The notes: a model not told the origin generated them from the letters alone. A stretch of 64,000 nt of DNA from Bacillota bacterium (GCA_050951805.1 JBMNJT010000002.1:224001-288000); one strand, 5' to 3'; positions 1-64,000 are shown, numbered from the stretch's first letter. A program made the numbers and translations.

Positions 1-20
1 TTCCACTTTTTCTCGGTCAT
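1..20 (-). CDS. 5' end of a gene running off the left edge (MTEKKW...)
   Basis: Minus strand GGAGGTG-tcatc-ATG ACC GAG AAA AAG TGG; only 6 complete codons visible. Confidence 0.55.
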
Positions 21-186
21 GATGACACCTCCACTACTTATAATAACATAAAGCCACTCGAAGGAGGTTATGGCCACCAGAATGGGAACAAAATGAATAC
101 CGCTCGACAATTCTATTATGGTAGGATGTTCTTGAAGTAGCCATTCATTGGCAGTTCCAATCTGGCGCGAGGAGGCACAAAATACC

Positions 187-837
187 ATGTTCAAGGCCAG
201 GTATCTACCTTTACTGCTTTTAGCGCTCATATTCATAATGTCGATCTTTGTGTACAGGGTGCTCCCCGATAGAGTCCCAATGCACATGAACTGGAAGGGC
301 GAGATTGACCGTTACGGGTCGAAGGCGGAAGGGGCCTTTTTCTTTCCCGTCGTTATACTCATTGTTCATCTGATAATGTCGTTGGTCTTCAGGGCCTACA
401 TAAACAGTATCGATGCGGACGCCCGTAGCGTTGCCGCGGATAGACTTGGCATCTTCAAAAGCCTTTTGATTCTGCTTTTTGCGGCCATGTATGCAGACTT
501 CGTAATGGTCGCCTTGGGCAGGCCGTCCAGTATGTACGAGTTTCTTGGCATCCCTGTTGCACTGCTTTTCTATTACACAGGCGTTCTGATGAAGGATACG
601 CCCAGAAATGGGATAATGGGGGTAAGGACGAAGTGGTCGATGGCGGATGATGAAGTATGGGTGAAGACTCACCACATGGCGTCGACGGTGTACCGTGTGA
701 GCGCTCTGTTCCCACTGCTCTCCCTGGCATGGCCGAACCTCTTTTGGTTGTGGCTTGCGGTTCCATTGATCCTGGCTCCCACCGTGATGATATTTGCATC
801 GAGGCGTTACTATATGGAGCTGGTCGGAAGGAAATGA
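187..837 (+). CDS. SdpI/YhfL-like membrane immunity protein (DUF1648 + SdpI domains)
   Basis: LPDRVPMHMNWKGEIDRYGSK (DUF1648-like) and PRNGIMGVRTKWSMADDEVWVKTH (SdpI-like); about 6 TM segments; GAGGAGG upstream of ATG 187. Confidence 0.85.
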   Translation: MFKARYLPLLLLALIFIMSIFVYRVLPDRVPMHMNWKGEIDRYGSKAEGAFFFPVVILIVHLIMSLVFRAYINSIDADARSVAADRLGIFKSLLILLFAAMYADFVMVALGRPSSMYEFLGIPVALLFYYTGVLMKDTPRNGIMGVRTKWSMADDEVWVKTHHMASTVYRVSALFPLLSLAWPNLFWLWLAVPLILAPTVMIFASRRYYMELVGRK

Positions 838-938
838 TCGAACAGTTGCAAAATGGCGGCGGAATCGCGGAAGCCTTGCGGGCTGCAGTTGACTCATGCC
901 GGATTTGACCTGAAAACCAGGTAATTGCGAGAATCTTC

Positions 939-1472
939 ATGAGAAGAGGACATCGGGTTGCAGGGATTGCGATTGTTATTGCCATGTCCGCTATATTAAC
1001 TATTTTGGCCGATGGCGCCATACAGCTGACCATAAACGGGCGGGCCCCTTGAGGCCGATAATGTCCCAGAGTTGACAATGGCAAGGTGGTGGTGCTGTTG
1101 CAGAGGCGCTTGGGGATTTGCGGGCCCAAAACATCGTCGCTTGAGCGGCATATCAGACTTTTGGAGGAAGCGATATCGCCATCTACTCCCAGGGAGGCCG
1201 TGGAGAAGTGGGCCGAGACGCGCAATTGGGCGCTCCAGTATGCGGTGATCTATCCTGAATTGCGAGAGGTCGCAAGATGTTTGGTGGTATTCGACTCTTC
1301 AACATCTACAGGACCTACCGTGGCCAGAATATCTGTTGAAAGAGACAAGAATCGAGCCAGGCTCTCGCGGCATATGTCGGAGGAGAGGTGGCATGTGGTA
1401 AAGACTTCCGTAAAGCCGGAGTCAGACTGCCAGTTGAAGCGATTGGTCAAGGACTTGATTGAGGAGAAGTAA
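939..1472 (+). pseudogene. Degraded copper-amine-oxidase N-terminal (stalk) domain secreted protein
   Basis: Signal-like MRRGHRVAGIAIVIAM...IQLTINGR, then stop/frameshifts, then VDNGKVVVLL and TPREAVEKWAE.RNWALQYAVIYPELR, which resembles a Firmicutes stalk-protein C-terminal motif. Confidence 0.5.
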
Positions 1473-1505
1473 GATCTTCATTTTCGACGATTAGCCATGA
1501 AATCA

Positions 1506-1542
1506 GCAGGAAGCAGGCATCATCTCGCTGCCTGCTTCCTGC
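1506..1542. terminator. 14-bp stem hairpin between convergent genes
   Basis: GCAGGAAGCAGGCA-9 nt-TGCCTGCTTCCTGC; no clear U-tract. Confidence 0.55.
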
Positions 1543-1685
1543 GGGAAATACTCTTGCTTGTCATCAATGGGAGTTGCCGACCGAAAGCTCCTCGCCCAGC
1601 TGAGCTTTGAAGGCCTCAATATAGATTCCAACAGCCACTATAGACATGCCGCCTTCACTGGAAGGGTCAGGCGCCCCGCTGATTT

Positions 1686-3092
1686 CTATTCATCCACAAC
1701 CAAAGCCTCGTAGAGCACGCGCCCTGTTGCGTTTGCCGGCTGTCTGAGCCCCATCAGCCTCGACATAGTTGGCGCTGCGTCGATGATCTGCACTGGCGAA
1801 TCGATGACGACTCCCTGCTTCACACCGGCTCCGCTTATGAGCATGAATACATGCCGGGAAGATTCTTCGCCCGAGTCATGTTGCCCCCCAAGGCCGATTA
1901 GTTTTCCGGAAGTGTGGAAATGGTTGGGCGGCTCAGGCCAAATCATGAGAGATCCGAGGGACGGATGGGCTCCTTCTTTCTTCAGGTCATCTGCCGTGAA
2001 ATAGCCGCCTACATACGGCTTTGAAGCCAATGTATCTATAAGAGCCTTGTACTGGGCGTCAGAGATCGCGTTTCTGAAATAGAACTGTACCGAAAGGCCG
2101 GCGCTTACCAGCACTATGTCCGTGTTCTTGCTGGCACGCTCGTTCTTGCCCAAGAACTCGCACTTGTAGCCGAGACTTTCCACGGTCTTTATGAGATCTT
2201 GGAGGCTCGATGGTCCCCAGTAGGGAGTCATGCCGTGGTCTGCTGTGAGGATGATCGCTGTCTCCTCGAATATTCCTAGTTTTTTGAGGGCGTCGATCAG
2301 GTTCCCCAGCCCCTCATCCATGTCGATCATGACTTTGGTCATCTTTGCCTTCCACGAATCATAATCTCGCGCCACTGAAAACCCGTAGCCAGGCGAAGCG
2401 TTGTGCCCTGCAGCGTCGAGGTCATCGGCGTAGATCGCCATGAAGGTGGGCCTTTCGGCGGGGGTTATCATCTTTCCATTCATCCCGAACACAGGTTTCA
2501 AATTGAGAATCTTCTCCGCTTCTGCCACGCGCTTCAACCATCCCGCGCCAGGCTGGATATACAGATGGTAGGGATCGTCAGTATAGGTTCCCCGCTCCTG
2601 CAACATGAATTGCTGCACAGATGCGCACGGTAATCCGCTCTTCTCCACGACCTCGGCAATGGTCTCAGCGTCATTGTGACGGCCGGTCTCCTTAACGAGG
2701 TTTTCCACAGGGTCGTAGTAACGGTATGTATTCCCGTGCACAGCGGGCCATGTGCCAGTGACTATGCTCGTTTGCATGGGGTTGGTAATGCCGGGAATAC
2801 CGTTTCGGGCATTGGTGAAGAGTGCTCCTCGCGAAGCAAGATAATTCAGGTTGGGAGTGCCCGGTTGGCCGGGTGAATTAGCCCATTCATAATACCTGTA
2901 AGCACAGGCATCCCAGTTGATGTAGATGACGTACTTGGCCAGAGCGTTCTGACCAAGGGCATCTTGCCCGGCTGCGCTGTCTGCACCGGGCTTTTCGCTA
3001 TTTGCCCAGGTTGTTGAGACCAGTGTCAATGCCAAAACAACAATGATAATGCTGCATAAAACTGTGCCGATTGTTGCCATCCCCTTTTTCAT
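1686..3092 (-). CDS. Secreted alkaline-phosphatase-superfamily nucleotide pyrophosphatase/phosphodiesterase
   Basis: Signal peptide; YINWD, Thr nucleophile region GITNPMQTSIVTG, DLDAAGH, TADHG, GQHD, IIDAAPT. Confidence 0.8.
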   Translation of the reverse strand: MKKGMATIGTVLCSIIIVVLALTLVSTTWANSEKPGADSAAGQDALGQNALAKYVIYINWDACAYRYYEWANSPGQPGTPNLNYLASRGALFTNARNGIPGITNPMQTSIVTGTWPAVHGNTYRYYDPVENLVKETGRHNDAETIAEVVEKSGLPCASVQQFMLQERGTYTDDPYHLYIQPGAGWLKRVAEAEKILNLKPVFGMNGKMITPAERPTFMAIYADDLDAAGHNASPGYGFSVARDYDSWKAKMTKVMIDMDEGLGNLIDALKKLGIFEETAIILTADHGMTPYWGPSSLQDLIKTVESLGYKCEFLGKNERASKNTDIVLVSAGLSVQFYFRNAISDAQYKALIDTLASKPYVGGYFTADDLKKEGAHPSLGSLMIWPEPPNHFHTSGKLIGLGGQHDSGEESSRHVFMLISGAGVKQGVVIDSPVQIIDAAPTMSRLMGLRQPANATGRVLYEALVVDE

Positions 3093-3239
3093 GCCATCCG
3101 GCGCTCATCGACGTATCCTTGTGGAAACGTGGGGGAGAGCGCCTTCCCTCCTTACTCTGCTAGAATTATGCTCTGCGCACAGAGGGTGCGCCAGGAATGC
3201 TCACTGTGCCCCGGACGGCTTTGGTCCGGCGGCTACTGG

Positions 3240-4352
3240 TCATCCGACATCTTCGAATACGCGACTCCAGTAGAATTTGTCGAACACGAGCCCGGCGAGG
3301 CCCAGTGCAATTCCCATATCGCCAAGCTGTGAAGGGACTAACCGCACGTTCTTGCGCGGGGTCAATACCATGCGATCTCGAACTACCGTTTCCACCTGTG
3401 ATACAAACTGAGGTTCTTGGCCTATATCTCCCCCAAGCACCACCAGTTCCGGATCGAGCAGGTTCATCAGATTCACAATGCCGATTGCGGCGCAATCCAC
3501 GATAGAATCGCTTTCGTTGTTTCGCCTCACCTCGTCAATGGCTGGGTATGTAAGCGTCACCAGACAGCCTCTGTTCCCACAAGAGCATTGCTTCCCATGG
3601 ATGTCCACGGTCATGTGCCCAATCTCGCCAGCCTGCATTCGCGCGCCAGCGTAAGGTTTGCCTCCCAAGATCAGCCCTGCCCCCAGCCCGCCCTCGCAAA
3701 CCATGACGTATACGAAATCGTCAGCGCTTCGGGCGAGGCCATACGAGCGTTCTCCCCACGCTGCGGCACGCACATCCCTTTCCACATAAGAAGGCAATGA
3801 GAACTCTTGCTGCAAGCGGGCCGCTAGAGGTAGCTCTTTCAGACGAAGGCGGGTCGACTTGATAACGGTGCCGGTCGTTGTGTCAACTATGCCAGGAATG
3901 GACACGCCTATTCCTGCCGCCTGTCCGCCAGACCGTGGCAGCCTGGCAAGGGTTTTCGCTACTATCTGAAAGATCTGGTGGTAGGTGTCTTCCGGACTTG
4001 TCAGGTCGAGCTTGTCCCTTGCAGTCCAGACTGGGTTGCCCGCTAGATCTATCACGCCGTAGAGCACGCGGGATACCTGAACATCGATTATGGCGGCACA
4101 GCTTGCTGAGGCGTCGAGGTCGAGCATAATGGGACGGCGTCCGCCGCTGCTGGCAGCAGTGCCCTTTTGCTCTCGCACAATGCCGGATTCCACCAGTTCT
4201 GCTACTATGCTAGACACCGTTGATGGGCTGAGCATGGTTAGCCTGGCAATATCGGCACGCGACAGAGTCCCATATTTCCTAATGCAATCGATGACTACAT
4301 CTCTATTGAGCTTCTTGGCGAGCGCGGAATCAGCAGTGCGTTTGAGTTTCAT
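3240..4352 (-). CDS. ROK family transcriptional regulator (XylR/NagC-like)
   Basis: N-terminal wHTH (SRADIARLTMLSPSTVSSIVAEL), GGRRP, GEIGHM...CSCGNRGCL zinc motif. Confidence 0.92.
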   Translation of the reverse strand: MKLKRTADSALAKKLNRDVVIDCIRKYGTLSRADIARLTMLSPSTVSSIVAELVESGIVREQKGTAASSGGRRPIMLDLDASASCAAIIDVQVSRVLYGVIDLAGNPVWTARDKLDLTSPEDTYHQIFQIVAKTLARLPRSGGQAAGIGVSIPGIVDTTTGTVIKSTRLRLKELPLAARLQQEFSLPSYVERDVRAAAWGERSYGLARSADDFVYVMVCEGGLGAGLILGGKPYAGARMQAGEIGHMTVDIHGKQCSCGNRGCLVTLTYPAIDEVRRNNESDSIVDCAAIGIVNLMNLLDPELVVLGGDIGQEPQFVSQVETVVRDRMVLTPRKNVRLVPSQLGDMGIALGLAGLVFDKFYWSRVFEDVG

Positions 4353-4593
4353 ATGTGCTTACCTCTCAGCGTGTAGTCAGGTTGCGCTATCGAACTGGCA
4401 CAAACGGCGCGAATGACGATTGCGCCAGTGGCGTGATTTTTAGAGTGGCGAATAAATTCGCCATGCAACTAAACGGCTTCGAATGAAATGCCTTTACATT
4501 ATCATATGGTACGTTTAGTGACAATGCAAGATTAAGATGACGCCAGAGACAGATCTGGTCTGAACTGGCCATTTAACGTGAACTTGACAATCG

Positions 4594-4622
4594 TTGACTC
4601 TGCTGAGGCCAGGTGGTATATT
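4594..4622 (+). promoter_or_regulatory. sigma70/sigmaA promoter for the sugar operon
   Basis: TTGACT-17 bp-TATATT with extended -10 TG. Confidence 0.6.
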
Positions 4623-4794
4623 AATAGTACATTGGCATGGCAGAAGCGCCAGTACATTCGACTCTCGCAGAAACTATCGGATTACGCTGGAGACGTACGA
4701 CCCTGCATTCCCGCGATGGGAATCGGCCGGGAAAACTCCCGGTGACTCTACGACATCCATATGGGTGTTACAAGATCTAAAGGAGGGTGCAGTC

Positions 4795-5661
4795 ATGTCT
4801 AACAAGAAGACAGGAACGATTGTCGCAACCGCCGCTTTGGCCGCGATCATGCTGCTGGCAAGCATAGGCGTTTCGGCGTCAGCGGCCGACATCTTCGCCG
4901 GATGGAGCGAGCCCATGCTCTGGGAGCATTCCGGTGGCGACACAGAGAGGATGCCATATTTGGCGGGCAACGATCTTTACTTTGCAAAGGATTACGACAT
5001 CTACTGGTCGACCTTTGACGAAACCACAGGCAAGTGGTCCGAGCCGGAGCCGGTCCCGGGACCGATCAACACCGCAGCCAACGAAGCCTGTCCCTGCGTA
5101 GTTGGAAACGGAAAGGTCCTCTATTTTTCGCGTTATGACCCCATCACGGATTACGATTTCTATCGTTCAGAATGGGACGAGGAAAAAGCCGAATGGGGCG
5201 AGCCCGAGCTTATCGAAGAACTGAGCACCGACGGACAGGACTGGGCGATACACGTAAACGAAGATGAGACGATAGCGTATGTGATATCGAAGATACCTTA
5301 CGACGAGGCAACCGTTGTGGGCGGCCGCGACATCTGGAAATCCGTCAAAGTCGACGGTGTGTGGCAGACCCCGGTCAACCTTGGAGAGCCGCTCAACAGC
5401 AACGGTGAGGAATGGAGCATCTTCGTCGATTACATGGGCCGTTTTTGGATAGATGGCAACCGCGCGGACTCCCTCGGCAACTTCGATATATATGTAGCCG
5501 AGAACGAGAAAGCGACTCCGATCAATCTTGGCGCGCCAATCAACACTGACGTGGCGGAGCGCGAACCCACAATAAACGAGAAATTCTTCTTCTTCGCTGC
5601 CAACAAGAGAGAGGGAGGCCATGGTGGCTGGGATCTTTGGTACATGGTGAGGCTGCCATAG
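4795..5661 (+). CDS. Secreted PD40/WD40-like beta-propeller protein
   Basis: AAGGAGG RBS; signal peptide; repeats WSEPEPVPGPINT, WQTPVNLGEPLNS, PINLGAPINT and GGRDIW, GNFDIY, GGWDLW. Confidence 0.75.
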   Translation: MSNKKTGTIVATAALAAIMLLASIGVSASAADIFAGWSEPMLWEHSGGDTERMPYLAGNDLYFAKDYDIYWSTFDETTGKWSEPEPVPGPINTAANEACPCVVGNGKVLYFSRYDPITDYDFYRSEWDEEKAEWGEPELIEELSTDGQDWAIHVNEDETIAYVISKIPYDEATVVGGRDIWKSVKVDGVWQTPVNLGEPLNSNGEEWSIFVDYMGRFWIDGNRADSLGNFDIYVAENEKATPINLGAPINTDVAEREPTINEKFFFFAANKREGGHGGWDLWYMVRLP

Positions 5662-5808
5662 GCTTTTCGTCTGCTCAAATTGCAGCGATCACAATGTCAA
5701 TTGGTTAGGCTCGACGTGAAGGCAGCTTGAGGTTGGCATCGTAGCGCGAAGGCGGCGGCCTTGGAAATCGACCTAATACAGACATGGATTGTCAAGGAGG
5801 GCTATTGG

Positions 5809-6840
5809 GTGCATACCGTGGCTATCTGGGGAGCCGGCACCATGGGCCGGGTCCATGCAAAGCGTTATGCCATGACTGGCGAAGCTCAACTGAAATACAT
5901 AATAGACAACGATCTTGAGAAAGCGACCCGGCTTGCACAACCTTTTGATGCCGTTGCAACGGTCGATCCAGGCCCCGCTGTTCGCGATCCGCAAGTGGAC
6001 GTGATCGATGTCTGCCTTCCCACTTATCTTCACAGAGAATCAGTGGAGCTTGCCGCAGGCCATGGCAAGCACGTATTCTGCGAGAAACCTATAGCACTTA
6101 CACTAGATGACGCAAATGCCATGATTTCAACGTGCAAGTCCAATGGCGTGAAACTCGGGATAGCGCATGTAGTCCGCTATTTCCCGGAATATGAAATGGC
6201 GCGCGACATGATAGCCTCTGGCAGGCTGGGGCGCGTGGGCGTTGTGCGGCTTTCCCGCACAGGTCCGTTCCCGGGTGGATGGAACGATTGGTACGCCGAC
6301 CCCCAGCTTAGCAAGGGGCTTTTTGTAGATCTATCGATACATGATTTCGACTTTCTGAACTGGTGTTTTGGCCCTGTGGAACGAATCTGTGCGCGTAAGG
6401 TCGCAACGAGTAGGCCCCTGGAGTATGGCCTTGCAACTCTACGAATGGAATCGGGCGTCATCGCTCACGTAGAGGGCAGTTGGGCACATCCAAGGCCGTT
6501 TTCCTACAAGTTCGAGATATCTGGAAGCGAAGGCATGATAGAGTGCGACAGCGCAAAGACCAAGCCCCTAACGTTGCTCACTCTTGCACAGCCTTCCTCC
6601 GATTGCTCAAAGAATGAAAAGGCGAGAGAGGGAGGCCCCGAGGCGGGTTTGGGAGTTGCAACTTCCGAGAGTCCCCTGAGGGAGAGGGACCCGTATCTTC
6701 GAGAAATTCAGGATTTCCTGGCGTACGTTCGAGGCGAGCGGTTGCCCCGGGTTCTTCCTGAGGACGCTGTGGCGGCGTTAGAAGTCAGCCTGGCGGCGAC
6801 CCGCTCGGCGGATCTGGGAGAGGCGGTGAAGGTAAGGTGA
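5809..6840 (+). CDS. Gfo/Idh/MocA family oxidoreductase
   Basis: GAGTMG Rossmann motif, HVFCEKPIA, DLSIHDFD; GTG start after AAGGAGG. Confidence 0.92.
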   Translation: MHTVAIWGAGTMGRVHAKRYAMTGEAQLKYIIDNDLEKATRLAQPFDAVATVDPGPAVRDPQVDVIDVCLPTYLHRESVELAAGHGKHVFCEKPIALTLDDANAMISTCKSNGVKLGIAHVVRYFPEYEMARDMIASGRLGRVGVVRLSRTGPFPGGWNDWYADPQLSKGLFVDLSIHDFDFLNWCFGPVERICARKVATSRPLEYGLATLRMESGVIAHVEGSWAHPRPFSYKFEISGSEGMIECDSAKTKPLTLLTLAQPSSDCSKNEKAREGGPEAGLGVATSESPLRERDPYLREIQDFLAYVRGERLPRVLPEDAVAALEVSLAATRSADLGEAVKVR

Positions 6841-7850
6841 CGGATGGTGCGGAGAAGAAGCTCCGCGTTGGAGTAATGAGCTTTGCGCACATGCATGCCT
6901 ACAGCTATGCCCGGGCTGTCTGCTCATTGCCCGATGCCCAGCTGGTTGGGGTTGCGGACGATGACGAGGCGAGAGGCAAAGCAGCAGCCGAGCAATACGG
7001 CATTGACTATTTCAACGACATTGAGCAGCTGTTGGATTCGGGGGTTGACGCTGTCATCGTCTGTTCCGAAAATGCTCGCCACAGAGACCACGTGGTTGCT
7101 GCGGCGAGAGCAGGCGCGCATGTACTGTGTGAAAAGCCTATTGCTGCCGATGTCTGCGACGGGGCCGAGATGATTGAGGCCTGTAGAGCCGCAGGGGTTG
7201 TGCTGGCCACTGCCTTTCCCGTCCGTCACGTGCCTGCGGTTGCGCGAACGAAACAGCTTGTGGAGGAGGGGAAGATCGGTAAGGTGTTGGCCGTCAAGGC
7301 CACAAACCACGGGCGCATGCCGGGAGGGTGGTTCATCGAGCCTGACCTTTCGGGCGGGGGCGCTGTGATCGACCATACGGTTCACGTTGCGGATCTGCTT
7401 CGGTGGATCCTCAATGACGAGTTCAAGTCGGTTTATGCGGAGATAGACACCAGGTTCTACGATTTTGACATCGATGATTGCGGCACACTCTGTCTAGAGA
7501 TGGAAAATGGCGTGTTTGCTACTTTGGACCCGAGCTGGTCGAGACCGCGAACCTATCCAACCTGGGGCGATGTTACGATGGAGATCATCGGGACTGACGG
7601 GGTTATCTCGCTGAATGCATTCGCCCAATGCTTGGTCGAGGCCAGCGATTCTCAAGGAGCCGTTGTATACAGGGGGTGGGGCGACAATTCCGATCTTGCC
7701 CTCGTTGCGGACTTCGTCTCCGCGGCACGCGAGGGACGTAGGCCCGCTGCCGACGGCGTGGACGGCCTCAGGGCGTTGGAAGTTGCTCTGGCAGCATACG
7801 AGTCTTCCAGGCTCGGGGAGGTTGTCGCACTCGATAAGTTGGATTGCTAG
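6837..7850 (+). CDS. Gfo/Idh/MocA family oxidoreductase (SFAHxH subtype)
   Basis: GVMSFAHMH, HVLCEKPIA, GGGAVIDHTVHVAD; GTGA overlap with the previous gene. Confidence 0.92.
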   Translation: MTDGAEKKLRVGVMSFAHMHAYSYARAVCSLPDAQLVGVADDDEARGKAAAEQYGIDYFNDIEQLLDSGVDAVIVCSENARHRDHVVAAARAGAHVLCEKPIAADVCDGAEMIEACRAAGVVLATAFPVRHVPAVARTKQLVEEGKIGKVLAVKATNHGRMPGGWFIEPDLSGGGAVIDHTVHVADLLRWILNDEFKSVYAEIDTRFYDFDIDDCGTLCLEMENGVFATLDPSWSRPRTYPTWGDVTMEIIGTDGVISLNAFAQCLVEASDSQGAVVYRGWGDNSDLALVADFVSAAREGRRPAADGVDGLRALEVALAAYESSRLGEVVALDKLDC

Positions 7851-7929
7851 ACCGTGATTTGGGTATCAGTCAATTGAATTATGCGGCCGCGTCTGAGGCG
7901 CGGTCAGCAAATCCTAGGAGGCAAGAACC

Positions 7930-9198
7930 ATGACCAAAAACATGAGCAGGTACGGTGCGTTGTTGCTCGCAGTCGTGCTTCTCGTAGGACTCTCCTGCAA
8001 CGTAGCGGCGCAGAAGAAGGTCACGATCGTGCACTGGCAGCATCACTCTCCTGCGCGGCTCGAACTGGTCCAGACCTTCGCAGAGGAGTTCATGAAGCAG
8101 AACCCTAACGTCAAGATAGAGATCGAATCGGTACCTGAAAGCGACTACTTCCAGAAGCTTCTTCCGGCGCTTGCCGCAGGATCAGGTCCCGACACGTTCC
8201 AGATTCCCACAGGCCAGGTGCCAGCGTATGCCGCCTCAGGCGTCATTCAGCAGATTGACCCGAGAGTGGCCACCGCCCGGCAGATTGAGAACGATTTTAT
8301 CGCGCCGGCAATCAAGAGGCTTAAGTATGATGGGAAATACTACGGTTTTCCCGTTGACACGCAGACGATAGTCTTGTTCTACAACCCGAAGCTCTTCAAA
8401 GAAGCTGGGCTTGACCCCGCAAGACCTCCGCAGACATGGGACGAGTTGATAAAGTATGCGCAGGCAATTCACAAGCGGGATGTCAAGGGCGTTACAACGC
8501 AAATGGGCGTTGCTACAGGCGGATATGGCCCCGTGTTGGTCTCTCTCATGATTCAAAATGGAGCTCCGCTTTGGGATAACAAGACGCAGCTCCCCGATTT
8601 CAACTCTCCACAAGCCATAGAAGCGCTGAAGTTTGCGACGGACATGGTGACTACGTACAAAGTTGAGGATCCCCAGTTTGGCCAGAGATACAATGCGTTC
8701 CGACAGGACAAGTTGGGAATGGTGTTCGGACACCCAGCCATGATAGGCAGTTTCAGGACCACGGCGCCCAATCTTGACTTTTTGGTGGCTGAGGTCCCTG
8801 CACCGAAGGCTGGCGGATCCCGCTCCACGCTGCTCACTTCGTGGGCTTATGTGGTGTCAAGCAAGGCGGAGTCGGAAATCTGCTCCAAGTGGGTGGCATA
8901 CCTGACTTCGGCAGATGCGCAGAAACGTTGGACGTTGACCACTGGCGAGCTGCCTTCGAGGAGAGCTCTGCTCGACCTGCCGGAATACAAGAGCGACAAG
9001 CTGTTGGCTCCTTGTATGGAATCGATGAAGAAATCAGTGCCCGCGCCATGGACTACCAGGAGTCTCGATGATGAGCTGGTAAGGAAGGCCTATCAGATGG
9101 TGACGCTGAAGGGCGAGAGTCCTGCAGCTGCCCTGAAGTGGCTAACGCAAGAGGGCATAAAGGCTGAAAAGGAGCAACAGGAACTGGCAAAGCCATAG
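7930..9198 (+). CDS. Sugar ABC transporter substrate-binding protein
   Basis: Signal peptide; AAGSGPD, YDGKYYGFP, LFYNPKLFKEAGLDP.RPPQTWDEL. Confidence 0.92.
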   Translation: MTKNMSRYGALLLAVVLLVGLSCNVAAQKKVTIVHWQHHSPARLELVQTFAEEFMKQNPNVKIEIESVPESDYFQKLLPALAAGSGPDTFQIPTGQVPAYAASGVIQQIDPRVATARQIENDFIAPAIKRLKYDGKYYGFPVDTQTIVLFYNPKLFKEAGLDPARPPQTWDELIKYAQAIHKRDVKGVTTQMGVATGGYGPVLVSLMIQNGAPLWDNKTQLPDFNSPQAIEALKFATDMVTTYKVEDPQFGQRYNAFRQDKLGMVFGHPAMIGSFRTTAPNLDFLVAEVPAPKAGGSRSTLLTSWAYVVSSKAESEICSKWVAYLTSADAQKRWTLTTGELPSRRALLDLPEYKSDKLLAPCMESMKKSVPAPWTTRSLDDELVRKAYQMVTLKGESPAAALKWLTQEGIKAEKEQQELAKP

Positions 9199-9316
9199 TA
9201 AGCTGCGGACCGGGATGTATTGCACAACTTCATCTCTATGTGGGACTGTCCCCACGTGGGTGAGAGCGCACATCCGGTTGTGATTCTGTAGAGGTTGTGG
9301 CACATGGAATTCGCGC

Positions 9317-9359
9317 AGATGTGCGGGGCCGGGTGTTGGCATCCTGGTCCCGCACATCT
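9317..9359 (+). other. Long intercistronic hairpin after the SBP gene
   Basis: AGATGTGCGGG...CCCGCACATCT, 11-bp perfect stem extended by G-U pairs. Confidence 0.55.
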
Positions 9360-9411
9360 CGCATCCAGATGTCCGGTCCCAGCTCGGCTTGGATAAGGAG
9401 GTTGATGCGCC

Positions 9412-10344
9412 GTGAGCGCAGAGGCGACAACAATTCCACCACGAAACGGCAATGAGCGCAAGTACAAGTGGTATCGCTTTCAAAAGGCCAGCGCCCCGTA
9501 TATCTTCATACTGCCTGGGGTAGTGTTTTACCTCATGGTCACGATTGTGCCGATGATAACGGGGTTCTGGATGAGTTTCCACAATTGGAACATTATCCGT
9601 CCGACACAGCCTTGGGTGGGTCTTGCCAATTACCGCAAACTCTTTGCAGACCCGCTGTTTTGGACGGCCATGAAGAACACGCTTACATATTCGATAGGCG
9701 TGGTTCCCTTGCAGATGATCCTGGCGCTGCTTGTTGCGCTCCTGTTAAACACCGGGATTAAGGGGAAGAAGTTTTTCAGGCTTCTGTACTATCTGCCTGT
9801 GATTACTCCGCTATCGATTGCGGCGGTTATCTGGACCTGGATATACCATCCCAATCTCGGCATATTCAACCAGATAGTCAAGTTTATCGGGCTGGCGCCC
9901 CAGGATTGGTTGGGCGATCCGGCTTGGGCGATGTTCTCGGTGATTCTCGTCGCCATATGGTCGGGAATCGGGTATCGCATGGTTGTGTACCTCGCGGCCT
10001 TGCAGGGCATACCTCGGAGTTACTACGAGGCAGCAGAGATAGACGGGGCAGGGAATTGGGACGCTTTCAGATACATCACGCTTCCGTTGCTCAAGCCCAC
10101 TACCCTGTATATCTTGGTCACAAGCGTAATCAGTTCGTTCCAGGTGTTCGGACTTGTGAACGTGCTGACCGGAGGCGGCCCGCTTGATGCGACGCAAGTT
10201 GTTGTGTCGTACATATTCAAGAGGGCTTTTGGTGACCTCCAATTCGGACTTGCGGCGGCGATGTCGTTTGTTCTGTTCGGAATAATCCTCGTAATCACGC
10301 TGATACAGTGGAAGTTTCTTGGAAAGGAGGTCACGTACGAATGA
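9412..10344 (+). CDS. Carbohydrate ABC transporter permease
   Basis: EAA motif YYEAAEIDGA...FRYITLPLLKP; WVGLANY. Confidence 0.93.
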   Translation: MSAEATTIPPRNGNERKYKWYRFQKASAPYIFILPGVVFYLMVTIVPMITGFWMSFHNWNIIRPTQPWVGLANYRKLFADPLFWTAMKNTLTYSIGVVPLQMILALLVALLLNTGIKGKKFFRLLYYLPVITPLSIAAVIWTWIYHPNLGIFNQIVKFIGLAPQDWLGDPAWAMFSVILVAIWSGIGYRMVVYLAALQGIPRSYYEAAEIDGAGNWDAFRYITLPLLKPTTLYILVTSVISSFQVFGLVNVLTGGGPLDATQVVVSYIFKRAFGDLQFGLAAAMSFVLFGIILVITLIQWKFLGKEVTYE

Positions 10345-11243
10345 GCGCAAATGTCAACAGCAGCACCCTCGATTCCGCCTTGCGTAACCAGAAGAATCAA
10401 GGCCCGGCAAAGGCATCGAAGTGGGGGAAGATTATCGGAAAAGTGCTCGCGTATATCGTCGTGACCTTGGGCGCCATCATGATGGCTCTGCCCTTTGTGT
10501 GGCTCATATTGTCGTCCTTTAAGACTTTGGAGGAGATATCGCTCTTTCCTCCGACGTTCTTTCCGAAGAACCCTACTTTGTCGAATTTCCGAGAGGTTTT
10601 CGAGAGGATACCGTTTGCCCGTTACTACATGAACAGCATCATCACGTCGGTGATACCCACGGTTGTCACGGTGATAACCTGTTCCATGGCGGGCTTCGGG
10701 TTCGCGAAGTACAAGTTTGCCGGAAGGGACGTGTTGTTCTGGGTCATACTCGCTACCATGATGGTTCCTTTTCCAGCCACGATAGTGCCGCTTTACGTGA
10801 TGATGGCCAAAGCCGGGCTGGTAAACACATACGCGGGTCTGATCATAGTGGGTCTTTCGAGTGCGTCGGGGATATTCATGATGAGACAGTTCATGATGAC
10901 AATACCTGACGAGCTTCTCGATGCTGCGCGCATCGACGGCGCCAGCGAGTTTCGAATCTTCAACCAGATCGTGATTCCGCTAGTAAAGCCTGCTTTGGCT
11001 ACTCAGACCCTTTTCACGTTTACGGGGCATTGGGGGGCCTATATATGGCCGCTCATATGCGTGAACTCGGATAAACTGCGTACGTTGCCGCTGGCGATCC
11101 CCTATTTTTCGGGGCAGTATTTCAGTTATCAGAACTTGATCAATGCGGCGTCACTCATGGCAATTGCGCCTGTGTTGATCCTTTTCCTGTTCACGCAACG
11201 CTACTTCGTGGAGGGCATAACGATAACAGGAATGAAGGGCTAG
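10341..11243 (+). CDS. Carbohydrate ABC transporter permease
   Basis: IPDELLDAARIDGASEFRIF; FVEGITITGMKG C-terminus; ATGA overlap. Confidence 0.93.
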   Translation: MSANVNSSTLDSALRNQKNQGPAKASKWGKIIGKVLAYIVVTLGAIMMALPFVWLILSSFKTLEEISLFPPTFFPKNPTLSNFREVFERIPFARYYMNSIITSVIPTVVTVITCSMAGFGFAKYKFAGRDVLFWVILATMMVPFPATIVPLYVMMAKAGLVNTYAGLIIVGLSSASGIFMMRQFMMTIPDELLDAARIDGASEFRIFNQIVIPLVKPALATQTLFTFTGHWGAYIWPLICVNSDKLRTLPLAIPYFSGQYFSYQNLINAASLMAIAPVLILFLFTQRYFVEGITITGMKG

Positions 11244-11368
11244 AAGGCGAGTTTCAGGTTATGAGAAAGCAGGGCGCCCGGTACGTTCTTCCAGGGCCAA
11301 CTCGCAACGGCCCCGGTTGGCGCCTTGCCCGAACATCTCATGACGCTATGATGAGGGGGGTATTACTA

Positions 11369-14182
11369 ATGATCCGGGTTTTTGCAGGCAGAGTGCGCCC
11401 GCAAGGGCGGCGACCTGTAAGGTCGGCAACGGTCGTGGCTGCGCTGGTCCTCTGCCTGATGATAATGGCATTCGGACCCGCTGACCACGGGGCGAATGCC
11501 GGAGTGCTTACATGGCTCTGCCCCGGCTCATGTTCTGCCGGGGAGAACGTGGCCGCACGCAACGTCATATTGTTCATCGGAGACGGGATGGGACCTGGGC
11601 AGATCGAGGCTGCCCGCGATGTGAGTCCGTTCATGTTGTCTATGGATTTTATGCCCGTGATGACAAGGATAACTACAAACTCGTGGGGAGACAACCTTAC
11701 TGACTCAGCCGCGAGTTCGACCGCTCTTGCCACCGGGCACAAGACGGTCAATCGGTCGCTCGGCGTGCTCCCTGATGGAACGCCAGTGCCCAACATAGTG
11801 GAAGCTGCCAAGGAGAGTGGGCGATACACCGGATTGGTCAGCACCTGTTCGATAACGGACGCAACTCCTGCGGGGTTTTCGGTCCATGTTGCCGATCGCG
11901 GAAGCGGGCGTGAGATAGCTGCGGCAATGTTGGAGACCGGTCTAGATCTGATAGTCGGGGGAGGAGCCTCTTACTTTTTGCCGACGCTCTTTGAAAAGAC
12001 TCCTCCGCCCATAGAGGTGGCGCGCAGCAAGGGATATACCGTAGTCCAGAACAAGGAGGATTTCCTCAACGCATCGTCGGTTCCGCTTTTAGGGCTGTTT
12101 TCCATGACCCATATGGATTACGACGTTCAGAGAAATCCTGACGAGCAGCCCAGTCTTGCCGAGATGACTGCCAAGGCCATAGAACTCCTTTCATCAACAG
12201 AAGGTGAAGGGTTCTTCCTCATGATAGAGGGAGGCAGGATAGACCATGCCTGCCACAACAATGATGCCGAGATGCTCATCAGCGAGATGCTGGCTTTCGA
12301 CAAGGCGGTCTCAGTTGGGCTGGAGTATGCGTCTGGACGCGACGACACCCTGGTCATAGTGACGGCCGACCATGAAACAGGGGGAGTCGATGTCTCCAGC
12401 GGAGAGATACAGTTCAGCACCGATGGACACACCACGGAACCAGTATTTCTGTTTGCGCAGGGCAAGTGTTCTGAACTGTTTGCATCTGCGTCTGACAATA
12501 CTGATGTGGCGAAGCTAATGGCCATGGCCATGCAGGTCAACTTGGGAGAGGTGTACACGGTGGAAGAGGGACTAGCCGGGGCCACCGAAAAAGAAGCGCC
12601 CATAGAAGAAGATGGGACTAACGGTGCCGTCTCTTGCGTCGAAGAACAATCGCGTGCATCGGTCGGCCTTCGTGAGCGCCCAAGGCTTGAAGTGAAACCC
12701 GCACACCGAGTCAATGTTATGACATACAACATACATAGTGGGTTTGGAGCAGATCTCGTGCTCGATCTCGATAGAATTGCTGACCTCATTTCGGAGCAGA
12801 AGGTTGATATCGCAGGCATGTGCGAGGTCGACTGCAAAACGGGAAGATCGGGCGGGGTAGACCAAGCCGCATACATCGCCTCAAGGCTCGGATACGAGCA
12901 CGTGTACGGCCGCACCATCTATTATGGCGGCGGACAGTTCGGCAACGCGCTAATCTCTCGTTACCCTATCCGTTCATGGTGCAATCACCAGCTTCCTAAC
13001 CCGGCAGGGAACGAGCCTAGGGCGGTCCTTGAAGCTCAGGTCGATGTGGACGGAACAATTCTCAACGTTTTCGTCACGCACCTGGATGTGAAGGATGAGA
13101 CGGGCCGTCGTGCGCAGGTTGGCGCCTTGCTTGACATCGCGTCCAAAGCGGTGGGGCCGAGCGTGATAATGGGAGATTTCAACGCGTCTCCCTACGCAGA
13201 TGAAATATCTTTGGCGTTGCACGAGTTCAACGACACTATGCCTACGTACAGGGTCCTTGTGAACAGCGATGAGCTGGTCAAGGAGGGACTGTTCGCCAGG
13301 GATTACCTAAAGGGAGGATATACATACGACGCTTATAGCCCCGCGCGGCGCATCGACTACATATTTACTTCCTTTGACATCGGCATAGTGGATGAACCGG
13401 GAGCGGCCAGAGTTCCGCAGACCCTCGCATCCGATCATCTGCCATACATTGCCGCCATAGAAGTGCCCAGTGCCGACTGGTCCGGGCAGAACGATATGAC
13501 GGATGCGGCTCGGACTCCGCTGGTTACGGTTTTTACGAGCCGGGCAAATGAAGAGTGGTATGAAGACATGCGATGGGATTGGCAGTACCACATAAACGCC
13601 ATATTCGACGTGGTAGAAGAGGCGGGATACGAGTGTGTCGAGGTTGCTGAGGACAACATCGAAGTCCTTTGGCAGGTGGCGCAAGTGCGCCCCACGACAC
13701 TCATACTGTCCAATGCGAGGCGGATGTCGGACGCCCAGTTGCAGGCTGTTCGGGATTTTGTGGCGGCAGGTGGAAGAGTGCTGGCAACCGGACAGACCTC
13801 TCTTAAATCTGTAGATGAGAAGGCGTCTGGCGCCCACGGTTTCTACCTCGCTGATCTGTTTGGCGCTTCGTTCGTAGGGTGGCAGGGGGTTGCTCCCTTG
13901 CACAGCATCATCATGCCGACAAGTGACGGAGGCGTACTCGAGTCGCCAATAGAGGTTGCCGATTCTCGCGCGATCATAGTAAGGCGCCTTCCAGGCACTT
14001 GCGAATTGGGCACATGGGCAGATGACGATGGCAGTCCTAGCCATGCTGATGAATACAACTCCGCTGTGGTGTTGTCGGGGCGCGTGATTTATGTAGGCTG
14101 TGATATTTTCGCGCCTGAAATGCTTTCAGATGATGTGAGATCATTTGTGACAGACGCATTGGATGCACTTTTCCAGCTTTAA
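11369..14182 (+). CDS. Three-domain fusion: alkaline phosphatase + EEP phosphodiesterase + beta-galactosidase-trimerisation/GATase-like domain
   Basis: AP: IGDGMG, TDSAA, EGGRIDHACH, TADHETG. EEP: MTYNIH, EVD, GDFN, RIDYIF, SDHLP. C-terminal: LQAVRDFVAAGGRVLATG..LADLFG. Start codon uncertain. Confidence 0.85.
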   Translation: MIRVFAGRVRPQGRRPVRSATVVAALVLCLMIMAFGPADHGANAGVLTWLCPGSCSAGENVAARNVILFIGDGMGPGQIEAARDVSPFMLSMDFMPVMTRITTNSWGDNLTDSAASSTALATGHKTVNRSLGVLPDGTPVPNIVEAAKESGRYTGLVSTCSITDATPAGFSVHVADRGSGREIAAAMLETGLDLIVGGGASYFLPTLFEKTPPPIEVARSKGYTVVQNKEDFLNASSVPLLGLFSMTHMDYDVQRNPDEQPSLAEMTAKAIELLSSTEGEGFFLMIEGGRIDHACHNNDAEMLISEMLAFDKAVSVGLEYASGRDDTLVIVTADHETGGVDVSSGEIQFSTDGHTTEPVFLFAQGKCSELFASASDNTDVAKLMAMAMQVNLGEVYTVEEGLAGATEKEAPIEEDGTNGAVSCVEEQSRASVGLRERPRLEVKPAHRVNVMTYNIHSGFGADLVLDLDRIADLISEQKVDIAGMCEVDCKTGRSGGVDQAAYIASRLGYEHVYGRTIYYGGGQFGNALISRYPIRSWCNHQLPNPAGNEPRAVLEAQVDVDGTILNVFVTHLDVKDETGRRAQVGALLDIASKAVGPSVIMGDFNASPYADEISLALHEFNDTMPTYRVLVNSDELVKEGLFARDYLKGGYTYDAYSPARRIDYIFTSFDIGIVDEPGAARVPQTLASDHLPYIAAIEVPSADWSGQNDMTDAARTPLVTVFTSRANEEWYEDMRWDWQYHINAIFDVVEEAGYECVEVAEDNIEVLWQVAQVRPTTLILSNARRMSDAQLQAVRDFVAAGGRVLATGQTSLKSVDEKASGAHGFYLADLFGASFVGWQGVAPLHSIIMPTSDGGVLESPIEVADSRAIIVRRLPGTCELGTWADDDGSPSHADEYNSAVVLSGRVIYVGCDIFAPEMLSDDVRSFVTDALDALFQL

Positions 14183-14285
14183 CTCGTGCTGTTGCTGTAC
14201 GGACCATCAGTGCAAGAGCTTTCGGAAATTGTGCAACACAACATGAAGGGTTGGGGACGGCGCAGGGCGCCGAGGAACAGGGGGA

Positions 14286-16646
14286 ATGTGCATGCCCCAG
14301 ATGCAAAACAGCAGAATCCGCATTGAAGTAGATGGAAAGACCGGAGAAGTCAGAAGCATATTCAATATTGTATCTCGTGACGAGTTGGTGAAGTGGCCTG
14401 AGGCCGTGCACGGCGCTCCCCTTCGGATCGTATGCCGCGATTTGCAAGGGCACAGGCGTGTATTTGCTCCAGGGCCCGCGTCAATTGCCACTGCAACAAA
14501 GTTTGACGGTGTGGGCAAGTTGGCCTTGAACGTGGAGCATCGAACGGTGGTGGCCAGCGGTGAGGCCATAACGCCGTGTATTGGATCTGGTGGCGAGGAG
14601 GATGACGCGTCGGGTCTCCTCGGGTGCGGTAGAGGCGAAGACGAGATCGAGATTGCGTGTTCGTGGAGCGTTGAACTGGATGAAGAGAATCCGGAGATTT
14701 CGAAGTGGGCATTGTCCGTTGATAACCGCTCACAAGATTACGAGGTCATAGAGGTTCTCTTTCCGTATGTCCGCGGAATCCAGGTAGGCGTAGCACCGGA
14801 GGACAGCATCCTCATTTTCCCGCACCATGCTGGCGAGAAGATTGAGAACCCGGCAAGTCGGCTTGCATCCGATAGATATATGAAGTTTTGGCGAGCAGAG
14901 AGCCGTATTGAGCCCGACGGGACTTATTCCCGAGAGATCAACTACTGTGGACTTGCGTCAATGATGTGGATGGATTGTTACGATCGGAATGGTTCGGGCG
15001 GACTATACATGGCCTCATACGACAGTGACTTCATACTGACCGGGATCAGGAGCGAGACCGGGGGGCCAGATGATCCCTGGTGTGGATTTGGGTTCAGAAA
15101 ATACGTGCCCATTGGGCCGGGAGAGGTGTGGAGCTCGCACCCATACGTTCTTGGGGTTCATTCAGGCGATTGGCACTGGGCTTCTGAGCAATACAGATCA
15201 TGGGCTGAGGAGCATTTGACTGTGACTCGTGTCCCCGACGACTTGGCGCGCGAGTCGGCAATCTGTCCACGCTACGATTTCAAGAACGGCCAGACCGTGA
15301 GGAACAGATTTGTTGACATTCCGGAGATGTATGGGACTGCTCACCGTGAGCATATCAACCATTTTCTCATATCCGGCTGGAACAGGCAGGGGTTTGACAC
15401 CGATTATCCGGAGTTCATCCCCGACATGGAGCTGGGCAGTTCGTGGCAGCTGAGAGAGGGCTGCAGGCACGTGAGGAGCGAGGGCGGATTCACCACCTTC
15501 TACATCAACGTTCGCCTTTTCGATACTGAGTCCAAGTTCTTCGATTCCCTGGGAAGAGCGTGGGCCGCAAAGGGATTGAGCGGCGAGATCACCCATGAGA
15601 TGTATGGGCCTCGGACATTTGCAGTCCTTTGTCCCGGCTGTGGCGACTGGCAGGATTGGGCGGTCGACACTGCATCGTGGATGGTCGACGCCTTCGGGGC
15701 AAGAGGCATCTACCTCGATCAACTGGGGTCGGCTACTCCGTTGCCATGCTACGATTCGGGCCACGAGCACGTGAAGGTGGGGAATCGCGGGGAACGGCCG
15801 CATCATGGCCTCTATAACCACGGGTACGTGAAGATGATAGAAAGGATCAAGGAGAGATGCCGCCTGATAGATCCATCATCCTTTCTGATGATTGAGAATT
15901 GCGGCGATGTTTATAGCCAGTACCTATATGCAAACCTGACCTGGAATGGCGAGGAATACGATGAGTTCTTCAACATGTACAAGTACACGTTCCCTGAGTT
16001 TATCCAGGTAAACATGGTAAATCCCAGACGAATCGACGACCGCGACCTTCGTTATGCCTGGTTCTTCCGGGACTTGGCCCGGGCATTCGTGCTTGGGTCG
16101 GTATTCTGGATGGAGCTTGGAGACCGTTTCGGGCCCGGAAACGAAGAATTGCGCGAAGAAGCTCTGGAGGCGCTGCGCCTGCGACAACAGGCTGCCCCCT
16201 ACATTGCTCGTGGTACTTATAGGGACGACTTGGGGCTGGCCTTTATCGGCGAATGCGACACTGCGCCAGATCCGGCGCCGAGGATTTGGTGGGATGACGA
16301 GGACGGTTCCGAGGGTCTGGAAGGCAGTTTTGGGCATAGCTGCGATTGGACGTGCTTGCCATTTAGTGATCTTATATCGGTCACTGCCAGTCGCTGGACT
16401 CTGGCCGGGGGAGGAGTCCTTATCCTCATGTCTAACCCGCAGAGGTTGAAGGGGAAGCGTGTCTGGGTGGAAGACGGGTGCGGAGGGACGCGATTTCGGG
16501 AAGCAGGCGCCATGCAATCCAGTACGAGCTCGGAGGTGTGCGATCCGACCTGGAGGTTGTCATCGATGATAGGGGAGGAGTCACTCTGGAGGTCCCCGAG
16601 TCGAGGCTTTCGTTTATTGCAGTGCTTCCCAAAGAGATGGTCATAG
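14286..16646 (+). CDS. DUF6259-like putative glycoside hydrolase (TIM barrel)
   Basis: HSGDWH, GWNRQGFDTDYPEF, FYINVRL, GIYLDQLG, CYDSGHEH, ENCGD; C-terminus possibly frameshifted. Confidence 0.65.
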   Translation: MCMPQMQNSRIRIEVDGKTGEVRSIFNIVSRDELVKWPEAVHGAPLRIVCRDLQGHRRVFAPGPASIATATKFDGVGKLALNVEHRTVVASGEAITPCIGSGGEEDDASGLLGCGRGEDEIEIACSWSVELDEENPEISKWALSVDNRSQDYEVIEVLFPYVRGIQVGVAPEDSILIFPHHAGEKIENPASRLASDRYMKFWRAESRIEPDGTYSREINYCGLASMMWMDCYDRNGSGGLYMASYDSDFILTGIRSETGGPDDPWCGFGFRKYVPIGPGEVWSSHPYVLGVHSGDWHWASEQYRSWAEEHLTVTRVPDDLARESAICPRYDFKNGQTVRNRFVDIPEMYGTAHREHINHFLISGWNRQGFDTDYPEFIPDMELGSSWQLREGCRHVRSEGGFTTFYINVRLFDTESKFFDSLGRAWAAKGLSGEITHEMYGPRTFAVLCPGCGDWQDWAVDTASWMVDAFGARGIYLDQLGSATPLPCYDSGHEHVKVGNRGERPHHGLYNHGYVKMIERIKERCRLIDPSSFLMIENCGDVYSQYLYANLTWNGEEYDEFFNMYKYTFPEFIQVNMVNPRRIDDRDLRYAWFFRDLARAFVLGSVFWMELGDRFGPGNEELREEALEALRLRQQAAPYIARGTYRDDLGLAFIGECDTAPDPAPRIWWDDEDGSEGLEGSFGHSCDWTCLPFSDLISVTASRWTLAGGGVLILMSNPQRLKGKRVWVEDGCGGTRFREAGAMQSSTSSEVCDPTWRLSSMIGEESLWRSPSRGFRLLQCFPKRWS

Positions 16647-16660
16647 GAGGACGATAGGCT

Positions 16661-17494
16661 TTGAATGCCGGAGAACGCCGCGAGGGAAGCGGCCCTGTTG
16701 ATATGCATATTCACACGAATGCGTCTGATGGGCAGCCTACAGCGGATGAAGTGTTGAAGCAGGCTAAGGCGAAGGGGCTTTCTATGGTGGCCATAACTGA
16801 TCACTATGACCCTTTCGCGGCGAAATACGGGGCCCAATCAGGAAATGTGTTCGATGACAAAAGCCTGGCGGAGCAGCTCAAGTGGAGAGACGGGCTTGCC
16901 GGGGAGGATGATATCGAGGTCTTCATCGGGATTGAGCGGGGGCCCATTCCGGTGGGAACCGCATCCCTGCCGATGCAGCCCGATTTCGTGATCGGAAGCG
17001 TGCACTATGTTACATCAAAGATCCCCGTTGAGCGTGGAAGGCTCTACGATGAGAGATACTGGCGCGCCTACATGGATGAGGTGCTGAGGGTAGCTTCAGA
17101 TCCCGAAGTGGACGTAATAGGACACATGGCAGGCTACCTGCCCATGGGGCAGATGTTGCTTCCCGGGTCCACCTTTGAGGAGAGGCGGCAGATGGAGCGC
17201 GAGATCGATGCCAGGTTCTTCTCGCGCGAGTGGTATGAAGACGTCTTCAGGGCGGCCTTGGCCAACAAGACGGCAATCGAGCTGCATTGTGCGACTTGCA
17301 CCCCCAGGATCGATATGGTCGAGTTGGGGCTGAAGATGGGGATAAAGTTCTCTGTGGGCAGCGATGCCCATAATGTTGAAAGAGTCGGCGAAGTGGCGTG
17401 GGCATATGATACTCTTCAGTCTATCGGCGGTGGACGGCACAATCTGTGGTGTCCGCTTCCTCAGACAAGAGTCGGTGCGCGCCCAGTCCGTTAG
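16661..17494 (+). CDS. PHP domain phosphoesterase (histidinol-phosphatase-like)
   Basis: DMHIHT, AITDH, GIE, IGSVHY, VIGH, GSDAH. Confidence 0.88.
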   Translation: MNAGERREGSGPVDMHIHTNASDGQPTADEVLKQAKAKGLSMVAITDHYDPFAAKYGAQSGNVFDDKSLAEQLKWRDGLAGEDDIEVFIGIERGPIPVGTASLPMQPDFVIGSVHYVTSKIPVERGRLYDERYWRAYMDEVLRVASDPEVDVIGHMAGYLPMGQMLLPGSTFEERRQMEREIDARFFSREWYEDVFRAALANKTAIELHCATCTPRIDMVELGLKMGIKFSVGSDAHNVERVGEVAWAYDTLQSIGGGRHNLWCPLPQTRVGARPVR

Positions 17495-17506
17495 GGGGTA
17501 GTCTAG

Positions 17507-18235
17507 GTGTTCGAGTATTTTGACGTCGTCCGATCTTTGCTGGACGAGGTTGAGCGGGCTGAGGCTGAGAATATGGAGGAGGCAGCCACGCTCATCGCGG
17601 AAGCTATTGCAGATGGGCGGGTGCTCCATTATTTCGCGGCCGGCCATTCTCACATGCTCGGAGAGGAGCTGTTTTACAGGGCAGGGGGACTTGTGCCTGT
17701 GAACGCCATCGTCGAGCCCGCGCTCATGGTTACTTTCGGCGCCGGCAAGAGCTCCCACATGGAGCGGCTTACAGGGCTTGCCAGGATCATACTTGATGAT
17801 GCAGGAGTAGGCAGCGGAGACGTCATGATCGTTGCATCCAATTCCGGAGTAAACCCTGTGCCGGTGGAAATGGCGGCCGAGGCCAAGTCCGACGGCGTAA
17901 AGGTGATAGGCTTGACGTCTGTCGAGGGTTCTCGGACCACTCCGGTCAGAAACAGCGTTGGCAAGCGACTTTATGAGATCGCCGACATCGTAATCGATAC
18001 GCACGTGCCATGGGGCGATGCGGCTATAGAGGTGGAAGGGGTTTCGCAGAAGACCGGACCTGTTTCGACGGTGATAGGGGCGGCGATACTCAACACTGTT
18101 GTAGTGCGGGTCATCGAGAGACTCGTGGAACGCGGAATCGACCCGCCTATCTTCATGAGCTCTAACGTACCAGGCGGATTGGAACATAACGAGGTATTGC
18201 TTAAACAGTATAGATCCAAGATCAAATCGTTTTGA
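17507..18235 (+). CDS. SIS domain sugar-phosphate isomerase-like protein (UPF0309-like)
   Basis: AGHSHMLGEELFYRAGGL, SNSGVN, DTHVPWGDA, PPIFMSSN. Confidence 0.88.
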   Translation: MFEYFDVVRSLLDEVERAEAENMEEAATLIAEAIADGRVLHYFAAGHSHMLGEELFYRAGGLVPVNAIVEPALMVTFGAGKSSHMERLTGLARIILDDAGVGSGDVMIVASNSGVNPVPVEMAAEAKSDGVKVIGLTSVEGSRTTPVRNSVGKRLYEIADIVIDTHVPWGDAAIEVEGVSQKTGPVSTVIGAAILNTVVVRVIERLVERGIDPPIFMSSNVPGGLEHNEVLLKQYRSKIKSF

Positions 18236-18319
18236 TAGGCGGAAGGCTAGCCGCTGTTGGACGCTGGTTACTGGGCTGCGAGGCCCTTCATTGACCAAAG
18301 GTTGGGAGGACTGATTGGA

Positions 18320-19066
18320 ATGCTCGGTTTGGGCGCGAAGTACCTTGATGAACTGCGAAAGCTGATAGACAGGATTGAGAAGACACAGTCAGAAAACATT
18401 GCTGAAGCTGCAGACGCTATTGTAGACTCCGTGAGTCAGGGTGGAGCTGTTCACGTCTTGGACACGGGCCACATGCTTATGAACGAGTTGTTTGGCCGGG
18501 CGGGCGGGCTGATGATGCCGAGACCTGTTAACATCAAGATGGAAGTGGACAACCCCGGCCCCGCAAGGCCTGGTAAGACCAAGGAAATGGTCTATCTCGA
18601 CGAGATACCCGGGTTACCGGAATTCATCCTCGACAGAAGCGATATCTATCCTGGCGATGTCCTTATCATAGGGTCTGTATCCGGGAAGAACGCGCTCCCC
18701 GTAGGCCTGGCGCTTCTTGCAAGGGAGAGGGGCATAAAGGTTATTGCGCTTACATCCGTAGCCTATTCGTCGTCGCTCGAGGCGCAGCATCCGTCCGGCA
18801 AACACTTGTTTGAAGCAGCAGACATCGTCCTCGACAACTGCGGCGTCATAGGAGATGCCATCCTTGAAGTAGAGGGCCTTGACACCAAGGCGATTCCGAC
18901 ATCGGGCATCGCAGCGGCCTGCTTGATGTGGACGCTCGAGGCAGAAATCATCGATAGGATGCTCAAACGGGGCTTGACGCCCCAGGTGTGGAAGAGCAAC
19001 CATCTTCCTGGAGCGGGGGAGTTCAACAGAAAGGCCCTTGCAGAAACGGAGCGGGTGGGGTACTGA
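18320..19066 (+). CDS. Second SIS domain protein
   Basis: DTGHMLMNELFGRAGGL, SVSGKN, DNCGVIGDA, PQVWKSNH. Confidence 0.85.
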   Translation: MLGLGAKYLDELRKLIDRIEKTQSENIAEAADAIVDSVSQGGAVHVLDTGHMLMNELFGRAGGLMMPRPVNIKMEVDNPGPARPGKTKEMVYLDEIPGLPEFILDRSDIYPGDVLIIGSVSGKNALPVGLALLARERGIKVIALTSVAYSSSLEAQHPSGKHLFEAADIVLDNCGVIGDAILEVEGLDTKAIPTSGIAAACLMWTLEAEIIDRMLKRGLTPQVWKSNHLPGAGEFNRKALAETERVGY

Positions 19067-19101
19067 CAGAGGAGCGAAGAAGAGGCGAAGCCCCGATTCG
19101 A

Positions 19102-19326
19102 TCAGCGAATCAGACGGAGCAGCGCGCCGAATATCCAGGAGAGCGCGGACAGGCCGAGGCTGATCACTAGCATCGATGCGATGGGGGCTATTACAGTTTC
19201 TGTCATGAAATCCCCTGGCAGATGTCCAAACCAGGAGAAGGCTTTTGGGTGGCGTACGAGGATGAATCCGATGACCGTCATCATGCCGCCTATCTGAAAT
19301 AGAATTGCTCCAATGCGCTGAGCCAA
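19102..19326 (-). CDS. DUF2905-like small membrane protein
   Basis: FGHLPGD motif flanked by two hydrophobic helices; GAGGAG RBS before TTG. Confidence 0.7.
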   Translation of the reverse strand: MAQRIGAILFQIGGMMTVIGFILVRHPKAFSWFGHLPGDFMTETVIAPIASMLVISLGLSALSWIFGALLRLIR

Positions 19327-19360
19327 AAAGATCACTCCTCAAGCTTTGTTTTTCAGACAC

Positions 19361-19397
19361 GATCCAGAGGGCAAGCATCCGCCTTGCCCTCTGGATC
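19361..19397 (-). terminator. 15-bp stem hairpin downstream of degV
   Basis: GATCCAGAGGGCAAG...CTTGCCCTCTGGATC. Confidence 0.55.
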
Positions 19398-19401
19398 AAG
19401 C

Positions 19402-19814
19402 TCATGCATATGGATAAGGATGCACCTGTTTTAGCATGTAAAGGATTCCGATGGTGCCCGGACCGCAGTGGCTTCCTATCACAGAGCCTGCCGGCGTTTC
19501 AAGTATCTCGCGCATCTCGGGCATGATGCGCCGAATTCTATCCGCCATGTACAGGGCATCTTCGTGAACCCCAGTATGAGTCAGAAAAACCCGGACAGGT
19601 TCGACGAGCCCGCGCTCGACATCTTGGGCGAATCGTGTGAGTTGCCAGTCGAGAAGCTTGGTCCTGCTTCCGCGTATCTTTGCCGCCACCCTCATGCCTC
19701 CGTCAACTACTTCAATTATGGGTCTTACCTTGAGAACTGATGTAAGCAACGTCTGGATCCCCGTGCATCTGCCTCCCATGTGCATGTACTCTAGAGTGTC
19801 GATCATGAAGCACG
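19402..19814 (-). pseudogene. degV: DegV family protein, C-terminal part (IS-interrupted)
   Basis: TLEYMHMGGR, LKVRPII, VIGSHCGPGTIGI; joins the N-terminal part in frame once the IS is removed. Confidence 0.92.
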
Positions 19815-19820
19815 TTTTGA

Positions 19821-21657
19821 CCGATCTTCGGCACCCTCAAATAGAGATCAGATGAATTATCAGAAGGTTTGCCGAACAGCCTTTGCCACTAATTGACTTG
19901 TACTCGTGTTGCGATAGGTGTATAGTCGCAATGGGAGGCAAAGAAATTGCTGAAGGCCTATCGCGCTGGAGCAAGCTCCATGCTTGTTCAAATCATAAGA
20001 GAGCTGGGGATACCCGACACGATTGACAACATGGTGCAATGGGATCCGAAGCAGTGTAAGCATTCGCCTGGAACACATGCCCTTGCCATGATGGTCAACA
20101 TTCTTATGGGGCGGACCGCTTTGTACCGCGTAGAGGAATTCTATGACAACCTTGATGTTCCGTTCTTGTTTGGAATGGATGCTCATGCGTCGGATTTCAA
20201 TGATTCGGTTTTGGGAAGAACGTTGGACAAGATCTTCGAGGCTGGACCAAAGAGGGTATTCAGCGCTGCAGCGCTACGTGCGGCAATGCGTGAAGACGTG
20301 AAAGTCGACGTTGTGCATGTGGACACCACATCTTGGTCTCTGGCTGGGATTTATGCAGACAGCGTAGCTGAAAGCGAAGCCTTGCACATAACTTATGGCT
20401 TCAGCAAAGACAGGCGACCCGATCTGAAACAATTCAATTACGGGCTGGTCGTGAGCAGAGATGGAATCCCGCTGATAGGTGAAGCGATGGATGGAAACAC
20501 GTCGGATAAAGTCTGGAACAGGCACATCATTGAAGAGCTGGTATCCAAGCTTGCGTCCGATCTAGACAGCTTAGTTTATGTTGCCGATTCCGCAGCCGTG
20601 ACCAAAGACAACCTGGATCTGATAGCAGAGAAAGGGATCAAGTTCATCTCCCGCCTGCCAGCTACGTTCAAGCAGGAAGGAATGGTTAAGGACCGAGCAT
20701 GGGCTGATGGGAGCTGGCAAGAGCTAGGCGCGCTGACGCTCAATCCGAAGCGTGATTCGGCCGTGTATAAGTGCAAGGATTACATTGCTGAAATAGATGG
20801 AAGGCCATACAGACTGATCGTTGTCCACTCATCAAAGCTTGATAAGAGGAAGGCCAACAAATTTGAGAGGGACTTGTCCAAGCAAAAGGTAGAGCTCGAC
20901 GAGAAGATCGCCGAACTTGGGGCTCTGGAATTTGCATGCGAGCCCGATGCCCAAGCGGCTCTAAACAGGCTGAGGCAGGAGTGCACCGGCTCGTTCTATA
21001 GCATTTCCGGCAATGTTGAATCCGAGGAAGTCGTACTGAAGCGGGCTCGGCGGGGCAGGCCCCGAAAGGGAGAAGAAGCTCCGACCAAAACAGTTTGGCG
21101 TGCAAAGGCATCAGTTGGGCCGCTGAACGAAGAAGTTTACGAGCACGCAAAGCAGAAGGCTTCGTGCTTTGTTCTGATAACCAACATACATGACGCCGGA
21201 GAGTATCCAGCTGACAAAGTGCTCCGCGAATACAAAGAGCAATCATGTGTTGAGCTCAGCTTTAAAGCCATAAAGGAGCCGGAGTTCGTCGGGGCCATGT
21301 ACGTCAAGAAGCCTGAACGTTTGGAGGCTTTGGCCTACGTAGTGCTGCTTGCTGCACTTGTTCGCGCAGTCATGCAGCGACGCGCCAGACGATACGCAGA
21401 GGCTACGGACGAGCCACTTCCCATTCCGGGCAAAAGGACTTCAATGCGGCCTACAGCCCGGATGATCTTGGACTCGTTTGATACGATAATCGTTATCATA
21501 TTGCCCGACGGAACCCGAGCACTGGCAGATACTCGGCTGTTTCCAGACAAGATGTTCAACGCCCTGGGCATATCTCCATCGGTTTACGTCCACTGTTCAA
21601 GCAAAAACTATGATCCATAAATCCAAAACCTTGATGTCCAAGGGTGCCGAAGATCAG
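19821..21657 (+). mobile_element. IS1634-family insertion sequence, 1,837 bp
   Basis: TIRs CCGATCTTCGGCACCCT / AGGGTGCCGAAGATCAG (16/17 match); TSD TTTTGA at 19815-19820 and 21658-21663. Confidence 0.93.
19947..21620 (+). CDS. IS1634-family DDE transposase
   Basis: FNDSVLGRTLD, HVDTTS, YGFSKDRRPDLKQ, GNTSD, YVADSA, FACEPDA, YKEQSCVELSFKAIK, KKPERLEAL. Confidence 0.92.
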   Translation: MLKAYRAGASSMLVQIIRELGIPDTIDNMVQWDPKQCKHSPGTHALAMMVNILMGRTALYRVEEFYDNLDVPFLFGMDAHASDFNDSVLGRTLDKIFEAGPKRVFSAAALRAAMREDVKVDVVHVDTTSWSLAGIYADSVAESEALHITYGFSKDRRPDLKQFNYGLVVSRDGIPLIGEAMDGNTSDKVWNRHIIEELVSKLASDLDSLVYVADSAAVTKDNLDLIAEKGIKFISRLPATFKQEGMVKDRAWADGSWQELGALTLNPKRDSAVYKCKDYIAEIDGRPYRLIVVHSSKLDKRKANKFERDLSKQKVELDEKIAELGALEFACEPDAQAALNRLRQECTGSFYSISGNVESEEVVLKRARRGRPRKGEEAPTKTVWRAKASVGPLNEEVYEHAKQKASCFVLITNIHDAGEYPADKVLREYKEQSCVELSFKAIKEPEFVGAMYVKKPERLEALAYVVLLAALVRAVMQRRARRYAEATDEPLPIPGKRTSMRPTARMILDSFDTIIVIILPDGTRALADTRLFPDKMFNALGISPSVYVHCSSKNYDP

Positions 21658-22126
21658 TTTTGACATTGGGGCGTGCTTTTTCGAGGAGGTCCATGATCTC
21701 GGGAACGGTTTTGTTTTCAGCGGCTAGATCATGTGCGTAAAGGACAAGCTGTGCGATTCCCGTGGACAGGTTGGCCGAATCAAACACATACACCTGCCCT
21801 TCGGGGAATGTGTTTGCCACGAGCCTGGCGCTTTGGACAGAAGCGGAAAACTGGCTGGAGATGCCTATATAGATTACCTGACTTCCGTCGGCGATGGCTT
21901 TTTCAAAAACCGATCTAAAGGTTTCAGGGCTCGGGCTCGAGGTTTTGGGAAGCTTTCCTTTCTCCTTGACAAGCTGAAACAGGCGCTGAGTATCGATATC
22001 AACTCCGTCGGTGTATGTTTCTTCATCAAATGTGACTATGAGCGGGACGACCTCTACGCCATAGCGTTTGGTCAGTTCCGGGCCTAAGTCCGCTGTAGAG
22101 TCGGTGACAATCTTGATTTTCGGCAT
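21658..22126 (-). pseudogene. degV: DegV family protein, N-terminal part (IS-interrupted)
   Basis: IVTDSTADL, LPKTSSPS, ISSQFSAS, FDSANLS; GGAGG RBS. Confidence 0.92.
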
Positions 22127-22275
22127 GCATGATCAACCTCCCGGGCGAACACTTTTGTGCACTATTCGGCTCATGCCCAATATTAGCACTTCAGCCAAAA
22201 CGGGACAATGCTGGTGGGCGGTTGTAGTGGTATACTCAATATGTATTGATTGCACAAGCGTTGGAGGTGCAGTAC

Positions 22276-23223
22276 ATGTTCATAATGGACGCACATTGCG
22301 ATACGCTCATGGACATAGTCGAAGGCCGCCGCAGGTTGGCAGATCGCGACAAGGGCGGCCAGCTCGACCTGGCGCGCATGATGGAAGCTGGAGTTTCGGC
22401 GCAGGTATTCGCCATATATGTGCCTCCTCAGTATTTGCCTGGCGGGGGTGCCAGGAGGGCTCTCCAGTACGTTGATGCGTTCTACAGGGAGATCGAGGAG
22501 AACAGCGACAAGCTGGTCTTCGCCACGAGTGGCAGAGACGTAGAAGAGGCATATGAGGAAGGCAAGATAGCGGCGCTATTGTCGATAGAAGGCGGCGAGG
22601 CGCTGGATGGGTGCATAGAGCTCCTGCGTATTTTCTATCGTCTTGGCGTGAGGCTGATGACGTTGACTTGGAGTCTCAGAAACGAGCTTGCGGACGGGGC
22701 TTTCGAGAGTCGGACAGGAGGCGGGCTCACGAGATTTGGCGTGGAGGTAGTGGAGGAAATGGACAGGCTCGGGATGGTTGTAGACGTATCCCACCTGTCG
22801 GAAGCCGGGTTTTGGGATGTGATGGAGGTGTCGAAGAGGCCTATAATCGCTTCGCACTCAAACTCGAAAACCCTCTGCGATCACCCGAGAAACCTCACGG
22901 ACGATCAGGCGCGAGCGATAGCCCAAAAGGGCGGGGTTATCGGCGTAAACTTCGCAGGATACTTCCTAGGAGAGGAAAGAAGGTCCCTTGCCGGCGTTGT
23001 TGATCACATAGACCATTTCGCAAGCCTAATCGGACCGGAGTGCATAGCGCTAGGTTCGGATTTTGACGGCCTGCCCGATGAGCAGCTCCCTGACGAGCTC
23101 AAGGATGTATCAAGCCTTGGAAAGGTAGCGGAAGAACTGGCTGCCCGCGGCTACTCTGAATCAGCGATACAGGGGATCATGGGGGAAAACCTGCTCCGGG
23201 CAGTTCGTGCAGTTATAGGCTAG
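22276..23223 (+). CDS. Membrane dipeptidase (peptidase M19)
   Basis: DAHCD, SIEGG, VDVSHLS, ASHSN, HPRNLTD, LGSDFDG. Confidence 0.93.
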
Positions 23224-24181
23224 CGTTTTTTTCGGTTTGATCATGCTCCGGAAAAAGGCTTTGCTGGGTGAACTGGACCCTGCTGTCATCCTCGATTATT
23301 TTCCTTTCTTTCACGGCTTGAGTTACGCGTTCTATGCTCTTGGCGAAGTAAAACCGATCGATTTCGTAGCCGACGAAAGGCATTCCCAGGCGTACGCAGG
23401 CAATAGCGGTATTGCCCAAGCCCAAGAATGGGTCGATCACTAGTCTGCATCGGTCGAGGCCGTGCAGCTTTATGCACATCTCCGGGAGTTTCGGGGGGAA
23501 TGTGGCCGGATGCGGGCGTTCGCTGTTCCGCCTGGTTATTGTCTCATAAGGAATGAACCATGTGTTTCCACGGCAGCGCAGATCGATTGGCGAGCTGCCT
23601 TCTCGGGTCCAGCGATTGATATTGCTTTTGTCTTGGTAAGGCACCCCCACTGCCAGCCGATCGAGGGTAACGTCTCCCTTGTGGGTGAAGTGGAATATGT
23701 ACTCGTGGCAATCATTGATGAATCTCTTGCTGTTTATGGGCTTGTAGTGCCCCACTGCTATATCTTCGCGGATTGCCGGGTAGTCTCCGACATCTTCATG
23801 GGAGATAGCGATCGATTTGACCCAATGGATCACGTTTTGAAGAACGAAGGTTTCCCTCAGCTCCATGGCGACTTCAAAAGGAACCCATGGGTCGCTCGGC
23901 TTGGAGCCTATGTTGAGGAAGAACGATCCTTTTGGCGAGAGAACGCGCGCCACCTCAGATGTCCATGCGCGGGTCCATTCAAGGTATTCGTCGCGGTCGA
24001 TGCGGTCGTCGTATGTCCCATATTCGATGCCCAGGTTGTACGGGGGTGAAGTAACTACTACATCCACCGATCCTGAAGCTATGTCCTGGGCCATGCCTTC
24101 AATGCAGTCGCGATTATGTATAATGACGGTGTCGCTGCTATTGGGAATATCGATGATCTCAGTTGCAACGTGGTTGCTCAA
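23213..24181 (-). CDS. Site-specific DNA methyltransferase, beta class (likely N4-cytosine), orphan
   Basis: TSPPY motif IV near the N-terminus; HPATFP and DPFLGLGNT motif I near the C-terminus. Confidence 0.9.
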
Positions 24182-24280
24182 CCTTAAGACACCTCGCTTC
24201 GATGATTACGTTCTTCTACGTTGGCGCGGATAAATCCTGGCAGACTCCATGATAGACCAAAAGCCGGGGATCTGGAAGGG

Positions 24281-25009
24281 ATGACTTACAACTTGGAAGA
24301 TGCAAATTGGACAGAACGGACTGAGCTGATCATCGGCGCTGATGGAGTGGCCCGCCTGGCAGGTTCATCAGTTGCTGTTGTGGGGCTCGGGGGAGTGGGA
24401 TCGGCTTGTGCGGAGGCGCTCGCTAGGGCGCATGTAGGCAAGCTCATCTTCGTCGACGGAGACGTGGTTTCTACCACAAACATAAACAGACAGATCATTG
24501 CTTTTACTGATAATATCGGGCGGCCCAAAGCCGAGATCATGGTTGAACGAGTGCGTAGGATAAACCCTCAATGCGAGGCAGTGGCCGAAGTTTGCTGGGT
24601 AGACGGGAGCAATGTCGGCGACTTGCTCAGGCTTCGTCCCGACTTTGTGGCGGATGCTATTGACTCTGTCGGGGCGAAACTCGATCTGATAGAGGCTTGC
24701 TTAAGATCGCAAATCCCGATAGTCTCGTCGATGGGGGCTGGAAACAGGCTTGATCCTACGGCGTTCGCAATAGCCGACATATCGAAGACTCACACGTGCC
24801 CTATGGCCAGGAGTGTCAGACAGGGGTTGCGCAGGCGCGGGATCGAAACCGGCCTCACAGTCGTCTTTTCTGATGAACCGCCCGTTGTCAAGAGCAGTGG
24901 GCCGATAGGCAGCATCTCAACAGTTCCACCGGCCGCTGGACTTGCCATGGCCAGCGTGATAATACGCCAGCTTGCATCGGATAGTGGCGGCGATGGAGTG
25001 TTTCAGTGA
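24281..25009 (+). CDS. tcdA: tRNA threonylcarbamoyladenosine dehydratase (ThiF family)
   Basis: GLGGVGS, NINRQ, DAID, SSMGAGNRLDP, CPMARSVR, VVFSDE. Confidence 0.85.
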   Translation: MTYNLEDANWTERTELIIGADGVARLAGSSVAVVGLGGVGSACAEALARAHVGKLIFVDGDVVSTTNINRQIIAFTDNIGRPKAEIMVERVRRINPQCEAVAEVCWVDGSNVGDLLRLRPDFVADAIDSVGAKLDLIEACLRSQIPIVSSMGAGNRLDPTAFAIADISKTHTCPMARSVRQGLRRRGIETGLTVVFSDEPPVVKSSGPIGSISTVPPAAGLAMASVIIRQLASDSGGDGVFQ

Positions 25010-26544
25010 AGATGATGAAGATGGTTGGCGCGAGAAGAAGAGTTTTGACGTTATTGATAGCAGGGCTTGTTGCAGCCTTAGGATTGTCTCCCGGAGCCGG
25101 CGGTGCTCCGAAGCAGGAGGAGGCTGCGACAATCCAGACCTTCGCTGGATACGGCGATCTGCTCACGCTCAGCTCACCTCCCGTATCCGGCATTTCGGTT
25201 CCTGGAACCATCCAGGTGAGCGGAAGGTCATGCTGCAGCACAGTCTTGATCAGGTGTTCCCGGCAGGATGATCCGGCGAAGTTTGCGAACACTTTTGTGA
25301 CTGTTGGCGATGATGGCGGATTCTCAGCGACAGTGTGGTTTTTCGATGGCCCGGGTCGATACGTAATGGACATAGCCGCGGTTCCCAGAGACGAGACGGT
25401 TTTCAGGGTAACCTGCCGTCTTGTTGTCGACAATACTTTGTCTACGATTCCTTTGGCGCCGAGACAATATTCGGGCTACGGCTCGGATCTCGAGATCAAC
25501 TCTCCCATCGCATCTTCCAACAGAGTCTCTGATTTCGTGACGATCACAGGCAAGAGCGCGTTCCCAGCAGTGTGGACGAGTATCGAGAATGCCAAAACGG
25601 GGCAGAGACGGGATCATATCGCCGAAACACTGCCGAACGGAGATTTCGCGATCACCATTCCTCTGGATGTAGGAGAGGGAGAGTGCCGAATATCGGTGGC
25701 GTCCAGGTTGATTGCTCCTGGCACTTACAACACGGTTGCCGAGTATCTGGTCGTAGTCGATCCTGCGCCCATCGACATGATTGAGCCTGCATACCGAGGT
25801 GGAACGATACTGGCTTGCGACAGATTCCTTATTAAGGGCGTTGCCAACGCTGACGGCGTCAGGGTGGATGTTGAGCGTGATGGGAAAAGTGCAGCCTCTC
25901 TAAAACGGTCCAGGGCAGGCGCATTTGGACTTTGGATAGATCCGCCCGCAATCGGCGAGGAGTGCCTGGTAACCATATCTTCGCTTCATCGCGACACGAA
26001 CAGGTGTGTGCCCCGGCGCAAGTACAGGGTAGTTCGGGTTCCGAGCATCCCTCTTCTCGACGATTCGGAGAAAAGACAGATTCAATGGGATGATGCCGAA
26101 ATCAGGATGCTTGCGGAATCGATAGCGCCGGATGCGCGTGATCCTTACGACAGACTCCGGGCCATACACGATTGGATTGCTTCCAACCTTGCCTACGACG
26201 TCCGCGCTGCTGCCAGCGGCGACTTTGGACCGACTGACGCCATTTCCGTCATTGCCCGCGGGGGAAGTGTGTGCCAGGGATATGCAAATGTCACAGCCGC
26301 TCTTGCTGCTGCGGCTGGGCTTCGCGTGCGCGTAGTCGGGGGTGAAGGGATTCAGGAAGGAATACGAGAGAGCCATGCTTGGAACGAAGCGGAAGTGAAT
26401 GGCAGGATAGTGTTGCTCGATACGACTTGGGACGCCGGACATGTAAAAGACGGCAGGTTCGTTCGCATGCCTGCCGCCATCTGGTTCGATTCTTCTCCGG
26501 AGGAATTCAGCTTGAGCCACTCGGGCGGGCTCATTATTCCATGA
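25006..26544 (+). CDS. Secreted transglutaminase-like domain protein with N-terminal Ig-like repeats
   Basis: Signal peptide; catalytic triad VCQGYA / HAWNE / LDTTWD. Confidence 0.82.
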   Translation: MKMMKMVGARRRVLTLLIAGLVAALGLSPGAGGAPKQEEAATIQTFAGYGDLLTLSSPPVSGISVPGTIQVSGRSCCSTVLIRCSRQDDPAKFANTFVTVGDDGGFSATVWFFDGPGRYVMDIAAVPRDETVFRVTCRLVVDNTLSTIPLAPRQYSGYGSDLEINSPIASSNRVSDFVTITGKSAFPAVWTSIENAKTGQRRDHIAETLPNGDFAITIPLDVGEGECRISVASRLIAPGTYNTVAEYLVVVDPAPIDMIEPAYRGGTILACDRFLIKGVANADGVRVDVERDGKSAASLKRSRAGAFGLWIDPPAIGEECLVTISSLHRDTNRCVPRRKYRVVRVPSIPLLDDSEKRQIQWDDAEIRMLAESIAPDARDPYDRLRAIHDWIASNLAYDVRAAASGDFGPTDAISVIARGGSVCQGYANVTAALAAAAGLRVRVVGGEGIQEGIRESHAWNEAEVNGRIVLLDTTWDAGHVKDGRFVRMPAAIWFDSSPEEFSLSHSGGLIIP

Positions 26545-27781
26545 GTTGCCACTCGGCTTGCTGAACCATGCCGGTAACGGGGTCCACCACTTTTTCGTCG
26601 AGCCAGTAAAGGAGCATTCCGTCGGTGGAACGGTATATCCAGACTCTCTTGTATTTCGCGCCCCATTCGAATATTGCCGCCACTGAAATGCCGCTCGGGG
26701 TTTTGCCCACATAGCTCACTTCGACGGAACTTCCAACGAGCGGGTCGAAGGGGTCAAGCTTGTTGCCATTCTTAAGCTTTGCCAGACCTGCCTTGGGTAG
26801 CCAGAATCCGCCTATTTGGCCCGTTCCCGAATATACTTTGATCGCGGCGCCCGTCTGCCCCCTATCATCCGAGAAGACTCGGGTAACCTTGGCAACCGTC
26901 CAGTTTCGGCCCCCATCTTCAATTTTAACTTCGAGCAAGGCGGGTATAGGAATGTTATGACCGGTTGTGGGTAGCCATGTCCTTATGGTGCCCTGATAGG
27001 TCAGCTTGGCGCCGGGTTTTGCCCAGGGAGGCGCGGCTTCTCCTGACCAAGGAAGAGAGATGTTACGTTTCGTCACAAACTCGGCTGCGGAAACGTAAGC
27101 TAATCTTTGATCCGAGAGTGTAAGCCATTGCGCCTGATAGATGAGGAGCCCCGTGCTGGACTGAAATATCCAGACATAATGCTTGTTGCTGCCTGTGGGC
27201 CTGTAGTCGAATCTGATGGAATCGTACTTTGTTCCACCTGCCTCAAATTGAATCTCGGAGATGGAAAGGTGCTCGGGAGCGCGTTTGGCAATATCCTTGA
27301 ACACTATGGGGTTTATCCAGAAATCACCTGCGCCTGCATAGGCGGCCCGTGTTACGTCTTCCCACGGTATCATTAGGTCGCCTATGAATAGGGTGGAGCA
27401 GGTGGCCGAAAACCGCGTAGCGAGGGCGATCACATCAGTTCTGACCAGAGCGGGGGCTGCAGGGCTAAGCTCCTCTGGATGCATGATTGGAGGCTTCACG
27501 GCGTCCTTGTTCGGCCCACTCAAGGGGTTAGGCACCGTCGCCGCCGATGTCCGATAGTAAGCTCTTAGCCCTTCCTGCACCCACAGGGGGGCAGTAAGGC
27601 TCTTCAACTCGGGAAAGAGGGTGAGAATCGATTGAGAATCAGATTCCCTTTCTACCAGCGTCTGTCCTCGGCTGGCAATCTGATGAGAGGGCATAGCCAC
27701 AGCCGTGTTTGGGCCATGACCAATCAGCGTCGCGCAAATCAGTGCAACGCACAATAGAGTAAGGAGTCGCGATCGCGACAT
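26534..27781 (-). CDS. Secreted hypothetical protein with two internally homologous domains
   Basis: Signal peptide; paired motifs APLW..G...Y / APPW..G...Y, GDFWINP / GGFWLP, VWIFQSSTGLLIY / VWIYRSTDGMLLY. Confidence 0.65.
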   Translation of the reverse strand: MSRSRLLTLLCVALICATLIGHGPNTAVAMPSHQIASRGQTLVERESDSQSILTLFPELKSLTAPLWVQEGLRAYYRTSAATVPNPLSGPNKDAVKPPIMHPEELSPAAPALVRTDVIALATRFSATCSTLFIGDLMIPWEDVTRAAYAGAGDFWINPIVFKDIAKRAPEHLSISEIQFEAGGTKYDSIRFDYRPTGSNKHYVWIFQSSTGLLIYQAQWLTLSDQRLAYVSAAEFVTKRNISLPWSGEAAPPWAKPGAKLTYQGTIRTWLPTTGHNIPIPALLEVKIEDGGRNWTVAKVTRVFSDDRGQTGAAIKVYSGTGQIGGFWLPKAGLAKLKNGNKLDPFDPLVGSSVEVSYVGKTPSGISVAAIFEWGAKYKRVWIYRSTDGMLLYWLDEKVVDPVTGMVQQAEWQLME

Positions 27782-27987
27782 AGCCACATCACCCCAGCAT
27801 AGCTCAAAGCAATTCATTAGAAACAAGTTATATATTCCTCAGATGTGCATCATTCTCCTTCACAGCGCTATATGGGCAATTGCACGGAAGATGATTTCTA
27901 AGGAACAGATTGCTGCATATGCTCGTCCAATAGGCATACACAATGACAACATCGATGTTGTGAAACATGGGGGGTGAGATAAGCATC

Positions 27988-29205
27988 ATGAAGCTGAGAA
28001 GAACAGCGGCAGTTCTTGCTGCGATTCTTGTGACCTCTTTATTGGTGGCCGGGTGTGGACCGAGATCTTCAACAACTACAGGGTCAATCGCTGGATGTGT
28101 CGTGAAACATTCAATGGCAAGGTCCCTTTCCAGCCCAGAGCTGCAAGATGAAGCAGTAATAATCGTGCCGGAGCCCCCTGCGGATTCGTCCTATGTTGGG
28201 CTGCCGGGCATTAGGGTGGTAGCTGAGAGCACAGGATACCCGTCGCGCACGTATGTCGTGACTACAAACCGCTATGGCAACTTCCGAATGTCGCAGGTCG
28301 AACCCGGAGACTACGTAGTAAAGATAGCCGATGATCGTTTCATCTTGGGATACGCAATTCAATGTCGGGTGCAGGCCGGAAGGTCCACATATGTCGGCAC
28401 GGTGCCTATGGGCTCCCTACACCTGCTTTCCGTAGGAGTAAGTACCTACAGAAATCCGAGCCTGGCGCCTAATCTGACGTACGCGGCGTCCGATGCCGGG
28501 CTCATTGCGCAGGTGCTTGGCGTCGACAACAAACTGGTTGCAAGGACCGTGAGGCTCTGCGATTACGACGCGACGAAGGCCGGGATACTCGGTGCGATAG
28601 CATCGATGGGGCGCGAGATGGTCCCGTCAGACACTTTCATAATGTTCTTTTCGGGCCACGGATATCAGAATGCAAGTACGAACACCGAATACATCGTTCC
28701 GCATGACTACGATGGATACCTGACTTCACTTATAGCAGACTATGAGCTAAATGATTATCTGGACAGATACATCCCTGCAATACATAAGGTATTCGTATTC
28801 GATTCTTGCTACTCAGGCGGAATGTTCAAGGTTTTGGATCAATCGATGCCCGCGGGATTCACCCGTTCGACGGGCTTTGAAATCATGGCAAAAAACATCG
28901 TGGGACCGGGCAAGATCGTGATTACAGCGTGCGACAAGAACGAGCAGTCAATCGAAGGACCCCAATGGAACGGCGGCCTGTTTACATGGTTATTTGCTGG
29001 CGGGATGGAGCCGTACGGCCAGGTGCCGTATCCGGCGGACGGATGTTTCAACCATGTTCGGGATGGAATCATAACTACGCAGGAGATATTCGACTATGTC
29101 GAGTACTATGTGCCGAAGGAGGCAGAGCGGGTATCTCATACACAGAACCCTGTGATCTATCGTGGGCCCGACGGAAACGGCGTATGGCCTCTGTTCACGT
29201 ACTGA
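27988..29205 (+). CDS. Caspase-family (C14) lipoprotein with N-terminal beta-sandwich
   Basis: Lipobox LVAGC; FFSGHG and FDSCYSG His-Cys dyad; GLFT, DGIITTQEIFDY, QNP. Confidence 0.85.
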   Translation: MKLRRTAAVLAAILVTSLLVAGCGPRSSTTTGSIAGCVVKHSMARSLSSPELQDEAVIIVPEPPADSSYVGLPGIRVVAESTGYPSRTYVVTTNRYGNFRMSQVEPGDYVVKIADDRFILGYAIQCRVQAGRSTYVGTVPMGSLHLLSVGVSTYRNPSLAPNLTYAASDAGLIAQVLGVDNKLVARTVRLCDYDATKAGILGAIASMGREMVPSDTFIMFFSGHGYQNASTNTEYIVPHDYDGYLTSLIADYELNDYLDRYIPAIHKVFVFDSCYSGGMFKVLDQSMPAGFTRSTGFEIMAKNIVGPGKIVITACDKNEQSIEGPQWNGGLFTWLFAGGMEPYGQVPYPADGCFNHVRDGIITTQEIFDYVEYYVPKEAERVSHTQNPVIYRGPDGNGVWPLFTY

Positions 29206-29268
29206 GAATCTGAGATGAGCAATAGGGCGGCGGGGTGGGCATGCAACATGCGATAATCCTGCCGCCTG

Positions 29269-29790
29269 TTACCTCCCGCTTCCGCCCGCCCCTCCGCTGT
29301 GGCTGTCCCTGCTGTTAATCAGGTAATAGTAGTAAGTCAGGACTGCCACGAGGGCTGAGAGTATAGGCGGCAGGTCTTGGGATATCCTTGTGGCTACTGA
29401 TTTTCCTATGATTCCGCCTCCGAGGCGGCCGGTCATTTCAGTGCCTGTTACCTTGAGGTCGCAATCGAACCCGAAAACCGTGCCGCCGCACCTTCCGGTT
29501 ATCCGGTCAGTGCCTGAGAGAGATATGTCGTTTCCATCGATGATTCCGCCTACGCGCCCGTAAAGGCTTGCGTTGCTCCCAGCATGATACTTCGCGTCCA
29601 CGGACCTTCCGATGATGACGCCGCCTATGCGGCCTGAGACTGTTCCCCTAAGCTCGTCTACTGCAAGATCTATGTCTGCGCCGAATATGTCTCCTCCGAT
29701 GCGTCCATGTATTGATCCGGAGTCAGTTGCACAGTCCATACTAAGTCCGTCGATGACTCCGCCAACCCTTCCATAGATCGAAGAGGCCAT
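29269..29790 (-). CDS. GRxGG-repeat protein (6 repeats plus a C-terminal hydrophobic helix)
   Basis: GRVGG, GRIGG, GRIGG, GRVGG, GRCGG, GRLGG at roughly 20-25 aa spacing. Confidence 0.7.
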   Translation of the reverse strand: MASSIYGRVGGVIDGLSMDCATDSGSIHGRIGGDIFGADIDLAVDELRGTVSGRIGGVIIGRSVDAKYHAGSNASLYGRVGGIIDGNDISLSGTDRITGRCGGTVFGFDCDLKVTGTEMTGRLGGGIIGKSVATRISQDLPPILSALVAVLTYYYYLINSRDSHSGGAGGSGR

Positions 29791-29835
29791 ATTGTACTCA
29801 GCTCCCATGCCCAAATATGTTCTGTCATAACGCGT

Positions 29836-31038
29836 TCATTCGTATCGCAGAGCGTCAACGGGGTTCATCTGCGCGGCCTTGACTGCAGGGAAGATGCCGA
29901 AGATCAGCCCTACAGCAGAAGAGAAACCCACAGCTGCCGCCACAGATGTCATGCTGAATGAAGGAGGCCACCCGGCCAGCCGTGAAATGCCTGACCCTGC
30001 CATCCAGCCCAAAATCATGCCTATGGCCCCGCCGATCAGGCTGAGGGCCAGAGCTTCAACGAGGAATTGAAGGAGTATGTCACGATTGCGGGCGCCGAGA
30101 GATTTCCTGATCCCGATCTCCCGGGTGCGCTCTGCCACTGATGTGAGTAGAGTATTCATTATCCCTATTCCGCCTACCAACAGACTGATGCCTGCGATAA
30201 TTCCGAGAAGCAGAGTCATCGTGGATGTTACCTGGTGCACCGCATCTAAAAGTGCTTCCTGTGAACCTACGTTGAACGCGCCGGGGTTGCCGGTGCGGGA
30301 TGCCAGGTATCTTTCGACTTGGGCAACTGCCGGTCCTGCCATCTCCGGCGACTGGGCCTGGCAATAGTACATGCTTATTCCGCGGATGGGCATCATCCTG
30401 TACAGCAGGCAAGTGATTGGGACGAATGCCTGGCTGTCGGAGTTCATGAACAGCATATCGCTTTTGGCGGCTACCACGCCCACAACCGTGAAATCGAACC
30501 GACGGCCTGCTGCCACCACGCCAATCTCGCGGCCTATCGGATCTTCATCTTCGAACAGAGCAGAGGCAGTCTTGGCGCCAAGAATGATGGATTTGGCCGC
30601 AGAGTCCACTTCAGCGGGGATTAGACTTCTTCCCATAACAATACTCTGGTTTGCTATCCTCATGTAATCCGAGGTGATTCCGATGATTGAAGTGTTTGTG
30701 CTTGAACTTGCCCAGCGAAGCTGCCCTTCGATCTGCGCCACAGGAGATACGGCAGACACCGCAGGCGCCGCGGCCTTCAGCTCCTCAGCCATCTCGATTG
30801 TGAGAGATGGCGAACTTGCGGACTTGGCTCCTCGCCCGATCTTGGGGGTTACAAGGATCATGTTCGATCCCAAGCCCGCTATCTCCGAGGCAATGCGCCG
30901 CTCGGCGCTGGTTCCTACTGAAATCATGGTGATAACCGAAGCAACGCCTATTACGATGCCGAGGGCGGAGAGCATGGTGCGAAGACGGTTTGCCCACAAA
31001 TTCCGGAAGGCGAGGCCTATTGTCTCAAGAAACCCCAT
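29836..31038 (-). CDS. MacB/FtsX-like ABC exporter permease
   Basis: RTMLSALGIVIGVASVI; SLLVGGIGIMN...VAERTREIGIRKSLGA; NPVDALRYE. Confidence 0.93.
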   Translation of the reverse strand: MGFLETIGLAFRNLWANRLRTMLSALGIVIGVASVITMISVGTSAERRIASEIAGLGSNMILVTPKIGRGAKSASSPSLTIEMAEELKAAAPAVSAVSPVAQIEGQLRWASSSTNTSIIGITSDYMRIANQSIVMGRSLIPAEVDSAAKSIILGAKTASALFEDEDPIGREIGVVAAGRRFDFTVVGVVAAKSDMLFMNSDSQAFVPITCLLYRMMPIRGISMYYCQAQSPEMAGPAVAQVERYLASRTGNPGAFNVGSQEALLDAVHQVTSTMTLLLGIIAGISLLVGGIGIMNTLLTSVAERTREIGIRKSLGARNRDILLQFLVEALALSLIGGAIGMILGWMAGSGISRLAGWPPSFSMTSVAAAVGFSSAVGLIFGIFPAVKAAQMNPVDALRYE

Positions 31039-31729
31039 CCGCACCGCCTCCTTTACGAAGTTCTTCGACGAGCTCAATTGCCCCGTCACGCAGGTGGACT
31101 ATTCGATTGGCCCGTTCAGCTATCTCTCGGTCGTGCGTTACAAGGACTACCGTCGCTCCTTCAGCATTCAGTTGGGATAGTATGTCCAGTATTTCATGGC
31201 CAGTCTTCGAGTCCAGATTCCCCGTGGGCTCGTCGGCGAGAATAAGGGAAGGATTGTTTACAAGTGCTCTTGCTATGGCCGCCCTCTGCTTTTGCCCGCC
31301 TGATATCTCAGAAGGGCGGTGACGCATTCGGTCAGAAAGGCCTACTCGCTCCAAAGCTTCCGTTGCGATCCGCCGCCTCTCCTTGGCCTTCACCCCGGCA
31401 TATATGAGGGGAACCTCTACATTTGAGAGGATCGTTTCGCGTGGAAGCAGGTTGAATTGCTGAAACACGAATCCGATCCGCTTGTTGCGGATTTGGGCCA
31501 GGCTTGCATCGTCAAGGCGTGACACATCCTGCCCGCATAGGCGATACCGGCCTGATGTGGGCCGGTCGAGACAGCCAAGCACGTGCATGAGCGTGGATTT
31601 GCCAGATCCTGATGGCCCCATTATGGATACGAAGTCGGCATCGGCAATGCTGAGAGTGATATCCTGGATAGCTGTGACCTCGAATGAACCCATAGAGTAG
31701 ATCTTGGTCACGTTTTCCAGATCAACCAC
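31025..31729 (-). CDS. ABC transporter ATP-binding protein (LolD/MacB-type)
   Basis: GPSGSGKST, ISGGQKQR, ILADEPTGNLD, VTHD. Confidence 0.95.
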   Translation of the reverse strand: MVDLENVTKIYSMGSFEVTAIQDITLSIADADFVSIMGPSGSGKSTLMHVLGCLDRPTSGRYRLCGQDVSRLDDASLAQIRNKRIGFVFQQFNLLPRETILSNVEVPLIYAGVKAKERRRIATEALERVGLSDRMRHRPSEISGGQKQRAAIARALVNNPSLILADEPTGNLDSKTGHEILDILSQLNAEGATVVLVTHDREIAERANRIVHLRDGAIELVEELRKGGGADGVS

Positions 31730-31747
31730 GAAAACCGCCCCCCTGCT

Positions 31748-32770
31748 TCAATCGTCGATGCGCTGGACATCAAAGGTGATGAAACGATCTTGCCCCGCTG
31801 CGCGCCTCAGTTTTTCCTGGACGGCGACTGCATCCAGTACGATGATATCGCCAGGCTCGAGGCCAGAGAGAACATGAGTGTATTCGCCATCAGACAACCC
31901 AAGTTCGAGAGGGACGAATATGGGAATATCATCTTCAATCCTTATTGCCGATGGTTCGCCTTCGTGATCGATCCAAGAGCGAATCGGTATCTTGACTACG
32001 TCAGAAAGAGTGCGCGACAGAATCTTTACGCTCGCCGTTAGCCCGGGCTTGAGCAGTTCGTGCCATCCATCAACAGATATCCTTACAGGGATGGTCACGA
32101 TTCCGCCTTTGGGAACAGCCATTTGGGCGATGGAATCGACCTTCCCGGGAAGCTTCAGCCCGGGGATGGCGTCGAATGTTATAGTCGCTTCCATGCCTGG
32201 GCTAACCCTAGTGAGGTCTATCTCATCTATCTCTATATCGACTACGTGCGAGGATGTGTCGATCACCGTGATCACGGGTTGGCCTGCCGTTACGTAGCTT
32301 CCCACGCTCGCATTGACTGACACCGCTACTCCGTCGAAGGGTGCCCGTATACTGGCGAGTTTCTTCTCCGCGGTGCCGGTGTCGGGCGTGGGAACCCACT
32401 CCTGTAGTGAACGCAAGTAGTCGCCAGGCAGAGAGGCGCTACTATTGGCCTCCAGCTCGCATACGACCGATCCCGCGGTTACACGGGAACCTTCTTCAAC
32501 TTTGAGTCTCGTGATCCTTCCCGGCATGTCAAATGAGAGAGTTTTTGTGGCAATGGGCATGAGGTGGCCGGCGGCCGAAACGAACTCATGAACATCGCCA
32601 GTTGATACGGCAATAGTTTCCTGGCCGGCTACGGCTGCGGCCAAGTGCGTCGACACTCCGTCGCGGTCGTGCTTGCCAGAAGAGACAATGAGAGTGATGA
32701 CGGCGATCACTAATATAGCAACGATCCAGGGCCAACGCTTGCGAGGGCGTTGCTTTTCATCTCCCGACAC
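31748..32770 (-). CDS. Efflux membrane-fusion (adaptor) protein
   Basis: N-terminal TM; lipoyl halves GRITRLKVEEGSRV / IRAPFDG; LKPGLTA; GTG after AGGAGGTG. Confidence 0.85.
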   Translation of the reverse strand: MSGDEKQRPRKRWPWIVAILVIAVITLIVSSGKHDRDGVSTHLAAAVAGQETIAVSTGDVHEFVSAAGHLMPIATKTLSFDMPGRITRLKVEEGSRVTAGSVVCELEANSSASLPGDYLRSLQEWVPTPDTGTAEKKLASIRAPFDGVAVSVNASVGSYVTAGQPVITVIDTSSHVVDIEIDEIDLTRVSPGMEATITFDAIPGLKLPGKVDSIAQMAVPKGGIVTIPVRISVDGWHELLKPGLTASVKILSRTLSDVVKIPIRSWIDHEGEPSAIRIEDDIPIFVPLELGLSDGEYTHVLSGLEPGDIIVLDAVAVQEKLRRAAGQDRFITFDVQRIDD

Positions 32771-32983
32771 AGGTAAACACCTCCTGAGACTCGCTTGTTG
32801 CCTGGGCAAGAATGCAGGCTCCTGCCAAATTGGGCCGATATTTGTATGCTTGCAAAGTGAAAGGTGTATTAGAAGGTCGGTACTTATTATACAGGATACT
32901 TCTGAGCGGTGCTTATAGCCCCCAGGGATGATATTTGGCTGCATACGGGTGATCATCCTGTTCGGGGCCGCAGCGAGCAGGGC

Positions 32984-33134
32984 CTATGTTCCTTCGGCAT
33001 CAGGTGAGTATTTTAAGATGTCGCCTGGCCGGCAATCCAATGATGGCCTCAAGCGTGGAAAACCGGATTGCTTTGGCCTTTTCCGTCTTCAAGTTCGACA
33101 GGTGCCTACAGCATTCTAACGCTCGGTTAACTCC
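32984..33134 (-). pseudogene. Remnant of YozG-like (HTH_26/Cro-C1) regulator
   Basis: ELTER*...HLSNLKTEKAKAIRFSTLEAI / frameshift / LDCRPGDILKY. Confidence 0.7.
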
Positions 33135-33136
33135 AA

Positions 33137-33165
33137 TTGCCTATCTATCGGGCATGTGCTATCAT
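33137..33165 (+). promoter_or_regulatory. sigmaA promoter for riboswitch-ribU
   Basis: TTGCCT-17 bp-TATCAT with extended -10 TG. Confidence 0.5.
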
Positions 33166-33190
33166 ATTGATTGAAAAAGCGAATACGGTG

Positions 33191-33344
33191 GCCTTCAGGG
33201 CAGGGTGTAATTCCCGACCGGTGGTGAAGCTTCTCGGCGCATCTGGCGAAAGATGCGAGGTACTAGAGGCGAGTCCACGAACCGCAATGCGGCTGACCTG
33301 GTTAGAATCCAGGACCGACGGTAAGAGTCCGGATGAAAGAAGGC
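33191..33344 (+). ncRNA. FMN riboswitch (RFN element)
   Basis: CTTCAGGGCAGGGTGTAATTCCCGACCGGTGGT...AGTCCACGA...GACCTGGTTAGAATCCAGGACCGACGGTAAGAGTCCGGATGAAAGAAG. Confidence 0.95.
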
Positions 33345-33371
33345 GGCGTCTTGCAAAAGCGAGTCGACCTT

Positions 33372-33402
33372 AAGCCCCTGGGCCACAACCCAAGGGCTTT
33401 TT
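33372..33402 (+). terminator. Riboswitch expression-platform terminator
   Basis: AAGCCCCTGGG...CCCAAGGGCTTTTT. Confidence 0.75.
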
Positions 33403-33431
33403 CGATACATTTTTCCACGGGGGGTATCGTC

Positions 33432-34028
33432 ATGGGTCAGAATAGTCGCGCACAGTACAGACGCATAGCGACAATGGGGGTGCTTACGGCTCTTTCCATT
33501 GTGATGCTTCTAGTGCTCAGGATTCCTTTTCCGCCTGCGCCATTCCTCATCTATGAACCGGCTGATGTGGCGCTCCTCGTAGCCGGGTTTGCTTTGGGGC
33601 CTGTGTCGGGACTGGTGTGCACCGCAGTCGCCTGCGTGTTTCAGGCTTTGCTGCTCTCATCAGATGGATGGTTTGGGGGCCTCATGCATCTTATCTCGTC
33701 CGGCGCCTTAGTAGCAGTCTCTGCGATGATATACAGCAGGAATAAGACGAAGAGAGGCGCTTACTTGGCATTGCTCGCCGGCGGGGTGGCTATGGTTGCC
33801 GCGATGATCCCGGCTAACATCTTCCTGATTCCGATGTTCTATGGGATGCCAAGACAGGTTGTTGTGGACATGATCGGGTGGATTGTGCTCTTCAACGTGC
33901 TTAAAGCGGGGATCAACTCGGTTTTGACCGCGCTCGTATACAAGCCCATCTCAGGATTGATAAAGGCGGTTCCTTCAGGATCCGGGAGGTCGACGGTGAA
34001 GGCGGCCTCCAAGGAGACTTGGAGGTGA
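33432..34028 (+). CDS. ribU: ECF transporter S component, riboflavin
   Basis: PFPPAPFLIYEPADV, GFALGP, FNVLK..INS.LT..VYKPIS; directly downstream of the FMN riboswitch. Confidence 0.85.
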   Translation: MGQNSRAQYRRIATMGVLTALSIVMLLVLRIPFPPAPFLIYEPADVALLVAGFALGPVSGLVCTAVACVFQALLLSSDGWFGGLMHLISSGALVAVSAMIYSRNKTKRGAYLALLAGGVAMVAAMIPANIFLIPMFYGMPRQVVVDMIGWIVLFNVLKAGINSVLTALVYKPISGLIKAVPSGSGRSTVKAASKETWR

Positions 34029-34109
34029 CAGGCTGAGGTCCTGTTCAACCTGTTTCCGGATTGAATGGTCGAACGGACCGGAAGGTGTGGAGGCGGGGAC
34101 GTAATCGGT

Positions 34110-34154
34110 GCTTTTTGGGCCCGCGCTGCATCTGCGGCGGTTGGCCCAAAAAGC
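34110..34154. terminator. Hairpin between convergent genes (probable terminator)
   Basis: GCTTTTTGGGCC...GGCCCAAAAAGC. Confidence 0.6.
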
Positions 34155-34173
34155 TTCTAGCCTGTTATCGACT

Positions 34174-34893
34174 TTATACCCAGAACGTGAAATATTGAAT
34201 CACGTATATTATCCATAGATGTGCTGGATAGAAAATGTAAAAGAACCACTTTGCCGCCTCGCCCCCGGGGCCTCGTTTGCCGTTGTAGAGGAAAAAGAAT
34301 GGAGTTGCAAATACCATCATCCATTGGTAATCGTACAGCAGGATATGCGTCTTGTTCAAAGCTGGGGATGGCCACGAGATCATGAGCGAGGTTGCGATGT
34401 ACATGATTGCCATCATCTTGGTGTTGTTGCGGAAAAAGTAGAATACTGAGATCATTGCGACGCCATATAAAGATGCTTCTGTTGACAGCGATACGGCAGC
34501 GATCGCAATAATCATCGGAATTCCCGTCCAGTACTTGCCCGTCTCCCGGGTCCATTCGAATGCGCTCATGAGAGCGACGCCAAGCCCAAGCGAAACAAAA
34601 ATGTTGTTCGGGATCCCCACTGGAGTCGGCATGAAATGCGTCAGAATGCGGGAGCCAACATACATCACCGCTGCCCCCAGAAACAGCCTGGCCATGTAGT
34701 TGACCCTGCTTCTGGTGTGAAAAAAGCCTTCAACAGTCAGGTAGAAGAATATTGGGGCAACTATACGCCCGAGATAGCCAAACCATATTGGGGCGCTAGG
34801 GAAATACTCGAGTACGTGGTCGAGCACCATCAGGGCCGCAGCGATCAGTTTCAGGTCGAAGCCATTCAGAATACCTTCTCTGCTATTTCCCAA
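34174..34893 (-). CDS. TraX family membrane acyltransferase-like protein
   Basis: LKLIAAALMVLDH, GRIVAPIF, EGFFHT, YNGKRG, KWFFYIFYPAHL. Confidence 0.88.
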   Translation of the reverse strand: MGNSREGILNGFDLKLIAAALMVLDHVLEYFPSAPIWFGYLGRIVAPIFFYLTVEGFFHTRSRVNYMARLFLGAAVMYVGSRILTHFMPTPVGIPNNIFVSLGLGVALMSAFEWTRETGKYWTGIPMIIAIAAVSLSTEASLYGVAMISVFYFFRNNTKMMAIMYIATSLMISWPSPALNKTHILLYDYQWMMVFATPFFFLYNGKRGPGGEAAKWFFYIFYPAHLWIIYVIQYFTFWV

Positions 34894-35130
34894 GGAGATT
34901 CTCCTCTCGACTTATAGGCGATAGGCTGACATAATTAAGTCAGACTTGCCAGTGCACATGCTGGGCCGAGGACAAGGGAATATGTCTCCAGAAGATTTGG
35001 TTCGATCGAGGTTGGTATGAACAATCTTATCACCAGCACTCCTCGCGTTCAATCGTTTCGAGGATGTAGATATCGGTGGAGCTAAAGATGCTCGGGCCAG
35101 GCATCTGTCGGCAACTTGGAGGGCGAGCGC

Positions 35131-35805
35131 ATGAGAACTGTCTTTAACATAATCGGCCCCGTGATGGTTGGGCCCTCTTCTTCGCACACCGCAGGCGCGG
35201 TTCGAATCGGACTTGCAGCCCGCGCCATTATCGGCGGCCAACCTTCCCGGGCTGTGATAACCCTGTACGGCTCCTTTGCTACGACATACGGGGGCCACGG
35301 TACTGACTTGGCGCTCATTGCAGGCTTGCTGGGGATGAGTCCGGACGATGAGCGCATTCCGGACGCCTGGCGTCTGGCAGCTCAGAGCGGACTGGATGTG
35401 AAATTCGAGGTCGCGGAAGCGTCGCCGGATATCCATCCGAACACCGCCAAACTGGAGCTGGTTGGGCCTTTCGGCGCGACCACTTCGGTAGTAGGCTCAT
35501 CTATCGGGGGAGGTAGTATCCTCATCACCAAGATCGACCATTTCGAGGTTGACTTTTCCGGTGAAAGCCATGCTATTGTCGTCGCATACAGAGATCAGCC
35601 TGGCATAATCGCGAAGATCACCTCTTTGTTGGCTACTGAAGATGTGAATATAGCTGCCATGCGCGTGTCTCGTGAAGCAAAACACGCGAAGGCGTTGGCG
35701 ATTATCGAAGTTGACCAGCCGGTTTCGGACGAGGCACGGGCGTTGATCTCGCGCATCGTTGGTGTGGACACAGCAATATCGCTGCCGCCGGTGTCATTGG
35801 CCTAG
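35131..35805 (+). CDS. sdaAB: L-serine dehydratase, Fe-S dependent, beta subunit
   Basis: IIGPVMVGPSSSHTAGA, HGTDLAL, HPNT; C-terminal ACT domain. Confidence 0.95.
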   Translation: MRTVFNIIGPVMVGPSSSHTAGAVRIGLAARAIIGGQPSRAVITLYGSFATTYGGHGTDLALIAGLLGMSPDDERIPDAWRLAAQSGLDVKFEVAEASPDIHPNTAKLELVGPFGATTSVVGSSIGGGSILITKIDHFEVDFSGESHAIVVAYRDQPGIIAKITSLLATEDVNIAAMRVSREAKHAKALAIIEVDQPVSDEARALISRIVGVDTAISLPPVSLA

Positions 35806-35817
35806 GAGGGAATTTAC

Positions 35818-36717
35818 ATGGCAATTACTACCCTTGCGGAGCTAGTGGAGGAAGCTTCTAGCCGTGGCGTGAGCATCGGCGCAATCGTGCGCGAGAGAGA
35901 GGCCGAGCAGAGCGGACGCCCGGAAGATGATCTTGACGCCGATATGAGGGAGCGGCTTGGAGTTATGAGGTCAGCTGTGGACCGGGGGCTTGCGGGAGTG
36001 CGGTCCAGAAGCGGCCTTACTGGGGGGGACGGGCCCCGCATGGCATCTGCCAGAATGAACGGGGAGACGATCTGTGGAGAGCCATTCGATTCGGCCCTGG
36101 CTTATGCTTTGGCTGTGGCGGAAGTCAACGCATCAATGGGGCGGATTGTCGCCGCGCCGACCGCCGGATCGTGCGGGGTGCTTCCGGGTGTGTTGCTCTC
36201 AGTGGGAGAGAGGCTATGCGTGGATGATTTAGCTCTCGTGGAGGCCCTATTTGCCGCGGGAGGCGTTGGCGCTGTGATCGAGCGAAGCAGTACGCTTTCG
36301 GGAGCGGCCGCCGGATGCCAGGCTGAATGCGGGTCGGCTGCAGCCATGGCCTCAGCAGCCGCTGTGCAGCTTGCAGGAGGCTCCCCCGAGGCTTGCGCCA
36401 GTGCCGTTGCGATAGCCTTCAAGGGCCTCCTCGGCCTCGTCTGCGACCCCGTGGCGGGACTGGTTGAAGTGCCTTGCATCAAGCGGAACGCGACATCAGT
36501 TGCGGTTGCCCTCGCTGCCGCGGACATGGCTCTTGCCGGAATCAGAAGCGTTATTCCAGCAGACGAGGTCATAGAAGCAATGGGCTCGATCGGCCGCGCC
36601 CTTCCGCCGTCACTGCGCGAAACAGCCCTTGGCGGATTAGCGGTGACTCCGACCGGCAAGAAGGTTGCATCGGGTATCTCCGTTCTCGGTCATGGGAATT
36701 GTGGCCTTGATGCGTAG
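35818..36717 (+). CDS. sdaAA: L-serine dehydratase, Fe-S dependent, alpha subunit
   Basis: IVAAPTAGSCG, GCQAECG, LGLVCDPVAGLVEVPCIKRN, LRETALGGLA. Confidence 0.95.
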   Translation: MAITTLAELVEEASSRGVSIGAIVREREAEQSGRPEDDLDADMRERLGVMRSAVDRGLAGVRSRSGLTGGDGPRMASARMNGETICGEPFDSALAYALAVAEVNASMGRIVAAPTAGSCGVLPGVLLSVGERLCVDDLALVEALFAAGGVGAVIERSSTLSGAAAGCQAECGSAAAMASAAAVQLAGGSPEACASAVAIAFKGLLGLVCDPVAGLVEVPCIKRNATSVAVALAAADMALAGIRSVIPADEVIEAMGSIGRALPPSLRETALGGLAVTPTGKKVASGISVLGHGNCGLDA

Positions 36718-37048
36718 ACGGGCAGTTCGGGCGGAGGCATCGCGGTTTCACGCGTTAAACGTTATCCGGGAGAGTCACAACTGTAGGCAAGCAGCCTCGT
36801 CCGGGGCTCGGAGGCGCTACGCGCCGGCGCTTTCAGTTTTAGCCTCGACCATAATGGGACATAGCGAATACTTCGTACCAAGCAAAGTGATAAGCGAGTG
36901 GATGCCGGGTCGTAATTGAAGGCAGCATGATTTGACTCGTGTGATGTTGTGTCTTTCCTGAGGGCCTTTGTAAGAGATCCCCGAGGGAGTGGTGGAGCGG
37001 TCTGGGCAGCGTTTGACAGCAATTCGGAGACCAGACACGGACAGACAC

Positions 37049-37077
37049 TTGCATATCCGTCTCGGGATGCGTATAAT
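37049..37077 (+). promoter_or_regulatory. sigmaA promoter of tRNA-Gly
   Basis: TTGCAT-17 bp-TATAAT. Confidence 0.7.
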
Positions 37078-37110
37078 AAGTGTAGTGAAGATCCATACTG
37101 TAGATTACGA

Positions 37111-37185
37111 GCGGATGTAGCCCAGTGGTAGGGCAACGGCTTCCCAAGCCGTGAGTCGCGGGTTCGAATCCCGTCATCCGCTCCA
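37111..37185 (+). tRNA. tRNA-Gly (CCC)
   Basis: GCGGATG/CATCCGC acceptor stem; anticodon arm ACGGC-TTCCCAA-GCCGT; GGTTCGAATCC; encoded CCA. Confidence 0.97.
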
Positions 37186-37228
37186 TTTATTTTCCCTGCG
37201 GCTTTTCCGTCACATGTTCAAGGCTTAC

Positions 37229-38548
37229 TTAGAATGCTCTTTCCAGCACCTCCATTATTTCACCGTAGGTTGCAGGCCGGTTAGGTATCCCAAATGAGGC
37301 TCCGCTTTCAAGCTCGTTTGAGGCAATCCAATCCAGATCGCACCTGGTGAGCCCGGCGCTTCCAAGTGAAGTTGGCAGATCGGCGGCGGTGAAAAGCTGG
37401 TCGATGAGATCCTCCAGCCACTCAATCAACCGATCAGGCACAGTGCATCGCTCGTTTGATGCCATGCCTTCTCTAATACCTTCCAGTTCAAAAGCGTCAT
37501 CTTGATCCAATGCCAGCAACGCCTGTTCGGCTTTGCATAGCCGTTTTGCAGTCTCTTTGTCGGCAGCTGCTTGAATCTCGAGCCCCGGGGCTAGGAGTAT
37601 TCCCACCATGTTGCCGTGGCTCAAGCCAAATCTGAGGCAATGGTGGACTAGGGCGTGGGGAAGGCCGAGGTGGGCATGGGCGAAAGCTATCCCCATCAGG
37701 AGGCTCCCCCAACAGAGTCGGTCGCGGACATCCGATTCTGGTCTCTCTGTTGCGCAGGAGAGCGCCTTCAGGCCTTCCGCAAGGTTGAGAAAGGCTGCGA
37801 GGGCCACAGATTGCACCCCCATTGGTGCTCCGGCGCTGGTAAAAACCTCCAGGGACTGTGCCAGTGCGTCGATTGCGGACACAACTGTAGGGCCGAACGG
37901 CAGGGAGTCTGTGAGAGAAGGATCCGCAAGTATCATGAACGGAGGGGGTATAGGCCGGATGCTCCGCTTCTCTTCGCCCAGTTCCACAACGGCATTATTG
38001 GAGCTTTCGGAGCCAGTTCCTGATGTAGTGGGCACCGCGATCCAAGGGAGAGCTTGCTTGGGGTTGATTGACCTCTTTTTCAACTGAAAGGAAGCTATAT
38101 CACTACCTCCGTCTTGGAGCGCCAAACCTGCTATCGCCTTGCCTACATCGAGGGTAGTCCCGCCGCCGATCGCCATAACCAGTGCGGCATCGGTCTTGCG
38201 GGCAATGTCTATTCCCTCACGGATGATAGCATGGTCGGCGTGGCCCCGGACATCGAGGAGGCGCACACGGGGTTCTTCCATCGACTGTAGCCCTTCGATC
38301 ATTGAGCAGACTTGGGGCGCCTTCGAACTTGACGCGCCGACTACTGCGAGGACGTTGGATCCTGTAGGCAAGGCGTTGAGGGCATTGACTGCCCGTCGCA
38401 ACGCGCCGTAGCGCCGAAAAACAATATGTTCGGACGATAAGGGGAGCGCTGTACGGTCAAGGTTCACATCGCCTGACAGTGCATCGTATTCCACAAGCTC
38501 CGGCGGGACCCAGAACCTGCTATTGCAGTGTCTGCCGATTTCGATCAT
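37229..38548 (-). CDS. Iron-containing alcohol dehydrogenase family protein
   Basis: GGGTTLDVGKA, PTTSGTGSE, DALAQSLE, LGLPHALVH, SHG. Confidence 0.85.
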   Translation of the reverse strand: MIEIGRHCNSRFWVPPELVEYDALSGDVNLDRTALPLSSEHIVFRRYGALRRAVNALNALPTGSNVLAVVGASSSKAPQVCSMIEGLQSMEEPRVRLLDVRGHADHAIIREGIDIARKTDAALVMAIGGGTTLDVGKAIAGLALQDGGSDIASFQLKKRSINPKQALPWIAVPTTSGTGSESSNNAVVELGEEKRSIRPIPPPFMILADPSLTDSLPFGPTVVSAIDALAQSLEVFTSAGAPMGVQSVALAAFLNLAEGLKALSCATERPESDVRDRLCWGSLLMGIAFAHAHLGLPHALVHHCLRFGLSHGNMVGILLAPGLEIQAAADKETAKRLCKAEQALLALDQDDAFELEGIREGMASNERCTVPDRLIEWLEDLIDQLFTAADLPTSLGSAGLTRCDLDWIASNELESGASFGIPNRPATYGEIMEVLERAF

Positions 38549-38735
38549 AATTTCTCCACCAACTTCTTGATCATGCAAGGCATGGTATGCTTGGTACTAC
38601 TGTTCCACGCAGCGGTCTGATTTTCCTCGTGTTGCACATGTTAGCAAGCCTTGAGCAACCATCCCCAGGGCTATTCGGATGCATTTCTTCATGGATTATG
38701 GGGCGTTCGCCCAACCCGAATCGAGCGGGAACGGA

Positions 38736-38776
38736 TACGCCACGCCGTGCACCTTGAAAGTGCTAGGCGTGGCGTA
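38736..38776 (-). terminator. Hairpin downstream of the deacylase gene
   Basis: TACGCCACGCC...GGCGTGGCGTA. Confidence 0.5.
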
Positions 38777-38818
38777 ATGTGTTCCTGCATTATGCATAAT
38801 GACTTGAGCCATGTCGGC

Positions 38819-40000
38819 TCAGTCGAAGACTACTCTGTCCGGCGCCGCACTGTTGGGGTCGAGGAGGTAGCTGCCCAATCCGTTTGCTACCACTTCGTCC
38901 CTGAGCGGCAGGTTCACATAACCGATTTCTCTACCCGGTTCGAACTCGTTGAACATGGTGATAATCATGTCTATAGTCGAGTTGGTTCGCCCGACGCGCT
39001 CATCGATGGGCCATCCGTTTTCGTCGATGCTCTCGTAGAGCAGACCGTGTTCGCCGGCTTTCATCACGAACTCGTCTTTCCCTTCCAGAAGCAGCTTCTC
39101 ATCGGTGACTCCGCGCACTCTATCGAGGAAGGGTTCTGGAACCTCAATCTCAAATGCTAGAGCATCGGTGAAATCGCCCACTTCTCTATGGGATAATCCA
39201 TGGAGTGTTTCGGGAGAGTACTCCATGCCCATGTGGAACTCGGTGGAAGAGAGCATCATCGAAGCCATGCTCGCGATATCTGCAGCATTCTGGTGCGCCA
39301 CTATTGTGCTGATAACTGAGTACTCTAGCTCTGCTTCGTGCAGGTCAAAGAAGAGATCTACGTTTTCCTGCTTGATCAAGTCTATGAAAGCAGCGCAAGT
39401 CCTTTCAGTTATCATGCCGTTGTGTCTGCCGGGCCAGGTGCGGTTGAGGTTGCGAACATCCATGTATGCAAGCAATTGCTTGCTGGGATAGTTGATGTAA
39501 ACCTCAGGATCTGGCCAGGAGTCGAGGGGATTGCTCCACCTGTCTCCCATCCTGAACGTTCTTTCGCCAAAATCCGTTTTGATGCTGTAATACAGCGGAT
39601 ATGCGTCGCCCGGCCTGGTTACCGTGGATGCGCTGTAATTTCCGCGCACCGCAACGAGAATTTTCCCATTAGTGGGGATCACGTTCTCCACTATTGTCAC
39701 AGCGGAAAGCACGCCCGCGGGTTCCTCAGGGTGTGTTCCACCTAAAACGAACACGGTTCCCCCGGGTTCGCCACTGTCAAGCACGTATATGTTGCAGTCA
39801 TTGATGGTACCTTTGACTGCTGGAGAGTAGTCTGACAGCTTCTTGACTTCGGTGACTCCAGGTCCGAGCACTACGGGTTCATCGAAGTGGCGATGCCCGT
39901 ATATCTCCTTTCCGCCGGGAATCACGACGGCAAGCCATAGGACGATGACAATGAGCATTGCCCATCTGTTTACGCCATTTTGATCTTTCTTCTTAGACAT
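38819..40000 (-). CDS. Succinylglutamate desuccinylase/aspartoacylase-like (M14 fold) Zn hydrolase, membrane-anchored
   Basis: N-terminal TM; GGTHPEEPAG, RNLNRTWPG, DLHEAE. Confidence 0.78.
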   Translation of the reverse strand: MSKKKDQNGVNRWAMLIVIVLWLAVVIPGGKEIYGHRHFDEPVVLGPGVTEVKKLSDYSPAVKGTINDCNIYVLDSGEPGGTVFVLGGTHPEEPAGVLSAVTIVENVIPTNGKILVAVRGNYSASTVTRPGDAYPLYYSIKTDFGERTFRMGDRWSNPLDSWPDPEVYINYPSKQLLAYMDVRNLNRTWPGRHNGMITERTCAAFIDLIKQENVDLFFDLHEAELEYSVISTIVAHQNAADIASMASMMLSSTEFHMGMEYSPETLHGLSHREVGDFTDALAFEIEVPEPFLDRVRGVTDEKLLLEGKDEFVMKAGEHGLLYESIDENGWPIDERVGRTNSTIDMIITMFNEFEPGREIGYVNLPLRDEVVANGLGSYLLDPNSAAPDRVVFD

Positions 40001-40028
40001 GCGTGTATGCCGCCTCCTTCCACAGCCT

Positions 40029-40184
40029 CTACTTGATGCGCGCTACACGAAGCGCGAATGGGATTAGCACCGCGGCATACAAGATCACCTTTTTGATGTC
40101 TTTGGCGCGGAACATGTTAAACATGAGCACGGCGGTTATCATTGCCGTAATTACATAGTACAAAACGCTTATAACGCTCTGCAT
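40029..40184 (-). CDS. Small two-TM membrane protein
   Basis: GGAGG RBS; 51 aa, hydrophobic, ends IPFALRVARIK; embedded in the operon. Confidence 0.7.
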   Translation of the reverse strand: MQSVISVLYYVITAMITAVLMFNMFRAKDIKKVILYAAVLIPFALRVARIK

Positions 40185-40203
40185 GTGACATTCCTCCGTT
40201 CGT

Positions 40204-41490
40204 TCATCCACGGGCCAAAAATCCCAGCTTTGGGCTGAAGACTACGAACAGCGTTCCTATGACCAACACGAACAGCGCCGGCACGAGACACTGCTTGAGG
40301 AAGGCCTTGTAGTCTCCATCGTATCCCACAGCCATGACAGCTCCCCTTCCAACAGGGGCAGTCGGCGGCAGGCAGTCTCCCAATGGCCACATTGACGCCA
40401 TGCCCGCCAGAGCTATTACGGGATCATAACCCTTCATGTTGAGAAGGAACACCAACGGAACTCCCAACAGAGGGGCCGAAGCATACTGGAATATTCCCTC
40501 GGATACCGGAAGCACCACGAAGAGCGCCGCGAATATGGCTGCCAGCGGCATGGTGACCACCGAAAGAGATATCAAGCCTCTTGCGCCCGATAGAGCCATG
40601 ATCTGCACGAGTATCCCCACTATTGTTACTGTGCTTATCAGTGGCAGAAGATCCTCGACTGTATTCGAAAGGATCTCGAATACTCGCAACTTGACCGGAG
40701 ATAGGAGCACTACTGCCAGAGCTGAGAGCATGAAGGCAAGCGGAAGGCCTATAACCGGCATCGAAAAGGGAAACTGTCTGCCCAGTATGATGATGCCGAA
40801 GAAGACGACAAATGGTATCGCCACCTTGTACCAAGCCATGCCTTCAGGCGCCTCAGGAATTTCTTTCAAAGCTTGCTCGGCATCTATGGGCTTGCTCCCG
40901 CGTGCCAAATAGAATATGGAGAACAGTGCACCTGCGACAGATATTATGCCGAGAGGCAGAGTGAATCCAACATAGGGCATGTTAGCGCCGGCCGCCGCCA
41001 TCATCGCCCAAAGGTTGATCGGAGGCGCAGCTGCGCTCATTGCCGATCCCATGAACACGGCGGCTGCGACCCGATCTTTAGGGATGCCCATATAGCTTAG
41101 GACAGTGCCCACGAATGATCCGACGACGAGCACAGTCACTGTGCCGGATCCGGTCAGGGCGCCGGGAACGAGCATTATTAGTGTAAGAAGCAGAAGAAGC
41201 GCCACACGGTTCTTGTGAAACTTCGATATAATGCCTCTCACAATGTAGGTTACTCCTCCTGCTTCCTTCAGCAGGTTCATGAAGAACGTAGCTGTGATGA
41301 ATATGAAAACCACATCGAAATATGTGAAGGTCCCCTCCACGATGTGGCGGGCAGGGATCCCTGCCCCATGCGCGATGGCGCCTGCTATTGCCGCAATGAG
41401 CATAGATATTTCAGTGCCCAAGCGGAGTAGGATCGCGATCACGAAGGCGACGGCTATCACCGCCAGGACCATAGCTGCGTGAGCATACAC
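40204..41490 (-). CDS. TRAP large-subunit/ion-transporter-superfamily permease
   Basis: About 11-12 TM segments; PGALTGSG, AAPPINLWAM, CLPPT. Confidence 0.75.
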   Translation of the reverse strand: MYAHAAMVLAVIAVAFVIAILLRLGTEISMLIAAIAGAIAHGAGIPARHIVEGTFTYFDVVFIFITATFFMNLLKEAGGVTYIVRGIISKFHKNRVALLLLLTLIMLVPGALTGSGTVTVLVVGSFVGTVLSYMGIPKDRVAAAVFMGSAMSAAAPPINLWAMMAAAGANMPYVGFTLPLGIISVAGALFSIFYLARGSKPIDAEQALKEIPEAPEGMAWYKVAIPFVVFFGIIILGRQFPFSMPVIGLPLAFMLSALAVVLLSPVKLRVFEILSNTVEDLLPLISTVTIVGILVQIMALSGARGLISLSVVTMPLAAIFAALFVVLPVSEGIFQYASAPLLGVPLVFLLNMKGYDPVIALAGMASMWPLGDCLPPTAPVGRGAVMAVGYDGDYKAFLKQCLVPALFVLVIGTLFVVFSPKLGFLARG

Positions 41491-41543
41491 AGGTTATTCC
41501 ACCTCGTCCTAGTACAAATTAAGGCGTTAAGCTCTCTTGTCTA

Positions 41544-42176
41544 TTATCTAAACAGAACGCTGAACGCGTACTTGAAATCCATGGATTCAACGGTCCTGAT
41601 GATCGGAATCCCCTTCTGCTTTGCTGCGTTCGTGAAGAAGCCGTCCTTGTCTACTTCCTTCCTCACGATGAGAATATCGGACTTCGATGTGACTGCTCTG
41701 TTCGATTTCTCGTCGGACTCATCCGTCCGCCGCGCGCTTCCCTCTATCTGAATTCCTACTATGGTCATTCCGAGCTTCTTAGCCTGATCAGCCAGGGCGT
41801 TGCATCTTGCGACTTCCTTGTCGATATCTACCCCTGCGCCGCCCATTCCCTTCAAGCTGGTTCCCATGGACATTATCAGGGTCTTGTAGGCGGTCTTCGG
41901 GTTCTTGCTCGCCTTTACCAAGTCTTCGGCGGTAACCATATCGTCATGGGTGACGTCGATCTTCAGCTGCTTCATCAGCACTTTAGCCCATGATGCGCCC
42001 GGAGCCTGTCCAATTGAGGTTATGAGAACCGGCTGGTCGAGCTTGGGTAACTTTGCAGGAATCTCGATCCCTGCGGGCTTGCTGACTGAGCCGAAGCATA
42101 CGCCTGTTGACAGAATCATGCTCATGACTGCTGCAATGGCAATCAGGATTGTTCGTCGAACAGAAGAGTGTTTCAT
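41544..42176 (-). CDS. DUF6305-like secreted protein
   Basis: Signal peptide; PVLITSIGQAPG, GTSLKGMGGAGVDIDKEVAR, QIEGSARR, DKDGFFT. Confidence 0.7.
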   Translation of the reverse strand: MKHSSVRRTILIAIAAVMSMILSTGVCFGSVSKPAGIEIPAKLPKLDQPVLITSIGQAPGASWAKVLMKQLKIDVTHDDMVTAEDLVKASKNPKTAYKTLIMSMGTSLKGMGGAGVDIDKEVARCNALADQAKKLGMTIVGIQIEGSARRTDESDEKSNRAVTSKSDILIVRKEVDKDGFFTNAAKQKGIPIIRTVESMDFKYAFSVLFR

Positions 42177-42234
42177 GTTGTGTAAATCTCCTTTCTTTTC
42201 CTGAAGCACTTGTGTTGACCTACTACGATTTAGC

Positions 42235-42264
42235 CCTCGGTTTCGCCATCTGGCGAAACCGAGG
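42235..42264 (-). other. Intercistronic hairpin
   Basis: CCTCGGTTTCGCCA-tc-TGGCGAAACCGAGG. Confidence 0.6.
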
Positions 42265-42306
42265 ACAATTCTGCGGATCATCGTCCACAGATGAAAGGCC
42301 AGATGA

Positions 42307-43887
42307 CTAGAAGGTGTTGTCGTTCCACTTCAACGTCAGTTCTTCGGCCGCCCGATAGTAGGTGTCAACCGCCTTGGCACATCTCGAATGTGTGTAGTTT
42401 GTCAGGAATGTCTTGGCCAGAGCGGGGTCTTTCTCATAGAGCTCCACGGCAGCCTTCTCGATCACTGGCTGAAGCTCGAACTGCTCGGCCTCGAACGGTT
42501 CTCTCACCTTTTTGAGGTCGGCCAATATGTCGACGTATCTTCGGCTGACGAGGTTGTCCATGTACTCAAACACCCACCATGCCGATTCCTTCATGCTGTC
42601 GAAGGTAAAGACCGTTCTGTCGTTAACAGCGTAGTTCTTTGGCAGGCTGTCGACTCCGCAGTAGATCGGTACATACACGGATGACAGCGGGTTGCTCAGA
42701 CCAAACCAGCAAAGGCCGCCCACTGGATCAGGGAGCCAGTCGCGTGCTTGGACTATCGTGAAGTAGGAGCAGTAGGGAACTGCGATGTTTCGCATGTTCA
42801 CTGGGATTCCTATATGCTGTCTTCGTGCGGTGCCTGGGTTGGGCTGCGCGTACGGGGTCTTCACAGGGTTACCCTGTTTGTCGACAACAGGGTTACCTTC
42901 GGCATCCTTCAGATACCATCCTGGGGCGTCGGCCATATCGAATTCCGTACCCTGATAGTGATCGCGATAGATGTTCATCATGTCCTGAACAGTGATTGGC
43001 CGCTCGGCTTTGACGGTGAAGGGATACCTGTCGGCATTGGGATCTAGGTTAAGGGAGGGAGCTACCATTGAGAGGACTCTCCACTCGCGGAGCTTGCATC
43101 CAAACCAGTTGCTGGGGCAGTACGCCTTCCAGAACAAGAACTCTTCGCCGCTTTCCGGATCCCACCAGCCATTTTCGATGGCTACATCAAATACGTTGGA
43201 TGAGCACATATAGTTCTCTGGATCGTCCGGGTTGACCTCGCAGATTCGGCTTCTGTTGGCTGAAACGCCAACATGGCCTTCGGGGATGCGGACGGCGGCC
43301 CAAATGGCGCCCTTCTGGAAGTTGCCTGGAGGCATAACTTCAAAGTGCCATATTTCGTTCGGGTCTCCCACGGTGAGGCATTCGCCGCCATCGATGTAGC
43401 CGTAAGTCTCGGCTAGCTCGCCCATGATCTGGACTGCCTCTCGTGCCGTCTTCGCTCTCTGCAGTCCGAGGATCTGGAGGGTATCTATATAAAGAAGCCC
43501 TATGTCGGTGCTGAGCTCTGACCGGTTGCCGATGGTCGTTTCGCCCATGATCACTTGATGTTCGTTCATGTAAGGATAGCCGGCGTGGAAGTACGTGTAT
43601 GTTACAGGGGCCTCGGGAATTTCCCCGATCAGTTCCGGCTCTGCATAGTCGGCATGCAGATGGTCTCTATAGCACTTGAACGTATCTTCTGGCTTGTGTG
43701 TTTTGCCTGGCACGACATATGTCCTGGCGTCGTACCAACCGTCGCACGTATGCGCTGTCATAACTGATCCATCTGCGGAAGCGCCCTTCGATACTGGCAC
43801 TGATGTGCAAGCAAAGGCTGGGAAAGCAGATGCAATGACCATTACGATCGCGAGCAATAGTCCAGTGTACTTAGATTTCGTTCTCAA
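42307..43887 (-). CDS. Secreted peptidase C69 (Ntn-hydrolase dipeptidase/secernin-like)
   Basis: Signal peptide ending AFA|CTS gives an N-terminal Cys nucleophile; DGSVMTAH, MNEHQVIMGETT, AKTAREAV, WAAVRIP, RDHYQGT. Confidence 0.88.
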   Translation of the reverse strand: MRTKSKYTGLLLAIVMVIASAFPAFACTSVPVSKGASADGSVMTAHTCDGWYDARTYVVPGKTHKPEDTFKCYRDHLHADYAEPELIGEIPEAPVTYTYFHAGYPYMNEHQVIMGETTIGNRSELSTDIGLLYIDTLQILGLQRAKTAREAVQIMGELAETYGYIDGGECLTVGDPNEIWHFEVMPPGNFQKGAIWAAVRIPEGHVGVSANRSRICEVNPDDPENYMCSSNVFDVAIENGWWDPESGEEFLFWKAYCPSNWFGCKLREWRVLSMVAPSLNLDPNADRYPFTVKAERPITVQDMMNIYRDHYQGTEFDMADAPGWYLKDAEGNPVVDKQGNPVKTPYAQPNPGTARRQHIGIPVNMRNIAVPYCSYFTIVQARDWLPDPVGGLCWFGLSNPLSSVYVPIYCGVDSLPKNYAVNDRTVFTFDSMKESAWWVFEYMDNLVSRRYVDILADLKKVREPFEAEQFELQPVIEKAAVELYEKDPALAKTFLTNYTHSRCAKAVDTYYRAAEELTLKWNDNTF

Positions 43888-44331
43888 CTACGTTCGCCTC
43901 CTGTTTGCTGGAGATAAAATGCTTCAAATCGTGAGTACAGTTTCGACTGCTCAAGCAGAGCGCCTTGTCTATGCCATGATCACCTCCCTAGCGTCAAATG
44001 CAACCAATAGACCGACATTGACCCAAATTACACGAAGCCCGAAACTTTGTGTAATTTTTCGCAATATCTACGGAAAGCTTCTACATGTGAAACATAAATC
44101 CTCCTTATGATTGAAAAAACATTTCGTGATATCATCCATATCGACCGCAAGACTGCTAATTAGACCGCAACAAATCTCTTCGCAGTCCTCGAGTTTGTAT
44201 TGCCGCTGTCTGCGAGTTAGCCGGGGGACTACTAAGGTCCTTTACTGGCCTTCGGTAGAAGCCTAGGAAAGCGCCGTGCAGCGTGGAGCCGGCCAAGGTT
44301 CGCCGCGGGGGCGAGCAGGTTTTGCAGACCA

Positions 44332-44598
44332 GTCTAAGTCTTAGCCATTTGCAATCGCAAAGCGTTCAAAAACTAGACGGTAGTGGTCTCAAACTTAGAC
44401 ACTCGCTTGCGCTCTAAGCCAATATGTGGGTATATGCACTTCTGCATAGTTATTTATCCCCGGAAACTGGGTCCTTGTGACAGTGCATGCCGGATTACCC
44501 CTGCCTAAGATTGCCTTCCGGCTTCAAGCGGCTAAAATTTAGACGGGGCCAGTCTAAAACTTGGACACCTGCGCCCGAAAAGCGACTAAATAATAGAC
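44332..44598. promoter_or_regulatory. Six palindromic 15-bp boxes (GTCTAAnnnTTAGAC) in two mirror-image triads
   Basis: Boxes start at 44332, 44364, 44386 and 44530, 44552, 44584 (spacings 32,22 / 22,32); degenerate seventh at 44151. Confidence 0.75.
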
Positions 44599-45163
44599 AT
44601 ATTCCTTGAAGGCAGGCCCAAGTCGCCCTTTCATATGAGTGCGTTGAATGCATAAACCGTCGGAGCGCTCACACGGATCTCATGGTCGGGAGCGTATGCG
44701 CGTCGCTTTCGTGGTTGCAAAGAAGATGGTTGCCCGCGAGCGTCGAACCGGGATTTCGATTACGCCATCTACCCTGGCCTTGCCCCGGGGATCATATCCC
44801 GGTGCGGCTGAGTTTATGGCTAAGGCCAAGATCCCCCAAAACCGCGTGCGTTGTCGATGCACAAATGCGAACCAATTACCGCACTGCGACATAGGTGCAA
44901 AGATGTGTCTACTCCTAGCAGACATCATATAGAAGGCTAACCGATAGCGCAAAAAGCTCATTGGGAGTTACTTATGGGAGTCACTTAGATGAAATACAGG
45001 CACTGAGATGAGTATATGTTGTAAGCCAACATTTGCCTTACTGACTGAGCTGCATGAGAAAGTTCTTGGGTGATGACCCCACATTTCGCTAGAAGGAATT
45101 GCGTCTTGCTCATCGAAAATTGAAAGAATATCGAGCCTGCATCGATACAAAAGGGTGATATGT

Positions 45164-46351
45164 ATGCACGGTTTTGCGGTGATGTGCGCCTGTCTTTTCG
45201 TGGCCGGAGTTATCGAGAACTGGTTGCACACGCGCCGTCTCAGCAGAATATCCGTTAGAATACACGTGAACGGCACTAGGGGAAAATCGACAATCACGAG
45301 GTTGATAGCTGCTGGTTTGCGTGCCGGAGGTATGCGCGTGATTGCAAAGACCACAGGCACGGCGGCAAGAATCATATTTGAGGACGGCTCGGAAGAGCCG
45401 GTTGTACGACGCGGAAATTGCGCCAACATCTCCGAGCAGATGAGACTAGTCAAGTTGGCCGAATCGAGGGGGGCAGACGCGATAGTCGTGGAGTGCATGG
45501 CACTTCAGCCTGAAAACCAATGGGCAGCGGAGCGGCACATGATCAAGTCTACAGTGGGCGTGATAACCAACGTGCGCGACGATCACTTGGATGTCATGGG
45601 CCCGACCGTGCACGACGTTGCCGAAGCCCTTTCGTTAACCGTTCCATACGGAGGCGCGCTGGTCACTGCGGAGCAGAAGTTCCTCCATGTCTTTGAAGAT
45701 AGAGCGCGGAAGACGGGAGCGTCCGTTTACGTGGTAGACGCATCCGGTGCACCGGCTGATGCAACCGCAAACTTCGACTACATCAGTTTTCCTGAAAACA
45801 TTGCATGTGCGCTGAAAGTGTGTGAATTGTGCGGCGTGCCGCGTGATCTGGCGCTGGAAGGAATGCTGACCGCCCAGGGAGATCCTGGAGCCACGCGAAT
45901 ACTCAGGATCGATCGGGGCAAGGCCTCTTACGTTTTCGTCAATGCGTTTGCCGCTAATGACCGTGACTCTACAGAACTGGTATGCAAGGCGGCGGAAGGC
46001 AGGATCGCCCCGTTCATCCGGAAGGGGCTGCCAGCCATCGTCATTTTGAACAACAGGTCTGATAGGCCATTTCGCGCTGAAGAGCTTGCCGGCTTCGTCG
46101 CGGAGAGTATTTCACCCCAATGGGCATTTGTGGTGGGCGAGGCAGGCAGGGTGGCCGTACGGGGACTTAAGAGGGGCAAAGTTGCAGAATCCGTCATCGT
46201 GGATCTCACGCACCAGCCCAAAGCGGAGAGAATATTGGCAAAAGTGGCAGATCGATGCCCTGCAGGGGCCGTCATATATGGGATTGGAAACACCAGGGGC
46301 ATGGGCGAGAGGATAATCCAGTATTTCGAGGCAAACGGGGTGGCATTGTGA
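45164..46351 (+). CDS. pgsB: Poly-gamma-glutamate synthase PgsB/CapB
   Basis: RIHVNGTRGKS, AKTTGT, ANISEQ, ECMALQP, ITNVRDDHLDVMG, NAFAAND, NNRSDR, YGIGN. Confidence 0.95.
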   Translation: MHGFAVMCACLFVAGVIENWLHTRRLSRISVRIHVNGTRGKSTITRLIAAGLRAGGMRVIAKTTGTAARIIFEDGSEEPVVRRGNCANISEQMRLVKLAESRGADAIVVECMALQPENQWAAERHMIKSTVGVITNVRDDHLDVMGPTVHDVAEALSLTVPYGGALVTAEQKFLHVFEDRARKTGASVYVVDASGAPADATANFDYISFPENIACALKVCELCGVPRDLALEGMLTAQGDPGATRILRIDRGKASYVFVNAFAANDRDSTELVCKAAEGRIAPFIRKGLPAIVILNNRSDRPFRAEELAGFVAESISPQWAFVVGEAGRVAVRGLKRGKVAESVIVDLTHQPKAERILAKVADRCPAGAVIYGIGNTRGMGERIIQYFEANGVAL

Positions 46352-46779
46352 CCGTAACCGTCTCAATTGGAATTGGACTAATAGTCGGCTTCATCTTCAC
46401 CGAACTGACAGGGCTATACGCCGGAGGCCTGGTGGTCCCCGGGTATCTCGCATTATACCTTGATCAGCCGCTCAGAATATTGGCCACATTCCTGGTGGCT
46501 CTCCTAGCTTACGGGATTGTGTGGGTCATATCGAATTTCCTTGCAATCTATGGAAGGCGGCGTTTCATGGCCTGCGTCATAGTCGGTTTCTGGCTGGGCT
46601 GGCTGCTGAACAGGACTGGCATGAGCATTACACCGGGAGGGCCCCAATTGCGGGCGATTGGTTACATCATTCCAGGCCTCATAGCAAACGACATTGCCAG
46701 GCAGGGAGCCGCACGCACATTCCTATCAGTGCTTGTGGTTGCTGCAGTGGTTAGGTTGCTTATGATCGTTTTTGCCTGA
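46348..46779 (+). CDS. pgsC: Poly-gamma-glutamate biosynthesis protein PgsC/CapC
   Basis: GGLVVPGYLAL, YGRRRF, IGYIIPGLIAN; GTGA overlap with pgsB. Confidence 0.95.
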   Translation: MTVTVSIGIGLIVGFIFTELTGLYAGGLVVPGYLALYLDQPLRILATFLVALLAYGIVWVISNFLAIYGRRRFMACVIVGFWLGWLLNRTGMSITPGGPQLRAIGYIIPGLIANDIARQGAARTFLSVLVVAAVVRLLMIVFA

Positions 46780-46942
46780 AGGGCGTGTTGACGTATCCTA
46801 TTGCCGACAGGCTTTCGTGGCAAGTTGTAAGAAGCATTTGACATTGTAAAGCGTCTAAGGGCCGAACTGCTGGCAGCGCAAAGAAGTGGCGCTCTTGGGG
46901 GTTGGCGGCTGCCTGAGGGTGTTAGAGGGAGGGAACGAACGG

Positions 46943-48103
46943 GTGAAAAAGGGTTGCATGGCGCCCACGGGGCGACAATATGGAAGGGATCGAGTCAACT
47001 TCGGCATCTTGCTCTTGGCGTCTCTTGTGGCGTTGGCAGCCTTGGCGGTTTCGGTGCGGCCTGACCGCATTGGACTGCCTGGCGATCCCCGAGGCAGTGT
47101 AGGGGCATGTGTGGAGGAACAGATTGCAGCTGCCGAAATCATGGCAGAATGCATCGCAGCTGTGCGCGATGCCAGGGCCGAGCTGGGCATTGCTATCGAT
47201 CCTGACCTCGACCCCAACGGAACAGGGCTGATCGGTCATGATCTCACTCCGCTCACCACTACTGTTGGGGTTTTGGAGGCGAAGCGCACTGCCACCAGTC
47301 CCGATTTCGCGGCCCTCATGGTGAAGTATTTCAACGAGGCTGGGCTGCGGGAGGGCGATGTGGTAGCAGTGGGCGCCAGCGGTTCATTCCCGTCCTTGAT
47401 TATCGCCACGTTGGCTGCTTCAAGGGCTATGAATCTCGAACCTATCCTCATATACTCCATAGGTGCTTCGATGTACGGCGCTACCATACCAGAGTTTACT
47501 TTCATCGAGATGTTGGACGCGATACGGGCCAAAGGGATCCTCCCTTATTACATCGCCGCTGTGTCGCTTGGCGGAGACGACGATGCAGGCGGAGGCGGCC
47601 TGTTCGAGGAATCGAGAGACATATCGGAGGAGATCGCCGAGCGCTCGGGAGCGTACGTAATACGTGAGGATTCGATCGAAAAGAGCGTAGCCAGGCGCAT
47701 GCAGGTTTTCGAAGAGGCTGCAGCCGAGCATGGTCGGCCCATAGCCTGTTTTGTGAACGTAGGTGGGGCTTCGGCCAACTACGGGGCAACCTCAGCTTCA
47801 CTCGACTTTCCCAACGGTTTGGTGATGGTTCCGAAAGTAATGTCTGTAGATCCCAAAAGGGGCTTGATGTTCGAGTATGCCGCAATGGGGCTGCCGGTAA
47901 TAAACCTCATAGACATCAGGGGACTTGCGATCCAAAATGGCATTCCAGTAGACCCCATTCCCCTTCCAGGTCCTGGCGAGGGACGTGTGTATGCCGCTCA
48001 TAGCTGCTCCAAACCCGCAGCCGCCGTCGGGCTTGCGGGCTGTCTCTTCTTGATCGGCGGAGCATGGGCAAAGAGCAGAAGGCGTTTGCAACCCGATGGC
48101 TAG
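46943..48103 (+). CDS. pgsW: Poly-gamma-glutamate system protein (TIGR04332/PgsW-like)
   Basis: DPNGTGLIG..TPLTTTVG.LEAKRTATSPDFAA, GASGSFP, SIGASMYGAT, FVNVGG, PVINL; N- and C-terminal TMs. Confidence 0.85.
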   Translation: MKKGCMAPTGRQYGRDRVNFGILLLASLVALAALAVSVRPDRIGLPGDPRGSVGACVEEQIAAAEIMAECIAAVRDARAELGIAIDPDLDPNGTGLIGHDLTPLTTTVGVLEAKRTATSPDFAALMVKYFNEAGLREGDVVAVGASGSFPSLIIATLAASRAMNLEPILIYSIGASMYGATIPEFTFIEMLDAIRAKGILPYYIAAVSLGGDDDAGGGGLFEESRDISEEIAERSGAYVIREDSIEKSVARRMQVFEEAAAEHGRPIACFVNVGGASANYGATSASLDFPNGLVMVPKVMSVDPKRGLMFEYAAMGLPVINLIDIRGLAIQNGIPVDPIPLPGPGEGRVYAAHSCSKPAAAVGLAGCLFLIGGAWAKSRRRLQPDG

Positions 48104-48241
48104 GGACGCACTCGGTATAGGCCGCCTTCAGTTTACTTTCGCGGGCTGTGCCTAGAACCTAGACACCTCGCCCAGATCTCTGGGCTGCTTCGCTCCCTGC
48201 GTGCCACAATCGTAGCACGCCCAATACCACATCGGAACCCG

Positions 48242-48270
48242 TTGACATGCAGGAAAGAAGCTGATAACAT
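48242..48270 (+). promoter_or_regulatory. sigmaA promoter of tRNA-Thr
   Basis: TTGACA-17 bp-TAACAT with extended -10 TG. Confidence 0.65.
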
Positions 48271-48292
48271 TGTTCCTGCTGAAGTTCGATTG

Positions 48293-48368
<76 letters not shown>

Positions 48369-48430
48369 CTAACATACCACACGAACGTGCTAATCAATCA
48401 TGCAAGACGCAACAGGAGATCTCAGAAAAT

Positions 48431-48459
48431 GGACGCCCATTCAGGGGCGTTTTCTTTTT
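48431..48459 (+). terminator. Intrinsic terminator after tRNA-Thr
   Basis: GGACGCCC-attcag-GGGCGTTT followed by TCTTTTT. Confidence 0.65.
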
Positions 48460-48729
48460 GTCGTCTTTCCGGAACTCCCTACGACTGACAGAGGCATGTG
48501 CCGATGGTGAACGAGACAGGAATAATCTCGCCGCTTTGCTCCGGGAAGAATGGTGCGATGGCGGATAATACATGCGCAAGCCTACTTCTCCATCACCCTG
48601 GCACCGCCTTTGCCGACACGTTAAGTCCGCTCTGCGGTTTCAGTAGCCTTTGTCAAGTGCCTCAGTCCTGGTCCACATGCCTTTGCTGCTGAATACATTG
48701 AATCAGGTATTCTATACGAGGTGAACGGT

Positions 48730-49509
48730 ATGTGGTTGTTCCAAAAACCCAAAACGCCATCGGGTGAGGATAGTCTCTGTTATCCACCGTGTCCACCGTG
48801 CTCACCGTGTTTGCCATGTCCGCCATGTCCGCCCGGACCGCCTGGTCCGCAGGGTCCCCCTGGTCCGCAGGGTACACAGGGACCGCCAGGTCCACAGGGA
48901 CCACAGGGTCCTCCTGGTCCGCAGGGTTCGCCTGGTCCACAGGGTCCTCCTGGTCCTCAGGGTCCACAGGGTCCGCCTGGTCCGCCGGCTCGCATCTGTC
49001 CATGTGGCAATCTAGTGGCCAACGGATCGTTTGACGATTGGGATAGTGCTAATGAGCCATCTGGCTGGAACATTGCGGGAAATGTTGGAGAAGAAACCAC
49101 GAACGTGCATACCCTGGGATTTTCTGCAAACCTTGGAACACCGACAGGGGTAGATAACCCTGCCAAATTGGGGCAGACATTGACCGAGGTCAAATGTGGA
49201 TGCTGCTATCGCTTTGAATTCCATGCCACCGGTCACAACAATTCGGAGGATGCCTTTCGCGCCCAGGTGCTCTTCGACGGCAGCGTGGTGACGGAGGTGT
49301 TGCTTCCGAGCCCAGTGGAGCCTCAGTACAGCTACTTTAGTGCCTATGTACCCTGCGTTCCTCCTGGCGTCACTGTAGACATTCTGTTCATCAAGCCTGG
49401 CGCAGGGACTTGGTTTATCGATGATGTCGGGTTCATAGCCGAGGGCCCGTGCACCGGCGGATACTGGCATCCTTTTGGCGGTTGTGATTCTGGCGTGTCC
49501 ACAGTATAG
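48730..49509 (+). CDS. Collagen-like protein with Cys-X-Pro leader and C-terminal CBM-like beta-sandwich
   Basis: 17 Gly-X-Y triplets (mostly GPP/GPQ) preceded by [19 protein letters not shown]; C-terminal domain [11 protein letters not shown]...WFIDDV. Confidence 0.8.
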
Positions 49510-49684
49510 CCTGAACGCAAAATGGAAGCTAACTGAAGGGCAAGCGCCAACAAGAGACAGGCATTCGGCATCGATCTGCCGACTTTCTGAAGGGCGCGTG
49601 CCCTTCGATGACATGGCCGAATACACTATACACGTATGTGGTATACTACAAAAAAAGAGATCAGTCCGGGAGGTCATGAAATAG

Positions 49685-50122
49685 GTGGCCAAAACTACGT
49701 TCAGCGCGTCCATGGCGTGGTCAGGCAGTGGCATGTACTGCGAGGGCGGAACGAGAGGGTTCAAAGTCGAAGTGGACGAGCCGAAGGCGCTCGGCGGAAC
49801 TGACCGGGCCATGAATCCGGTGGAACTCCTTCTATGCGCGTTAGGTGGGTGCATGTCGATATGCGCTGCTGCCTTTGCCGGGGCGTGCGGAGTTGATCTG
49901 CAGGGCTTTTCCGTAGAGGTCGAAGGAGACCTGGATCCAGACGGATTTCTCGGTAAGAACCCCAATGTGCGCACCGGATATCAGGGGATACGGTATAGGA
50001 TGATCATCGACTCTCCATCACCCCAAGAGAATATCGACAGGCTGGTTGAGACGATCGAGAAAAGGTGTCCCATCTCCGACACTCTGCGTGGAGTCGACGT
50101 TGTCCGCAGTGCAAGCACGTGA
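49685..50122 (+). CDS. OsmC family protein
   Basis: DEPKALGGTDRAMNPVELLLCALGGC...EKRCPISDTL. Confidence 0.9.
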   Translation: MAKTTFSASMAWSGSGMYCEGGTRGFKVEVDEPKALGGTDRAMNPVELLLCALGGCMSICAAAFAGACGVDLQGFSVEVEGDLDPDGFLGKNPNVRTGYQGIRYRMIIDSPSPQENIDRLVETIEKRCPISDTLRGVDVVRSAST

Positions 50123-50249
50123 TGCAGCAGTAGAGTGCGCGTCCTTCTGCCCTTTGTTTTGCAGGAGGGCGCGCGTCCGCAATTGGGTGGCGGGCTGAAC
50201 GTCTGTGTTAGCCGTGAGGCACCATGCCCCGGATGATCGGCGTTAGCAG

Positions 50250-50738
50250 ATGTTTTGGAGGCGAATATCCTTGCGCGAACTGGACCTGCACGGCATGAAG
50301 ACCGCAGATGCCATGTCATTTTTTATGAGAGAATACGATAATGCCCTTGAGTCGGGTTCATCCAGTCTAAAGGTGATTCATGGGTACGGATCAGGAGGGG
50401 TCGGAGGAGATACCCGCCGTTGCATAAGAGCGCTTCTGTCTGCAAACCCTGCGTGCGTTGACTACGTTGCAGGTGAAGAGGTTGATGGAAATCCCGGGTA
50501 TACAGTCGTCTACCCTAAGAGGCGGTTGCCGTCAGGTGCTACGGGACTCTACGATTCCATCATACAGTTCTGTTCATCACCTAAGACAAAGTCCGCGATC
50601 GTAAGGCGTTTTGTGAGAAGGACACCGGAGAGCGAAATAGACAGGGCCTTGAGAGATCTCGAAAACAGGGGGAGATTGCGGACGTTTTTCAGAAATGGCA
50701 GAAAACACTATATAGATTCCCGATCGGGCCGCGTGTGA
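50250..50738 (+). CDS. Smr/MutS2 domain protein
   Basis: ELDLHGM, VIHGYGS, NPGYTVV; C-terminal wHTH-like segment. Confidence 0.8.
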   Translation: MFWRRISLRELDLHGMKTADAMSFFMREYDNALESGSSSLKVIHGYGSGGVGGDTRRCIRALLSANPACVDYVAGEEVDGNPGYTVVYPKRRLPSGATGLYDSIIQFCSSPKTKSAIVRRFVRRTPESEIDRALRDLENRGRLRTFFRNGRKHYIDSRSGRV

Positions 50739-50871
50739 GGTTCTAAGGCGCAGCCTGGCAGAGAACCCATCTTTCGCAATGTGGCGTACTGTGTGGGCTG
50801 AGCAAATGCATGAGCCGGACGTGAACTCGCATGAGGAGTTTCACACTTTCGACATTGAAAGGCGGCATTGA

Positions 50872-51264
50872 TTGATGGGAGGCAGAATCAAAGTTATCGG
50901 CGTGTTTGAGCCAGAAGAGGACTGGCATCTGGAGGACGAAGATGGCCAGCGCCTTGAGGGCGCGCTCAGTCCTGTTGCGCATCTTGTTGCCAGTTTAGTG
51001 GGGTGCTCGGGACTGACTATGCGCGGGGTCATGGACAAGATGAAAATAGAGCATCAGGGGATCGTGATCGAGGGAATAGCGGCCATCTCTGACGAGCGTC
51101 CCACATTTGTGCGGTCCATTTCGCTGGAGGTGTCCGCCCCGGGCGCCTGCATTAATGAAGCTCAATTCGCCAGCATCCTGGAGATGACTGAGAAATACTG
51201 CCTGATCGCTCAGACATTCAGACACGGGCCTGAGCTGATCCTATCAGCGAAAACAATACCCTAA
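50872..51264 (+). CDS. OsmC-like protein
   Basis: SPVAHLVASLVGCSG...EKYCLIAQT two-Cys pattern. Confidence 0.7.
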   Translation: MMGGRIKVIGVFEPEEDWHLEDEDGQRLEGALSPVAHLVASLVGCSGLTMRGVMDKMKIEHQGIVIEGIAAISDERPTFVRSISLEVSAPGACINEAQFASILEMTEKYCLIAQTFRHGPELILSAKTIP

Positions 51265-51280
51265 TAGGAGGATTGCTGGA

Positions 51281-51550
51281 GTGAACGATGAGCAGAAGCG
51301 TGACGTCATTAACCGGCTTAAACGAATAGAGGGCCAGGTAAAAGGCGTACAACGCATGATAGAAGAGGACAAATGCTGTGCTGACACACTGGACCAAATC
51401 GCTGCCGCGCGCGCTGCTCTGTACAATGCAGGCGTTCTGTTACTCGAGAGGCATGCGCGGGATTGCGTTATGGAGGCGATGGCCGAAGGCGGAGAAGGCG
51501 AGGTCATCGATGAGCTTGTGCGCGTGATCAAGAAGTTTGCCAGGTCGTGA
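51281..51550 (+). CDS. CsoR/RcnR family metal-sensing repressor
   Basis: NRLKRIEGQVKGVQRMIEE..C..TLDQIAA...HARDCV (Cys-His-Cys). Confidence 0.9.
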   Translation: MNDEQKRDVINRLKRIEGQVKGVQRMIEEDKCCADTLDQIAAARAALYNAGVLLLERHARDCVMEAMAEGGEGEVIDELVRVIKKFARS

Positions 51551-51875
51551 AGGCCGAAGAACTGTCCGAGACAAAAATGCCGACCGGGCTGACGCTGCCA
51601 TGGTTGAGACTGCAGCTGCCCGGCCGGCTTCTTTTCGACGGGTGGACATGGCGATGACTTAATCTGGAGCGAGCAGGTGCGTGAGAAAATCGTTTCCGTG
51701 AGAAACAACCCATATGTCACGTCTTATCCTGCCCGCCGCTCATAGTCTGCTCCCATAAATGGAACTTATTCAAGTTTGGCTTCGAAAAATTCAGGGGAAA
51801 TATGACCATATGCCACAACCATTAGCGATTCCCCGAGGCACAACTTCTGGCTGCCTCAACACTCTGGACAGAGCA

Positions 51876-53027
51876 TTACTTTAGCATGAGCGTGTCTCCG
51901 GGATACTCGCCAAGCACTACGGTGAGGTAGTGCTTCTGTCCTCCCCTCAGAACATACATCACTACCTTGTCGCCCACCTTCTTCTTGCTTATCTCCTCGG
52001 CGAGCGACATCTTTGCGGTAATCTGTTTCCCGTCGATCTCCTTGATGACATCTCCTTCTTTGAGTCCGGCTTTTTCTGCCGGACTATCTTGTATCACATT
52101 GGTCACAAGGATTCCGTTGGCATCCGACAGGCCCAGCTGCTTTGCGATATCGTCATCGAGCTGCTGATACCAGATTCCAATCCATGGGGTGGGCCCTTCA
52201 TCGTAATTGACGATGTCTTTCAGCGTATCTTTGACGGAATTGATGGATATGGCAAACCCAAGTCCCTGTGCGTACGGGATGATCGCCGTGTTTATGCCGA
52301 TCACTTTGCCTTCCATGTTGATGAGCGGACCTCCGCTGTTTCCGCTATTGATGGCCGCGTCAGTTTGGATGAGATCCCCCGTGGCCAGAGTTCCGCCACT
52401 CTCGTCGTCTATGCGTCTTCCGACCGCGCTCACAACCCCTGCAGTAACAGAGTGATCAAACCCGTAGGGATTCCCGATAGCCACTACCCAATCCCCTTGA
52501 CGCAACTTACTCGAGTCGCCCAGCTGGGCTACGGGGAGGTTATTGGCCTTTATCTTGATGACCGCCACATCGGCATCTTTGTTTCCGTTAACGACTCTTG
52601 CAGTGAACTTTCGTCCATCGGTCAGTGTAACCTCCACTTTCCGGGACTCTTCTACCACGTGATAGTTGGTAACGACATACCCGTCTGGACTGATGATGAA
52701 CCCTGAGCCCGTGCCCGGCTGTATTCTCTCGCCGCCGAAGAAATCTCGGAAAAACGGACCGAAGAAGCCGTCATCGGGGAAAGGGGACCTGTAGCTTACC
52801 ACTCGCTCAGTGTCGATTCTGACCACAGCTGGCCCTACCGTTTCTGCTACATCTGCTATAGATGGCAGGTTTCCGCTGTAGCTTGAGGCAACGATCGGCG
52901 TTACCGCTGCGGCAGTGTCTCCTTTGCGTTCAGGGAACCCGTATGACACCACTACAATCGATGTTATCACGCTGCTTATTATCGCGATAACGACCAGGGG
53001 CAGATACTTCTTAAAAGATGCTTTCAT
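51876..53027 (-). CDS. htrA: HtrA/DegP-like serine protease with PDZ domain
   Basis: GSGFII, TNYHVV, DVAVIK, IQTDAAINSGNSGGPL; one PDZ domain. Confidence 0.92.
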   Translation of the reverse strand: MKASFKKYLPLVVIAIISSVITSIVVVSYGFPERKGDTAAAVTPIVASSYSGNLPSIADVAETVGPAVVRIDTERVVSYRSPFPDDGFFGPFFRDFFGGERIQPGTGSGFIISPDGYVVTNYHVVEESRKVEVTLTDGRKFTARVVNGNKDADVAVIKIKANNLPVAQLGDSSKLRQGDWVVAIGNPYGFDHSVTAGVVSAVGRRIDDESGGTLATGDLIQTDAAINSGNSGGPLINMEGKVIGINTAIIPYAQGLGFAISINSVKDTLKDIVNYDEGPTPWIGIWYQQLDDDIAKQLGLSDANGILVTNVIQDSPAEKAGLKEGDVIKEIDGKQITAKMSLAEEISKKKVGDKVVMYVLRGGQKHYLTVVLGEYPGDTLMLK

Positions 53028-53653
53028 CTACCATACCTCCGTTCTGGAGATGTTACTTGCATAAAATAGTCATCGTAGATATCACGAAGATCGAGACCAT
53101 GTTGGCTGGCGTTTGCCGCTTTTCCTGAAGCCTGTGTGGGCTCGAGCAGCCAAATGTTTTCCCCAAGGACTTCCTCCAGAGCATCGCTTGAACTGAATGT
53201 TCCGGCTGCATGGATACGAACACTGGGAGATGTCAGTTCCAACTGGGGATTAGGCTTGCTGGATGCAATCGGCGGTTGCGATTTGTCTGGTGCGCCGAAC
53301 AAGCTGATTCCAAGGAGCGCCTGAACCAATGGGATAACAATGAGCGTCCCAGCGACCGCCGCCGGAATCACCAACTTAATGAATGACCAGGCAGGTTTCG
53401 TAGAATCGTCCCGCTTCATCTCCCTATCAAAAGGAATCAAGGTTATCTGGCGTTCCACCTTTTCCCATACACATTCCGGACATTGCGCAGGGGTCATCGA
53501 GCTTAGCGCGCGCTTCACCTCCAGGGTTGCTGTGTATGTTGCCATGCAGCTTGAACAGACGGCCAGATGCTGCCTGACCCTGTTCCTGTCATCTTCAGAG
53601 AGTTCATGGTCGATATAGGCAGAAATGAGGCGCTCAGCCATGTTGCACGTCAC
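53024..53653 (-). CDS. Zinc-finger (ZAS, zf-HC2) anti-sigma factor
   Basis: ISAYIDHEL...HLAVCSSC; single TM. Confidence 0.85.
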   Translation of the reverse strand: MTCNMAERLISAYIDHELSEDDRNRVRQHLAVCSSCMATYTATLEVKRALSSMTPAQCPECVWEKVERQITLIPFDREMKRDDSTKPAWSFIKLVIPAAVAGTLIVIPLVQALLGISLFGAPDKSQPPIASSKPNPQLELTSPSVRIHAAGTFSSSDALEEVLGENIWLLEPTQASGKAANASQHGLDLRDIYDDYFMQVTSPERRYGR

Positions 53654-54255
53654 TTTTGGCTCACCTCCCGCGACCGCTCTTCGAGGTAAGGAGAGATTCG
53701 CTCCCGGAGCGCTCGCCTGCCCCGGTGTATCCGTGATCTTACGGTCCCAATGGATGTGCCCATTATCTGCGCTATCTCTTCATAGGAGAAGCCTTCAATG
53801 TCGCAGAGAATGACAGCCATCCGATACTCTGGGGAAATGGAATCGAGCGCGTCTTGAATGAATGCATCAAGATGGTCCCTGTCATAGACTGTCTCTGGAT
53901 TGCTGGACATATCCGGGATCTCCTTGTCGAGTTCATCTCCCTCGGATGTAGTAATTCGTTGGTCAAGAGACTCGATATACGGTCTCCGTTTTCGACGCCG
54001 CAGTTCGTCTATATATAGATTAGTCACTATGCGATACAGCCACTTGTCGAAGGAGGTTCCCCGCTTATAGCTGTCGAACGATCTGTAAGCCCTGACGAAA
54101 GCCTCCTGTGTCAAATCACGGGCCTCCTCAGGGTCGCCGCTCATTCGAAGTGCAATATTGTAAACGGAGTTTTGGTGCCTCCGAACGAGAGATTCGAACT
54201 CCGTGGCCTTCGACACGGGCTGTGCAGGTCTTGCAATCGCATATTCGTTGCTCAA
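53650..54255 (-). CDS. ECF RNA polymerase sigma factor
   Basis: DLTQEAFVRAY, WLYRIVTN, EGFSYEEIA..MGTSIGTVRSRIHRGR; start TTG 54255 or ATG 54279. Confidence 0.92.
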   Translation of the reverse strand: MSNEYAIARPAQPVSKATEFESLVRRHQNSVYNIALRMSGDPEEARDLTQEAFVRAYRSFDSYKRGTSFDKWLYRIVTNLYIDELRRRKRRPYIESLDQRITTSEGDELDKEIPDMSSNPETVYDRDHLDAFIQDALDSISPEYRMAVILCDIEGFSYEEIAQIMGTSIGTVRSRIHRGRRALRERISPYLEERSREVSQK

Positions 54256-54298
54256 TTGAATCACCCACTCACATGCCATTTGAGCGTCTACCCGTAAT

Positions 54299-54324
54299 AA
54301 CGACTGACGCAAGAGGCGAGTTCC
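54299..54324 (-). promoter_or_regulatory. Putative autoregulatory ECF promoter
   Basis: Minus strand GGAAC-17 bp-CGTT directly upstream of the sigma gene. Confidence 0.65.
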
Positions 54325-54429
54325 CTGTGTCAATTATACCTGAAACTACGCCGGTATGTGAGGGACACAGGATCCTCAATGGGCACTTGCTGGAATTTGC
54401 CTGCGTGCGTACACTAGAATGCGGAAGGA

Positions 54430-55743
54430 GTGCGTGTTTGGATGCATCGGAAAGCAGGAATTGCTCCGCCACAGCCTGTTGTGATTGTTGTGGAGAAGCT
54501 AAAAAGCTGTGGACATACCGCGTACATTGCAGGGGGAGCTGTGCGGGACATGATTATCGACCAGCGCCGCCCTGGCGATTGGGACATCGCTACTTCTGCT
54601 ACTCCGGCCGAGGTAAGTTCGTGTTTTGAGCATGTCGTGCCCACGGGGTTAGCTCATGGAACTGTCACAGTAATAGAGGAAGGCATGAGCATAGAGGTGA
54701 CCACGTACAGACATGACGGCCCGTATGTTGATGGCAGGCGCCCGGAGCATGTGGTGTTTTTGGATGACATCGCTGCCGATCTTGCAAGGCGGGATTTTAC
54801 AATAAATGCAATGGCATTCGATCCGACCACAGGCGAGCTAGTCGATCCCTATGGCGGCGTGTCCGACATTGAGGCCAGGCTCATCCGCTGTGTGGGCGAT
54901 CCTGCCGAACGGTTCAGCGAAGACAAGCTTAGGATGCTCAGGGCTGTACGTTTTGCGGCAACGCTCGGATTCAGTGTAGACTCTTCAGTTGTGGATGCCG
55001 CGCGGGCGTTGGCGCCAGGGATCGTACAGGTATCGGTGGAACGCATTATGGATGAGCTTGTGAAAACCGTGCGTGCTCCGAAACCCGGTGCAGCTCTCGT
55101 ACTCATGGAGGATATGGGACTTGCCTCCTATATCCTTCCTGAGTTGTGTTGCGAGGTCGGAGAAGAAGAAAGGAAGGCCCTTTATGCAGCCTGTGATAGA
55201 TTGCATCCAGAGCCTAAGGAGCGCTTCGCGGCTCTCCTTTCGCCATTGGGGCCGAACGGTGCTCGCATTGCCTTGGCGAGAATGCGGGTCTCCAACCAGT
55301 TTTCCATTACGGTGTCTCGAATAATTGAAGGCGCTCAAAACCTTGGCCAAAACCCATCAGACTACCAACTGAGACTGACGGCGTCCCGAGTTGGGCAGGA
55401 TTGCCTGCTTCCGGCTGTTCGGCTCAACCGCGCATTGTGCAGGCAGGGGACAGGGTCTTTGGCGGTTGCGGATCTCGGGAGTGAGGGAATCGAGGCAGTT
55501 GAAAGCTTGGAGGAACGAGCCGGGTCAGTGCTGGCCGCAAAGCCTGCGCTGAGAATTGCTGACCTCGACATCAGTGGCAAGGAGGTTATGGAGGCAACAG
55601 GCCTCAGCCAAGGACCCAGAGTAAGGATCGTTTTGCAGCGGCTGCTTGACCAAGTGCTCCACGATCCGTCGGCCAACAAAAAGGAATGCTTGCTTGAAAT
55701 GGCAACAGGTATAGCGGAAGAGATGGAGCAGGAATTGGCGTAG
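54430..55743 (+). CDS. cca: CCA tRNA nucleotidyltransferase (class II)
   Basis: GGAVRD..DWDIAT, DLARRDFTINAMA, RFSEDKLRMLRAVRF, VSVERI; start uncertain. Confidence 0.88.
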   Translation: MRVWMHRKAGIAPPQPVVIVVEKLKSCGHTAYIAGGAVRDMIIDQRRPGDWDIATSATPAEVSSCFEHVVPTGLAHGTVTVIEEGMSIEVTTYRHDGPYVDGRRPEHVVFLDDIAADLARRDFTINAMAFDPTTGELVDPYGGVSDIEARLIRCVGDPAERFSEDKLRMLRAVRFAATLGFSVDSSVVDAARALAPGIVQVSVERIMDELVKTVRAPKPGAALVLMEDMGLASYILPELCCEVGEEERKALYAACDRLHPEPKERFAALLSPLGPNGARIALARMRVSNQFSITVSRIIEGAQNLGQNPSDYQLRLTASRVGQDCLLPAVRLNRALCRQGTGSLAVADLGSEGIEAVESLEERAGSVLAAKPALRIADLDISGKEVMEATGLSQGPRVRIVLQRLLDQVLHDPSANKKECLLEMATGIAEEMEQELA

Positions 55744-55861
55744 GGGGCACACCTGAGATGCGCAGTAGATGCGCTGGGTTGATGACTAATGGTATTTGTG
55801 TGCCCATAAGATGGAGCTCGCCAGGGACTGTGCTGATAAGGTTTTTTGGGGGGGATTGTGT

Positions 55862-57019
55862 TTGGCCAGATCGTTGAAGGTAGTCATAGCTCCGGATTCG
55901 TTCAAGGGAAGTCTTGCTGCAACCGAAGTGTGCCGAGCTGCAGAAGAAGGGCTTCGCAGGGTGTGGCCCGACGCTGAAGTGGTGCGTGTCCCTATGGCCG
56001 ACGGTGGAGAGGGGACCGTTGAGGCGTTAGTTGATGCTACCGGCGGTCAAGTTATTGATGTTGAAGCCACAGGGCCTTTGGGCGACAAGGTGCAGGCTTT
56101 CTTCGGCATCCTAGGCGATGGAACGACAGCTGTGATCGAGATGGCAGCCGCGTCGGGCCTACCGCTTGTGCCTTTAGACAAGCGGAATCCTATGACAGCT
56201 ACGACGCGGGGAACAGGAGAACTCATCGCCGCGGCGCTGGACAGGGGCTGCCGGAAGTTCATCATAGGGATAGGAGGCAGCGCCACCAATGATGGCGGGG
56301 CAGGGATGGCCCAGGCGTTGGGGGCGCGATTGCTGGACGCTGAAGGAAAAGAGATAGGACCTGGAGGCGCGGAGTTGGCGAGGCTCACCAGGATAGACAC
56401 GTCCGGTATGGATCGACGGCTGGTTGGAGCCGAATTCGTTGTAGCAAGCGACGTGGACAACCCGCTTACAGGGCCTAATGGAGCGTCGGCGGTATACGGT
56501 CCGCAAAAGGGCGCCACCCCGGAGATGGTTCAAGTCCTCAACGCTGCTCTCGCAAACTATGCCTCTGTCATCCGGCGCGACCTGAGAATCGACGTAGAGG
56601 CGATGCCTGGGGCGGGGGCAGCAGGAGGATTGGGCGGAGGCCTTGTGGCCTTCCTCGGTGCTCGTCTTGAGCCCGGGGTCGAAATCGTAATTGAGACCAC
56701 GGGACTTAAAGAGAAGGTATCAGGTGCAGATCTGGTCATTACGGGAGAGGGCCGTATCGATTTCCAAACGCTTTATGGCAAGACCCCTATGGGGGTTGCC
56801 AGGGTCGCAACGGAGTGCGGCGTTCCGGTGGCGGTATTGGCCGGGTCTGTGGCTGACGACGCCAGAGGACTACATGATCACGGAATCGATGCCCTGCTTA
56901 CCGTGGTCAAAGGGCCGTGCGACCTGGACGCAGCGGTCAGGCGCGCTTATGCCAACGTGGCTGATACAGCTGAAACATTGGCCAGGCTTATCGAAATAGG
57001 GAGGCGCCAGAGGGGATGA
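55862..57019 (+). CDS. glxK: Glycerate kinase
   Basis: IAPDSFKGS, PMADGGEGT, GIGGSATNDGG, YGPQKGA, TGEGRID..T..GKTP. Confidence 0.92.
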   Translation: MARSLKVVIAPDSFKGSLAATEVCRAAEEGLRRVWPDAEVVRVPMADGGEGTVEALVDATGGQVIDVEATGPLGDKVQAFFGILGDGTTAVIEMAAASGLPLVPLDKRNPMTATTRGTGELIAAALDRGCRKFIIGIGGSATNDGGAGMAQALGARLLDAEGKEIGPGGAELARLTRIDTSGMDRRLVGAEFVVASDVDNPLTGPNGASAVYGPQKGATPEMVQVLNAALANYASVIRRDLRIDVEAMPGAGAAGGLGGGLVAFLGARLEPGVEIVIETTGLKEKVSGADLVITGEGRIDFQTLYGKTPMGVARVATECGVPVAVLAGSVADDARGLHDHGIDALLTVVKGPCDLDAAVRRAYANVADTAETLARLIEIGRRQRG

Positions 57020-57131
57020 CCAAAGCGCACTTATTTCCGTAAATGATCCTCGGCATGGGCACGACTGCAGAACAACAAGATACAGTCTGGGAAGATGCCG
57101 GGGGGTTGGGACTTGATGTTGGGGGGCCTTC

Positions 57132-58586
57132 ATGATGTTGACAGATAATCAGAAGCGTGTTATGGGAACGCTTGCCCGAAAGCGGGTCACAGTAGTGGGG
57201 ATCGGGATTACAAACGTCCCACTCATACGCTTTCTTGCCCAAGCAGGTGCCAAGGTTACTGCCTGCGATATAAAAACAGCAGATCAACTGGGGTCGGAGT
57301 TGGCGTCCCTTTCGGGACTGGGAATAGATGTCTCGCTCGGACCGGGATATCTCGATTCTCTGGCCGATTGCGACATTGTCTTCCTCTCTCCGGGAGTAAA
57401 TCCGGAACAACCGCAGATCATGGCTGCGCGCGATGTTGGAGTCTCATTCAGCTCCGAGATCGAGCTCGTATTGAAGCTTTCTGCAGCGCCGGTGATCGGC
57501 ATTACCGGGAGTTCAGGCAAGACCACGACTACTACCTTGACAGGAAGGATATTGGCGGAAGATGCACGCCTCCACCACCCCGAAAGGGACGTGCTCGTAG
57601 GCGGCAATATTGGCACCCCACTAATAGAGCACGTATTATCAGTGGAAAGCGAGGACCTCGTTGTTCTGGAGCTTTCCAGCTTTCAGTTGAGGCTCTTGGC
57701 CGTCAGCCCGCATATAGCTGCGGTGCTCAACATAACTCCAAATCACCTCGACGTCCATCCGAACATGGAGGACTACATCTTCGCGAAGGAGAATATCGTC
57801 CGTTTCCAATCTGAGGATGATTGGGCCGTATTCGGAGAGGAAAACGAAATAACTGCGCGCATGGCGACTAGAGCGCGTGGCAATGTGCTGATGTTCGACG
57901 CGAGCGGGCCGGTGGACAGAGGGGCTTTTCTGGATGGCGAGTCATTGGTATTGCGATGCGTTGCCGATGGGGTCTGCAAAGATACAATAGTCATGGAAAG
58001 GTCTGATATCAAGATTCCTGGCATGCACAATGTCAGGAATGTGCTGGCTGCCATAGCTTTATGCAGCGCTGTAGGCGCCGATCCATCAGCGATGCGACAC
58101 GCTGTCAGCTCTTTCGAGGGAGTCGAGCACAGGCTTGAGGCGGTGGGCGAGGTAGGTGGTGTTGCCTATATAAACGACTCCATTGCCACCACGCCGACGC
58201 GAACAATTGCCGCACTGAATGCGGTGGAGCGACCCATAGTGCTCATTGCTGGAGGCTACGATAAGAACCTGCCTTTTGACGAGATGGCAGAGGTGGCGCT
58301 CGGGAAGGTTCATACTGTGGTCCTTATTGGAGTCACCTCCGACAAGATAGAGAAGGCTCTTGTGGAGGCCGCACGCAGGGCAGAATCGGAGCCGCCGAGG
58401 ATCGTCAGGGCCAGGGTGTTCGAAGAGGCAGTGGACGCAGCGCGCGCATCAGCTTCGCCTGGAGATGTTGTTCTGCTCTCGCCGGCCTGTGCTAGCTATG
58501 GCATGTTCCGAAACTTTGAGGAGAGAGGTCGAACATTCAAGGAAATTGTTGGGAGATACGTGGAAGTTGCCGGATGCAAGGAATGA
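57132..58586 (+). CDS. murD: UDP-N-acetylmuramoylalanine--D-glutamate ligase
   Basis: GITGSSGKTTTT, GGNIG, LELSSFQL, NHLDVH, EHRLE, NDSIAT, LLSPACASY..FRNFEERG. Confidence 0.95.
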   Translation: MMLTDNQKRVMGTLARKRVTVVGIGITNVPLIRFLAQAGAKVTACDIKTADQLGSELASLSGLGIDVSLGPGYLDSLADCDIVFLSPGVNPEQPQIMAARDVGVSFSSEIELVLKLSAAPVIGITGSSGKTTTTTLTGRILAEDARLHHPERDVLVGGNIGTPLIEHVLSVESEDLVVLELSSFQLRLLAVSPHIAAVLNITPNHLDVHPNMEDYIFAKENIVRFQSEDDWAVFGEENEITARMATRARGNVLMFDASGPVDRGAFLDGESLVLRCVADGVCKDTIVMERSDIKIPGMHNVRNVLAAIALCSAVGADPSAMRHAVSSFEGVEHRLEAVGEVGGVAYINDSIATTPTRTIAALNAVERPIVLIAGGYDKNLPFDEMAEVALGKVHTVVLIGVTSDKIEKALVEAARRAESEPPRIVRARVFEEAVDAARASASPGDVVLLSPACASYGMFRNFEERGRTFKEIVGRYVEVAGCKE

Positions 58587-58976
58587 CGTCGGCAGGAAGC
58601 GCTGAGATTGGGGCGGAATCTTGGCAAGCGCCATGAGTGCGAGGCCGGGTAGGCAGAGAGCTGTATTATCCGGCCGGAGCGAGGCCGAGCATCTGAGCAA
58701 GTTTTGTGATAAGTTGCCGCGCGAGTTTTCAGTTTGCATTGCTCATGTTCTGAGCTTGTGCTGCTCAATTGGACCAAGGGATCGTGCAAAACTGAGCGTA
58801 TGCTGTACGTTTCCACGATAAAATCATCGCCAGCATATTCCGGGCCTCTTGCCAGATGGGGCACGCGATTGTGGAGGACATTCCCTTTCGGGTGGGGAAG
58901 TCATGCCTTGTCGAATCGGACCATACCCCGCAAAAGCACCGGCCACTTAACGTGGATTGTGCGGAGGTGAAACACT

Positions 58977-59279
58977 GTGGATGTCCTTTCGGCGATAGTA
59001 AAGATAATTGTATCAACTGCAGATCCCGATAAGATCATTTTGTTTGGATCCAGGGCCAGTGGTGATCAAAGCCCTGACAGTGACTATGACATATTGGTCC
59101 TAAAAAAGGGTGATTACCATAAGCGGACACTTGCGCAGCAGCTTTATCGCGAGCTAGCAGTGATTCCTGCTCCTATCGACTTGGTTGTGGAAGACCCCGA
59201 CAAGGCAGAGCAGTTGCGCGATGTTCCGGGATTTATATATGGCGAAGCTCTGAGAGGGCGTGTTCTTTATGAACGATAG
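58977..59279 (+). CDS. Minimal nucleotidyltransferase (MNT)
   Basis: ILFGSRASG....DSDYDILV (GSx10DxD). Confidence 0.88.
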   Translation: MDVLSAIVKIIVSTADPDKIILFGSRASGDQSPDSDYDILVLKKGDYHKRTLAQQLYRELAVIPAPIDLVVEDPDKAEQLRDVPGFIYGEALRGRVLYER

Positions 59280-59661
59280 AGTGTGGTCAATTTGGATCTG
59301 CAGAGCTAGAAGCAATCTTGCGCGCGCAAAGCACGGGAAATTCTCAGAGGATGTGTTGTACGAGGATCTTGCTTTTGATGCACAGCAGGCTGCAGAAAAA
59401 AGCCTAAAGGCGCTTCTCCTCTATTTGGGGATGGATGCTCCGCGTACACATTCCATCGGTTATCTGCTGAAGCTGATCGAAGATGGCAGCAAGATGGCAA
59501 TTCCTCCACACGTGCAAGAAGCGGCAGTCTTGTCAGACTATGCGGTAACAACTAGGTATCCGGGGAATTATGAGGCTGTAAGTGAGGAGGAATACTTGCG
59601 CGCGGTCGAGTTGGCCGATGATGTATGCAGTTGGGTCATGTCCATCATAAGGCAGTGCTGA
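59269..59661 (+). CDS. HEPN domain protein
   Basis: AQQAAEKSLKA, PRTHSI, TTRYPG; overlaps the MNT gene by 11 bp. Confidence 0.88.
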   Translation: MNDRVWSIWICRARSNLARAKHGKFSEDVLYEDLAFDAQQAAEKSLKALLLYLGMDAPRTHSIGYLLKLIEDGSKMAIPPHVQEAAVLSDYAVTTRYPGNYEAVSEEEYLRAVELADDVCSWVMSIIRQC

Positions 59662-59958
59662 GCAGCGCGCCTTTGTTGCAAGAATGCGGTGCCGCAGGCA
59701 GTAATAGATGCTGCGATGACGCAACTGATCTCGGTTTTCCAAATACGGGTGGTAGAACGCTAGGTTGTTTAAATGCAAAGACGGATTGTAATGCCGGTCA
59801 GAAGCTGCTCGTGTTCGGAGCCGGTCGGCGTCGAAAGCCTGCAGGTTGGGCATGACGGCGCCTGACATCGTCAATGTTTCCGAAGCAATCATCGATGAAT
59901 CATTCGCCCCCGACAGGAGTAGGATTTACTCAGTCTTATCGTGTAGGGGGCGTATCAC

Positions 59959-61209
59959 ATGCGCCGAGAAGGATATACTCGCATTCGACAGCCTGATGCA
60001 TCAGGTTCACGGCCCGGGCTAGCATCTTTGCGCCACCCACGTCGATTGTCCTTCCAATCCTTGCCGGACATAAGCGTTCACAGGGTTCTGATGGCGGCTA
60101 TTCTGTTCTTCATATGCGGTCTCGTCCTCTCCCTAGGGAGCATAGCGGAGCCGACTCAAACAGGAAACAGCTGGTTTCTACCAACAGGAAGCAGTCCGTC
60201 AGCGCCGGTAGGACCTGTTCTCAGCCTTGATATTGACATAACCAACGATCCAGGGGAGGAGGTGGCCACATCCCATTGGACCTCGCCGGTGGAAGGCTAT
60301 CTGGAACTCCATGGCAAGGCGGGAACAGGAGGCCAGGGCGGCTACAAGCTTCTGGCGCGGGTGGATGCCGGCCCCGTAGTTGGACTTGAGAAGATCGTGT
60401 TGGACTGTGGTTACGAATCGTCTCCGAGTCAAGAGAGCCATAGGACATCCGATTCGAAGCCAGAGCGCGCGTCTGAGTCCGAGCGAACGACTAGTGATTC
60501 CATGTGTGCGACTCTCATCCTTGTCCAGGCCAACTATGACCAGAGTGTGGGCGCAATGAGCAAGACAACGGTATCAACTGCCTATGCCTGGAATGGGCGG
60601 ACGTTGGTGGAAGTGTGGTCGGCGACCACCTTCTCCGAGGCCGTATGGAACTTGTCCTGGGGAGCGGTCGGAAATGTGAAGGCCAACTCCTGGCGATGGG
60701 GCGTGGCAAGGGAGAGGGCGCTTCGCGACTTTACCAGTTCGGGGGGGATTCCTGCCACGGCGGCGAAAGGGTTCGACCTTGGCCCCGGCAATTGGGTTCG
60801 TCTGGCTAGCGCTTCCACTGTGCAGTTTTCGGGTGGCCCGGTCCCCTCGGTTGTTATGGAGTCGCTTCACGAATACCATTCCTACAGTGAGAAAGATGAC
60901 GCGTTCAAGCTCATAAGCTCCCGCAAGGTCACTCAAACATTCTGTTGGAGCGACAGATGGAAAACGTTCGTTCTTGGAGAGGGTACTATCGGAAGGGAAG
61001 GGGCCATTGGCATGGAATACCCCGGCGCCGACGATGGCCTCAGGATTGATCCCGGCACCGACGTTGCAATTTTGGAGTCCGAACGCAAGTGTGTGGAGGG
61101 ACTTGTGTTCGGCCCGCCGTTTCTTCTACGCGTCAAACTCCCTAACGGGAAGCGCTGTTTTGTCAGCGAGGACAGCGTGCTCACATCTGCCGTTGAGTCC
61201 ATGGTATAA
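59959..61209 (+). CDS. Hypothetical membrane-anchored/exported protein
   Basis: 416-aa ORF; one hydrophobic segment ([18 protein letters not shown]); no family recognised. Confidence 0.55.
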
Positions 61210-61363
61210 TATAATCCAAGCGAATGGTTGTTTGCCAGTTATGGCTTTAGGGAATCCTGGCCGTACTGGCATAACACCGCTATATTCCCCCCCATGCGTG
61301 TGGGGGATAGGGGATCATTATGGCAACTTGCAAGTTGCAGAAAGAAAATGGGGAGTTGATCTG

Positions 61364-62218
61364 ATGCCTGCAACCATCATAGACGGCAAAGCCGTTGCCG
61401 CATCGATTAGGGAGGATGCCGCTGCGAGGGCTGCTGAATATCGTGAGAAGTTCGGACGCGCTCCGGGGCTTGCAGTCGTGATCGTTGGAGATGACCCAGC
61501 ATCCCGTGTTTATGTGAACAACAAGAAGAAAGCCTGTGCAGGCTGTGACATCTACTCTGAGGAACATGCCTTGCCGGCAACAACTACAGAGGACGAGTTG
61601 CTCGATTTGGTTAGAAGGTTAAATGCTGATCCGAAGATTGACGGGGTGCTAGTGCAGCTTCCTCTTCCAAACCACATTTCCGAGGACAAGGTCATTGAAG
61701 CGATTTCCCCCTCAAAGGATGTCGACGGCTTCCATCCGATCAATGTGGGCAGCCTGATGGTGGGCAAGCCTGCGCTTCGCCCGTGCACTCCTGCGGGGAT
61801 AATGGAGCTTATCCATCGCACCGGCATAGAATTGAAGGGCAAGCGCGCTGTGGTTGTTGGAAGGAGCAACATAGTGGGCAAGCCGGTTTCGATAATGCTC
61901 CTTGCCGAACACGCCACCGTTACGATTTGTCATTCCCGAACTGAGGACTTGCCTTCTGTATGTAGGGAAGCTGATGTTCTGGTGGTGGCAGTAGGACGTC
62001 CGAAGATGGTTAAGGGAGACTGGATCAAACCGGGCGCTGTGGTCATAGATGTCGGAACCAACAGGGTTGGCGGAAAGAAGCTCGTGGGCGATGTCGATTT
62101 TGATGAGGCGGTTGAAGTGGCCGGAGCTATCACTCCTGTGCCGGGCGGTGTGGGCCCGATGACTATAGCGATGCTGATGAAAAACTGTGTGGAGGCCGCG
62201 TTTGCTGCAAGGAGCTGA
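61364..62218 (+). CDS. folD: Bifunctional methylenetetrahydrofolate dehydrogenase/cyclohydrolase
   Basis: [62 protein letters not shown]. Confidence 0.97.
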
Positions 62219-62225
62219 TCAGACG

Positions 62226-63131
62226 GTGTCTTCCGGAGAATACGACGCAATGATCATCGGGGCGGGCCCTGCAGGGCTTTCTGCTGCGGTCAATGCCTGT
62301 GTGCGCAAGAAGTCGGTGGCGGTAATATCGCGAAGGCTCACGAGCCCCAGCCTCGAGAAGGCGCCTTGGATCGAAAACTACCTTGGGGTAGAGCGAATCT
62401 CCGGGCGCGAGCTTTCCGCTCGTTTCGTGAATCATGCGCGCGCTGCCGGGGCCGAGCTGATCGAATCTGACATCACGGGCGTGTTCAACCTCGGTGATTC
62501 CTTTGTGGCTTTAGGTTCTGACGGCGAGTTTAGCGCCAAGGCGGTCGTGATAGCTACAGGCTCAGTCCAGGAGGCATCTATTCCTGGGGAATCGGAGCTT
62601 TTAGGAATGGGCGTGAGCTACTGCGCAACATGCGATGGACCCCTTTATCGTGGGAAGAAGGTCGTTGTTCTTGGCTATACTGAGCATGCTATAGAGGAAG
62701 CCAACTTTCTTGCCCAGATCTGCTCTGAGGTTACATATGTGATGGCGCGCAGCGTGGAACCTGGAGACGGGCCGGCTATTGCCGAAGGCATTCGCGTTGT
62801 GAGGAAGAGAGTGCTCGGCATCCGCGGCGAGGACAAGGTGGAAGAAGTCGAGCTAGACGGCGAGGCTATTCCTGCAGACGGTGTTTTTGTGATCAGGGAT
62901 TCGATTCCAGTGGAAAGGCTCTTGGAAGGCGTCCGCGTCGCTGATGGCGCGATAGTGGTTGACCGCGACATGGCTACGAATGTGCCTGGGGTGTATGCGG
63001 CAGGCGATTGTACGGGTAGGCCTTACCAGATTGCGAAGGCTGTGGGAGAGGGTCTTGTAGCAGGGCTTTCCGCTGCGAGACATGTTGATCGGATGGCGGC
63101 CAAGCATCTCCCGAAAAGTCTGCTGCTCTAA
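62226..63131 (+). CDS. Thioredoxin-reductase-like FAD/NAD(P) oxidoreductase
   Basis: IIGAGPAGLSAA, IENYLG, GVSYCATCDG, VYAAGDC, QIAKAVGEG. Confidence 0.88.
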   Translation: MSSGEYDAMIIGAGPAGLSAAVNACVRKKSVAVISRRLTSPSLEKAPWIENYLGVERISGRELSARFVNHARAAGAELIESDITGVFNLGDSFVALGSDGEFSAKAVVIATGSVQEASIPGESELLGMGVSYCATCDGPLYRGKKVVVLGYTEHAIEEANFLAQICSEVTYVMARSVEPGDGPAIAEGIRVVRKRVLGIRGEDKVEEVELDGEAIPADGVFVIRDSIPVERLLEGVRVADGAIVVDRDMATNVPGVYAAGDCTGRPYQIAKAVGEGLVAGLSAARHVDRMAAKHLPKSLLL

Positions 63132-63641
63132 CGAAGGCCGGGCAACCATGGCTCAAAAGGGACGCCGAGACATCCCTTATGACTTGGTCAAAAGCTTATT
63201 CTGATGCCTGCAGCACAGCCACTGGCGGTCGGGCGCAAAGCAACAAGATCGGAGGTTCTATCTCCCATTACCGCCAAAACCCACAAACCCGACAGACTCA
63301 AAGGTGCACGCGTCATGCGAAGCATAGCGCAGCCTCGACGTAAGCGAACTTACTCAGATCTACGATAGCTATATGGGTCATCTCGCCAAAATTCAAAGGC
63401 AGAGTGAAAGCTGCGACTGAGAGTGCGTCGAGGATAAAGCTTGCGGTCCTCGGCTTCGTTTTTCGTGTGAGTTTGAGCTCGTGTGAAGCTAACCCCATAG
63501 TCTACAGACGAACATATCCGCATCTGGGGTCTGGGAAGTCGGGGAATGGCTATTTGACGCTTACAGTTATAGAGGCAGACTCGTCAACTATGCGACGAAT
63601 TGGTGAACGGCTCATCAGGCGTGGGTCGATTACCACTGACC

Positions 63642-63916
63642 CTACGATTTTCTCGTAGTGTTTTTTCTTATGCTACGAAAAAATCGTAGGGTCAAAATGT
63701 AAGTTAACATAATGTGAGAGCACCTTGGTTGACCTGGGCGAATATGGAATACTCTGTATCTTATTGGACTAAGATGGAAACTACCCAACCCCGAAACGGG
63801 GTCAATTCGACCTCGGCATGCCCCGATATACATTACTTTCCACACATTACCTATAACTGTAATCGTATCCACGAAATATTCGTAGCGTAGCAAAAAACAC
63901 TACGAACCATTCGCTG
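63642..63916. repeat. Four 17-bp palindromic boxes (CTACGAnnnnnTCGTAG) as two inverted pairs
   Basis: Boxes at 63642, 63673, 63869, 63900; 31-bp spacing within each pair; spacers TGTTTTTT / AAAAAACA are inverted. Confidence 0.75.
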
Positions 63917-64000
63917 TATTACATTAATTGTCATGCGCAACCATGCTTCACCCACCATACACCCCTCTGCTATACACCCCTGCTGATGTCCATAGCCCAC

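Follow-up and report, generated by a model that had tools for sequence, protein, structure and literature searches.

The locus described here raises the question of why genes for the synthesis of poly-gamma-glutamate (PGA) lie next to a divergent set of genes for two hydrolases, a permease, a small membrane protein and a secreted protein of the family DUF6305. The window, i.e. the whole stretch of 64,000 nucleotides from a Bacillota bacterium that was analysed, contains all eight genes that the initial annotation had described, each in its described place. Three of them are located on the plus strand and five on the minus strand.

PgsB, the ligase subunit of the PGA synthase (45155-46351, plus strand), clearly exceeds the cut-off of the equivalog model TIGR04012 (410.7 versus 222.7 bits) and possesses a Mur_ligase_M domain according to Pfam. 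The next open reading frame on the same strand (46255-46779) encodes the membrane subunit PgsC (TIGR04011, 131 bits versus 96.45; PF14102, 125.6 bits). Since the alignment with TIGR04011 begins only at residue 38, the real start of PgsC is probably near 46354 and not at 46255. The third plus-strand gene (46886-48103) encodes the TIGR04332 'poly-gamma-glutamate system protein' ('PgsW'; 323.5 bits versus a cut-off of 100), which has no Pfam match. One helix is predicted at each end of this protein as an anchor (residues 39-57 and 377-395), and the Rossmann-like domain between both helices would be extracellular. Its AlphaFold model (mean pLDDT 83) has no clear structural relative, as no Foldseek match reached E ≤ 1e-3 and VIA gave a Z of 7.6 at most. 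The TIGR04332 protein occupies the position that PgsA/CapA holds in Bacillus: of the PgsBCA synthase, PgsB and PgsC are present and PgsA/CapA (PF09587) is absent from the locus, and no CapA, GGT, PghP or NlpC/P60-type gene was found between 33.3 and 53 kb. The earlier statement that capA and ggt are missing therefore holds for the locus, but not for the genome, which contains two CapA-family (PF09587) genes far away (C2:443517 and C2:1151107) and two GGT genes, both outside the locus.

The proposed tight operon of five minus-strand genes is borne out by an overlap of 8 nt between the genes of the small protein and the permease and by short distances between the others (28, 53 and about 100-130 nt). 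The description of the two gene sets as back-to-back needs some correction, since they are divergent neighbours but lie 1.27 kb apart. Most of this spacer is filled by a repeated non-coding element of ~820 bp (44156-44974, not assigned to a strand), which has no Rfam match and at least ten other copies in the genome with 78-88% identity. Upstream of the C69 gene, a promoter-like site on the minus strand (44063-44091; TTCACA, 17-nt spacer, GATATT) agrees with nine of twelve consensus positions. It gives a weak hint of a C69 promoter, the scan having returned 11 sites versus 7.8 ± 2.5 in shuffled sequences, so that this site is not significant alone. Contigs from RNA libraries end at 44004-44045 in three runs, near the promoter-like site. 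Single RNA-library contigs from three studies cover 38784-43920, 38786-44045 and 39437-44028, although strand, level and a single transcript cannot be read from them; the first two span all five minus-strand genes and the third starts inside the zinc-hydrolase gene. The region from pgsB to the TIGR04332 gene is covered by separate contigs. For all these contigs, DNA carry-over is possible.

The operon encodes two hydrolases. The first (38819-40000, minus strand, 393 aa) is a membrane-anchored zinc hydrolase of the AstE/AspA (M14-like) type. It exceeds the cut-off of PF24827 (34.6 versus 25 bits), carries the motifs HPEE and DLHE, and a profile built from 22 homologs matched the AstE/AspA structure 2qj8 (6.4e-13), DoeB (6twl, 3.7e-09) and 3cdx. 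The zinc ligands H90, E93 and H221 are invariant in the 22 sequences, and so are E222, R183, N184, R187, H271, R272 and E273. One helix is predicted at the N-terminus (residues 9-27), following a basic stretch, and the catalytic domain would face the outside of the cell. The protein is not a DoeB equivalog (TIGR02994, 20.1 bits versus a cut-off of 402.7). Likewise, it has no match to the PghP family: PF05908 matches none of the nine locus proteins at E ≤ 0.01, and no such gene was found in the genome. AstE-type enzymes cut off an N-acyl group and thereby free the acidic amino acid at the C-terminal end. The structure of gamma-Glu-Glu is close to that of N-succinyl-glutamate. The zinc hydrolase might attack gamma-glutamyl chains or oligomers. 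Two points count against this, namely the missing PghP-family match and the fact that the AstE/AspA enzymes characterised so far deacylate small N-acyl amino acids and are not known to hydrolyse polymers.

The second hydrolase (42307-43887, minus strand, 526 aa) is a secreted Ntn hydrolase of the Peptidase C69 family (PF03577, 209.8 bits) and is encoded by the only C69 gene of the genome. Cleavage of the predicted signal peptide after AFA would leave Cys as the first residue, and in most of the listed homologs a Cys likewise stands right behind the signal peptide, with T, S or N as the next residue. C69 members of known function are alpha-dipeptidases, which speaks against a role in PGA cleavage, and the enzyme is no equivalog of the characterised dipeptidases either (NF033678, 169.1 bits versus a cut-off of 250). 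The operon itself contains no match to PF01019 (GGT/CapD). However, a second DUF6305 module, ~165 kb away in the same genome, possesses GGT instead of C69, in the order zinc hydrolase, DUF6305, zinc hydrolase, GGT (521.4 bits) and DctM-like permease. The same alternation is found on a wider scale: within 10 kb of 79 transporter-type DUF6305 genes, there is a C69 gene in 54 cases, a GGT gene in nine, both in six and neither in ten. In addition, one database protein is a fusion of GGT and DUF6305 (P0157). Both GGT and CapD, which belongs to the GGT family, are known to cleave or anchor PGA, and GGT takes single residues off PGA from the N-terminal side (available part of PMC4497714). Since GGT replaces or joins C69 and is fused to DUF6305 once, these arrangements would fit an action of C69 and the zinc enzyme on gamma-glutamyl bonds.

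The remaining three proteins would serve uptake. DUF6305 (open reading frame 41544-42281, minus strand; PF19823, 142.6 bits versus 25) is a secreted candidate solute receptor. Its start should be near 42206, because the database form, which is 100% identical, has 221 aa. The N-terminus carries a hydrophobic signal or anchor (signal peptide or lipobox). It had been suggested to examine DUF6305 with AlphaFold and Foldseek: the model (mean pLDDT 85) comprises a single Rossmann-like alpha/beta domain, but the best matches of the structure searches were generic (Foldseek TM 0.30-0.45, VIA Z 9.8), without a specific structural relative and without likeness to two-lobed binding proteins. This lack of likeness to two-lobed receptors counts against an importer. 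The permease (40204-41490, minus strand, 428 aa, ~11 predicted helices) belongs to the ion-transporter superfamily and is distantly DctM-like. It stays below every Pfam cut-off, which is a further point against the importer, as its sole match, Na_H_antiporter, narrowly misses the required 23 bits with a score of 22.5. A paralog in the same genome, in contrast, reaches 30.4 bits with PF06808 (DctM; cut-off 23.8), and the only PDB match of a profile of 23 permease homologs is 9pym, the isethionate TRAP protein DctMQ (E 2.8e-4). The likeness to DctM thus appears weak but specific. The small membrane protein (40029-40211, minus strand, 60 aa, in the family about 50-60) has two predicted helices and neither a Pfam nor an NCBIfam match. 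Nevertheless it is kept in 17 aligned loci, with Y18, L44, P51, F52, R55 and K60 invariant, and re-examination of 21 loci where tblastn had failed to detect it revealed it in all of them, carrying the motif PF(V/I/L)LR..R.K. It may be a conserved fourth subunit in the role of a miniature DctQ. The operon encodes no DctQ-type four-helix subunit and no two-lobed DctP/TAXI protein, and DUF6305 is its only secreted protein that is not an enzyme.

Across genomes, the conserved core consists of four genes, encoding a secreted DUF6305 protein, the DctM-like permease, the two-helix protein and the anchored zinc hydrolase. A secreted Ntn hydrolase (C69 or GGT) usually accompanies it. A search with DUF6305 as the only query yielded 70 loci, of which 55 contain both the permease and the zinc hydrolase. 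In three related genomes, 19 of 21 DUF6305 genes (19 regions) lie in one run with permease and zinc hydrolase genes; of the remaining two loci, one is cut within the hydrolase gene (L082) and the other, a contig of 6.2 kb, breaks off in GGT and showed no permease (L091). We did not find a paper on the DUF6305 module.

The initial annotation had predicted that this set, together with C69, is enriched beside pgsB, pgsC and the TIGR04332 gene, and the survey shows a strong enrichment in many lineages and gene orders, so that the refutation proposed there did not come about. In a phylum sample of 301 genomes (raw counts, shared ancestry ignored), 37 genomes carry DUF6305 and 20 carry TIGR04332, with 18 having both. 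Because DUF6305 occurs in 18 of the 20 TIGR04332-positive but in only 19 of the 281 TIGR04332-negative genomes, the adjacency of the pgs and DUF6305 sets is more than chance. The sample includes 26 genomes with PgsB above its cut-off, 19 of which also possess DUF6305; DUF6305 is lacking in six of the seven PgsB-positive genomes without TIGR04332. DUF6305 and the TIGR04332-linked pgs set share a contig and are no more than ~10 kb apart in 15 of the 20 TIGR04332 genomes. A sixteenth (G289) has DUF6305 ~6 kb from a PgsB match, with the TIGR04332 gene on another contig, and in G246 the zinc hydrolase gene immediately precedes pgsB at the end of a contig. There is no clear counter-example among the 20 genomes, three of which cannot be judged owing to contig ends. 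Starting from DUF6305, pgs genes are present in the fetched flank of 36 of the 70 loci, and of 12 of the 18 loci with at least 8 kb on both sides. At least four different gene orders and at least seven phylum labels show the adjacency, the loci being labelled as Bacillota (Oscillospiraceae, Halanaerobiales), Bipolaricaulota, Atribacterota, Synergistota, Gemmatimonadota, Aerophobetes and Mycoplasmatota. In many anaerobic bacteria, the pgs set and the module occur together.

DUF6305 is not confined to such modules. In a sister branch, its gene directly precedes the genes of a HisKA kinase and a response regulator, as confirmed by Pfam in seven of seven scanned loci; five more loci show the same ORF sizes. 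In the five kinases that were examined, three to seven N-terminal membrane helices are predicted within ~215 residues of the start, and Pfam detected no sensor domain. The DUF6305 tree places 19 of the 20 sensor-context rows on one side, with weak support (74). In Halanaerobiales, pgsB, pgsC, the TIGR04332 gene, DUF6305, a short zinc hydrolase, kinase and regulator are followed by DUF6305, permease, small membrane protein, zinc hydrolase and C69. Another database protein is a fusion of a TctC receptor domain with DUF6305 (P0092). The kinase/regulator context and the fusions with GGT and TctC point to a solute receptor function of DUF6305.

On balance, and with modest confidence, we favour the reading that the minus-strand operon is a conserved extracytoplasmic cut-and-import module for glutamyl compounds, which here serves the PGA of the neighbouring synthase. 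The secreted C69 hydrolase, whose part GGT would fill in sister modules, would cut gamma-glutamyl chains or oligomers outside the cell, and the anchored zinc hydrolase might attack them as well. DUF6305 would capture free glutamate or short gamma-glutamyl peptides and pass them to the DctM-like permease, working with the two-helix mini-subunit, so that the three together would make up a tripartite importer resembling TRAP systems, but with a receptor of a new type. This importer, already part of the first interpretation, is partly supported by the context, i.e. by the invariant four-gene core, the DctM-like permease, the kinase-linked branch and the TctC fusion. If this is true, the cell could trim, release or reclaim its own PGA, or that of a neighbour. 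The original idea of a make-and-reclaim module stands with regard to the pgs linkage, but it is too narrow in view of the kinase-linked branch and of the DUF6305 copy numbers. As relatives possess up to nine DUF6305 genes (G162) and a single pgs set, most modules must have other substrates.

According to a first rival, which we regard as unlikely, the module could harvest external peptides, N-acyl-glutamates, glutathione-like gamma-glutamyl compounds or glutamine instead of the cell's own polymer, and the imported glutamate would feed PGA synthesis or fermentation. Many modules are located apart from pgs in the same genomes, sensor-type DUF6305 genes often lie beside Opp oligopeptide ABC transporter genes, and the hosts come from peptide-rich habitats such as anaerobic digesters, sludge and guts. 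Moreover, the characterised relatives of AstE/AspA, GGT and C69 dipeptidases all free glutamate or aspartate. However, a glutamate supply would leave both the near-constant tie to TIGR04332-type pgs genes and the lack of DUF6305 in nearly all PgsB-positive genomes without TIGR04332 unexplained, and a plain glutamate importer would not need an anchored hydrolase in every copy.

The strand data bear on a second rival, maturation of the polymer, which we hold to be improbable. Of the 36 loci with pgs genes, 31 have them on the strand of DUF6305 and five on the opposite one, and in these 31 synthase and module are contiguous. Such a co-directional string counts against the cut-and-import reading, because synthesis and breakdown would be co-expressed unless the action of the enzymes on PGA were limited to trimming or release. 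In the maturation reading, the zinc enzyme and the Ntn hydrolase could release, size or covalently attach nascent PGA, like PgdS or CapD in Bacillus, with the permease recovering by-products. The near-obligate synthase linkage and the lack of PgsA at the locus in TIGR04332 systems agree with this, as do the suggested release of PGA chains by PgdS and the position of capD inside the cap operon of Bacillus (both in the available part of PMC4497714). On the other hand, attachment requires neither a DctM-like importer nor a secreted binding-type protein, a profile search of the locus found no resemblance to a transpeptidase target-recognition domain in the module, and the module occurs in many extra copies per genome. 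In addition, among 33 genomes with a pgs-free fetched locus, PgsB is found above the cut-off elsewhere in 22, as partial matches in three and not at all in eight. These eight module-bearing genomes, which may be incomplete, also weigh against the cut-and-import reading.

A merely coincidental neighbourhood, in which general peptide or acyl-amino acid uptake has no functional tie to PGA, could explain DUF6305 in TIGR04332-negative genomes and varied paralog partners such as the hydantoinase/oxoprolinase and deacetylase at locus L109, but is very improbable given the recurrence of the adjacency across gene orders and phyla and given that, of 13 examined loci from DUF6305-positive, PgsB-negative genomes, 12 belong to the kinase-linked branch, without permease or hydrolase match, and none to the transporter module.

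The proposed cut-and-import module resembles several known systems without being identical to any of them. Its zinc hydrolase has the HxxE...H zinc motif and the Arg/Asn/Arg and His-Arg-Glu positions in common with the AstE/AspA family (succinylglutamate desuccinylase, aspartoacylase, DoeB), but it is membrane-anchored, presumably outward-facing and ~60 residues longer, with insertions. With the phage PGA hydrolase PghP, a zinc enzyme related to carboxypeptidase A that cuts gamma-glutamyl bonds (available part of PMC4497714), it has the carboxypeptidase-like zinc type in common; this is a functional analogy only. As in B. subtilis pgsBCA(E)/pgdS/ggt and B. anthracis capBCADE, PgsB and PgsC homologs would make the polymer, and Bacillus likewise encodes secreted PGA-cutting or -attaching hydrolases near the synthase, the gene of PgdS following pgs and that of CapD lying inside cap (PMC4497714, available part). 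In contrast to Bacillus, the locus lacks PgsA/CapA, PgsE, PgdS and CapD, its hydrolases are of the C69 and AstE/AspA types, and they are combined with a putative dedicated importer that the Bacillus loci do not have. The kinase-linked branch recalls the binding-protein-dependent sensor kinases of LuxP-LuxQ and TorT-TorS, where the gene of a small secreted protein also directly precedes a kinase without its own extracytoplasmic sensor domain; the secreted partner here is DUF6305 and not a protein with the periplasmic-binding-protein fold. Parallels to the putative importer are the TRAP systems (DctPQM, SiaPQM, IseQM of PDB 9pym, TAXI-TRAP), which likewise combine a secreted receptor, a small membrane subunit and a large permease. 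However, the receptor candidate of the module is a single Rossmann-like domain of ~160 residues instead of a two-lobed DctP or TAXI protein, the small subunit has two helices and 50-60 residues whereas DctQ has four helices, and the module has an anchored zinc hydrolase as a constant fourth component.

Every gene that the initial annotation had named was recovered in the list of open reading frames (ORFs) and in the Pfam and NCBIfam scans of the window. The plus strand carries PgsB (45155-46351; TIGR04012, 410.7 bits against a cut-off of 222.7), an ORF for PgsC (46255-46779; TIGR04011, 131 bits, the match beginning at residue 38) and the TIGR04332 'poly-gamma-glutamate system protein' (46886-48103; 323.5 bits). 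On the minus strand lie a C69 peptidase (42307-43887; PF03577, 209.8 bits), DUF6305 (41544-42281; PF19823, 142.6 bits; 221 aa in its database form), a permease of 428 aa (40204-41490), a small protein of 60 aa (40029-40211) and an AstE_AspA_cat protein, the zinc hydrolase (38819-40000; PF24827, 34.6 bits against a cut-off of 25). A simple hydropathy scan predicts a single N-terminal helix in C69, in DUF6305 and in the zinc hydrolase. The small protein has two predicted helices and the permease about 11, whereas TIGR04332 has a predicted helix at either end. By the positive-inside rule, the domains of the zinc hydrolase and of TIGR04332 should face outwards. The predicted signal peptide of C69 ends in AFA and is followed directly by a cysteine, and in most of the homologs listed a signal peptide likewise adjoins a cysteine. 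Cleavage of the signal peptide would therefore expose the Ntn nucleophile.

The neighbouring genes are unrelated to both sets and encode an ECF riboflavin transporter, TraX, serine dehydratase, an Fe-alcohol dehydrogenase, a collagen-repeat protein, OsmC, Smr, a CsoR-type repressor and HtrA. The collagen-like GPP/GPQ repeat (PF01391) belongs to a 262-aa protein (48721-49509) just 3' of the tRNA that follows TIGR04332. The only Rfam matches in the window are two tRNAs and an FMN riboswitch (98.4 bits), which precedes the S component of the ECF-type riboflavin transporter (33187-34028).

The C69/DUF6305 set and the pgs set are 1.27 kb apart. Most of the spacer between C69 and pgsB is made up of a non-coding element of about 820 bp (44156-44974), which has no Rfam match and occurs in at least 10 further copies in the genome with 78-88% identity, often only as its 5' part of about 220 bp or its 3' part of about 430 bp. 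Some contigs from RNA libraries contain joints that skip parts of this element and probably stem from other copies. The spacer was also considered as a relic of an older module and this was rejected, as tblastn with the ORFs of related loci yielded only chance-level matches and the start of pgsB.

The stretch is found in metagenome runs from anaerobic digesters, sludge and bioreactors as well as in six RNA libraries from three studies. Among the contigs of four RNA runs are single ones that cover 38784-43920, 38786-44045 and 39437-44028; the first two reach from about 35 nt beyond the stop of the zinc hydrolase gene to 33-158 nt before the C69 start, and the third starts inside the zinc hydrolase gene. 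On the pgs side, separate RNA contigs (45140-46448 and 45221-47685) lie within the stretch from pgsB to TIGR04332. The common lower end at 38784-38786, seen in runs of three studies, and a promoter-like site at 44091-44063, from a scan that overall performed no better than its shuffles, are consistent with a five-gene transcript, with the reservation that contigs of this kind are no proof of a single transcript and reveal neither its strand nor its level.

The family profile of the zinc hydrolase matches structures of the AstE/AspA family, namely 2qj8 (6.4e-13) and DoeB 6twl (3.7e-09), and no match to the PghP family was obtained. H90, E93, H221, R183, N184, R187 and H271-R272-E273 are kept in 22 of 22 aligned sequences. 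The enzyme looks catalytically competent and is far from every characterised equivalog. For the permease, the family profile has a single PDB match, an isethionate TRAP DctMQ protein (E 2.8e-4), and a PDB search with the single sequence gave none. DUF6305 is modelled with confidence as one Rossmann-like alpha/beta domain (pLDDT 85). The searches brought up no specific fold relative: Foldseek against the PDB returned only generic alpha/beta proteins (SGNH, CheY-like, thiazole kinase; TM 0.30-0.45), the wide VIA-align search was led by ribokinase-like proteins and halves of UDP-GlcNAc 2-epimerase (best Z 9.8), and the ESM Atlas contained no usable match. The TIGR04332 model, likewise confident (pLDDT 83), has a helix anchor at both ends; Foldseek found no match at E <= 1e-3, the best VIA match (Z 7.6) was generic Rossmann-like, no CapA-like structure was among the matches listed, and the PDB search with the single sequence gave one weak match (E 0.36). 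Homology between DUF6305 and TIGR04332, suspected from similar loop motifs, was discarded (hhalign probability 0.4%, E 0.15). The prediction of a complex of permease, small transmembrane (TM) protein and DUF6305 (residues 45-221) with alignment input scored 0.00 twice at a mark of 0.32 and, run without controls, is uninformative on binding.

The initial annotation had linked the DUF6305 operon with the pgs genes, and the survey of other genomes bears this out. We retrieved 70 loci with DUF6305 as the sole query, titled Bacillota, Bipolaricaulota, Thermotogota, Atribacterota, Synergistota, Gemmatimonadota, Aerophobetes, Aminicenantes, Mycoplasmatota and others, and then mapped the proteins of the window onto them. 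The permease was present in 59/70, the zinc hydrolase in 56/70, both together in 55/70, C69 in 55/70 and gamma-glutamyltranspeptidase (GGT) in 6/70. At least one pgs gene was found in the fetched flank of 36 of the 70 loci, many of those without one being short contigs, and in 12 of the 18 loci with at least 8 kb on both sides. The operon is thus not one that mostly occurs without pgs genes. Among the 33 genomes whose fetched locus lacks pgs genes, 22 have a PgsB match above the cut-off elsewhere, three gave partial matches and eight gave none.

The same link appears in 301 genomes sampled across the window's phylum, all counts being uncorrected for relatedness. DUF6305 occurs in 37 of them, PgsB above the cut-off in 26 and TIGR04332 in 20, the positive genomes being spread over at least 11 family-level groups. 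DUF6305 is found in 18 of the 20 TIGR04332-positive genomes, whereas only 19 of the 281 others possess it, again without correction for relatedness. Both TIGR04332 genomes without a DUF6305 match are broken at the relevant spot: G246 has two zinc hydrolase genes directly 5' of pgsB at the start of an 8.9-kb contig, and in G299 a contig of 7 kb ends with the pgs genes. PgsB scores are highest, at 426-576 bits, in the seven PgsB-positive genomes that lack TIGR04332, only one of which has DUF6305. Of the 20 TIGR04332-positive genomes, 15 encode DUF6305 on the same contig as the TIGR04332-linked pgs set and at most about 10 kb from it. A 16th genome (G289) has DUF6305 about 6 kb from a PgsB match, with the TIGR04332 gene on a different contig.

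DUF6305 and the pgs genes share a strand in 31 of the 36 loci and lie on opposite strands in five, and the gene order varies by lineage. In Oscillospiraceae it is C69, DUF6305, permease, small TM protein, hydrolase, pgsB, pgsC, TIGR04332, and in Bipolaricaulota and Atribacterota pgsB, pgsC, TIGR04332, C69, DUF6305, permease, small TM protein, hydrolase. The longer string of Halanaerobiales (L028-L031, L041, L111) starts with pgsB, pgsC, TIGR04332, a sensor-type DUF6305, a short AstE-like hydrolase, a kinase and a regulator, and continues with DUF6305, permease, small TM protein, hydrolase and C69. A search of the full text of the literature found no paper on DUF6305, on TIGR04332 or on these genes in combination; the consulted passages of a preprint on Cloacimonadota (10.1101/2025.11.11.687785) do not mention pgsB or a dipeptidase.

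The module also has paralogs. The assembly of the window's genome (2.75 Mb, 8 contigs, 97% complete) encodes two DUF6305, one C69 and two GGT proteins, as well as two CapA-family (PF09587) proteins, both far from the locus in the window; no PghP-family gene was found in this genome. The second DUF6305 gene is about 165 kb away, in a paralogous operon on the same contig (G000:C2:429900-436000; L003:8947-14890 in the fetched locus) with the order anchored zinc hydrolase, DUF6305, secreted zinc hydrolase, secreted GGT (521 bits) and permease. Here, a known gamma-glutamyl enzyme therefore takes the place of C69 in the same architecture. This permease exceeds the Pfam cut-off for DctM (30.4 versus 23.8 bits). 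The 100-aa ORF that follows it (L003:14958-15260) was dismissed as a small-subunit gene, as it has no predicted helix. One of the CapA-family genes (C2:443517-444242) is located about 9 kb beyond the paralogous module.

In three relatives from the window's order, 21 DUF6305 genes in 19 regions were inspected, and 19 of the 21 lie in one run with both permease and zinc hydrolase. C69 and/or GGT occur in all but two of the regions with such runs. Locus L082 is truncated inside the hydrolase, and L091, a contig of 6.2 kb, ends in GGT, with no permease seen on it. Each relative has one triad divergent from pgsB (L077, L086, L090), and the place next to pgsB is held by a different paralog in the window's genome than in these three. 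The small TM protein was detected by tblastn in only 32 of the 70 DUF6305 loci. All 21 loci that were re-examined, as well as the pgs-adjacent triads, contain an ORF that shares its C-terminal motif; the motif search did not find such a gene in GGT-type modules. Within 10 kb of 79 transporter-type DUF6305 genes, there is C69 only in 54 cases, GGT only in nine, both in six and neither in ten.

DUF6305 also occurs in a second context. We inspected 13 loci from those genomes of the phylum sample that have DUF6305 but no PgsB above the cut-off. In 12 of these loci, the ORFs after DUF6305 are about 455 and 205 aa long, and there is no permease or hydrolase match. In all seven loci scanned with Pfam (L093, L097, L100, L101, L104, L106 and L108, with DUF6305 near position 8000 in each), these are a HisKA/HATPase kinase and a response regulator, and genes of Opp-type oligopeptide ABC transporters often adjoin such loci. 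In the five kinases inspected, three to seven N-terminal membrane helices are predicted within the first 215 or so residues, and Pfam detected no sensor domain in these five. In the 13th locus (L109:7944-11741), which belongs to the window's own family, DUF6305 has a very long tree branch (2.12) and is followed by hydantoinase/oxoprolinase-family and histone-deacetylase-family proteins, without a permease. Homologs of the kinase and regulator also sit inside pgs/module clusters, after TIGR04332 in L096, L113 and L114 and between the two modules in L006, L007 and L083 of the window's own family. The sensor-type insert between the pgs set and the transport module of Halanaerobiales looks like a built-in control circuit. 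A search of the window's genome itself for such a homolog gave no full-length match, the only resemblance being to the generic kinase core.

A quick maximum-likelihood tree was computed from 116 DUF6305 domains. It places 19 of the 20 rows with kinase context on the same side of the midpoint root, with a weak support of 74, and the lone exception is a labelling artefact at a contig end. T64, G67, Q68, E132 and R135 are common to both branches, and the loop GTSxKGMGAAG is restricted to the transporter branch. A putative ligand pocket would be lined by the TxxGQ, E..R and RR positions. Two placements disagree with the record titles: the DUF6305 of L013 (titled Thermotoga sp.) is near-identical to those of the Bipolaricaulota loci L012 and L014, and that of L020 (titled Thorarchaeota) adjoins Mesotoga, which may be due to binning errors or recent transfer. 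At E <= 0.001, a set of 1.84 billion proteins contains 796 cluster representatives of the family. Three of these representatives are informative fusions, of GGT with DUF6305 (P0157, 717 aa), of TPR and a TctC receptor with DUF6305 (P0092, 818 aa) and of two DUF6305 domains with a dockerin (P0041, 454 aa), each a single representative that might be a gene-calling artefact. Since DUF6305 is secreted and pairs with either a permease or a sensor kinase, it appears to behave like a solute receptor.

Taken together, we lean towards an outward-facing module that cuts and imports glutamyl compounds and is functionally tied to polyglutamate synthesis of the TIGR04332 type. The ends of gamma-glutamyl chains would be trimmed back by C69 or GGT and by the anchored AstE-type enzyme. 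The products would be bound by DUF6305 and taken up through the DctM-like permease and its mini-subunit. The AstE-type chemistry is plausible, as gamma-Glu-Glu and N-succinyl-glutamate, the substrate of AstE, are one carbon and an amino group apart. However, the known substrate classes of C69 and AstE/AspA differ from poly-gamma-glutamate (PGA), single genomes carry many extra modules, some module-bearing genomes showed no PgsB, and synthase and module often form one co-directional gene string.

Three other explanations are less probable. The module might supply the synthase from outside peptides, which we consider unlikely. It is also conceivable, with a rather low probability, that the module enzymes release or attach the nascent polymer, in the manner of PgdS and CapD. 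According to PMC4497714, PgdS is suggested to release chains, GGT and the GGT-family protein CapD cleave or anchor PGA, and the zinc enzyme PghP is related to carboxypeptidase A. An adjacency without functional meaning is highly improbable.

Beyond the cut-and-import reading, we put forward more tentatively that DUF6305 represents a new class of single-domain extracytoplasmic solute receptors, of which one branch would feed a TRAP-like importer of DctM type with a mini-subunit and a sister branch would signal to membrane-embedded histidine kinases. Along with PgsB-PgsC-TIGR04332, the outward C69/GGT and the AstE-type hydrolases, it would form a self-contained extracellular glutamate bank, in which the polymer is made, sensed, trimmed and re-imported. 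The set is present in loci titled under at least seven phyla of anaerobes. Gut Oscillospiraceae, Halanaerobiales, Atribacterota, Bipolaricaulota and Synergistota are among the names in these titles, and the genes also appear in RNA libraries of digester and sludge origin, so that the turnover of polyglutamate may be of importance in such habitats. Four of the record titles name isolates, which offer material for bench work: Flavonifractor sp. An92, Pseudoflavonifractor sp. 524-17, Pseudoflavonifractor sp. HCP28S3_F10 and Halanaerobium sp. MA284_MarDTE_T2. If the proposal is true, it assigns a testable function to DUF6305, to its universal 50-residue partner and to an unstudied branch of AstE-like and C69 enzymes. 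The transporter would then be of a tripartite design with a receptor unlike the known binding proteins, and the whole would constitute a second type of PGA system outside Bacillus, in which TIGR04332 replaces PgsA and the fixed companions can be named.
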